From positions 2,458 to 42,457 of the forward strand of contig USNR01000006.1 in the NCBI GenBank assembly GCA_900556135.1: a stretch of 40,000 nt of DNA. The letters are read 5' to 3'. The notes under the pieces were generated by a model. That model was not told where the DNA came from, ran no database searches, and saw nothing but the letters and a program-made list of their open reading frames with translations. This DNA comes from an uncultured Clostridium sp. (lineage in GTDB: Bacteria; Bacillota; Clostridia; TANB77; CAG-508). Positions 1-40,000 of this stretch are shown here, one piece after another (within the stretch, counting starts at the first letter, position 1; each line of letters begins with the position of its first letter). Made by a program: the position numbers and the translations under genes.

Positions 1-1363
1 CATTTTCTTCTTCCTGAGGTGTTTCCTGTTGCTTAAAAGCAACTACATTTTTTTCTAATCTTTTTTCTGTTTTATCGTTGTTATATAGTAATTTATTTAT
101 TTCTGAATATATTGCCTCTTTAGAAACATCATAGTCCCTCGAAATTTTATCTATATAAATTTCTCGTTCCATGTTATTGTTTATTCTTGACAATATTTTT
201 GCTACTTCATTTAAGAATTTTATCTTATCATTTACTACATCTAAATTTAATTCTTTTTTTAGCATTTTAACTTTAAATTCTACTAATGATATAGCTTTAT
301 CAACATAGTTTTGAAATCTGTCAACACCATATTTTACAACAAATTCATCAGGGTCTTTTGCTCCTTCAATTTGTAATATTCGAATATCACACCCCAGATT
401 ATTTAATATTTCTAATCCTCTAAGGGTTGCAGCTTGTCCTGCACCATCGGCATCATATCCGATAATTACTTTTTCACAACTTCTTCTTAGCAATCTTCCC
501 TGAGCTTCAGTAAGTGCTGTTCCTAAGGATGCCACGACATTGTGTAATCCTCTTTGATGTAGAGATACCGCATCCATATATCCTTCAACCATTATTATAG
601 TTTTTGGTCTTTCATTTTTTGCAACATTCATTGCATATAAATTTCTACCTTTACTATAAACAATATTTTCTGGTGAGTTTATATACTTAGGCTTACTATC
701 ATCTAGTACTCTGCCTCCAAAAGCTATTACTTTATTTCTAACATCTAAAATTGGAAACATCAATCTATTTCTAAATCTATCTATGTATCTTCCTTCTTGA
801 TTTCTATTTACCAAATTAGATGCTAAAATTTCTTCATCACCAAAGCCCTCGCTTTTTAGATGTTTATATAGTTCATCAAATCTACCAGAATACCCTATTA
901 AGAACATTTTTAATGTTTTATTGTCTAGATGTCTTTTCTTTACATATTCTTGAGCAAGCTTAGCTGTTGGCTTATATAAATTTTCATGATAGAATTTTGC
1001 AGCACTTTCATTTACTTTGTAAACTTTTTCTTTAAGTTTTGCTACTCTATCATCACCAGTTCCTTCTAAAACAGGTAATTCTATGTTAGCTCTTTGTGCT
1101 AATATTCCAACTGCCTCTCTAAAAGTAACATTTTCTATCTTACTTATAAATCTAAAAACGTCGCCACCAACATTGCACCCAAAGCAATGAAAAATCTGTT
1201 TATCGGCCGACACAGAAAAAGAAGGTGATTTTTCCTTATGAAAAGGACATAATCCAAAAAAACTTCTTCCACTTCTTTTTAAATTTACATATTCAGACAC
1301 TATATCTACTATATCGTTTTTACTCTTTATTTCCTCTAATAATTCATCACTATATCTCACCAT
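1..1363 (-). CDS. dnaG: DNA primase DnaG, partial (C-terminus runs off the left edge)
   Basis: Absent from the ORF track because the frame is open at the window edge. My translation from the ATG (complement of 1361-1363) reads MVRYSDELLEEIKSKNDIVDIVSEYVNLKRSGRSFFGLCPFHKEKSPSFSVSADKQIFHCFGCNVGGDVFRF. That is a CHC2 primase zinc finger. It is followed by a TOPRIM-like MVEGYMDAVSL...IGYDADGAGQAA. Confidence 0.9.
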   Translation of the reverse strand, partial: MVRYSDELLEEIKSKNDIVDIVSEYVNLKRSGRSFFGLCPFHKEKSPSFSVSADKQIFHCFGCNVGGDVFRFISKIENVTFREAVGILAQRANIELPVLEGTGDDRVAKLKEKVYKVNESAAKFYHENLYKPTAKLAQEYVKKRHLDNKTLKMFLIGYSGRFDELYKHLKSEGFGDEEILASNLVNRNQEGRYIDRFRNRLMFPILDVRNKVIAFGGRVLDDSKPKYINSPENIVYSKGRNLYAMNVAKNERPKTIIMVEGYMDAVSLHQRGLHNVVASLGTALTEAQGRLLRRSCEKVIIGYDADGAGQAATLRGLEILNNLGCDIRILQIEGAKDPDEFVVKYGVDRFQNYVDKAISLVEFKVKMLKKELNLDVVNDKIKFLNEVAKILSRINNNMEREIYIDKISRDYDVSKEAIYSEINKLLYNNDKTEKRLEKNVVAFKQQETPQEEEN

Positions 1364-1493
1364 TATTTAGGCAACCTTTCTCTATATTAGTATATATTCG
1401 ACATAAAACCCTCAAATCCTTCTATGAGGCTTTAAATTTCTACACAACAAAAAATTAACGGATGTTTATTCCGCTAATTTTTCTTGTGATTTA

Positions 1494-2072
1494 TTACATT
1501 GCATTAGTACCTGTATTTCCACCATCAAATGGTATGAACTTACTTACTATATTCTCGTTTGGAGTAACATTATTTAAATTTCTATGTTCTTCAAATGATA
1601 CGTTTATTTTGTTGTCTATTAATTGTACAACTTCTGGCTCTGTTGCGTGTTCTGCTAAAACTAATTCACTAACTAATATTTGTTTAGCATTATTTAGCAT
1701 TTTCTTTTCTCCTGTTGATAATCCTTTTTCTTTTTGCTTATAACTTAGATTTCTTACAACATCTGCTATTTCGTAAACGCTACCACTTTTCATTTTATTC
1801 ATATTTTCTTGATATCTTTTATTCCAGTTGTTAGACATTTCTGTTTCACCAGCTTCTAACACTTCTAATACTTTTCCAGCTTCTTCTTTATTTATAATAT
1901 TTCTTACACCTATTTGCGCTGCTTTTTCTATAGGTACCATTACCTTTACTTCACCAGGCATTTTTATTATATAATAATCTTGCTTTTCTCCTAAAATATC
2001 TTTTTGTTCTATTGCATCTATTGTTCCAGCTCCGTGCATTGGATAAACTATTTTATCTCCTACGTTAAACAT
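1494..2072 (-). CDS. carD: CarD/CdnL-family RNA polymerase-binding transcription regulator
   Basis: The N-terminus MFNVGDKIVYPMHGAGTIDAIEQKDILGEKQDYYII is the typical CarD_CdnL_TRCF domain signature. The length (192 aa) is plausible. Confidence 0.8.
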   Translation of the reverse strand: MFNVGDKIVYPMHGAGTIDAIEQKDILGEKQDYYIIKMPGEVKVMVPIEKAAQIGVRNIINKEEAGKVLEVLEAGETEMSNNWNKRYQENMNKMKSGSVYEIADVVRNLSYKQKEKGLSTGEKKMLNNAKQILVSELVLAEHATEPEVVQLIDNKINVSFEEHRNLNNVTPNENIVSKFIPFDGGNTGTNAM

Positions 2073-2164
2073 ATATGCATTACTCCTTTCAATGTAAATA
2101 TAGGTTTTAGTTCAATAAAGGTTTTCTAAAAATCTCTCATCAACTACGTTTCTATTATAACACA

Positions 2165-2199
2165 AAAAATGGTAAAAGTCAAAGACTTTACCATTTTTT
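2165..2199. terminator. Bidirectional rho-independent terminator downstream of dut
   Basis: The hairpin is aaaaaatggtaaaagtc/gactttaccatttttt. It has A-runs on one side and T-runs on the other. Confidence 0.55.
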
Positions 2200-2348
2200 A
2201 TTTTTGAATTTTGTAGGTTTTTTTCATATTTTTCTTATATATTTTAAGCTTTCAATGTCCTCAAATCACGCTAATACAGCGTGTTTTATATTTTACCAAA
2301 TTGTTCTTTTATTTTTTTAGTATTTTTGTTTATTTCTTTATTGTAACA

Positions 2349-2813
2349 TTATTTGTTGTAAGTAGAACCAAATCCGCCTTTTCTTTCTCCTTCTGCTGAA
2401 TCATCATCTGTAACATAGAATTTTTGAAAAATTGCTTGTCCTATACAATCACCTTTTTTGATTTCTGTGTCTGTGTCCTTTATATTGTAAAAAGCAAACA
2501 TTATATGTCCATCATTATCTTCATTTCCATAGTAGTCCTTATCCACTATTCCTACACTATTAGCTAATATTAATCCTTTTTTCTTTGGATTAGAACTTCT
2601 ATTATATAAGCATAGCATTTCGTCATCTTGCATATATGCTTTAACTCCAGTTTTTATAAGAGTTGGTGCCATTCCTGGTTTAAATGCTGGTACTATTGTA
2701 TCTTCAGCAGCCTCTACATCATATCCTGCTGAATACTTTGTTTTTCTAACTGGTAAATTTATTTCTTTATCTTCAAATCCTTTTGCTACTTCAAATCCTC
2801 TTGTTCTTCCCAT
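2349..2813 (-). CDS. dut: dUTP diphosphatase (dUTPase)
   Basis: Recognised motifs are GYDVEA, GIVDKDYYGN and a C-terminal RKGGFGSTY. The size (154 aa) is typical of trimeric dUTPases. Confidence 0.85.
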   Translation of the reverse strand: MGRTRGFEVAKGFEDKEINLPVRKTKYSAGYDVEAAEDTIVPAFKPGMAPTLIKTGVKAYMQDDEMLCLYNRSSNPKKKGLILANSVGIVDKDYYGNEDNDGHIMFAFYNIKDTDTEIKKGDCIGQAIFQKFYVTDDDSAEGERKGGFGSTYNK

Positions 2814-2939
2814 ATTTTATCACATACCTTTCTTTATTCTTTGTAAATTTTCTCTTTTGTATTTTTATCATTTAATAAAATAAAAGTCAAGTATTATTTT
2901 TCTCTTTTTTGAGTATAATATTTTCTTTATCACAAAGCC

Positions 2940-2968
2940 TTGTAAAACATACATTTGTGTGGTACAAT
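2940..2968 (+). promoter_or_regulatory. Sigma-70-type promoter of tyrS
   Basis: TTGTAA (2940-2945), a 17-nt spacer, then TGg-TACAAT (extended -10, hexamer at 2963-2968). It lies about 30 nt upstream of the tyrS ATG. Confidence 0.5.
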
Positions 2969-2999
2969 ATACATCAAATTGATAATTGGAGGAATTTAC

Positions 3000-4214
3000 A
3001 TGAGAAATGTTTTTGATGTTTTAGAAGAAAGAGGATATGTTGAACAAATGACTCATCCCGAAGAAATAAAAAAATTATTTGGAGAAAAATCTGTATCTTT
3101 TTATATTGGAATAGATCCAACTGCGGATAGTTTGCATGTAGGACATTTTGTTTCTTTAATGGTAGCTGGTCATATGCAAAGATGTGGTCATAGACCTATT
3201 ATTTTAGTTGGTGGTGGTACTGCCGTAATTGGTGATCCTTCAGGAAAAACAGATATGCGTAAGATGCTTTCAAGAGAGACTATAGAAAATAACGTTAAGG
3301 GTATAAAAAAACAAATCGAAAAATTTGTTAGCTTTGAAGGTGAAAACGCTGCTATTATAGTTAATAATGCTGATTGGCTTTTGGATTTAAAATTTGTTGA
3401 ATTTATGCGTGAGATTGGTTCTTTGTTCTCAGTTAACAAAATGCTTGCAGCCGAGTGTTATAAAACTAGAATGGAAAATGGCTTAACATTTTTTGAGCTT
3501 GGTTATATGCTTATGCAATCATATGACTTTTTACATTTATATAATGAGTACGGATGTAAACTACAAATGGGTGGAAACGACCAATGGTCTAACATTATTG
3601 GTGGTGTTGAATTAATTAGAAAAATTGGTAAAGATGATTCTTATGGTTTAACATTTAAACTTCTTACTACAAAAGAAGGCAAAAAGATGGGTAAAACTGA
3701 AAAAGGTGCTTTATGGCTAGATCCAGAAAAGACTTCTCCTTATGAATTTTACCAATATTGGAGAAACATTGAAGATGAGAGTGTAAGGAAAGTTCTTTGT
3801 CTACTTACATTTTTGCCAATGGAAAAAATTAATGAATTAACATCAGTTAATGATGAAAGAATTAATGAAGCCAAAAAAGTTGCAGCTTATGAAATTACGA
3901 AACTTGTTCATGGAGAAGAAGAAGCTAAAAAGGCTGAAGCTGCTAGCAATGCTTTATTTGAGGGAAAAGGCGATTTAGAACATATGCCTACTGTAAAATT
4001 AGAAAATCCAAATTGTTCTATATTAGATGCAATTATAGCTTCTGGAATTGCCCCTTCAAAATCTCAAGCTAAAACTTTAGTTGCTCAAAATGGTATATCT
4101 TTAAATGATAATGTTATTTCAGATACAGGTTATACCTTGTCTGATACAGATTTTAAAGAAGGTTATGCTATACTAAAAAAAGGTAAAAAGATATTCTATA
4201 AATTAGTAAAATAG
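3000..4214 (+). CDS. tyrS: Tyrosine--tRNA ligase
   Basis: It has the HIGH motif (LHVGHF), a KMSKS-like KKMGKTEKG, and a C-terminal S4-like domain. I moved the start to the ATG at 3000 (MRNVFDVLEERGY), which follows GGAGG. The track start at 2955 adds a non-conserved leader. Confidence 0.92.
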   Translation: MRNVFDVLEERGYVEQMTHPEEIKKLFGEKSVSFYIGIDPTADSLHVGHFVSLMVAGHMQRCGHRPIILVGGGTAVIGDPSGKTDMRKMLSRETIENNVKGIKKQIEKFVSFEGENAAIIVNNADWLLDLKFVEFMREIGSLFSVNKMLAAECYKTRMENGLTFFELGYMLMQSYDFLHLYNEYGCKLQMGGNDQWSNIIGGVELIRKIGKDDSYGLTFKLLTTKEGKKMGKTEKGALWLDPEKTSPYEFYQYWRNIEDESVRKVLCLLTFLPMEKINELTSVNDERINEAKKVAAYEITKLVHGEEEAKKAEAASNALFEGKGDLEHMPTVKLENPNCSILDAIIASGIAPSKSQAKTLVAQNGISLNDNVISDTGYTLSDTDFKEGYAILKKGKKIFYKLVK

Positions 4215-4276
4215 AATTTTCTATGTAATGTATTTTTATATAATAAGAAATTTTATAATTTTCCTATTACATAAAT

Positions 4277-4314
4277 CAAAAAAGAGTGATTCTTTGCAAA
4301 ATCGCTCTTTTTTG
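4277..4314. terminator. Bidirectional terminator between convergent tyrS and mnmA
   Basis: The hairpin is caaaaaagagtgatt...aatcgctcttttttg, with one G-U position and A/T runs on both sides. Confidence 0.7.
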
Positions 4315-4324
4315 ATTATATATA

Positions 4325-5410
4325 TTAACAAATTATACCTCCGCCTATTACAATGTCACCATCATAAAATACTGCTGATTGTCCACTTGTGATTCGTGGT
4401 TGTTTTTCATCAAATTTTACTTTTATCGTATTTTCATCTTGCATTGTTATTGTTGCTGACGCCTCTTTATACGAATATCTCGTTTTTACAGATACTTTCA
4501 TCTCTCCTTTTACCAAATCTACTGCTTGTAAGTTTATATCTCTTACTAGCATTTCTTCTTGATACAACTTGTCTTCTTCTCCCACTATCAATTCATTTTT
4601 CTCTATGTTATATCCAATAACAAATAATGGAACAGGATTAGATATTCCTAAACCTTTACGTTGACCTATTGTATATTTATATAATCCAGTATGTTTTCCT
4701 AACACTTTTCCATTTACATCTACAATATTCCCTTCCTTTGGCTTTATATCTGAATTTTCTTCTAAAAACTTTTTATAGTCGCCATCTGGAATAAAGCATA
4801 TATCTTCACTATCTGGCTTGTTTGCCACCATAAATCCGTTTTCTTTAGCTATTTTTCTTATTTCATCTTTAGATTCATAATCTCCTAACGGAAAAACAAC
4901 TTTGTCAAGCATTTCTTTTGGAATAACATAAAGAACATAGCTTTGGTCTTTTGCTAAGTTTCTTGCCTTTTTTAAAACATTTCTTTTATATTTTTCGCTA
5001 TACTCAACCTTTGCATAATGACCTGTGGCAATTTTATCTATCCCCATCTTCTTTGCCTTTTCATACATTGTTCCAAATTTTAGATATCTATTGCATCTAA
5101 TGCAAGGATTTGGTGTTCTGCATTTTTTATATTCACATATAAAATCATCTATTACTTTATCTTTAAATTCAGATTTAAAATCAAGTGTATAATGCTCTAT
5201 ATTAATCTTATTGCATATTTTTTTTGCATCTAACATTGAGTCTAAATTACAACAAGCTCCTCCATCCCATAAGCTCATTGTAAGTCCCACAACTTTATAT
5301 CCTGCTTCTTTTAATAATAATGCTGATACAGAACTATCAACTCCGCCACTCATTCCTAATAGAATACTTTCTTGATTATTGTTTTCCATATTATTTATAT
5401 TGCTTTCCAT
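4325..5410 (-). CDS. mnmA: tRNA 2-thiouridine(34) synthase MnmA
   Basis: It has the PP-loop LGMSGGVDSSVSA, the catalytic-cysteine context NPCIRCN, and a typical length of 361 aa. Confidence 0.9.
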   Translation of the reverse strand: MESNINNMENNNQESILLGMSGGVDSSVSALLLKEAGYKVVGLTMSLWDGGACCNLDSMLDAKKICNKINIEHYTLDFKSEFKDKVIDDFICEYKKCRTPNPCIRCNRYLKFGTMYEKAKKMGIDKIATGHYAKVEYSEKYKRNVLKKARNLAKDQSYVLYVIPKEMLDKVVFPLGDYESKDEIRKIAKENGFMVANKPDSEDICFIPDGDYKKFLEENSDIKPKEGNIVDVNGKVLGKHTGLYKYTIGQRKGLGISNPVPLFVIGYNIEKNELIVGEEDKLYQEEMLVRDINLQAVDLVKGEMKVSVKTRYSYKEASATITMQDENTIKVKFDEKQPRITSGQSAVFYDGDIVIGGGIIC

Positions 5411-5453
5411 TCTTAACTACATTCCTCTCGCTTAATGTTTATTTACTACTAAT

Positions 5454-7223
5454 CTATTCACCTTGTGATTTTAATCTTAAGTATCCTAACTCGTTCCATT
5501 CATTATATGCTAAGTTTAATCTAAATACTAGTTTTGGCTTACTACCAGCTCTGTTTTTATCTACTATACAAGAATAATATCTCACATCTGGATCTTCAAA
5601 CTTTTCTAAATCAAAAAACTTTGTGTCCACTTCATTTAAAGAATATTCGTATTTTCCTAAATCTTCATTATGAATTTGTTTAAACAAACATAGTGTATCT
5701 AAAACTTCTTTTACTGTTCTGCTAACGGCTAAATCGTTTATATTTAGGTTTATTGGATCTGTATTTGTTTCTGCTAATTGTAATGTAGATGCTATAAACA
5801 TATTAAAGTTTTGAGCCAAATTTGAAAGTATTGTTGCTGTTCTTTTTATTTCTTCGCCATTTCCAATGTTATCTATATCAGTCTTTAATGTGTCATAAAA
5901 TACATATTCAACTTTTTCTTTATAGTAGTAATTCATTATAACCTTTTTCAATTCATCGTTTGTATGATCTGTGATGTTTATAAAATACATATAATTGCTT
6001 ATCTGTTTATTAAACCAGTCTGTTACAGCTGTAGTCATTTTAAACTCTTTAGAAATTTTAAGTAATCTTTTAACAAAATCTGCATGAGATTCTCCTTCTT
6101 CTTGAAGTATAAATCCATCTTCATCAACATTTGCTAAACTCTTATCATCTGGTCTATATTTAAACTCTAAAAGTTCTCCCTCTGTTTTATGAAGCTTTTG
6201 GCCATGTAATTCCTGTATTGCTGGACTATTTACTATTGTTGTTATTAAACATAACTTCATCTTTTCTTCTGACATTTCATTTGATATTATTAGCACTTTT
6301 TTCTTATGGATTAAGGCTATATATGAAGCTACATTAATTGTAAATCTACTCTTACCAGAGTTTGAAGGCATAGCAAATGCCATTGTTTCGCCTTGTCTTA
6401 CTCCTTTAAACACACTAGATAAGATTTTAAATGGTAACTCTAATCCATTTGTTAATGTATTATTTCCTTGAACTAAAAAATCTGTAATATTCTCATTTAA
6501 AATAGCTCTCTTAAATTTTTCTGTAACAGTTATTTGTTCTATAGCACTTTCAACTTCTTCAATAGACATTTCGTCATATAATTTGTAATCTAAAATCCCT
6601 GCAATTTCTCTTTGTATTGTTCTAACTGGAATAGCCAAATAGCTTTTTCTTATAACAAATAACTTTTTTAATTCTGTATATACACTCTCCATGCTTTCTT
6701 TAACTTCGTTATATTCTGCTTTTAGTTTTGCCTTTAATCTATCTATTTCTGGTGTTTTCTTAGCAAAGTTAAAACCTGCCTTAGCAGCTTCTGGAGCATA
6801 TTTTTCTGCATCAGTGAAAATTACAGTTTTATATATATTTAAAATATCATCATTAACAAAATAACATTCGTCATATTTAAAATAATACACAGCAATCGCT
6901 TTTACCTCATTAAGCAACATTCCTATATACTTTCTTTCTAATTCATCATCAGCTAAAGCAGGAGGATAACCTATATCAAAATTTTCTTCTTTACTAGCCT
7001 CTTCCCTTTCTTTTCTTTCTTGTTCCTCTTTTTCTTCGTTTTCTCTTCTTTCTATTTCTTGAAGTCTTTTAATTGCTGGTAGAGCTTCTAGTAAATTATT
7101 TTCATCAAGTTTCCTTTGTATATTCTCAATCTCATCTCTATTTTTATCTGTTACTTTAATCTTATCAACAATGCTTCTTATTTTTTCAATTTGACTTTCC
7201 ATAAAACCTATTCTCCCTTTCAT
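5454..7223 (-). CDS. Divergent DnaB-family (RecA-fold) helicase-like protein with an N-terminal coiled-coil, Glu/Lys-rich extension
   Basis: The Walker A context is FAMPSNSGKSRFTINVASYIA, followed by LIISNEMSEEKMKLCL (compare DnaB F.SLEMS..QL). Degenerate equivalents of later DnaB motifs follow: VFYDTLKT, STLQLAE, VSRTVKEVLDT, VDKNRAGSKP. A DnaB-N-like block ERKYIGMLLNEVKAI is also present. The start could instead be the second ATG at 7202. Confidence 0.6.
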   Translation of the reverse strand: MKGRIGFMESQIEKIRSIVDKIKVTDKNRDEIENIQRKLDENNLLEALPAIKRLQEIERRENEEKEEQERKEREEASKEENFDIGYPPALADDELERKYIGMLLNEVKAIAVYYFKYDECYFVNDDILNIYKTVIFTDAEKYAPEAAKAGFNFAKKTPEIDRLKAKLKAEYNEVKESMESVYTELKKLFVIRKSYLAIPVRTIQREIAGILDYKLYDEMSIEEVESAIEQITVTEKFKRAILNENITDFLVQGNNTLTNGLELPFKILSSVFKGVRQGETMAFAMPSNSGKSRFTINVASYIALIHKKKVLIISNEMSEEKMKLCLITTIVNSPAIQELHGQKLHKTEGELLEFKYRPDDKSLANVDEDGFILQEEGESHADFVKRLLKISKEFKMTTAVTDWFNKQISNYMYFINITDHTNDELKKVIMNYYYKEKVEYVFYDTLKTDIDNIGNGEEIKRTATILSNLAQNFNMFIASTLQLAETNTDPINLNINDLAVSRTVKEVLDTLCLFKQIHNEDLGKYEYSLNEVDTKFFDLEKFEDPDVRYYSCIVDKNRAGSKPKLVFRLNLAYNEWNELGYLRLKSQGE

Positions 7224-7269
7224 TTGTAAAACTTTATACTAAAGATTTTATCATAAATTTCACAAGAAT

Positions 7270-7301
7270 AAAAGGGGCTTAAAAAATTTTTAAGCTCCTT
7301 T
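7270..7301 (-). terminator. Rho-independent terminator after the 607-aa membrane protein gene
   Basis: On the minus strand the hairpin reads aggagcttaaaaa/tttttaagcccct, followed by TTTTATT. It overlaps the stop codon. Confidence 0.55.
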
Positions 7302-9123
7302 ATTCTACTTTTGAAAACAATACTTCATTATTACTATTAAAAATAATTTTATACATTGTTTTTTCTTCTATATCTTCATTTTCAAATAAATCCTTGTAAT
7401 CTCTCTCCAAAAATCTATCCCTTGTATTAACAAACACATATGAATAATTCTCATTTCTTAATATGTTTGTAAATTCATCTTTTCCCATAGTCAGTTTAGA
7501 ACTTTTATTTCCAATCCTTAATGGTAAAAACTCGTATTTTACTATTGTTATTTCCCTTCCATCAACCAAATTACTTATATAATACACTTTAGCATCTTTA
7601 TCAATCATATCTGAATATTTTAAAATTCCTGTATATTTTTCTCTATAAGCAATTCTTGCTTGTTGGTTCGTTTTATTTTGAATATAATTCTTGTTTATCG
7701 TATCAATTGGTAAAAACGTAATCATTATTGCCAGAATTATAAACATATATGATGTTTTCAAATTTTTATCCTTATAGTTTTGTTCAATCATAAAAATATT
7801 TATAATAGTTATTGCAAATGGGATTGCAGATAAATATCTTTCATAACATGCTAAGATAACTGCCTCTTCTGGTGTAAATATAAATAGAAAAATTAATAAT
7901 AATCCAAATATACAAATCCCCCAAAATATCAGCATAGCAATAGATATAATTGCAAAAGTTTTTTTACTTTTTTCATCCATAAAAAATACATAAGAAATTA
8001 TATCAAATCCAATCAAAAACATAGCTAAGTTAATGACATTCATTTTCCTAGAAGTTAATGTTCCTGACCACAAAAACAGTTCATTTACATATCTCTTGAT
8101 AGTCGTTTTTTGATAATATTCTCCATTACCACTTAATACATCTTTAATTTTTGAAATACTAATATTTTCCATATTCCACTTGATATTTGCATCATTAATA
8201 TTAAGCTTTATCAACCATGCACCATAAAAAATTAGAACTCCTGCTATAACTATAAGCAATAATTTTATATTATCTTTTCTATCTTGTCCTTTTTTTCTGG
8301 TTAATAATATGTTAAGTCCAAATATAATTATGGCTACAATAACATATGCAATTCCTATAGATTTAGATAAGGTCATTGCTATGCATCCTAAAACAACAGA
8401 AGCTTTTTCACCTTTTTCTGCTATGTTTATCCAACTATAAATAACATATGCTAGCATACAAGCTAGAAATCCATCCATAAACAATGTTATATAGAAATTA
8501 TCATAAAACATTATTGGAAGCAATAATATTATTGGTATTAAAACTACTAATTTTTTTAGGCTTTTATCCCATTTAATATTTCTTAGTAATGGAATTATGA
8601 AAGATGCATATAGTATGTTTAATGCAATTATAATTGTATCTTCTGAATATGCCCTTTTTATAATTAGCATAAAATATTGAAAAATGCTTATAAAAGGTGG
8701 ATACTCGCTATATTCTATAATATCTCCAATTCCAAAACTTCCACATTCGTACATGTTTTTTACTATTAATCCCCAATGTGAAAACTCATCAAATTCTTGA
8801 AACAATATTCCTTTATTAAATAGTACAAAAATTAAATATAGTAGAGCATATACTACCACTCCTGGTGTAAGTATGTCGTCTTTTATATTTATTGATTTTC
8901 TATTTTTTATATAAGAATAAATTATATAAATCATGCAACATAGAGTAATTGCCATTACTGCAATTACTCCATATATAAGCTTATTAAATATTCCAAATAC
9001 ATATATTGCGAGCACAATTTCAATAACTGAAATTGGTATACTTACTTCAATTTTTGTTTTCGTTTTTATAGTTAATGCAATTGAATTAATTAAAATAATT
9101 ATAAATGTAAATATATATTCCAT
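7300..9123 (-). CDS. Polytopic integral membrane protein (about 13-15 predicted TM segments plus a ~130-aa soluble C-terminal domain); possibly a GT-C-fold glycosyltransferase-like protein
   Basis: The translation is dominated by hydrophobic helices. A loop motif FQEFDEFSHWG follows the early helices, reminiscent of the acidic loop of GT-C enzymes; that reading is inference only. An RBS (AAGGAAAAA) precedes the ATG. The gene starts 35 nt downstream of the pilin-like gene on the same strand. Confidence 0.55.
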   Translation of the reverse strand: MEYIFTFIIILINSIALTIKTKTKIEVSIPISVIEIVLAIYVFGIFNKLIYGVIAVMAITLCCMIYIIYSYIKNRKSINIKDDILTPGVVVYALLYLIFVLFNKGILFQEFDEFSHWGLIVKNMYECGSFGIGDIIEYSEYPPFISIFQYFMLIIKRAYSEDTIIIALNILYASFIIPLLRNIKWDKSLKKLVVLIPIILLLPIMFYDNFYITLFMDGFLACMLAYVIYSWINIAEKGEKASVVLGCIAMTLSKSIGIAYVIVAIIIFGLNILLTRKKGQDRKDNIKLLLIVIAGVLIFYGAWLIKLNINDANIKWNMENISISKIKDVLSGNGEYYQKTTIKRYVNELFLWSGTLTSRKMNVINLAMFLIGFDIISYVFFMDEKSKKTFAIISIAMLIFWGICIFGLLLIFLFIFTPEEAVILACYERYLSAIPFAITIINIFMIEQNYKDKNLKTSYMFIILAIMITFLPIDTINKNYIQNKTNQQARIAYREKYTGILKYSDMIDKDAKVYYISNLVDGREITIVKYEFLPLRIGNKSSKLTMGKDEFTNILRNENYSYVFVNTRDRFLERDYKDLFENEDIEEKTMYKIIFNSNNEVLFSKVE

Positions 9124-9158
9124 TTTATTTTTCCTTATTGAACTTAATTTATGTTTTA

Positions 9159-10379
9159 TTAAATATATAAAATAGCTCTAAATCCAACATCTTTAGATGT
9201 ATCAGTGGTATTTACTGTATAAGTCATATTATCCTCACCTCTAAATGATGTAAAATAGTCTGTTTTAGAAAATCTTCCTCCTCTATTAACTCCTCCATTT
9301 AAAATGTTATTTCCAATTCTCCAAGCACATACCTCTGTTGTCCATTCTCCCAAGTTGCCTGCCATATCATTTATTTTACATTGCTCATCACCAATTGTTC
9401 CTGTATTTGTTAAGTTGGTATTTTTAGTAGTCCTCATAGAATAATCATTTGCATTTGAACATTCTTGTATATATACTATTGCAGTATCCCATGCATAGCT
9501 ATTTGTTAAATAGCTATTTATTTCTACATATATGTTTTTACATGCAGATATCGCACCTGTCTGATTAATATAATTCCATAATGTTCCTTTTTTTAGTTTC
9601 TCTGTTGTATTGCTATTATCTGCACTAATTCTTGAATTTGCTTTTCCACCTGTTCCATAGCTTGCTTCATATCTTGCTATATAATATCCACCATTAGTTA
9701 CAGCACTAATCTTGAAAGTATCAACTTCATCACCATTTTCTGTTGCACACCAATATGGAGATATACCATTTTGTACATAATCGTAAGAATAAATTGCATC
9801 ATATGTGCATAAGACTTTTTCTCCTGTGCTGTTGAATGCATATCTAGCTAACTGTATCTCTTTACCATTTGATAATGTTCCATTATCCGAATATGGGGTT
9901 GTAGCATCTCCATTAGTATCCTTTGTTACAGGTACCCATACATATTGATTGCCTCTTCCATTAAAGATATCATCATCTTCGATTACAACTCCCTCTATAA
10001 CACTTGAGCCACTATCTTCCGCAACTTTAAATCCCTTTGGAATAACAACCGTATCTCCATTTTTATCTTTTACTGTTTTATTTTCTTCAACATAATTACC
10101 TGCACTTTTTATTTTTCCAAACTCAGATTTATCAATTCCTAAAATTTTATCCATATCATTATCAACTGTATCTAGTTGTTCTTGTTCATTCGCACTTGCA
10201 TTTGCATATTTTTCCTTTCCCTCTTGAGCCTTTTTTATTATTCCATTATTATCTAGCACTAGCCTTATACTTATTCCTGCCAAGATTAATAATACAACAA
10301 TTGTTATTACAAGTGCCACCAATGTTATACCTGATTGTTTATTTCCTTTCTTTAAAATTTTTCCTTTGTTATTTTCCAT
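9159..10379 (-). CDS. Pilin-like N-terminal anchor protein with a C-terminal FGE-sulfatase (SUMF1/C-type-lectin-fold) domain
   Basis: The N-terminus KKGNKQSG-ITLVALVITIVVLLILAGISI resembles a class III (prepilin) signal but lacks Phe+1 and Glu+5. The C-terminal half has YYIARYEAS, DMAGNLGEWT, RGG and VGFRAI, motifs typical of FGE-sulfatase-domain proteins. A strong RBS (AAGGAGGA) is present. Confidence 0.7.
   Translation of the reverse strand: MENNKGKILKKGNKQSGITLVALVITIVVLLILAGISIRLVLDNNGIIKKAQEGKEKYANASANEQEQLDTVDNDMDKILGIDKSEFGKIKSAGNYVEENKTVKDKNGDTVVIPKGFKVAEDSGSSVIEGVVIEDDDIFNGRGNQYVWVPVTKDTNGDATTPYSDNGTLSNGKEIQLARYAFNSTGEKVLCTYDAIYSYDYVQNGISPYWCATENGDEVDTFKISAVTNGGYYIARYEASYGTGGKANSRISADNSNTTEKLKKGTLWNYINQTGAISACKNIYVEINSYLTNSYAWDTAIVYIQECSNANDYSMRTTKNTNLTNTGTIGDEQCKINDMAGNLGEWTTEVCAWRIGNNILNGGVNRGGRFSKTDYFTSFRGEDNMTYTVNTTDTSKDVGFRAILYI
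10206..10361 (-). repeat. Copy 1 of the shared pilin-like N-terminal module (paralogous to 35122..35277)
   Basis: By my count, 45 of 52 aligned residues are identical between KILKKGNKQSGITLVALVITIVVLLILAGISIRLVLDNNGIIKKAQEGKEKY and KIFKKGSKQSGITLVALVVTVVILLILAGISIRLVLDNNGIIKKSEEGKEKY. Confidence 0.85.
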
Positions 10380-10609
10380 AACGTCTTCCTCCTTAATTTT
10401 TATTTTTTTGTATGCTTAATATCTAATTCAATTAACATTTTATAATAAGATGTTATTTTTTACAATACTTTTTTTCATTTATCCCACCTCATTTTTTACA
10501 AAATTAATTCAATTTTTATCAATAAATAAATTCTTTAGATTTAATGAGAAAACTGTAGAAAATTGAAGAATTTTGAAACATATGGAAGAATAATCGTTAG
10601 AATCTGAAA

Positions 10610-10638
10610 TTGACAGGTCCTAGCTTGTTTCCTATAAT
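10610..10638 (+). promoter_or_regulatory. Consensus sigma-70 promoter (TTGACA-17-TATAAT) with no downstream CDS
   Basis: ttgaca at 10610-10615, a spacer of exactly 17 nt, and tataat at 10633-10638. Confidence 0.5.
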
Positions 10639-10644
10639 ATAGAC

Positions 10645-10745
10645 ACTCATCTCTTTAAATATATATTTTATATAAGAAATTTCAACATGATTTTCTTATA
10701 TAAAAAAATAGGACTAGGTATAACCCATGTCCTATTTCTTAACTC
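10645..10745 (+). ncRNA. Candidate small RNA (about 100 nt) driven by the consensus promoter
   Basis: Two hairpins follow the promoter. One is a perfect 12-bp stem, ttatataagaaa/tttcttatataa. The other is aataggac/gtcctatt followed by TCTT, which is also the rplS terminator on the opposite strand. There is no RBS-preceded ORF. Confidence 0.25.
10700..10736 (-). terminator. Rho-independent terminator of the rplS operon
   Basis: On the minus strand the stem aataggac...gtcctatt is followed by TTTTTTTA, about 80 nt downstream of the rplS stop. Confidence 0.75.
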
Positions 10746-10815
10746 ATCTGTAAAATTGATTGTTTATTATAGACTACTAAATAAAACTATATAAAAATAA
10801 ATTATTTAATACTTA

Positions 10816-11346
10816 TTATTTATTTTCGTCTTTAACTTCTTCTACTTTTTCTTCTTTTACAGTATCTGTAACTTCTTCAACTACTGGTGTAGCTGTTTCT
10901 ACTGCTGGAGCTTCTACTGGTTCTTCTGCAATTGCTTCAGCCTCAGCAACTGGCTCTTCAACTAAATCTTCTTTAACACTTACATATTTAGTCTCTATTT
11001 TTGCTCCTACATCTTCCTTAGTCTTAGCAGCTTTACCTACTCTATCTCTTAGGTAATATAGTTTAGCTCTTCTTGCTTTACCCTTTCTAACTACTTCAAC
11101 TTTTTCTACTAATGGTGAATGAATTAAGAATGTTTTTTCAACTCCAACACCATAAGCAACTCTTCTTACTGTAAATGTGGCATTAACGCTACCACCTTGC
11201 TTTTTAATAATAATTCCTTCGAATACTTGGATTCTTTCTCTGTTTCCTTCTTTAATTCTTTGATGTACTCTTACTGTATCACCAACTTTTAAATCAGGAA
11301 TTTTATTTTTTAATTGTTCATGTTCAATTGATTTTATGATATCCAT
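10816..11346 (-). CDS. rplS: 50S ribosomal protein L19 with an unusual ~60-aa acidic C-terminal extension
   Basis: The L19 core runs [32 protein letters not shown]...[17 protein letters not shown]. The protein then continues [47 protein letters not shown]. An RBS (AAGGAGA) is present. Confidence 0.9.
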
Positions 11347-11368
11347 TTATATTCTCCTTTCTTTAAAT

Positions 11369-12085
11369 TTATTTTATATTTTTTTCACTTTCCAGATACT
11401 TCTTTGCTTTTTCTAATTCTTCATCACTCAGAAGTTCTGGTCTTTTTTTGAATGTATTTAATATAGAACTTTTTGTTCTCCATTCTTTTATTTTTTTATG
11501 ATTACCAGATTTTAAAACCTCTGGCACTTCTCTATTTTGAAAACTTTCTGGTCTTGTATATTGTGAATATTCTAGCAAACCATTTGAGAAAGACTCCTCA
11601 TCTGTTGAATTTTGACTTAAAACTCCTTCGACATATCTACTAACACTATCTACTAAAACCATTGCTGGTAATTCGCCTCCTGTTAGTACATAATCTCCTA
11701 TTGAAATTTCCTCATCCACAATTTCGTCCAAAACTCTTTGATCTATTCCTTCATAATGACCACATAGTAGTATTAAGTTTTCCTCTTGTGCTAATTCTTT
11801 TACTTTTTCTTGATTTAATTTTTTGCCTTGTGGCGATAAGTATATAACTTTTGAATTGCTTTCTGCTACGGATTTATAAGCATCATATACAACATCAGCC
11901 CTCATAACCATTCCTGCTCCTCCACCATAAGGAGTATCATCTACTTTTTTGTGCTTATCTTTAGAAAAATCTCTAATATTTACTAAATTTATATCTATAA
12001 GATTTTCCTTAGACGCTCGTTCGATTATACTATGTTTCAGTGGTTCAAACATTTCTGGAAACAATGTTAATATTGTAAACTTCAT
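11369..12085 (-). CDS. trmD: tRNA (guanine37-N1)-methyltransferase TrmD
   Basis: It has DDTPYGGGAGMVM and CGHYEGIDQR motifs and sits in the conserved position between rimM and rplS. Confidence 0.92.
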   Translation of the reverse strand: MKFTILTLFPEMFEPLKHSIIERASKENLIDINLVNIRDFSKDKHKKVDDTPYGGGAGMVMRADVVYDAYKSVAESNSKVIYLSPQGKKLNQEKVKELAQEENLILLCGHYEGIDQRVLDEIVDEEISIGDYVLTGGELPAMVLVDSVSRYVEGVLSQNSTDEESFSNGLLEYSQYTRPESFQNREVPEVLKSGNHKKIKEWRTKSSILNTFKKRPELLSDEELEKAKKYLESEKNIK

Positions 12086-12155
12086 AAAACTCCTTTCGAA
12101 GTTTAGAGTGTTAATAAATCAAGTTATCTAGATTCACTCTTACTTCTATTTGTAC

Positions 12156-12662
12156 TTAAAGTAATCCTTCTATTATATGAACTATAATTTTTTCATTTTT
12201 TAAATCAATTTCTTTTAACACTTCTGGAATAGATGGTAATAATACCTGTTTTCCCATTTCATCTTTTACAACATAAATGTCGCTACTTCCACTATTATAA
12301 ATATCATCAACTTTTCCTAACAGTTTTCCCTCATCTGTGTAGACTGGAAGTCCTAACAAATCAGCTATAAAGTATGTGTCTTTTGGAAGCTTCTTAGCAT
12401 GTTTTCTGTCTATTTTTAAATAACAGTTTATATACTTTTCTGCTTCTTCGATGGTATTTATACCTTTAAATTTTATAATCACCATGTTTTTATGATAATT
12501 AACTTGTTCTATTTGAAATAGTTGTAATTCGTTTTTCTTTTCTATATAAACTTCATTTAGTTCTTCAAATCTTTCTACATCATCTGTAAAAGGAACAACT
12601 TTTACTTGACCCTTTATCCCAAATGTATTTACAATTTGACCAACTTCAAAATATTCAACCAT
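12156..12662 (-). CDS. rimM: Ribosome maturation factor RimM
   Basis: The N-terminus is VGQIVNTFGIKGQVKV, a C-terminal PRC-barrel-like region is present, and the operon position is conserved. Confidence 0.88.
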   Translation of the reverse strand: MVEYFEVGQIVNTFGIKGQVKVVPFTDDVERFEELNEVYIEKKNELQLFQIEQVNYHKNMVIIKFKGINTIEEAEKYINCYLKIDRKHAKKLPKDTYFIADLLGLPVYTDEGKLLGKVDDIYNSGSSDIYVVKDEMGKQVLLPSIPEVLKEIDLKNEKIIVHIIEGLL

Positions 12663-12895
12663 TATTCTTCCTCAAATATAACTCCTACATTTTTTTGTTC
12701 GTTAGATGTAACTGACTTCATTATTGTTCTAATTGCTTTTGCAACTTTGCCTTGTTTTCCTATAACCTTGCCCATATCGCTTTGAGCAACTTTTACTTTT
12801 AAAAGTATTCCTTTTTCGTCGTCTATTCTTGTTACTTTAACTTCTTCTTTGTTTTCAACAAGATTTTCTATAATTGTTTTTAAAATTTCTTCCAT
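12662..12895 (-). CDS. KH-domain RNA-binding protein (YlqC family)
   Basis: It has the KH GXXG motif VIGKQGKVAKAIRTI, is 77 aa long, and sits between rpsP and rimM. Confidence 0.85.
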   Translation of the reverse strand: MEEILKTIIENLVENKEEVKVTRIDDEKGILLKVKVAQSDMGKVIGKQGKVAKAIRTIMKSVTSNEQKNVGVIFEEE

Positions 12896-12921
12896 TTTTC
12901 TGCCCTTCTTTATTTGCTAAA

Positions 12922-13155
12922 TTATTTTGCTTTTTCTATTAAAGCCTTTACTGTATCTGTTGGTTTTGCACCATTTTTAATCCAGTATTCAACTTTTTCC
13001 TTATCTAAATTTATTGTAGCTGGATCTGTCATAGGATCATATGTTCCTATTTTTTCTACTATTCTTCCATCTCTTGGTGATCTTGAATCAGCAACTACGA
13101 TGTGATAGAATGGAGCTTTTTTTGCACCTTGTCTTTGTAATCTTATTTTTACCAT
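12922..13155 (-). CDS. rpsP: 30S ribosomal protein S16
   Basis: The sequence reads [32 protein letters not shown] moved the start to 13155, the ATG that lies 8 nt after AGGAGG. Confidence 0.92.
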
Positions 13156-13283
13156 GTATTTCACCTCCTGAAAATTTATCGCTAGACACTAAATTTAAAT
13201 TCAATTTATTTTCTAACTTTGTATATATAATATTCTAGGCTATTTTTATAGCTTCAAATAATAATATCAGTATAATACTACTT

Positions 13284-14639
13284 TTACATTAATTTTTTTA
13301 AATCCTTAGGATCCATATTCTTCATTTGGCTCATCATCTTTTTCATTGACTTGTTATCTTTCATTTTCTTCATCATTTTTTGTGTCATTTCAAAAGATTG
13401 CATAAATTTATTTATTTCTTGTACTGATGTTCCACTACCTTTTGCAATACGGATTCTTCTATTTGCATTTAAAAGTTTTGGATGTCTTCTTTCTTGGTCT
13501 GTCATAGAACAAATAATTGCTTCTATTCTAACAAATTCTTTCTCATCAACCTTTAAATCTTTTATATCAGCCATTCCTGGTATCATCTTTAATATTGATG
13601 AAAAAGATCCCATCTTTTTTACTTGTCTTAATTGTGCTAAATAGTCATTTAAATCAAATTCCTTTTTAGCCAATTGCTTTGTTAGCTTTTCTGCTTCTTC
13701 TGCATCAAAAGCCTCCTCAGCTTTTTCTATAATTGAAAGTACATCACCCATTCCAAGAATTCTTGATGCCATTCTATCTGGATGAAATACTTCTAATTCG
13801 CTTAATTTTTCTCCAACACCTGCAAACTTTATTGGTTTGCCTGTTACCTTTTTTACTGATAAAGCTGCACCACCACGAGTATCACCATCTAATTTTGTTA
13901 GGATTACTCCATCAATTCCAAGTGCATCGTTAAATCCTGTTGCAACATTTACAGCTTCTTGACCAGTCATTGCATCAACTACAAGCAATATTTCATGTGG
14001 ATGTACACTTGACTTTACATTTTTTAATTCATTCATTAATTCTTCATCAATTTGAAGTCGTCCTGCTGTATCTAATATTATAACATCATTCAATTTGCTC
14101 ATTGCAATGCTTATAGCTTGTTTTGCAATATGTACAACATCTTTTGAATTTTCATTAGCGTAAACTGGTATTCCTAGCTGACCTCCAACAACTTGTAACT
14201 GTTTTATAGCAGCTGGTCTATAAACATCGCATGCAACAAGTAATGGTTTCTTTCCTTGTTTTCTTAATAGGTTTGCAAGTTTTCCTGCTGTTGTTGTTTT
14301 ACCAGAACCTTGTAATCCTACTAGCATTATAATTGTTGGTGGATTCGGACTAAGATTAATTCTACTTTCAGTTCCACCTAATAATTCAACTAATTCATCT
14401 TTAACAATTTTTACTACTTGTTGTCCTGGTGTTAAAGACTTTAAAACGTCTTGCCCTAATGCTTTTTCTTGGATTGTACTAATAAACTCTTTTACAATTT
14501 TATAGTTAACGTCAGCTTCTAGTAATGCAAGTTTTACTTCTCTTAGCATATCTTTCAAATCTGACTCTGTAATTCTCGTTTTTCCTCTTAGTTTTTTTGT
14601 AAATTCTTGTAGTTTAGAAGATAATCCCTCAAAAGCCAT
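13284..14639 (-). CDS. ffh: Signal recognition particle protein Ffh
   Basis: GTPase motifs GLQGSGKTTT, DTAGR and TKLDGD are present, with a Met-rich M domain at the C-terminus. The start is set at the ATG at 14639 after AAAGGTGG; the track starts at a GTG 9 nt upstream. Confidence 0.93.
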   Translation of the reverse strand: MAFEGLSSKLQEFTKKLRGKTRITESDLKDMLREVKLALLEADVNYKIVKEFISTIQEKALGQDVLKSLTPGQQVVKIVKDELVELLGGTESRINLSPNPPTIIMLVGLQGSGKTTTAGKLANLLRKQGKKPLLVACDVYRPAAIKQLQVVGGQLGIPVYANENSKDVVHIAKQAISIAMSKLNDVIILDTAGRLQIDEELMNELKNVKSSVHPHEILLVVDAMTGQEAVNVATGFNDALGIDGVILTKLDGDTRGGAALSVKKVTGKPIKFAGVGEKLSELEVFHPDRMASRILGMGDVLSIIEKAEEAFDAEEAEKLTKQLAKKEFDLNDYLAQLRQVKKMGSFSSILKMIPGMADIKDLKVDEKEFVRIEAIICSMTDQERRHPKLLNANRRIRIAKGSGTSVQEINKFMQSFEMTQKMMKKMKDNKSMKKMMSQMKNMDPKDLKKLM

Positions 14640-14720
14640 ATTAGCCACCTTTCTCTATTTCAAATTATTACTTTTATAATAATTCTAGTATACATTTTTG
14701 TTAAATTAATTCAATGTTTA

Positions 14721-15077
14721 TTAGTTTTGTGAAAATGTAAGTAGTTCTTTTCTTACACTATTTAAAATCTTTTCCACTTTTTTGTCTGACGATTCATCAT
14801 TGATTTTACTTAATTCTGAAATTATATTTTGAATCTGTCTTTCTTGATTTAATGTTTTTTTCATAATTCCTAACTTCTTCTCATATTCTAGAAGTTTGCT
14901 TTCCCCTTTCTTTACTATATCATTCACGGCTTGCCTAGTAATATTATAATTTTCGGCAATTTCAGTTAAAGATAAGTCGCAATTAGCATAGTCGTTTAAT
15001 ATATTAAGCTGTTTCTTTGTAAGTAACGCTCCATAAATCTCGCATAACATTCCAATTTCAACCTTCTTTTCCATCAA
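14721..15077 (-). CDS. ylxM: YlxM/UPF0122 putative DNA-binding protein
   Basis: It has the HTH region LSLTEIAENYNITRQAVNDIVKKG and the conserved position immediately upstream of ffh. Confidence 0.85.
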   Translation of the reverse strand: MMEKKVEIGMLCEIYGALLTKKQLNILNDYANCDLSLTEIAENYNITRQAVNDIVKKGESKLLEYEKKLGIMKKTLNQERQIQNIISELSKINDESSDKKVEKILNSVRKELLTFSQN

Positions 15078-15119
15078 AGCACCCTTTCTAAAGTAATTTT
15101 CCTTTTGTAATGCTTATAT

Positions 15120-15148
15120 ACTTTACAACATTTTTTACAATTTGTCAA
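15120..15148 (-). promoter_or_regulatory. Possible promoter of the ylxM-ffh operon
   Basis: On the minus strand: TTGACA, a 17-nt spacer, then TAAAGT. Confidence 0.35.
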
Positions 15149-15165
15149 GTGTTTTTACTTTATGT

Positions 15166-16512
15166 TTAGAATATTTCACATATAATATCGTAATCTCTAG
15201 CATCTATAATCTTACATTTTACGAACTTGCCGACAAGATTCTCACAAACATTTTTATCTTTAATATGAATATAAGCTAGTCCATCTATTTCTGGAACGTC
15301 CATATAACTTCTTCCAAAATAGTATTTTTTATCTTGAGTAGTCCCTTCTACTAATACCTCTATTTCTTTTCCAATTTTTTTCTGTTCATTCTCTTTAGAC
15401 ACTTCTTGTTGTAATTTCATCAGTTTATTATATCTTTTCTTTTTGGTCATAAGATGTATTTGATTTTGCATTCTTGCTGCGGGTGTACCTTCTTCTTTTG
15501 AATAAGTAAATGTTCCCAATTTATCAAATTTTTCTTCTTTCACAAAATCACACAACTCATTAAAGTCTTCCTCAGTTTCCCCTGGGAATCCTACCATTAA
15601 TGTTGTTCTTATTATTACATCTGGTATTTCTATTCTCAATTTATGTACAATATTTCTTATGCTTGCTCCATTGCTTTGTCTATTCATTTTCTTCAAAACC
15701 GAATCCGATATATGTTGAATTGGTATGTCAAAATATTTGCAAATTTTTTCTTCACTTTTTACTACTTCAATAAGCTCGTCTGTAATTGTTTCTGGATATG
15801 TATATAAAAATCTCAACCATTTTAATCCCTTTATTTTTGTTAACTCTTTTAAAAGCTTTGCTAATTCTGGCTTTCCATATATATCTATTCCATATTTTGA
15901 TGTATCTTGAGCTATTAGAATAATTTCCTGTATTCCTGTCTCTACTAGTTTTTCTGTTTCTTTAACAATATCTTCTATTGGCCTACTTTCAAACTTTCCT
16001 CTTATATATGGAATAGCACAATATGTGCATCTGTTATCACATCCCTCTGCAATTCTAACATATGCATATTGCTTTCCTGTTGTTATAACCCTGTTATCAA
16101 AATCCAAACTTTGAGTCATCTCTACTGGTTTATTTTCTATTTTTGAAAATACCTCTTCAAAGATATTATTATTTTTTTCTTTATTTGTAGCATATTCGCT
16201 ATATTTAATAAAAATATCAACTTCAGGTATTGCTTTTTCTAACTCGTCTTTGTATCTTTCCACTAAGCAACCTGTTGCAATTAATACTTTACAGTTACCA
16301 TATTTAGGATCTTTATATTTTGCCATTTCCAATATTGTATTTATCGCTTCTTCTTTAGCTGATTCTATAAATCCACATGTATTTATTACTATTACATCTG
16401 CTTTTTTAGCATCATTTACAACTTCATACTTTCTATCTTTAAAAAGTCCTATCATCATCTCTGTATCTACTAAATTTTTACTACACCCTAATGATATAAA
16501 TCCTACTTTCAT
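15166..16512 (-). CDS. rimO: Ribosomal protein S12 methylthiotransferase RimO
   Basis: The N-terminus is MKVGFISLGCSKNLVDTE. The radical-SAM cysteine motif CDNRCTYC and a C-terminal TRAM-like domain are present. Confidence 0.88.
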   Translation of the reverse strand: MKVGFISLGCSKNLVDTEMMIGLFKDRKYEVVNDAKKADVIVINTCGFIESAKEEAINTILEMAKYKDPKYGNCKVLIATGCLVERYKDELEKAIPEVDIFIKYSEYATNKEKNNNIFEEVFSKIENKPVEMTQSLDFDNRVITTGKQYAYVRIAEGCDNRCTYCAIPYIRGKFESRPIEDIVKETEKLVETGIQEIILIAQDTSKYGIDIYGKPELAKLLKELTKIKGLKWLRFLYTYPETITDELIEVVKSEEKICKYFDIPIQHISDSVLKKMNRQSNGASIRNIVHKLRIEIPDVIIRTTLMVGFPGETEEDFNELCDFVKEEKFDKLGTFTYSKEEGTPAARMQNQIHLMTKKKRYNKLMKLQQEVSKENEQKKIGKEIEVLVEGTTQDKKYYFGRSYMDVPEIDGLAYIHIKDKNVCENLVGKFVKCKIIDARDYDIICEIF

Positions 16513-16548
16513 ATATTATCTCCTTTATTTCTACTTTCAGCTAATCCA

Positions 16549-17838
16549 TTAATTATTAGATTTAATTATTTTGTTTAACCATTCTATTTTATTTATCAAT
16601 TTGGTATATGTCTTTTTAGAAATCTTAGATTGATTGCCATTAGCATAATCAATCGCCAATCCTTTCATATCAACTAATTCAAATCTATTTTCCACTTTTT
16701 TTCCATTGTCTAAGACATATATTGGTGTATAATCCACCTTCTTTAACTCAGCCTTATCTGAATCTGCTTCCTTAGTTATTTCTATGTTTAATATCAATTC
16801 TACATCTGCATTTTCATATTTCAATGACGAAATATAATTTCCCAAAGAATATGCTACTAAAACATTTTTTCCATCTGCATTCTGCAAAATCTCCATAGGT
16901 TCTATTACTGAAGGGTGAGAACCTAAAATTGCATCAGCTCCGTTTTCTACAAGAAAGTCTTTTACTTGTTTTTGCCAAGAACTTATGCTACTATCATTTA
17001 CCTCTCCCCAATGCATTATAACTAGTATATAATTTGAATTTTCTTTTGCATATTTTAAATCTTCCATTACTCTTTCTTCTGAATATAAGTTTACTTTCGA
17101 TTTTTCCTCTTCAGACAAATCTGCGCTATTACTCAATCCATATGTATATCCTAAAACTGCAACTTTTATGCCTTTAACCTCTTTTATAATTCCTGTAAAA
17201 TTCGTCTCTTCATTCTCATTTTTGTTTCCAGTAATATCCATTCCGGCTTCTTGTATTTTACTTATCGTTTCTTCCAATCCTTCTTCTTTGTAGTCCAACG
17301 AATGGTTATGAGCAACAGATATCATATTTATTCCAGATTTTTTTACGGCTTGTAAAAATTCTATTGGGCTATTATATTTTCCAATTTCTGAATAATCACT
17401 ACTGCTTATAAAATTCGTTTCTAACGTTCCTACCGATATGTCTGATCTGTTTACAAATTTTGTAATTTTCTCAAACATATGTGTAAAATCATATGTATCT
17501 CCTTGTTTAGCATCTTCTATCATATCAGCTCCACATAATATATCTCCAACCGCTGAAATTTTAGCTGTTGTCGTTCCTCCATTGACTGCCTCTGGTGTAG
17601 CGGGTGTGGCTAATGCAGTAAATATTTCTTGAGTTTGATTTTCCAACTCTTGTTTTTGTTTTGCCAATAGTTCTTTATCTTTATATTGTTTGTATCCCAA
17701 TATGCCTATTGCTATTATAATGATTACAATAAGGGCCGTAGAAATTATTATAAAGTTTCTATTTGTAATAAATTCCGTTATATTTTTATTATTTCTAACA
17801 TTTCTTCTGTTTCTCATATTTCTTGTTCCTCTCTTCAT
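16549..17838 (-). CDS. CapA-family (PGA_cap metallophosphatase-like) protein with an N-terminal membrane anchor
   Basis: It begins with an Arg/Asn-rich tail and one TM helix. Recognised motifs are AVGDILCG, VAHNHSLDY, MHWGEVN and GSHPSVIEP. Confidence 0.75.
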   Translation of the reverse strand: MKRGTRNMRNRRNVRNNKNITEFITNRNFIIISTALIVIIIIAIGILGYKQYKDKELLAKQKQELENQTQEIFTALATPATPEAVNGGTTTAKISAVGDILCGADMIEDAKQGDTYDFTHMFEKITKFVNRSDISVGTLETNFISSSDYSEIGKYNSPIEFLQAVKKSGINMISVAHNHSLDYKEEGLEETISKIQEAGMDITGNKNENEETNFTGIIKEVKGIKVAVLGYTYGLSNSADLSEEEKSKVNLYSEERVMEDLKYAKENSNYILVIMHWGEVNDSSISSWQKQVKDFLVENGADAILGSHPSVIEPMEILQNADGKNVLVAYSLGNYISSLKYENADVELILNIEITKEADSDKAELKKVDYTPIYVLDNGKKVENRFELVDMKGLAIDYANGNQSKISKKTYTKLINKIEWLNKIIKSNN

Positions 17839-17879
17839 ACTTTTCTACTTAATAAATTTCGCTTAATATTTTATAAAAA

Positions 17880-18581
17880 TTACCATTCTATTTCATCTAT
17901 TGATTTAGGATTTTGATTAATTATTATATCTTCTGATTTTCCATTTTTAAAATGTATTATTTTGTCTGCCATAGGAGCTATTGCTGTGTTATGAGTTATT
18001 ATTATTACTGTCATATTTTCTTTCCTACATGTATCTTGTAGTAATTTTAATATTTGCTTACCAGTATTATAATCAAGTGCACCTGTTGGTTCATCACATA
18101 ATAATAACTTTGGATTCTTAGCAATCGCTCTCGCAATTGCAACTCTTTGTTGCTCCCCTCCTGATAGTTGTGAAGGAAAATTATTGCTTCTATTTTTTAG
18201 TCCAACTTTTTCTATTGTTTCTTTAGGATTTAATGGTTTCTTGCAGATTTGAGTTGCCAATTCTACGTTCTCTATAGCTGTTAAATTTTGTACTAAATTA
18301 TAAAATTGAAATACAAATCCTATATCTTCTCTTCTATAATGTGTTAATTGTCTTTCTGAGAATTTGTCAACTCTTTGTCCATCTATTATTACTTCTCCAG
18401 ATGTTACACTATCCATACCACCTAACACGTTAAGTGCTGTTGTTTTACCAGCTCCACTTGGTCCAACTATTGTTACAAGCTCCCCTTTTTTTATTTCAAA
18501 GCTTGCTCCATCCAAAGCTCTTATCTTATTTTCTCCCACAACATATTCTTTTACTACATTTCGAAATTCTATATAAGCCAT
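17880..18581 (-). CDS. ABC transporter ATP-binding protein (MacB/LolD-like)
   Basis: It has Walker [10 protein letters not shown], the ABC signature [14 protein letters not shown], and Walker B LLLCDEPT. Confidence 0.9.
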
Positions 18582-18598
18582 CTTATCTTCCTTTCTTT

Positions 18599-21500
18599 TT
18601 AATCTACACTTTTTAATGAGTCTATCATGCTTATTTTTTTCAACGTATGATTTACAGCAATATTTATTATTTCAGCAAACACTATCGTTATTATAATTCC
18701 ATAAACATAACACATTGTTCCAAAATCGTAATTAAACATTAACATGTCTAACTCACATGTTTTTATTGCATACATAGACAAAGCATAACCTCCAAATAAA
18801 CCTAATATAATTCCTATAGCTGTTAAAATTCTTGTTTCTTTTATTATATAATTGAAAACTTCATTGTCGTAAAAGCCTAAAACTTTTATTGTTGCTAGTT
18901 CTCTGATACGCTCGCTTATATTTACATTAGACAAATTATATAATACTGCAAATGCAAGCAATCCCGCTGAAACAATTAATATATACACTACTAATTTCAT
19001 TTTATCCATTACCATAGCAAATATATCTTTTGTCATTGACAAGAAATTTACGCCTGACACTATTTCTTTATCGTTTAATATTTCTTTTCCAATAGCATCC
19101 TCATCATCTTCTGATGTTTGTTCTACTTCTTTTATAAGTATTGCATTAGGTTTATAACTATTTTCTCCATATAAACTATTATATTCTTCGCTAGACATAT
19201 ACATATAATGGTAAATATAATTTTCTGTTATAGCTCCAACCTTTACATCTTTTTCAATATTATCCGTATTTTTTATTTTTATGGTATCTCCTACTTTTAT
19301 GTCCAACAATTTAGCAAGTTTCTCTGAAATTACTACAGAGTTGTTACTTAATTTATAGTGTTCATTCTTTTTTGTTCTAGATTTTAGACTTATAAAATTA
19401 TCTAAATTGTCAACATCCTCTGTAACAAGTAGGTTTATAGTTTGAGAATTTTGTACGCTTGTAATTTCTACAGTTTTTTCATAGCATGTTAAAGTATTAT
19501 CTATTTTTTCAAATGATTTTATTTTTTCATTTTCTTCTTTTATTTGTGAGTTTGTAATGTCATCTTTTAATTCAATACTTCCATCATATTTAAATATTTC
19601 TCCATATTGATTTGGAATCATATTACTAATTGCATTTCTTATTCCAAATCCAGCTATTATCAAAGAAGTACATCCAGCTACACCAATTATTGTCATTAAG
19701 AATTTCTTTTTGTATCTAAATAGATTTCTTGCCGTAACTTTTTGTGTAAATTTCATTCTTTTCCAAATAAAAGTAACTCGCTCTAGTAAAATTCTTTTTC
19801 CTGGCTTTGGAGCCTTAGGTAGCATCAGTGTTGCAGGTCTTTCTTTTAATTCTTTAGCGCATGTATAAACAGTTGCGCCAATTGTACATATTAGAGCAAA
19901 AATTATTCCAATAAAGCCTATATCTAACCTAATTGTGCAATCTGCTTTTGGAAGTGGATACATCATTCCATACATTGTTGTAACTATATTTGGAATCACT
20001 TTAAAACCTATTAACATTCCTGCAATTCCACCAATTATAGTAGCTAGAAAAGCATATATTAAATATTTCATAGATATTTGTAGTTTATTGTATCCTAATG
20101 CTTTCAATGTTCCTATTTGTACTCTTTGTTCTTCTATCATTCTCGACATAGATGTTAAACTTATTAACGCTGCCACTAAGAAAAACACTACTGGAAATAC
20201 CTTTGCAAGGTTTGCAATTCTATCTGTGTCTTGCATATACTCTGCATATCCATAATTTGAATTTCTATCTAAGACATACCATGTTGGTTTTTCCACCTTG
20301 CCTATCTGTGTTTTAGCATCATTTAGCTTTGTTTGAGCTTCTTCTAACTTAGTCTGCGCTTCTTTTTGTTTTTCTTCTAATGTTTTTTCATTCTCTGATA
20401 TTTCATTTTTAGCATTTTCAAGCTTTTGCTCTGCTATTTGTAGTTGTTTTTCTGTTGATGCTTTTTGAGCTTTTAACTTTTCTTTATTATTTTGTACTTC
20501 TTTTTCTGATGTTAAAATTTTACTTTCTGCATCTTGTATTTCTTTTTTTGCTGTATCTATTCCATTTTCTATAGTTGCTATTGTTATTTGTAGATTATTA
20601 GCTTCTATTCCTTGTTGCTGTAATTGGCCTTCTATTCCCCCTATTGCTTGATTAACCTTTTCCAAGCTTAATTGCAATACATTTTTGCTTGTTGTCAACT
20701 CTGCTATTTTATCCTGATTCTCCTCAGGATTTTTATTTAATTCTGCTAGCATATCTTCTATTTCTGCAATTTGCTTTTCCAAATCACTTTTTTGTCCTTT
20801 TAATGTATCATATTGTGATTTTATACTCTTTAAATTTTCTAGATTTGATTGCATTTCGGCTACAGCATAATTTACTTCACTTTTCTTGCTTTCTAAAGTT
20901 TTTTTACCTTCTTCTATCTTTGTTTCCGCATTGCTTAATTCTTGTTGTGCCTGAGAAAACTGTGTTTGTGCTTTGCTTTTATTCGATTCTAATTCTTTTT
21001 CTGAATTTTCTATTTGTTGTTTTGCATCATCTATTTTGGTTCTAGCATTATTTAGTTCTGTTTCAACTTCTTGTTTTTGACTATCATACTTATTTTGAGC
21101 TTCCTCTAATTTTTCTGTTGCACTATCTATTATCTCGTTATACCTTATTTGTTTTCTTTCTTCTGAAATTTCTTTTATATTATTTAATACCTTTTCAACT
21201 TTATCGTTATAATCATCTTCATATGTTTTTAAATTTTTAGCATCTTCAACAGAAACATACGCAATTGTATAAACATCCATATTTATGTTTTCTTTTGGCA
21301 TAAACATGTAATAATTAACACTACCTGCTCCAAGTTTACTTGTTCCTCTTGATCTGGATATGTACAAAGGTGATTTTATTGTACCCACAATTTTTAATTT
21401 ATTTTCTTTTACTATACTGCTTGACTCATTATCTTCACTATTTTCTTCAACATCTTCTACTTTTGTAAGTGAAGTTTCAATTTCTTCTGGATTTACTGTA

Positions 21501-21943
21501 ATGCAGTCTCCAATTTTATATTTTGTTCCTTTTAAAAAATCCTCTTCTACCACACATTCAGTTGAATCTTGTGGCATTTTACCTTCTATAAGTTCTAATT
21601 TATTCAGTTCTTCTGGCATTGATTCAATTTTTAAAACAAACTCTTTTTCTCCATTATTTAAAGTTGCATCAAAACTATATGTGGCAACAACATTTTCAAT
21701 GCCCTCCACATTTTTTAATGCTTCTATATCTCCATCGGTTAGTCCTAATGTTGATATAACATCTATATCCATAACGTCTTGTTTATCATAATAAGTATCA
21801 ACAGTATCTTTCATATCAGGGCTGGTTGCTTTAAGCCCAGCAAAAAATCCCACGCCTAATAGTACTATCATAACTATAGATAGAAAGCGTTTAAAAGTAT
21901 TTTTTATTTGCCTAATACTATCTTTTAATAACGATTCTTTCAT
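18599..21943 (-). CDS. FtsX/MacB-family ABC transporter permease with two FtsX modules and a long coiled-coil extracytoplasmic insertion
   Basis: An N-terminal TM helix follows MKESLLKDSIRQIKNTFKRFLSIVMIVLLGVGFFAGL. A ~290-aa heptad-like Q/E/K-rich segment is present. Two clusters of TM helices end in FtsX-like segments. The start is moved to the ATG at 21943, after GGAAAGGAAA. Confidence 0.8.
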   Translation of the reverse strand: MKESLLKDSIRQIKNTFKRFLSIVMIVLLGVGFFAGLKATSPDMKDTVDTYYDKQDVMDIDVISTLGLTDGDIEALKNVEGIENVVATYSFDATLNNGEKEFVLKIESMPEELNKLELIEGKMPQDSTECVVEEDFLKGTKYKIGDCITVNPEEIETSLTKVEDVEENSEDNESSSIVKENKLKIVGTIKSPLYISRSRGTSKLGAGSVNYYMFMPKENINMDVYTIAYVSVEDAKNLKTYEDDYNDKVEKVLNNIKEISEERKQIRYNEIIDSATEKLEEAQNKYDSQKQEVETELNNARTKIDDAKQQIENSEKELESNKSKAQTQFSQAQQELSNAETKIEEGKKTLESKKSEVNYAVAEMQSNLENLKSIKSQYDTLKGQKSDLEKQIAEIEDMLAELNKNPEENQDKIAELTTSKNVLQLSLEKVNQAIGGIEGQLQQQGIEANNLQITIATIENGIDTAKKEIQDAESKILTSEKEVQNNKEKLKAQKASTEKQLQIAEQKLENAKNEISENEKTLEEKQKEAQTKLEEAQTKLNDAKTQIGKVEKPTWYVLDRNSNYGYAEYMQDTDRIANLAKVFPVVFFLVAALISLTSMSRMIEEQRVQIGTLKALGYNKLQISMKYLIYAFLATIIGGIAGMLIGFKVIPNIVTTMYGMMYPLPKADCTIRLDIGFIGIIFALICTIGATVYTCAKELKERPATLMLPKAPKPGKRILLERVTFIWKRMKFTQKVTARNLFRYKKKFLMTIIGVAGCTSLIIAGFGIRNAISNMIPNQYGEIFKYDGSIELKDDITNSQIKEENEKIKSFEKIDNTLTCYEKTVEITSVQNSQTINLLVTEDVDNLDNFISLKSRTKKNEHYKLSNNSVVISEKLAKLLDIKVGDTIKIKNTDNIEKDVKVGAITENYIYHYMYMSSEEYNSLYGENSYKPNAILIKEVEQTSEDDEDAIGKEILNDKEIVSGVNFLSMTKDIFAMVMDKMKLVVYILIVSAGLLAFAVLYNLSNVNISERIRELATIKVLGFYDNEVFNYIIKETRILTAIGIILGLFGGYALSMYAIKTCELDMLMFNYDFGTMCYVYGIIITIVFAEIINIAVNHTLKKISMIDSLKSVD

Positions 21944-22023
21944 AGAAAATTTTCCTTTCCTCTCTTGCCAAAACAACTCCTGAAATCCCATTTGTTGAAC
22001 TTTTAATATATGATTTTATAGTT

Positions 22024-25000
22024 TTATTTTATAGTTACATTTTCTGCCCCTGCAATTTCTTGCAATTCTTCTAGTATCTCTTTTGTTAAATATAATCCTC
22101 CTGCTGGATCATGTCTTTCTCCATTTATGATTTCTACTGGAATATTATTCTTATCTCCTGTAAAGAATTTTAGTGCACCTCTTAGTCTGTCTTTTTGTTT
22201 CTCAGTTATATTAGTTATATCTATTACTAAGTTTTGTTTTTTTACACTTTCTAATTTTTTAATTTCTCTTGCAACAATTTTAGGTTCTTCATCTTCTCTA
22301 ATACTTAGTCTCCCTTCAACTAATACAATATTTTCATCTACCAATTCATTTGAACATTGCATATAACAGTTTTCAAAGATTATTATTTCGCAACTGCCAT
22401 ACAAATCTTCCACTGTTACAAAAGCCATTATTTTATTATTCTTTGTATATTTCTTCTTTACACTTGTTATTATTCCAGCCAATTTTACAAACTGACCATC
22501 TTTTGCAACTGATGTTCTTATGCTTTCTGCCTGCATATTTCCTTCATTTTCCTCAGCTGTCTCACTTGCCTCTCTCATTTGTAATGTATTAATATTCGAC
22601 TGTTTCAATATTTGCTCTCTATATTTTTCTAATGGGTGTCCAGAAATATATATTCCTAACATTTCTTTTTCCATTGATAATAATTCCTGATCTGTATATT
22701 CTTTTAAAGTTGTGTAATTATATTTAAGTTTTTCTAAATCCTCACTTTCGTCTGAACTAGCTCCCATATCAAACATAGATACTTGTCCTTGAATATTCTT
22801 TTTAGAAGCTCCACTTATTGTATCTATTATATCCTCAAACGACGCCATTAAAGTACTTCTTGTTTCTTCAAATTCATCAAAGGCTCCTGCCTTTATTAAA
22901 CTCTCTATACACTTTTTATTAACAGCTTCTTCTTGCATTCTTTCACAAAAATCTGTAAAACTTTTATATTCTCCTAGTTTTTCTCTGTTGGCAACAATAG
23001 CATCGACTGCAGCAACACCAACATTTTTTATGCTTCCAAGCCCAAATCTTATTTTCCCGTTATCAACTGTAAATCTTGTAAAACTTCTATTTATATCTGG
23101 TTTTAATATGTCTATATGCAATCTTTTGCACTCATCTATATACTCTGGAATCTTATCCAAATTTCCTAAAAAGCTGTTAAGCATAGCTGCCATAAACTCA
23201 TTTGGATAATATGTTTTTAAATATGCTGTTCTATAAGAAACTACAGCATAGCATGCAGCATGCGATTTGTTAAATGCATATTTAGCAAATTCTGCCATTT
23301 CGTCAAAAATTTTGTTAGCTGAAACTTCATCTATTCCATTTCTTACACATCCTGGTACAATTACGTTGCCGTTTTCATCTACCTGTCCATTTATAAATAT
23401 TTCTCTTTCTTTTGCCATTACGTCTAGCTTTTTCTTTCCCATTGCACGACGTACTAAGTCTGCACGTCCAAGTGAATAGCCTGCTAAATCTCTAACAATT
23501 TGCATAACTTGTTCTTGATACACCATACATCCATATGTAACTTTTAATATTGGTTTTAATGATGGATGTGTATATACTGCGTGGTCAGGATCCTTTTTAT
23601 TTGCAATATATCTAGGAATTTGATCCATAGGACCTGGACGATATAGTGAGACTCCAGCTATAATATCTTCCAAACAGTCTGGTTTTAATTCCTTCATAAA
23701 GTTTGTCATTCCCTGGCTTTCAAACTGAAATATCCCCACAGAATTTCCATCTTGCCATTGTTTAAATACTTTAGGATCATTCATTTCCTTATCAAACTCA
23801 ACATCTATATTTTGATCTTTTTTTACCAAATCTATAGTATCTTGTATAACAGTTAATGTTCTTAACCCTAGAAAGTCCATCTTTAATAGTCCAAGTTCTT
23901 CTAGTGTTGTCATTATATATTGAGTAGAAATCATACCCTCTCTAACATATAATGGAACATAGCTTACAACTGGATCTTTTGTAATTACTATTCCGCACGC
24001 ATGAGTAGAAGCCTGCCTTGGCATTCCTTCTAAAGCCATTGCAATATCCAACAATTTCTTTGTTTCCGGATTAGTTTCATATTCGTTATTTAATTCTTTG
24101 TTTTGCTCTAATGCCTTTTTTATTGTAATATGTAATTCATTTGGTATCATTTTGGCCAATTTATCTGCTACTGCATATGGCATATCTAAAACTCTTGCCA
24201 CATCTCTAATTACCATTCTAGCAGACATAGTTCCAAATGTTATTATTTGTGAAACATGATCTGGACCATATTTTCTTGAAACATAATCTATTACTTCTTG
24301 TCTTCTTTCATAACAAAAGTCAACATCAAAATCGGGCATACTAATTCTTTCTGGATTTAAGAATCTCTCAAATATTAATCCGTATTTAATAGGATCAATA
24401 TCTGTTATTTCTATAGCATAAGCAACAATAGATCCAGCTCCAGAACCTCTTCCTGGTCCTACTGGTATTCCTTGAGTTTTTGCATAATGAATATAATCCC
24501 AAACAATTAAGAAATAATCAACATATCCCATTTGCTTAATAACACCTAATTCATAAGCAACTCTATCTAATATCTCTTGCGAAGGATTTTCCCCATATCT
24601 ATTTTTTATTCCATCTTCGCATAATTTTTTTAAATAATCATAGTGTGTAGAAAACTCTTCTGGCACATCATAATTGGGTAATATAGTGTGTCCAAACTCA
24701 AATGTAACATTACATTTATCAGCTATTTTCACAGTATTTTCGATTGCCTCAGGAACTCCTGAAAAATAATCACTCATTTCTTCTGGAGATTTTATATATA
24801 GCTCGTCTGTTTCAAACCTCATTCTGTCTTCATCTGTTATCTTCTTTCCAGTTTGTATACACAATAGTATTTCATGATTGTAGGCATCTTCTTTTTTCAG
24901 ATAATGCGAATCGTTTGTTGCAACTAATGGAATATTTAGTTTTCTAGATAATTCAATTAATTTCTGATTTACTAAAACCTGCTCTCCTATTCCATTATTT

Positions 25001-25524
25001 TGTATTTCTAAATAATAATCTTTGCCAAATACGCCTCTAAACCAATTTGCAACTCTTTCCGCTTCTTCCATATCTCCTTTTAGAATAGCTTGTGGAAGCT
25101 CTCCTGCCAAGCATGCGCTACAACATACTAAACCTTCATGATATTTTTCTAGTACCTCTTTATCTATTCTTGGTTTATAGTAAAAGCCCTCTGTAAAACC
25201 TATTGAAACTAATTTAGTTAAATTTTTATATCCCTCATTATCTTTTGCAAGTAAAATCAAATGATTATATTTGCTATCTATATTAGGATCTTTATCTGTT
25301 CTACTTCTTGGTGCAACATAAACCTCGCAACCAATAATAGGTTTTATTCCATTTGCTAAACAAGCCTTATAAAAATCAACTGCACCAAACATAACCCCAT
25401 GGTCTGTTATCGCCATTGCTTTCATTCCTAGCTCTTTTGCTCTTACTGGTAAGTCTTTTATTCTATTAGCTCCATCAAGTAAACTAAATTCACTATGGAC
25501 GTGTAAATGTACAAATTCTGGCAT
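22024..25524 (-). CDS. dnaE: DNA polymerase III alpha subunit (DnaE type)
   Basis: The PHP-domain N-terminus reads FVHLHVHSEFSLLDGA. The protein is 1166 aa, with a polymerase core and a C-terminal OB-fold region. Confidence 0.93.
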   Translation of the reverse strand: MPEFVHLHVHSEFSLLDGANRIKDLPVRAKELGMKAMAITDHGVMFGAVDFYKACLANGIKPIIGCEVYVAPRSRTDKDPNIDSKYNHLILLAKDNEGYKNLTKLVSIGFTEGFYYKPRIDKEVLEKYHEGLVCCSACLAGELPQAILKGDMEEAERVANWFRGVFGKDYYLEIQNNGIGEQVLVNQKLIELSRKLNIPLVATNDSHYLKKEDAYNHEILLCIQTGKKITDEDRMRFETDELYIKSPEEMSDYFSGVPEAIENTVKIADKCNVTFEFGHTILPNYDVPEEFSTHYDYLKKLCEDGIKNRYGENPSQEILDRVAYELGVIKQMGYVDYFLIVWDYIHYAKTQGIPVGPGRGSGAGSIVAYAIEITDIDPIKYGLIFERFLNPERISMPDFDVDFCYERRQEVIDYVSRKYGPDHVSQIITFGTMSARMVIRDVARVLDMPYAVADKLAKMIPNELHITIKKALEQNKELNNEYETNPETKKLLDIAMALEGMPRQASTHACGIVITKDPVVSYVPLYVREGMISTQYIMTTLEELGLLKMDFLGLRTLTVIQDTIDLVKKDQNIDVEFDKEMNDPKVFKQWQDGNSVGIFQFESQGMTNFMKELKPDCLEDIIAGVSLYRPGPMDQIPRYIANKKDPDHAVYTHPSLKPILKVTYGCMVYQEQVMQIVRDLAGYSLGRADLVRRAMGKKKLDVMAKEREIFINGQVDENGNVIVPGCVRNGIDEVSANKIFDEMAEFAKYAFNKSHAACYAVVSYRTAYLKTYYPNEFMAAMLNSFLGNLDKIPEYIDECKRLHIDILKPDINRSFTRFTVDNGKIRFGLGSIKNVGVAAVDAIVANREKLGEYKSFTDFCERMQEEAVNKKCIESLIKAGAFDEFEETRSTLMASFEDIIDTISGASKKNIQGQVSMFDMGASSDESEDLEKLKYNYTTLKEYTDQELLSMEKEMLGIYISGHPLEKYREQILKQSNINTLQMREASETAEENEGNMQAESIRTSVAKDGQFVKLAGIITSVKKKYTKNNKIMAFVTVEDLYGSCEIIIFENCYMQCSNELVDENIVLVEGRLSIREDEEPKIVAREIKKLESVKKQNLVIDITNITEKQKDRLRGALKFFTGDKNNIPVEIINGERHDPAGGLYLTKEILEELQEIAGAENVTIK

Positions 25525-25641
25525 ATATATTCCTCCATTTTATACTGACTATTCTATCATTATTTCCACTTTTTTTCAAGATAAATACTTATAAATTCGC
25601 ATTTATAAAACATCAAAAATTAATAAAATATTATTGTATTT

Positions 25642-25995
25642 TTATACAATTTGTTTTATATGATTTATCTTATGCTTGTTTCCATTCATATACACTTCAA
25701 TAACATCTATTCTTATATACATATCTTTAATGTAATTTTTATACAAATAATATTCAATTGCATTTTTTATATGTTTTTTCTTTACATCATTTACCGCTTC
25801 ACCTGGCTTTCCATAACTTAAATTAGTTCTAGTTTTTACTTCTACAAATACTAACTCTTCTTTATCTAAAGCTATTATATCTATTTCACCTTGTCTGCAC
25901 CTGAAATTTCTTTCTATAATTAAATAATTCTTTTTCTCTAAATATCGAATTGCTATATCTTCGCCTTCTTTTCCAATCTCCTGTTTAAAGAACAT
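25642..25995 (-). CDS. yraN: YraN-family (UPF0102) endonuclease-like protein
   Basis: The motifs GEDIAIRYLEKKNY...RCRQGEIDIIA...LVFVEVKTR are typical of the family. Confidence 0.85.
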   Translation of the reverse strand: MFFKQEIGKEGEDIAIRYLEKKNYLIIERNFRCRQGEIDIIALDKEELVFVEVKTRTNLSYGKPGEAVNDVKKKHIKNAIEYYLYKNYIKDMYIRIDVIEVYMNGNKHKINHIKQIV

Positions 25996-25996
25996 C

Positions 25997-26875
25997 TTAA
26001 TTCCTTCTTATTTTGAATAGATTTCCAGCAGTTTGGCTTATATAACCTTCTAGTTCCATCATTGTTAATATTGCATTCGTTTCTGATATGTTTTTGTTTA
26101 TTTGCCTACTTATTTCGTCTTTCGTCATTGCCTTTTCTTTTAACAGATGAAAAATTTCACTATATTCTTCCGAAACCTGTATTTTTTCTTCTTCTATTTC
26201 TTGAATACTATCTTTTTCATTTCTCCCATACAAATCTTTCACAATTTGCATAGGGTCAGTAACAATCTGCGCTCCTTTTAATATCAATTCATTTGTAGCA
26301 ACACCACTCTTGCTATCTAAATTATGCGGTATGCAATACAATTTCTTTTTATGCAGTTTTGCATACCTAGCAGTAACCAATGTTCCTCCAGATCTTCTAG
26401 CCTCTATTACTAATACAGCATCTGCCATTCCACTAATTATTCTATTTCTCTTTGGAAATCCCTCTAGCTTGGTTTCTTCATCATCTTTGTGTTCTGTTAT
26501 TACACATCCATCATTTTCAATAATCTCATTATACAGCCATATATTTTCTCTTGGATATAAATGCTTCATTCCACCACCTAATACCGCTATTGTTTTTCCT
26601 TTTTCATAAACAGCTCCTTGGTGTGCTGCTGCATCTATGCCGACTGCAAGTCCACTTATTACACATATATTATTTTTTGCTAATTCCATAGCAAAAATAC
26701 CTGCATATTTTCTCCCATACTCACTACAATCTCTTGCTCCCACAATAGCAACAATCTTTTTATGATTTAATAAATTGCAGTTACCTACATAGTATATTTT
26801 CTTTGGGAATTTATCTATATTTAATAATCTGCTTGGATATTCATCACTTTTATAATCTATCATTTTAGTTTCCAA
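25997..26875 (-). CDS. dprA: DNA-processing protein DprA
   Basis: It has VAIVGARDCSEYG, SGLAVGIDAAAHQGA and a C-terminal winged-helix-like tail. Confidence 0.88.
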   Translation of the reverse strand: METKMIDYKSDEYPSRLLNIDKFPKKIYYVGNCNLLNHKKIVAIVGARDCSEYGRKYAGIFAMELAKNNICVISGLAVGIDAAAHQGAVYEKGKTIAVLGGGMKHLYPRENIWLYNEIIENDGCVITEHKDDEETKLEGFPKRNRIISGMADAVLVIEARRSGGTLVTARYAKLHKKKLYCIPHNLDSKSGVATNELILKGAQIVTDPMQIVKDLYGRNEKDSIQEIEEEKIQVSEEYSEIFHLLKEKAMTKDEISRQINKNISETNAILTMMELEGYISQTAGNLFKIRRN

Positions 26876-26940
26876 ATTATTGTCCTCCTTTTCTTATCAT
26901 TAACTTTAAACTTATCTATTTTCTTGCTCTTTATATATTA

Positions 26941-28477
26941 TTAGTTTTTCCAATATTTTCTATCTAAACTCCTATATTGAATTGCTTCTGCTACATGTTT
27001 GCTTTCTATATTTTTACTTTCTTCCAAATCTGCAATAGTTCTTGCAACCTTTAAAATTCTCCCATATGCTCTTGCACTCAAACCTAATTTTTCAAAAACA
27101 GATTTCATTATTTTTTTGCCTTTCTCATCTAAAACGCAGTATTTTTCTACCAACTTTGGTGTTAATTCTGCATTAGAATAAATATGATAATCTTTATATC
27201 TTTCTATTTGTATTTTTCTAGCTTTATTCACTCTCTGTCTTATTGTACTTGACTTTTCTATAGGTTTGTTTGAATTTAAGTTTTCATATTTTACTGGTGT
27301 TACTTCTATTTGTATATCTATTCTATCTAATAAAGGTCCGCTTACCTTTCCCATATATCGCTCTATCGCTTTAGTTGTACATGTACATTCTTTTTCTACC
27401 GAGCCATAAAATCCACAAGGGCATGGATTCATAGAAGCAACAAACATAAATTGACATGGATATGTTAATGTTGCATTTACTCTACTTATAGTTACTATTC
27501 CATCTTCTAATGGTCCTCTTAATACTTCCAATGTTGATTTATCGAACTCTGGTAACTCATCTAGGAACAATACTCCAAAATGAGCTAAACTTATTTCTCC
27601 TGGTTTAGGTATTTTTCCTCCACCTATCAAAGAAGCTTTTGATATTGTATGATGTGGAGCCCTACATTGTCTTTCTGTAACCAATGGCTTATTTGAAGGA
27701 AGTTTTCCTGCCACACTATAAATTTTGCTAATTTCTAAGGATTCTTCAAATGTTAAATCTGGTAATATTGTGGGTATTCTTTTAGCCATCATAGTTTTTC
27801 CGAGACCCTGGGCTACCTATTAATATACAATTATGTCCGCCTGCTGCCGCAACTTCTAATGCTCTTTTTATATTTTCTTGCCCCTTTACCTCTGCAAAGT
27901 CCAGTATTTTGCTTTCTTTGTTCTTAAAAATCTCATTTAAGTCAACTTCTTCTGTACCAATATTAACTTTTCCGTTCAAATAACCAACAACTTCAGTTAA
28001 CGAACTTACTCCTAGAACTTCTATTCCTTTTACTATTGCTCCCTCTTTTGCGTTCTCTTTGGGCACAATTATTTTCTTTATTCCCAATTTTTTTGCCTCT
28101 ATACATATTGGCAATATACCGTTAATTTTATTTATTTTCCCATCCAAAGAAAGCTCTCCTACAAAAGCTATTTTTTTCTCATTTATTTTGCCTATTTCAC
28201 CAAAATCCAATAATATTCCAATAGCAATAGGTAAATCATAAAAAGTTCCTTCTTTTCTAACATCTGCTGGAGCTAAATTAACTACAATTTTTCTACTTTG
28301 AAATTCATAACCAGAATTTTTAATTGCTGTTCTTACACGTTCTTTTGCTTCCTTTACGCTTATATCTGGAAGTCCTACAATTTCCCAATTTGGCATTCCA
28401 GCTGAAACATCAACTTGCACTTCAATTAAACATCCCTCTAATCCATGAAGCGATATACTATTTATTTTTGATAACAT
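26941..28477 (-). pseudogene. comM: ComM/YifB Mg-chelatase-like AAA+ ATPase, split by a 1-nt insertion inside the Walker A motif
   Basis: ORF 27782..28477 ends ...[20 protein letters not shown] 26941..27792 begins [13 protein letters not shown]. Deleting the coding-strand C that is complementary to position 27802 restores [18 protein letters not shown]. Confidence 0.85.
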
Positions 28478-28610
28478 ATGATTCCTTCTTTTTTGAAATT
28501 TTGAAATGTTCTCATACTAAAAAATGTATAAGATTTTATTCCCCTTGGTTACAAAAAATGAATTAAAATATTTGAATTAAACTATAATATAAATATCATA
28601 TATACAAAGA

Positions 28611-28654
28611 AAAGGCAAGCAAAATCGTACGACAAAAAGCGACATTGCTTGCTT
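28611..28654 (-). terminator. Rho-independent terminator of the deacetylase gene
   Basis: The stem aagcaagcaa...ttgcttgctt overlaps the stop codon. It is followed on the minus strand by TTCTTTG. Confidence 0.5.
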
Positions 28655-29528
28655 ATTTATTTTTTAAAAACCTAGAAATGCTTATTCCAGTTACTCTATT
28701 GTTTCTTTTTAACTGGTATAAACAATTCGGATCTTTAGTAATATAATTCGTTCCAGAAATACATGATAAACTTGCTTTAAATCCCATATCTTTTATTATT
28801 TCTAAGGAAGCCTTACTTATGGCTCCAAATGGATATGTAAAAGTATTTGGTTCATATTCTGTATTTTCTTTAAACTCATTTTGAAGTTTAGTTATATCTT
28901 CTGTAAGTATTTTTTTATATTCTTCAATCGACTCCCAGCTCTTCTTTCTGCACCCTTTTCTCCCATTATTTAGTCCATGTAAATTATATGTATGATTCTG
29001 AAATTCTATTGTTCCATCTTCCATAAGCTCTTTAATATCTTTCCATCTTAAATAACTATAATTAAGATTCGTCTCATCTGATTTTGTGTAGGTATCTGTG
29101 TATTGTCCTACTATTGATATAACAGCTCTCATTTCATACTTTTTTAACAATGGAACTGCATACCCCAAATTATTATAATATCCATCATCAAATGTTAATA
29201 TAATAGGCTTTTGTGGAAGTGCTTTTCCTTCATATACATAGGCTATTAAGTCTTGCATTACTATAGTTTGATATCCATTTTCTTTAATGTATTTTAAATC
29301 GTTTTCAAACTCACTTGGATGTATGATATAGTCTCCACTCCTCGATTTTAATACACTATGGTACATAATTATTGGAACTGCAATATTTTCCTGTTCTTTC
29401 ACTTGTGCATTCACATTGATTGACTTTGTATCTTTGTTTCTTATACATAAATAGCACCCTACTGCTATTACTATCAATATAATTATTGATAGCATAATCT
29501 TATAATTAATTTTAATAACTTTTATCAT
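28653..29528 (-). CDS. Polysaccharide deacetylase (NodB-homology) with an N-terminal TM anchor
   Basis: It has the NodB motif LTFDDGYYN and a His-containing motif FQNHTYNLH, with an N-terminal hydrophobic helix. Confidence 0.8.
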   Translation of the reverse strand: MIKVIKINYKIMLSIIILIVIAVGCYLCIRNKDTKSINVNAQVKEQENIAVPIIMYHSVLKSRSGDYIIHPSEFENDLKYIKENGYQTIVMQDLIAYVYEGKALPQKPIILTFDDGYYNNLGYAVPLLKKYEMRAVISIVGQYTDTYTKSDETNLNYSYLRWKDIKELMEDGTIEFQNHTYNLHGLNNGRKGCRKKSWESIEEYKKILTEDITKLQNEFKENTEYEPNTFTYPFGAISKASLEIIKDMGFKASLSCISGTNYITKDPNCLYQLKRNNRVTGISISRFLKNK

Positions 29529-29555
29529 AATTAATTATATTCTTGTTGAAAGAAG

Positions 29556-29795
29556 TTATACTATTTCTTCTACCAATTTTCCCATGTCTTTTCCTTGAAC
29601 TTGTGGTATTTTTACAATTTTAAATTTAGAAATCTTATCTCCAAATTTTATTTCTATAATATCATCTACCTTTACTTCATAGCTAGGCTTTACCACTTTT
29701 CCATTTACACTTATTCTTCCTCCATCTGCTGCTTCGTTTGCAACAGTTCTTCTTTTAATTATTCTAGACACTTTTAAAAATTTATCTAATCTCAC
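29556..29795 (-). CDS. S4-domain RNA-binding protein (YabO/Hsp15-like)
   Basis: MRLDKFLKVSRIIKRRTVANEAADGGRISVNG is a canonical S4 motif. The protein is 79 aa. The gene overlaps the addA 3' end by 14 nt. Confidence 0.8.
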   Translation of the reverse strand: MRLDKFLKVSRIIKRRTVANEAADGGRISVNGKVVKPSYEVKVDDIIEIKFGDKISKFKIVKIPQVQGKDMGKLVEEIV

Positions 29796-32700
29796 TTTTT
29801 TTCACCCCATTAACTTCTATAAATTTGTTAAGATATAAACTATATATTCCCACTTTATCAACTTTTCTTTTTAGAGCTTGCTCCAAAGCTTCTTTGTAGA
29901 GTTCTAATTGTTTTTCATATTTTTGAACCAGCACTGATTCTTCATTCATTTTTACAAAATCTGTTTTGTAGTCTATTAAAACTAGATTATCTTTATCATC
30001 CACAAAATATAAATCTATAATTCCTTGGACTAATATATTTTCATTCTCCCCAACATCTTCTTTATATATTTCATTTACTGGGATATTTATATAAAATGGT
30101 TGTTCCTTATGTATTTCTTTTGCTTTTCTTAATTCTTTCCACAAATCAGACTCTGTATACTTCTCTAATTTTGCAACATCTATGTTTTTTGCTTGTTTAT
30201 CAGTTATTATCTCTTTTTTTACTAACTCCTCTATCATTTCTTTTATTAAATCTTTATTGTAGTCTTTTTTCTCATTCATTTTTTGCACACACAAATGCAT
30301 TAATGTACCTTTTTCAGCTCCTGTAAGCTTAACTTCTTCAACATCATTTAAGAATCTAGGTTTAAATTCAGTATTTACTTTTCTCAAAGCTTTTTCTTCT
30401 GCTACTTCATAACTATCATCATTATCGCTATATTCATTTTTATTGTTTAAATTAGTTAATTCTTTAATTTTTGTTACAGATGTTTTGGTTGGTATTTCAT
30501 TTAGCTCTGAATATTTATACTTCCAGTTCATAATCTGTTTGATTTTATTTTTCTGTTCTTCATCAGAGTTCTTGCATACTTCATCATTAATCTTTTCTAT
30601 AATGTCAATATCTTCTGCTTTACTATCACTCGATTTTTCTTTTAATAATTCAGATTTTTTTATTATATTCAAATTTAATACTTCTTCCATTTTTTCCTTT
30701 GCATACACTAATTCTAACCAATCCAAATATGTTTTATACTTTTGAACTAAAAATGGATTTATTGTATTTTTGTCTTTTCCATATATTTCTAATGCTTTTA
30801 ATTTTTCATCTAATATTTTGTTTACATCTTTTTGCATTCCGGTTATTATTAATTTTTCTTTTGCTCTTGTTAATGCAACATATAAAACTCTCATTTCTTC
30901 TGAAATTATTTCTTGTCTTGCCATTATAGATATCGCCTTTTTAGGCAATGTTTTAAACTCTATATGTCTGATAGAATCTATGTATTGCATTCCCAATCCT
31001 AAATCTTGATGTAATAGGAGCTTATCATTTAAGTCCTGAAAATTAAAGCTTTTGCCAGTTCCTGCAATTATTACCACTGGAAATTCTAGCCCCTTACTTT
31101 TGTGTATACTCATTATTCTTACAACATTCTCATTTTCTCCAATAATTTTAGCAACGCCTGTGTCTCCATTAGACATTTTTATTTTATCTATAAATGTTAT
31201 AAAATTATACAATCCCTTAAAGCTTGCCGATTCATATTGCTTTGCTTTTTCAAATAGTAATCTTAAATTTGCAACTCTTAGCTTGCCATTTGGAAGTAAT
31301 TCCACATAATTCATATATCCTGTCTGTGTATATATCTGCCATATTAATTCATCCAAAGGCTTATATTTTTCAGCCTCTCTCCAATTTTCTACTTTTTCTA
31401 AGAAATCATTTATCTTATTTTTTAAATCTATATTTACATCTAAGTCTTTGGTTTTTAACATTTTTTCATAAAAAGATTCTTTATTTCCTGCAAAACTAAT
31501 TTCTATAAGCTCATTATCTGTAAAATTTCCTATTGCTGAACGCATTACCGTAACCAATGGTATATCTTGCATTGGATTGTCTATTATCTTTAATAGCGAC
31601 ATTATTGTTTCAACTTCTGTTGATTGAAAATATCCCTCTGAGCTATCACTATATACTGTAATTCCTAATGATGCTATTTCTTTTTCATATATTGGTGCCA
31701 TAGCATTTGCACTTCTTAAAAGTACTGCAATATCTTTAAACTCTATATTTCTTTTTCCCAATTTTTTATCTATTACCTGATACTTTTCATCTATTAATTG
31801 ACGGATTTTTCTTGCAACAAACCTTGCTTCAAGTACAATATTTTCAACTCTTTCTTCTTGCATATCGCCATCTTCTGAACCTTTCCAAATATCATCATCA
31901 TCCTCTTTTAAATCTATGATATCTAGCTCTACTGTGTAGTTTTGGTCCTCTACATTTTCGTAATTAGCTCCCAAGTTCAAATATTCACTTTCATTGTATT
32001 CTATATTGCCAAGCTTTTTGCTCATAATATTTTTAAATACCATATTTGTAACATCTAAAACATTTTGTCTACTTCTAAAATTTTTGAATAGTTGAATTTT
32101 CCTATCTTCTCCACTATCTGGTTCTAGCTTATATGTATCGTATTTTTGTAAAAACAGCTCAGGTCTAGCCTGTCTAAATTTATATATACTTTGTTTAACA
32201 TCTCCAACCATAAAAATATTATTGTTTTTAGAAACACTTGTTAATATCAATTCTTGAACCAAGTTACTATCCTGATACTCATCAATTGCAATTTCTTCAA
32301 ACTTTTCCTGATATCGTTTTGCCACATCTGTAACCTTTACACTTCCATCCTCTTCTTTTTTTACAAGTATTTTAAGTGCAAGATGTTCCATGTCGTTGAA
32401 ATCTATTATATTTCTTTCTCTCTTTTTCTTGTAAAATCTCTGGCTAAATTCTAATATTATCTCTTTCAAGCTTATAAGAATTTCATACATAAATAAAATA
32501 TCAGCTGAAGCAGACTTTGTATCATATGGTATCAAATCTTTTATTTTCTCATATTCATCTTTTACTTGATCTCTTATAACCTTTGAGTCCTTAACAAATT
32601 GCTGTAAATTTTCTTCTAATTTTCTATCTGCTGCCCAATTTTTATTCTTAAAATTTTGAATAAAAATTGCGGTCTCATCCCAATTGTTCAACTTTATCTT

Positions 32701-33484
32701 TAATTTTTTATAATTTTCTATATCATCTTTTATAACAGCTATAGATTTTTCTAGTTCAGGAAATCTATTCATGCTTTCTAAAAGATTTTCTAAATTCAAT
32801 ATACAATTATTCAAAACATTATCAGCATAATCTATTATAATTTTTCCCCATTTTGTATCAGAAAAATTTTCTATATTCTCTACATCTTTAAACATTTCAA
32901 CCTTATTATCAAGCCATTCTTCTGGAAATGGATCTGTTTGAATATAATTGTATATTTTCAATATTAAGTTTTGTAAATCTTCATCTTTATTATACTTTGT
33001 GTATGTATCTATAACCTTCAAAAACTTTTCATCATTTGCAATATATTTTTCTTCGAATATTTCTTCCAAAGTTTCTTGCTTTAATATTGCAACTTCTGTT
33101 CCATCTGCAACTCTTGCATTAGCTGATATATCTAACTCGAAAAAGTTATTCCTTATTACATCTAAGCAGAAGGAATCTATTGTACAAATACTTGCTTTGT
33201 TAAGTAAATTTATTTGACGATACATATTCTTATCATCTGGATTTTGCTCTATTTTTTTATAAATTGCTTCTAGGATTCTTTCCCTCATTTCACTAGCAGC
33301 AGCACTTGTAAAAGTAACAACCAATATTTTATCTATATCAACATTATCATCAACAATTTTTCTAATTATACGTTCAACCAAAACAGCAGTTTTTCCACTA
33401 CCGTGCAGCAGCTGCCACTAAAATATTTGAACCTTTTTTATCTATAGCATTTTGTTGTTCTGTTGTCCATTTAACTTCAGCCAT
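29782..33484 (-). pseudogene. addA: Helicase-exonuclease AddA, interrupted by a 1-nt insertion inside the Walker A motif
   Basis: The track ORF starts at MVERIIRKIV. My translation from the ATG at 33484 gives MAEVKWTTEQQNAIDKKGSNILVAAAAR*. Deleting the coding-strand C that is complementary to position 33403 restores AAAGSGKTAVLVERIIRKIV. The C-terminal RecB-type nuclease motif GIIDLYFVDDKDNLVLIDYKTD is present. Confidence 0.85.
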
Positions 33485-33626
33485 TTAATGATCCTCTTTT
33501 CCACTGTAAATTTAACTAAAGTATATATTAAAATATAAAGTTTATCAAGATATTTTATTTATATAAATATTTTACAAAATTTTGGCAATACTATTATTAG
33601 TAAAAATGAAAGGATTGTGAAAATAT

Positions 33627-34073
33627 ATGAGCAATGGAAAAGACGATAATATCAACTTAACAATTTTGAATGAAATTGGAAAAGCTGCAAAAATGGGCAT
33701 GGAATCAACCTCATGGGTCTTAGACAAAGTAGGAGATGAAAAAATGAAAGAAAATCTTACTTTTCAATACTCTGAATACGGCAAAATTTTAGACAGAGTC
33801 AATACAGAATTTGATAAATATGGCGAAGTACCAGACGAACCACCTGTAACAACTAAAATGATGGGATGGACTGGTGTAGAATTAAACACAATTGCAAACA
33901 AAAGCAATTCCCACATTGCAGAAATGATGATACAAGGTGGAGATATGGGAATAATAGAATGTCAAAAACTTTTAAACCATAACCCCAAAGCAGAACAAAC
34001 TGTAAAAGATATTTTAACAGACTTCATAACAATGCAACAAAATAACGTAGAAAAAATGAAAACCTTTTTATAG
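33627..34073 (+). CDS. Hypothetical protein, possibly a four-helix-bundle (DUF2383/ferritin-like) protein
   Basis: It is a 148-aa ORF with an all-helical-looking sequence and a central GEVPDEP loop. The resemblance to PA2169-type bundles is from memory only. Confidence 0.45.
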   Translation: MSNGKDDNINLTILNEIGKAAKMGMESTSWVLDKVGDEKMKENLTFQYSEYGKILDRVNTEFDKYGEVPDEPPVTTKMMGWTGVELNTIANKSNSHIAEMMIQGGDMGIIECQKLLNHNPKAEQTVKDILTDFITMQQNNVEKMKTFL

Positions 34074-34086
34074 AGGTTTTCATTTT
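34051..34086. terminator. Bidirectional terminator between the convergent 148-aa ORF and the LRR gene
   Basis: The stem is aaatgaaaacc/ggttttcattt, with an A-run upstream and a T-rich tract downstream. Confidence 0.7.
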
Positions 34087-34125
34087 ATTATTATTATCAC
34101 CTATATCTTTTTATAGATAATTATT

Positions 34126-35292
34126 CTATTCCTTATAATTTACTGTGATAGTGGTTTTCTTAAGATATGGACTATTCCAATCCGAATTCCATCCACTTGG
34201 TTCTTTTCCTTTTTTGAATGGTACATTTACAGTAATTTTTCCCCCCGTATCAAATGCATATTTTCCCATACTCGTTACTGAATTTGGTATTGTTATTTCT
34301 GTTAAGTTACTACAATCTCTAAAAGTATATTGTCCTATTTTGATTACAGAATCTGGTATTGTTATTTCTGTTAAATTTTTACATCCATAAAATCCATAGT
34401 CATCTATGCTTGTCACGGAGTCTGGTATCGTTATTTCTATTAAATTTTCGCACCCATGAAATGCACTATCTCCTATACTTGTCACAGAATCAGGTAACGT
34501 TATATTAGTTAAACTAATGCAACTATTAAAAGCATCATTTCCTATACTTGTTACAGAATCTGGTATTGTTATATTTGTTAAGTTTTCACACTGCATAAAA
34601 GTACAAGGAAAAATCTCATCTTGTTCCACTGGAATCTTTATATTAGTTTTCAGTTTAAAGCACCCCCAAAAAGCCCCAACCCCTATATATTTCACAGAAC
34701 TTGGTATTTCAATGTCTTCTAATTCTACTGTTCCTGTTAAAGCCCAGTCTCCTATCTCTTCAATTCCCTTAGATATTTTTATTTTTTTTGTTATGTTTTG
34801 TGCTCCTGTATGATTTGACCCTAATCCAACAGCAACAGAACAAATGCTATTGTCCCAAATAGACACTTTATCTCCTGAATATCCCATATTTCTTCCATCT
34901 GCTCCATAAATTCTTTTAACTCTAATTCCTTTGATCGAATTTGGGATAACTAACTCTGTTGCATTTCCTTTATAAGCTGTTATTGTTAATGTTCCGTCAT
35001 CTTCTGTTTTATATTCCCAATCATCTATATTTTCTGGCTCTACAATAGATGGTCCAGATATATCTTCTATCCAATCTAATGCATTATCTAGGTCAGTTTG
35101 CTCATTTTCTTTCGCCTGTCCATACTTTTCTTTGCCTTCCTCTGACTTTTTTATTATTCCATTGTTATCTAACACTAACCTTATACTTATTCCTGCTAAT
35201 ATTAATAATATAACAACAGTCACAACAAGAGCCACTAAGGTTATACCAGATTGTTTGCTTCCTTTCTTAAAAATTTTGCATTTGTTACTCAT
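34126..35292 (-). CDS. Pilin-like N-terminal anchor protein with C-terminal BspA-type leucine-rich repeats
   Basis: It has the same N-terminal module as 9159..10379 (KKGSKQSG-ITLVALVVTVVILLILAGISI). About 7 LRR_5-type repeats follow, of the form NLTEITIPDSVTSIGxxAFxxC. The start is moved to the ATG at 35292, because the MRRNFN of the track ORF is the RBS GAGGAGG read as codons. Confidence 0.8.
   Translation of the reverse strand: MSNKCKIFKKGSKQSGITLVALVVTVVILLILAGISIRLVLDNNGIIKKSEEGKEKYGQAKENEQTDLDNALDWIEDISGPSIVEPENIDDWEYKTEDDGTLTITAYKGNATELVIPNSIKGIRVKRIYGADGRNMGYSGDKVSIWDNSICSVAVGLGSNHTGAQNITKKIKISKGIEEIGDWALTGTVELEDIEIPSSVKYIGVGAFWGCFKLKTNIKIPVEQDEIFPCTFMQCENLTNITIPDSVTSIGNDAFNSCISLTNITLPDSVTSIGDSAFHGCENLIEITIPDSVTSIDDYGFYGCKNLTEITIPDSVIKIGQYTFRDCSNLTEITIPNSVTSMGKYAFDTGGKITVNVPFKKGKEPSGWNSDWNSPYLKKTTITVNYKE
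34245..34600 (-). repeat. Tandem 69-bp (23-codon) LRR repeat units inside the LRR gene
   Basis: Five consecutive, highly similar DNA units are visible, for example acagaatctggtattgttat(a/t)t(c/t)tgttaa recurring every 69 nt. Confidence 0.8.
35122..35277 (-). repeat. Copy 2 of the shared pilin-like N-terminal module (paralogous to 10206..10361)
   Basis: See copy 1. DNA similarity is visible by eye across the whole segment. Confidence 0.85.
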
Positions 35293-35339
35293 ATTAAAAT
35301 TCCTCCTCATTTTTTATTTTTATTTTTTCTTTTGTAAAA

Positions 35340-35706
35340 TACCTAACATTTCCGAATCAAGTGTTAGTATAATAATTTCAATTCGTAAAGCTCTCCCTGG
35401 GAGTCTGCATTCACACGTCTTCCGTGCGGCGTTGCTTCGATAAGACGGTCGACTTCTACTCTAGCGTATTGGCTAATAAATATGAGACACAATTAGGGAT
35501 TGAAATTTTCTCTTAACTATGAGCATATGTCTTTATCATAGTTTCAGAAGGGAAATTTCTTTTCCTAATTTGGAACATATTATTAGTCAAAATGAGCGGA
35601 CGTCCTTGTAATCAATTAAGTCTTCTACCTTCAATCACTCACTACACAAAGCTTTAGAAACAATCTCACTTTTGTATTAAGTATATTACTTAAGGATTTT
35701 GTTCAT
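35340..35706 (-). ncRNA. Candidate structured RNA or long structured 5' leader of the LRR gene (family not identified)
   Basis: A GC-rich core at 35391-35470 sits in an otherwise AT-rich intergenic region. Nested helices are visible: aactatga (35515-22) with tcatagtt (35536-43); aattagg (35491-97) with cctaatt (35564-70); cgtctt (35416-21) with aagacg (35442-47). A weak terminal hairpin ctaaca/tgttag (35343-67) is followed by AUUUU. There is no credible ORF on either strand. Confidence 0.35.
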
Positions 35707-35712
35707 ATTGGA

Positions 35713-35741
35713 AGTATATCAATAAAACATTGAAAAATCAA
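35713..35741 (-). promoter_or_regulatory. Putative promoter for the structured RNA / LRR gene transcript
   Basis: On the minus strand: TTGATT (35741-35736), a 17-nt spacer, then TATACT (35718-35713). Confidence 0.4.
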
Positions 35742-35871
35742 CATTTAATAACAAAAAGTTATAAAAATTTTTATAAGGACTTTTCCTTTTCAATAAAATT
35801 TTAGCTTTTTTCTTTACATTTTTACCCCATTATAGTACAATAGGTAAGAATTTTTTTTAAAGGAGTTTATC

Positions 35872-36441
35872 ATGGCAGGATTACCAATCGTAGTAAAATA
35901 TTTAATTGTATTTTTTGTAAGTATGGTTCCAATAGTAGAACTAAGAGGAGCAATACCAATTGCTGAAAGCTTGGGATTGAATATATTTTTATATTACCCT
36001 ATTGCAATTATAGGAAACATGTTACCTGTACCAATTATTTATTGGTTTGCAAGAAAGGTTCTTGAATGGGGTAAAGATAAAAAAATTATCGGAAAATTCT
36101 TTACTTGGTGCTTAACCAAAGGTGAAAAAGGTGGAGAAAAATTAAAAGCCTCTGCTGGAAATAGCGGAATATTCTGGGCTTTATTGTTATTTGTTGGAAT
36201 CCCATTACCTGGAACTGGAGCATGGACAGGCACTTTAGCCGCTTCATTCCTAAATCTCGATTTCAAAACAAGTATAGTTGCCATTTCATTAGGTGTTATC
36301 TTAGCAGGTATCATAATGTCTTTAGGAAGCAAAATTGTATCTACCTTTGGATGGGCAGGTGTTATTGCAGTTGTTGTAATTCTTCTTTTAATTATTGTAG
36401 CTTCAATTTTTATAAAAAAGAAAAAGAATAATTCAAAGTAA
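35872..36441 (+). CDS. Small multidrug-export-like membrane protein (COG2426 / Sm_multidrug_ex family)
   Basis: The N-terminus reads VSMVPIVELRGAIPIAESLGL, and a GIPLPGTGAWTG motif and 4-5 TM helices are present. It is preceded by TTTACA-17-TACAAT and the RBS AAAGGAG. Confidence 0.7.
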   Translation: MAGLPIVVKYLIVFFVSMVPIVELRGAIPIAESLGLNIFLYYPIAIIGNMLPVPIIYWFARKVLEWGKDKKIIGKFFTWCLTKGEKGGEKLKASAGNSGIFWALLLFVGIPLPGTGAWTGTLAASFLNLDFKTSIVAISLGVILAGIIMSLGSKIVSTFGWAGVIAVVVILLLIIVASIFIKKKKNNSK

Positions 36442-36627
36442 GAACAAAACTGAAATTTTCAATTTTCAGTCTTTGCTCTACTATTTATGCTTTATCACAA
36501 AATTGGAAATTTCAGTAAATTTGTTCTTGTGCAAAAATTTATGAAATAAATTTTCTGTACAATATATTTGATATAATAGAAAAGTCAGTATGACTTTCCT
36601 ATTATAGAACAAAACTGAAATTTTCAA
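36441..36627. repeat. Three copies of a ~22-nt element in direct / inverted / direct arrangement
   Basis: agaacaaaactgaaattttcaa occurs at 36441-36462 and identically at 36606-36627. An imperfect inverted copy, ggaaatttcagtaaatttgttct, lies at 36505-36527. Confidence 0.8.
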
Positions 36628-36670
36628 AAAAGACTTAATGCTATATCTTAGAATATAGTGTTAAGTCCTT
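36625..36670 (-). terminator. Rho-independent terminator of rnr
   Basis: On the minus strand a long stem ggacttaacactatat...atatagcattaagtc is followed by TTTTTT. Confidence 0.8.
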
Positions 36671-36687
36671 TTTATACTAAAAATATT

Positions 36688-38745
36688 CTATTCAATCGAG
36701 TTTTCTTTCTTGGTATCTATTAGCTTAAAATCAATTTTTCTTGTTAGTTTATCCGCTAAAATCACTCCTATTGTTACTTTATCTCCAATTTTAAACACTC
36801 TTTTAGTATGCTCACCTGTTAAAGTTTTTCTTTGGTCGTCATATGCAAAATATTCATTTCCCATATTTTCAAAACGAATTAATCCTTCCACAGTATTATC
36901 TAATTCAACAAACATACCAAAAGGTGTTATACTAGATACTATTCCTGTATATACTTCTCCTATTTTATCTTGCATATATTCTGCTTTCTTAATATCTTCG
37001 CTATCTCTTTCTACCTTTTGAGCAACCTTTTCTCTTTCTGATGAACTATCTGCATAATTAGCAGAATCCTCTTCATATTTTTCCTTTAAAGTTTCTTTTA
37101 TATTATAATTACTTTCTATATAGGAAGATATTACTCTGTGAATAAATAAATCTGGATATCTTCTTATAGGAGATGTAAAGTGACAATAACATTTACTTGC
37201 GATTCCAAAATGACCTTTGTTTTCTTTTTCATATCTTGCCACTTTTAGTGTTCTTAATATCAAATTAGAAACAACTTTTTCTTCTGGCTTTCCTTTAACT
37301 TTGTCTAAAACTTGTGCAAATGCTTTTGGATGAACACTCTCCTCATCATCTTTTTTTATTCCTCTGATTTTATATCCAAGATTAAACAAAAACTTATTTA
37401 AATCATCTATCTTCTCCATATCGGGAACTTCATGTACTCTATAAATAAATGGAGCTTGTAACCAATAAAATTTTTCTGCAACAGATTCATTTGCTGTTAG
37501 CATAAATTGTTCTATAATTTCATTTGCCTCTGTGTATTCATACTTCTTAATATCAACAGCTACTCCGTTTTCATCTAATATTATTTTGCTTTCTGGAATA
37601 TCTAAATTCAAACTTCCATTTCTATCTCTTCTTTCTTTTAAGATATCTTTAAGTTCTCTCATTCTTAAGAAATGTGAAACATATTCTTTATATTTTTCAT
37701 ATATTGCTTTATCTTCCTTATCAGCTTCGATTTTTCTTGCCTTACAATCTTCATATCTTAAAATAGCAGAAACATCATGATAGTTCATTCTTCTAGTTAC
37801 ATTTATTACTGTCTTTTTTATATCTGAACTAATCACTTTTCCCTTTTCATTTATTGTCATAATTGCACTTAATGCAAATCTATCTTTCCCTTCGTTCAAA
37901 CTACAAATTCCATTAGACAATTCTTTTGGAAGCATTGGAATAACTCTATCCATTAAATATATGCTAGTTCCTCTTGTAATAGCCTCTTTATCAAGTTTCG
38001 AACCCGCTTTTACATAATTGCTAACATCCGCAATGTGTACGCTTAAATTGTAAGTTCCATCTTCATTTTTTGTAACAGCTACTGCATCATCTAGGTCCTT
38101 TGCATCTTCTCCATCTATTGTAAAAACTTCATCTGAACGCAAATCTAACCTATTTTTTATTTGTGCCTTATCTATCTCTTGTGGAATTTTTCTTGCTTCT
38201 TCAATTACATTACCAGGAAATTCATATGGTAATTTATATTCTTTAACCAAAGATAATATATCGACACCTGCAGCATCATACTTGCCTATAATCTCTACAA
38301 TTTTGCCTTCGGCCTTATTTTTTCCTTCTGGATACTTTGTAATTTTAACTACAACTTTTTGATTATTCTTAGCTCCTCCAAAATTCTTTTTTGATATATA
38401 AATATCATTGCTAAATTTCTTATCATCTGGAATTACAAATCCAAAATTTTTGCTTTTTTTAAATATTCCAACTAATGAGTCTCTTTCATGATTTATTATA
38501 TATACAACTTTTCCTTCTTTTCTTAAGTTTTCTACATCAGAGCCTTTGGTACGGATATCATCATAGATTTTTATTAATACTTTATCACCATTTAAAGCAT
38601 TTAGAGTTTGTTTAGATGAAATATATATTTCTTCCTCTTGTCCTTCCACACTAACAAATCCAAAACCTTTTTCATTTCTTCTAAAGGTTCCAGCTATATA
38701 ATCGGGATTATCTAAAAAATTTATGTTTTTCTTTTTTCTGCTCAT
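36688..38745 (-). CDS. rnr: Ribonuclease R
   Basis: It has an N-terminal cold-shock/OB region, the RNB catalytic motif IDGEDAKDLDDAV, and a C-terminal S1 domain (GEVYTGIVSSITPFGMFVEL). Confidence 0.92.
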   Translation of the reverse strand: MSRKKKNINFLDNPDYIAGTFRRNEKGFGFVSVEGQEEEIYISSKQTLNALNGDKVLIKIYDDIRTKGSDVENLRKEGKVVYIINHERDSLVGIFKKSKNFGFVIPDDKKFSNDIYISKKNFGGAKNNQKVVVKITKYPEGKNKAEGKIVEIIGKYDAAGVDILSLVKEYKLPYEFPGNVIEEARKIPQEIDKAQIKNRLDLRSDEVFTIDGEDAKDLDDAVAVTKNEDGTYNLSVHIADVSNYVKAGSKLDKEAITRGTSIYLMDRVIPMLPKELSNGICSLNEGKDRFALSAIMTINEKGKVISSDIKKTVINVTRRMNYHDVSAILRYEDCKARKIEADKEDKAIYEKYKEYVSHFLRMRELKDILKERRDRNGSLNLDIPESKIILDENGVAVDIKKYEYTEANEIIEQFMLTANESVAEKFYWLQAPFIYRVHEVPDMEKIDDLNKFLFNLGYKIRGIKKDDEESVHPKAFAQVLDKVKGKPEEKVVSNLILRTLKVARYEKENKGHFGIASKCYCHFTSPIRRYPDLFIHRVISSYIESNYNIKETLKEKYEEDSANYADSSSEREKVAQKVERDSEDIKKAEYMQDKIGEVYTGIVSSITPFGMFVELDNTVEGLIRFENMGNEYFAYDDQRKTLTGEHTKRVFKIGDKVTIGVILADKLTRKIDFKLIDTKKENSIE

Positions 38746-38925
38746 ATTTCTATCCTTCTTTTTTACATATTTTCTAATATATTTTTTTAATATTATTCTC
38801 TTTTTATTTTTGTATTTTAATTCATTTTTATTATTATTTTTTTACTATTATAATATTTTTAAGTTTTTTTTATCTTTTCTTTTATGTCTATCAACTACTA
38901 AAATTTTATCACCATATTTAAGCTT

Positions 38926-38960
38926 TCAAAAAAAGCGACAGAGAAAATCTGCCGCCACAC
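38926..38960 (-). terminator. Rho-independent terminator of secG
   Basis: On the minus strand gcggcaga-ttttc-tctgtcgc (one G-U pair) is followed by TTTTTTT. Confidence 0.7.
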
Positions 38961-38974
38961 ATACCTTTGCTTAA

Positions 38975-39223
38975 TTAAATCATATATACAATTCCTAAAA
39001 CTATAGTATATACTAAGAATGTAACACCTAGTATTATAGTCCATTTCTTCATTTTTCCTTCACGAGTTCTTGTTTTATTTTTCTCGTAGAAGTTATTTGT
39101 TGAAGAACCTGTAATAGTTCCAGAAGCTCCTTTGCTATCTCTGTTTTGCATCATTACAAGGATTATTAATCCTAAGCATATTATTAAGTATATGGCTACA
39201 ATTATATATTTTACTACTTGCAT
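38975..39223 (-). CDS. secG: Preprotein translocase subunit SecG
   Basis: Two TM helices flank a Gly/Ser-rich loop (QNRDSKGASGTITGSS). The start is moved to the ATG at 39223, after AAGGAG. The position upstream of rnr is conserved in Firmicutes. Confidence 0.8.
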   Translation of the reverse strand: MQVVKYIIVAIYLIICLGLIILVMMQNRDSKGASGTITGSSTNNFYEKNKTRTREGKMKKWTIILGVTFLVYTIVLGIVYMI

Positions 39224-39420
39224 TTTCAACTTCTCCTTTTGCTCTTTCTTTATTGACTTACTTATTGTACCACATAATATTTTAAAAAGCAAGAATACTC
39301 AAACAATATTTTATTTTTTCGTTAATTTTATTTTCTAAAAACCTTCCATTTAAATTAATTATATGATATAATTATGTTGTTTGAATTTGAAATTAACTAT
39401 TTAATAGGAGGATTTATAAT

Positions 39421-39879
39421 ATGGCAATGTGGCAAATTTGGTTAATTGTTGCAGGAGTATGTTTTGTTTTAGAAATTGCTACTGTAGGATTCTTAATTTT
39501 TTGGTTTGCGGTTGCTGCGTTAGTTACTTGCATTCTTAGCATTTTTATAAGTAATGTTGTAGTTCAGACTGCGATTTTTGTAATTTTATCTGCTTTATTA
39601 ATTTTATTAACAAGACCTTTTGCAGAAAAAATTGCTAATAATGATAATGCCATTACAAATGCTAATAGAATTATTGGTAAAGAAGCTATTGTAAAGAAAG
39701 AAATCACCCCTATTCAAAATGGTCAAATAAAAATAGGTGGAGATATTTGGACAGCAACTTTAAGTAGTTCTTGCACTGATAATATTCCTGAAGGAAACGC
39801 TGTAGAAATCGTTGATATTGACGGAGTAAAAGCTGTTGTAAAGCCTGTAAAAGTAGCTAGCACTGCTTCAAATAAATAA
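39421..39879 (+). CDS. NfeD-family membrane protein
   Basis: Three N-terminal TM helices are followed by a C-terminal OB-like domain (GKEAIVKKEITPIQNGQIKIGGDIWTA). An RBS (AGGAGG) is present. Confidence 0.8.
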   Translation: MAMWQIWLIVAGVCFVLEIATVGFLIFWFAVAALVTCILSIFISNVVVQTAIFVILSALLILLTRPFAEKIANNDNAITNANRIIGKEAIVKKEITPIQNGQIKIGGDIWTATLSSSCTDNIPEGNAVEIVDIDGVKAVVKPVKVASTASNK

Positions 39880-39945
39880 GTTTTTAGTTTTATTGTATCT
39901 AATTAAAATACAATATTTATATATAATATTTTAAGGAGGAAAATT

Positions 39946-40000
39946 ATGACTTTTTTAATTATACTATTAATCATAATTGCAATCATTGCATTTAAATCTA
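39946..40000 (+). CDS. Start of a membrane-anchored protein, probably the SPFH/band-7 partner of NfeD (partial, runs off the right edge)
   Basis: AAGGAGGAAAATT precedes an ATG, and the translation begins with the hydrophobic MTFLIILLIIIAIIAFKS. NfeD genes are typically followed by an SPFH gene. Only 18 codons are visible. Confidence 0.4.
   Translation, partial: MTFLIILLIIIAIIAFKS

Follow-up and report, generated by a model that had tools for sequence, protein, structure and literature searches.

In a 40,000-nt stretch of DNA from an uncultured Clostridium sp. (the window), two genes, here called A and B, encode proteins that begin almost alike and end in unrelated domains, and the question raised by this locus is what such a common beginning does for two otherwise different proteins. 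A first-pass annotation had proposed a pilin-like handle that carries interchangeable binding domains. The analysis reported here points in the same direction: A and B are probably modular type IV pilins built on a head-less handle that lacks Glu5, and they would be cleaved, polymerised into a filament and used in adhesion.

One module and two unrelated cargo domains

Both genes lie on the minus strand where they had first been placed (Table 1), and the count of 45 identical residues among 52 was reproduced between residues 6-57 of gene B (35122..35277) and residues 7-58 of gene A. BLASTP extends the likeness to 55/79 identities (E = 1e-19), which fades out within the gene B linker (residues 44-89) and is followed by nothing significant. 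Proteins identical to A and B are encoded on contig 4 of GCA_902476995.1, where the database gene call also uses the gene B start at 35292; an ATG further upstream, at 35310, shares bases with the GAGGAGG ribosome-binding site.

Table 1. Positions of genes A and B, of their predicted parts and of the neighbouring repeat within the window
Feature	Position	Strand	Basis
Gene B, 388 aa: pilin-type handle, helical linker and BspA-type LRR	34126..35292	-	ORF list
Gene B leader, residues 1-16 (MSNKCKIFKKGSKQSG)	35245..35292	-	Lys-rich; Gly-1 last; predicted cut between G16 and I17
Gene B hydrophobic alpha1N-like helix, residues 17-43 (ITLVALVVTVVILLILAGISIRLVLDN)	35164..35244	-	AF2 helix 17-43
Gene B 'NG' break, second amphipathic/acidic helix and linker, residues 44-89	35026..35163	-	AF2
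Gene B cargo: BspA-type leucine-rich repeat solenoid, residues 90-388	34129..35025	-	Pfam LRR_5, AF2
Gene A, 406 aa: handle, linker and C-type-lectin/FGE-sulfatase-like domain	9159..10379	-	ORF list
Gene A leader, residues 1-17 (MENNKGKILKKGNKQSG)	10329..10379	-	Alignment with gene B and family; predicted cut between G17 and I18
Gene A hydrophobic alpha1N-like helix, residues 18-44	10248..10328	-	AF2 helix 20-42
Gene A second helix and acidic linker, residues 45-94	10098..10247	-	AF2 helices 47-80 and 86-93
Gene A cargo: C-type-lectin/FGE-sulfatase-like fold, residues 95-406	9162..10097	-	AF2, Foldseek
Gene B DNA common with gene A (10169-10407): RBS region and codons 1 to ~69	35085..35321	-	blastn
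Core of repeat upstream of module genes	35472..35599	.	Three-way alignment

Past the linker the two proteins are unrelated, as had been claimed, gene B carrying BspA-type leucine-rich repeats and gene A a C-type-lectin/FGE-like fold. The gene B domain is a clear match to the LRR_5/BspA-type adhesins (PF13306; 187.4 bits against a cut-off of 27.7, in two stretches, E = 1.1e-55), is modelled by AF2 with pLDDT mostly above 90 and contains internal DNA repeats at 34225-34603. Gene A matches FGE-sulfatase (PF03781) at 18.5 bits against a cut-off of 23.3 and over profile positions 151-254 only, and the same family is listed for three of its close homologues in precomputed annotation. The best Foldseek matches of the gene A domain model (pLDDT ~90), weak at E = 2e-3 to 3e-2, are PorK and the variable proteins of diversity-generating retroelements (DGRs) Mtd and TaqVP, all of the C-type-lectin/FGE fold. 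Gene A itself was considered as a DGR target and rejected as such here, since the window contains no second copy of its 3' end that could act as a template repeat and the larger window ORFs scanned contain no reverse transcriptase domain.

The C-terminal part of gene A has at least 6,882 homologues, about 400 aa long, and of 119 that were inspected, 115 carry the module or a remnant of it. An alternative handle, 'GG|ATALVFF', forms the N-terminus of some homologues of gene A; it has no Pfam match, and the gene lies among housekeeping genes. The 607-aa membrane protein encoded downstream of gene A is not found beside the homologues elsewhere.

A large family with a near-invariant handle

Far from being confined to two genes, the module is carried by 20,668 protein clusters at E<=1e-10 and by 31,430 at E<=1e-3, as retrieved with a profile of 73 positions and counted in clusters of 50% identity; the best-scoring matches are proteins of 70-706 aa. 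In a logo of 263 family sequences, position -1 is Gly in 260 and Ala in 3, position +1 is Ile in 256, Thr+2, Leu+3, Ala+5 and Leu+6 do not vary, no sequence has Glu at +5, and Thr+9 and Gly+18 (262 sequences) are nearly invariant. A motif held this closely indicates far more constraint than a generic membrane anchor requires.

Equally marked is the diversity of what follows the handle. Among the 94 members of at least 150 aa, most C-terminal domains have no Pfam match, and the remainder include LRR_5 (16), FGE-sulfatase (5), DUF285 (4), Glug, Collar, Big_2 and F5_F8_type_C, so that the cataloguing of C-termini proposed at the outset does reveal many different domains on one handle. Conservation of the module extends over gut Clostridia MAGs of four hosts (human, mouse, rabbit and goat); the window organism has at least three or four handle-bearing genes, scattered round the chromosome, and one related MAG has up to nine among the matches listed. 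In comparison with genome contigs, the relatives of the gene B module among the matches listed are at most 55% identical and belong to other MAGs, and tblastn against 50,697 phage records gave no match.

Keyword literature searches returned no description of this handle variant, and an exact-string search for 'GITLVALV' returned nothing. A paper on a 'conserved pilin' of TANB77 concerns a Tad-type cluster and is unrelated to the family. The closest short matches, P0002 and P0007, were considered as the major pilin of the species and set aside, being frameshifted fragments of LRR fusions.

Pilin-like character of the handle

In the published definition (PMC10191384), a class III signal has a hydrophilic leader whose last residue is Gly or Ala and, after it, a hydrophobic stretch of 20-25 residues; Glu5 occurs 'often but not always'. 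A and B fit this definition, which upholds the proposal of a non-canonical prepilin signal: both leaders end in KQSG followed by Ile, with Gly at -1, and continue into the hydrophobic stretch ITLVALV(V/I)T(V/I)V(I/V)LLILAGISI, modelled by AF2 as helix 17-43 in B and 20-42 in A. The canonical Phe+1 and Glu+5 are indeed absent, being replaced by Ile+1 and Ala+5 in both window genes, as Ala+5 is in 263/263 family members. The usual role of Glu5 in bacterial filaments is to neutralise the amine at the N-terminus of the adjacent subunit (PMC10191384). The two proteins share a predicted architecture of disordered leader, helix, break, second helix and separate confident domain, in which the first helix begins at or close to +1 (at residue 17 in B and residue 20 in A). 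In gene B, residues 1-15 are disordered and a second helix at 46-79 (pLDDT 57-67) gives way to a loop; in gene A, residues 1-18 have pLDDT below 50. According to the AF2 secondary structure, no strands adjoin alpha1C and there is no beta-sheet head on it, so that no pilin head of the lollipop fold is evident in either protein. We know of no described bacterial major pilin that has Ala5.

The only Pfam and PDB sequence matches of the handle are pilins, namely N_methyl at 18 bits, Geobacter PilA-N (E = 0.025), MshA and PilE1. A (18.0 bits) and B (18.1 bits) do not reach the Pfam N_methyl cut-off of 21.2 bits, and a 70-aa stand-alone copy from a pilus operon lies just above it at 21.6. None of the NCBIfam pilin models reaches its cut-off for A or B, the only matches being scores for gene B far under the threshold, 12.5 bits for HpsC pseudopilin (cut-off 200) and 10.6 for prepilin peptidase-dependent pilin (cut-off 138). 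These low scores of A and B count against the pilin reading.

A type IV pilus operon and its peptidase

Pfam scans and phmmer found no prepilin peptidase, PilB or PilC in the window, in keeping with the first-pass annotation. The machinery is encoded elsewhere in the same MAG and sample, on a different contig: contig 12 of GCA_902476995.1 and a contig of SRR1761702 each carry a type IV pilus operon that includes the module as a 69-aa copy, and genes A and B, or contigs identical to the window, occur in that MAG and in that sample. Gene order is PilMN, PilO-like, p128, pilin, PilD-like, two pilin-like genes, PilB (with an MshEN domain), PilT and PilC, all of the named machinery genes being present on contig 12. 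The operon is linked to the window through MAG binning and the shared sample. Its GC content of 0.28 and its tetranucleotide use are compatible with the window but non-discriminating, because unrelated low-GC Clostridia loci score about equally. Stand-alone copies of 69-76 aa sit within type IV pilus operons beside a PilD-like prepilin peptidase, a cargo-free arrangement found in three species-level lineages, and the 69-aa pilin matches gene A at 22/26 and gene B at 21/26 of the first mature residues. A pattern scan found no terminator after the 69/70-aa pilin gene, an imperfect stem being seen by eye only. Taken with the pilin-type signal and helix that A and B share, a pilus operon in the same organism suggests that both are probably pilus-displayed binding proteins. 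The proposal of a conserved handle with interchangeable binding domains thus gains support from more than 20,000 clusters, from diverse C-termini and from the cargo-free copies in operons.

The peptidase itself is unusual. It matches A24_N_bact at 102 bits, and its four Cys are invariant; a scan of the PilD-like enzyme gave no Peptidase_A24 match, and precomputed annotation lists none for 120 homologues. Of 114 homologues, 113 keep the first Asp (D126) and one has Glu there. The position that would align with the second Asp of a reference PilD sequence is Glu in 56, Asp in 31, Asn in 13 and Gln in 11 of the 114 homologues, and it is Glu in the window organism's enzyme; nearby E205 is invariant. 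Prepilin peptidases of the PilD/A24 type have an N-terminal C4 zinc/methylase domain and a Peptidase_A24 domain with two 'universally conserved' catalytic Asp residues, and with the second position variable and a match to the A24 N-terminal domain only, cleavage competence is not assured. A search for a solved prepilin peptidase structure returned only spurious LRR matches.

These observations also bear on the strongest alternative, in which the handle would be a pilin-derived membrane anchor and nothing more. Processed or not, A and B would then stay tethered in the cytoplasmic membrane and never enter a filament, the helical linker projecting the cargo into the wall zone in the manner of idle pseudopilins or of the Sulfolobus sugar-binding proteins with class III signals. 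Housekeeping genes surround the dispersed fused genes, and pilus machinery adjoins none of the 42 genomic loci that carry them; the head domain is absent; the missing Glu5 speaks against standard subunit docking; and cargo of at least 300 aa is too bulky to fit easily within a filament body. However, such tethering would leave unexplained both the roughly 15 near-invariant positions across more than 20,000 clusters and the cargo-free copy beside a peptidase in the pilus operons of three species-level lineages, and a helical linker of about 35 residues, by estimate roughly 5 nm, is too short to span a Gram-positive wall unless the protein is extruded. On this balance we regard a mere anchor as unlikely, and modular pilins as the better account.

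Shared DNA and the upstream repeat

The likeness between the two genes extends to DNA, and reaches the RBS region as claimed: blastn aligns 10169-10407 with 35085-35321 at 77% identity over 239 nt, beginning about 28 nt 5' of each start. Such a segment might act mainly as a recombination substrate, a conserved 5' cassette for swapping of C-termini by a shufflon-like process or gene conversion, and two observations are in line with this. P0004, a 121-aa paralogue on a related contig, has a leader resembling that of gene B, joined to a linker like that of gene A and to gene A's final 20 residues, and the neighbours of gene B differ between the window and GCA_902476995.1, with the switch point just upstream of the module genes. 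In the core of the repeat there, two tracts (35548-35599 and 35472-35522) are the same at three loci, and the crossover between the two assembly arrangements falls at 35529-35599, ~240-310 nt upstream of the gene B start codon: all 83 informative sites at 35600-35799 match contig 14, and all 158 at 35251-35528 match contig 4. In contig 4, inverted repeats of 148 nt lie upstream of gene B.

The coding DNA itself argues against this process. The 156-nt module copies are 83% identical with a longest exact run of 18 nt, and 15 of their identical residues use different codons, which together point to selection on the protein rather than recent gene conversion, so that the suggestion of conserved coding DNA mediating cassette exchange does not hold up. 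Moreover, the crossover sits upstream of the module and not within it, the breakpoint could be an assembly join at the repeat, and no recombinase gene adjoins gene A or gene B in the window. A primary role in recombination is therefore highly improbable; no structured RNA near the two genes matched Rfam at gathering thresholds.

That the module is an ordinary Sec signal-anchor, conserved in appearance through a recent duplication of A and B, is scarcely credible: a Lys-rich N-terminus and a hydrophobic helix of ~25 residues do have the general signal-anchor shape, but the C-termini of A and B share no homology, the synonymous sites have diverged, the motif is conserved family-wide in gut Clostridia MAGs from four host animals, and a copy resides in a pilus operon.

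Comparison with known systems

Modular pilins are established in Streptococcus sanguinis, where PilB carries a vWA module and PilC a lectin module (Raynaud et al. 2021, PMC8179133), and the published survey, collected via IPR012902, comprises ~1,200 proteins of many different architectures, all with a full pilin module including the head (PMC8179133). Like them, A and B consist of an N-terminal pilin module, a linker and a domain that is not pilus-specific, with cargo predicted to be ligand-binding and a type IV pilus from a single-membrane bacterium (PMC8179133); both proteins fit the modular-pilin definition (Raynaud et al. 2021), with a pilin module that lacks its head. Unlike the published examples, the handle is head-less, has Ala+5 in every member examined and, in A and B, scores below the N_methyl cut-off, and its family is more than ten times larger (20,668 clusters against ~1,200 proteins).

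Another point of comparison is provided by tip minor pilins of the GspK/PilK type, which also lack an acidic +5 residue and cap filaments, GspK having an extra domain. Such caps are single-copy, encoded in the operon and part of a conserved complex of four minor pilins, whereas handle genes are scattered and several per genome; no sequence similarity of handle proteins to GspK was found.

In the Sulfolobus bindosome, unrelated extracellular binding proteins reportedly have a pilin-type signal in common. Their surface localisation needs a prepilin peptidase and a pilus-like ATPase/platform, and Glu5 is not required. The bindosome is archaeal, with another signal consensus and another peptidase (PibD), and its likeness to the handle system is functional only; the operon PilB ATPase gives a weak NCBIfam match to BasE.

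The 69-76 aa operon copies, consisting of signal and helix, resemble the head-less short pilins Geobacter PilA-N (61 aa) and Flp. PilA-N ('Geopilin domain 1') is the handle's best, though weak, PDB sequence match, but its aligned chain begins G|FTLIE, with the Phe+1 and Glu+5 that the handle lacks. Flp pilins carry Glu5, and PilA-N works together with PilA-C. The operon described here is T4aP-like (PilB, PilT, PilC, PilMN), unlike the Tad pili of Flp pilins.

Proposed mechanism and implications

The handle comprises a Lys-rich leader ending in Gly, a helix of the form I-T-L-V-A-L-V-(V/I)-T...LILAG, an 'NG' break and a second, amphipathic helix. If A and B are modular pilins, each protein would be inserted by Sec with its leader on the cytoplasmic side and would be cut after the Gly by the PilD-like peptidase of the operon on the other contig; the PilB/PilC/PilMN/PilO machine would then pull the hydrophobic helix out of the membrane into a pilus that also includes the 69-aa cargo-free copy, and the long helical acidic linker would keep the cargo, LRR in B and lectin-like in A, outside the filament. 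Outside the cell wall, both domains may thereby bind ligands or act as adhesins. The subunits could be placed in two ways: the 69-aa subunit may be the major pilin, with cargo subunits scattered along the filament, or the Glu5-less subunits may cap the tip only, as GspK-type minor pilins do, in which case each pilus would present one interchangeable tip adhesin.

A wider proposal, which we advance tentatively and hold to be somewhat doubtful, is that the type IV pilus is a general surface-display scaffold of gut Clostridia, with a head-less subunit of ~62 residues, a universal 'G|ITLVALV' handle without Glu5, dozens of cargo types and a co-diverged peptidase in which the second Asp is not conserved. 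If true, it would imply a subunit-docking rule unlike that of every characterised bacterial type 4 filament, and would represent a major unrecognised route of adhesin display in uncultured gut anaerobes.

Should the handle work in this way, pilus-borne proteins would account for a large part of the surface adhesins in uncultured low-GC gut Clostridia, among them LRR, lectin-like, DUF285, Glug and Ig-like proteins. These adhesins are invisible to standard pilin detectors such as the Pfam/InterPro N_methyl signature, and TIGR02532 and PilFind-type rules, being Glu5-dependent patterns, would miss the handle as well. The 73-position profile could give new annotations to more than 20,000 clusters, most of which are at present labelled 'hypothetical' or 'PulG-like', and the family would offer a natural test of the role of Glu5, as a whole pilin-like lineage with Ala5 and an adjacent peptidase without the canonical second Asp signature.

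Two genes with a common handle and unlike cargo

The window comes from an unremarkable part of the core chromosome of a Firmicute (29% GC; rplS, trmD, rimM, ffh, dnaE, dprA, comM, addA, rnr, tyrS, mnmA), in which genes A and B, both found where the first-pass annotation had placed them, begin with a common N-terminal module, here called the handle, and end in unlike C-terminal cargo. The identity claimed for the handles, 45 of 52 residues, is exact; BLASTP aligns the two products with 55/79 identities (E = 1e-19), and DNA similarity does reach the RBS region, ~28 nt 5' of each start codon. For gene B, 35292 is the most likely start, because the public gene call also begins there and the alternative upstream ATG at 35310 overlaps the RBS GAGGAGG.

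Past the linker, no significant BLASTP match remains, in agreement with the proposed unrelatedness of the C-termini. Gene B carries strong BspA-type LRR_5 cargo (Pfam, 187 bits), and gene A a sub-threshold FGE-sulfatase match (18.5 bits); the closest folds to the gene A model (mean pLDDT = 84.7), all at weak E-values, are PorK and the DGR variable proteins Mtd and TaqVP, with the common C-type-lectin/FGE fold. The final ~50 residues are the most variable stretch of the family alignment of the gene A cargo; the window yielded no DGR template repeat, and the larger ORFs that were scanned included no reverse transcriptase. Neither the 607-aa nor the 589-aa protein encoded downstream of gene A is kept beside gene A homologues elsewhere. 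In addition, the competence-associated, Mg-chelatase-like comM is split between two overlapping ORFs, suggesting a frameshift or pseudogene, with dprA intact alongside.

Coordinates of the features discussed (window positions unless a locus is named; L058 and L056, contig 4 region and contig 12 pilus operon of GCA_902476995.1; L052, contig 14-type locus; L051, related contig; L002, another pilus operon locus; L059, locus of the alternative handle)
Feature	Position	Strand	Size	Remark
Gene A	9159..10379	minus	406 aa	
Gene A cargo	9162-10097			
Gene B	34126..35292	minus	388 aa	
52-residue match	35122..35277			gene B residues 6-57, gene A residues 7-58
DNA similarity, genes A and B	10169-10407; 35085-35321			77% identical
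Polytopic membrane protein	7300-9123		607 aa	36 nt downstream of gene A; no family match
589-aa protein	5454-7223		589 aa	after the 607-aa protein; marginal DnaB_C, just above Pfam cut-off, 73/255 profile positions
comM ORFs	26941-27792; 27782-28477			overlapping
Upstream repeat	35251-35800; L058 5105-5859; L052 6041-6345		~300 nt	before gene B and P0004; 78% identity
Switch in upstream repeat	35529-35599			
P0004	L052 5629-5994		121 aa	
Inverted repeat arms	L058 5112-5259; L058 5689-5833		~148 nt	80-83% complementary
Transposase with flanking upstream-repeat copies	L051 1-406, 739-1899			
Intergenic repeat	36440-36609; 4200-4281; L058 2805-2970; L052 11487-11654		~168 nt	80-88% identity
PilD-like protein	L002 10298-11104; L056 10001-10825			
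Gene with alternative handle	L059 8001-9260			

The handle as a protein family

Hundreds of proteins matched the 80-aa N-terminus, many of them 70-76 aa long and consisting of the module and nothing else. From 30 of them a 73-position profile was made; among 1.84 billion representative proteins it matched 31,430 clusters at E<=1e-3, of which 20,668 reached E<=1e-10, with lengths of 70 to 706 aa for the best-scoring matches; some members are already auto-annotated as 'PulG' or 'type II secretion system protein'. Counted from the predicted prepilin-peptidase cleavage site in 263 members, position -1 is Gly (260) or Ala (3), +1 is Ile in 256, Thr+2, Leu+3, Ala+5 and Leu+6 never vary, Thr+9 and Gly+18 hardly do, and Glu at +5 occurs in none; a 'G-x-N-G-I-I-x-K-A' segment comes next. 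Judged from these sequences, a generic Sec signal-anchor would not stay so constant, and the number of clusters at the stricter threshold, together with the near-invariant positions, speaks against an ordinary Sec signal-anchor limited to two genes. The top-scoring member, P0121 (706 aa), carries the module twice (residues 4-69 and ~391-414), probably by fusion of, or read-through between, two neighbouring module genes.

On the structural level, AF2 models of both products have the same layout: a disordered leader, a first helix (17-43 in gene B, 20-42 in gene A) that begins no more than a few residues from the predicted +1, an interruption at the N-G motif, a ~34-residue second helix (46-79 and 47-80, respectively), a loop and a separate, confident cargo domain. 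In the predicted secondary structure, no beta-sheet head is evident on alpha1C, so the handle would equate to the head-less 69-aa protein of the pilus operon considered below. Against PDB sequences, the handle profile gave five weak matches, four of them to pilins (two chains of Geobacter PilA-N, best E = 0.025; MshA; S. sanguinis PilE1) and the fifth to a flagellin. Class III signals comprise a hydrophilic leader ending in Gly or Ala, followed by 20-25 hydrophobic residues, with Glu5 frequent and not obligatory (PMC10191384), a definition that the handle, as predicted, fits.

Diversity of the cargo

The idea of interchangeable C-terminal domains on one module was borne out by Pfam assignments on 94 representatives of >=150 aa, which include LRR_5 (16), FGE-sulfatase (5), DUF285 (4) and single examples of Glug, phage tail Collar, Big_2, F5_F8_type_C, RCC1 and Invasin_D4, most having no Pfam match. 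Fused genes of 56-562 aa, often in tandem and up to nine per MAG, occupy 42 loci, all in species-representative genomes of uncultured gut Clostridia (human, mouse, rabbit, goat). The gene A cargo by itself has at least 6,882 homologues, ~400 aa long; the module, a recognisable remnant or a truncated N-terminus was present in 115 of the 119 N-termini inspected, some with Ala at -1 and some shortened by wrong start calls or fragmentary contigs, and a different pilin-like N-terminus, e.g. 'GG|ATALVFFTLF', in 10/119. Furthermore, P0351, P0362, P0370 and P0286 carry the lectin-like cargo of gene A behind another N-terminus, e.g. 'KSQRGG|ATALVFFTLFVFLII', which looks like a second pilin-type handle; this alternative handle has no Pfam match, and its gene sits amid housekeeping genes.

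The pilus operon and its putative peptidase

Pilus machinery is absent from the window, as first noted, and none lies beside the fused genes in the 42 loci. Stand-alone copies of the module, P0032 (70 aa) and P0107 (76 aa), sit within a type IV pilus operon ordered PilM-PilN fusion, PilO-like, 128-aa membrane protein, short pilin, PilD-like, two pilin-like genes (sites G|ITGID and G|VTLLE), PilB with an MshEN c-di-GMP-binding domain, PilT and PilC. An operon with a PilD-like homologue also lies on contig CABSFN010000012.1 of GCA_902476995.1, the MAG carrying genes A and B, and on a contig from sample SRR1761702, which has contigs 100% identical to the window; the proposed search for a prepilin peptidase, PilB and PilC thus led to another contig of the same MAG and sample. 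The CABSFN010000012.1 operon encodes a 69-aa protein, MFKKEKG|ITLVALVVTIVVLLILAGVSLSLVLNNQGIITKANAGK..., in which 22 of the first 26 mature residues agree with gene A and 21 with gene B. The composition of this contig is compatible with that of the window (GC 0.28, tetranucleotide r = 0.99), which carries little weight, since low-GC Clostridia loci that are unrelated give similar values. To the extent that MAG binning and sample identity can tell, the organism of the window encodes the machinery elsewhere in its genome.

The PilD-like protein and its 120 homologues have the A24 N-terminal domain as their sole Pfam match, none matching Peptidase_A24. In an alignment of 114 homologues, E205 and the four zinc-binding Cys never vary, and 113 have D126, the first catalytic Asp; the position aligned with the second, placed provisionally with a reference PilD sequence that may be inexact, holds Glu (56), Asp (31), Asn (13) or Gln (11), with Glu in the protein of the window organism. 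Because both catalytic Asp are described as 'universally conserved' in prepilin peptidases (PMC10191384) and the second varies here, either E205 or a Glu may replace it, or part of these enzymes may be non-cleaving.

Recombination and the upstream repeat

Cassette exchange through the conserved coding module, as had been suggested, is not supported by its DNA (83% identity): 26/156 nt differ between genes A and B, the longest exact run is 18 nt, and 15 conserved residues use different codons, a pattern that points to purifying selection on the protein rather than recent gene conversion.

The upstream repeat is a different case. On contig 4 of GCA_902476995.1, gene B lies downstream of an MFS transporter and sporulation genes, and on contig 14 the Sm_multidrug_ex, RNase R and NfeD side present in the window is joined to another paralogue, P0004, in the place that gene B holds in the window. 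In P0004, a chimera or internal-deletion derivative, the leader resembles that of gene B and the linker that of gene A, and of gene A beyond the linker just the last 20 residues remain. In a three-way alignment, the window equals contig 14 at 83/83 informative sites (35600-35799) and contig 4 at 158/158 (35251-35528). The switch, which gives gene B different neighbours in different assemblies, falls inside the repeat, where two tracts (52 and 51 nt) are shared exactly by the three sequences. It is either a real exchange (e.g. inversion between inverted repeat copies) or an assembly join at the repeat; a 6-nt patch that occurs in the window only tips the balance slightly towards a real allele.

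At the contig 4 locus, inverted repeat arms surround a ~430-nt segment just upstream of gene B, a layout that resembles an invertible promoter and is absent from the window's version of the region. A related contig has an IS110-family transposase inserted just upstream of the frameshifted module gene P0007 and flanked by copies of the upstream repeat. A separate intergenic repeat, present in several copies in the organism of the window, has no Rfam match.

Proposed mechanism and significance

Modular pilins, in which a functional domain is grafted onto a pilin module, are established for S. sanguinis PilB and PilC and were surveyed through the IPR012902 signature (~1,200 proteins; PMC8179133). 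Since this concept is established and the handle fits the class III definition, genes A and B can be read as encoding modular pilins that would be cleaved by the PilD-like enzyme and extruded, cargo outward, by the pilus machine. Cargo subunits might be interspersed among the 69-aa subunits of a filament, which would be sterically easy because the C-terminus of every subunit is at the surface, or might be placed at the tip only; tip complexes of filaments are capped by a subunit without Glu5 (PMC10191384), and under tip placement the major pilin could be the operon protein p156 (site G|ITLIE).

The main rival, that the proteins stay membrane-tethered and are never polymerised, is weakened by the extreme sequence constraint on the handle and by the cargo-free copy retained within the pilus operon. 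Constraint, diverse cargo and the operon link together support the original interpretation of a non-canonical pilin-type handle carrying interchangeable binding domains.

Both genes score below the cut-off of Pfam N_methyl, a model related to IPR012902, and may therefore well have been missed by the PMC8179133 survey; no description of a Glu5-less, head-less handle variant was found in the searchable literature. Modular type IV pilins are already known as a kind of system; novelty lies in a handle with neither Glu5 nor head, in the divergent PilD-like peptidase that accompanies it and in how large the family is.
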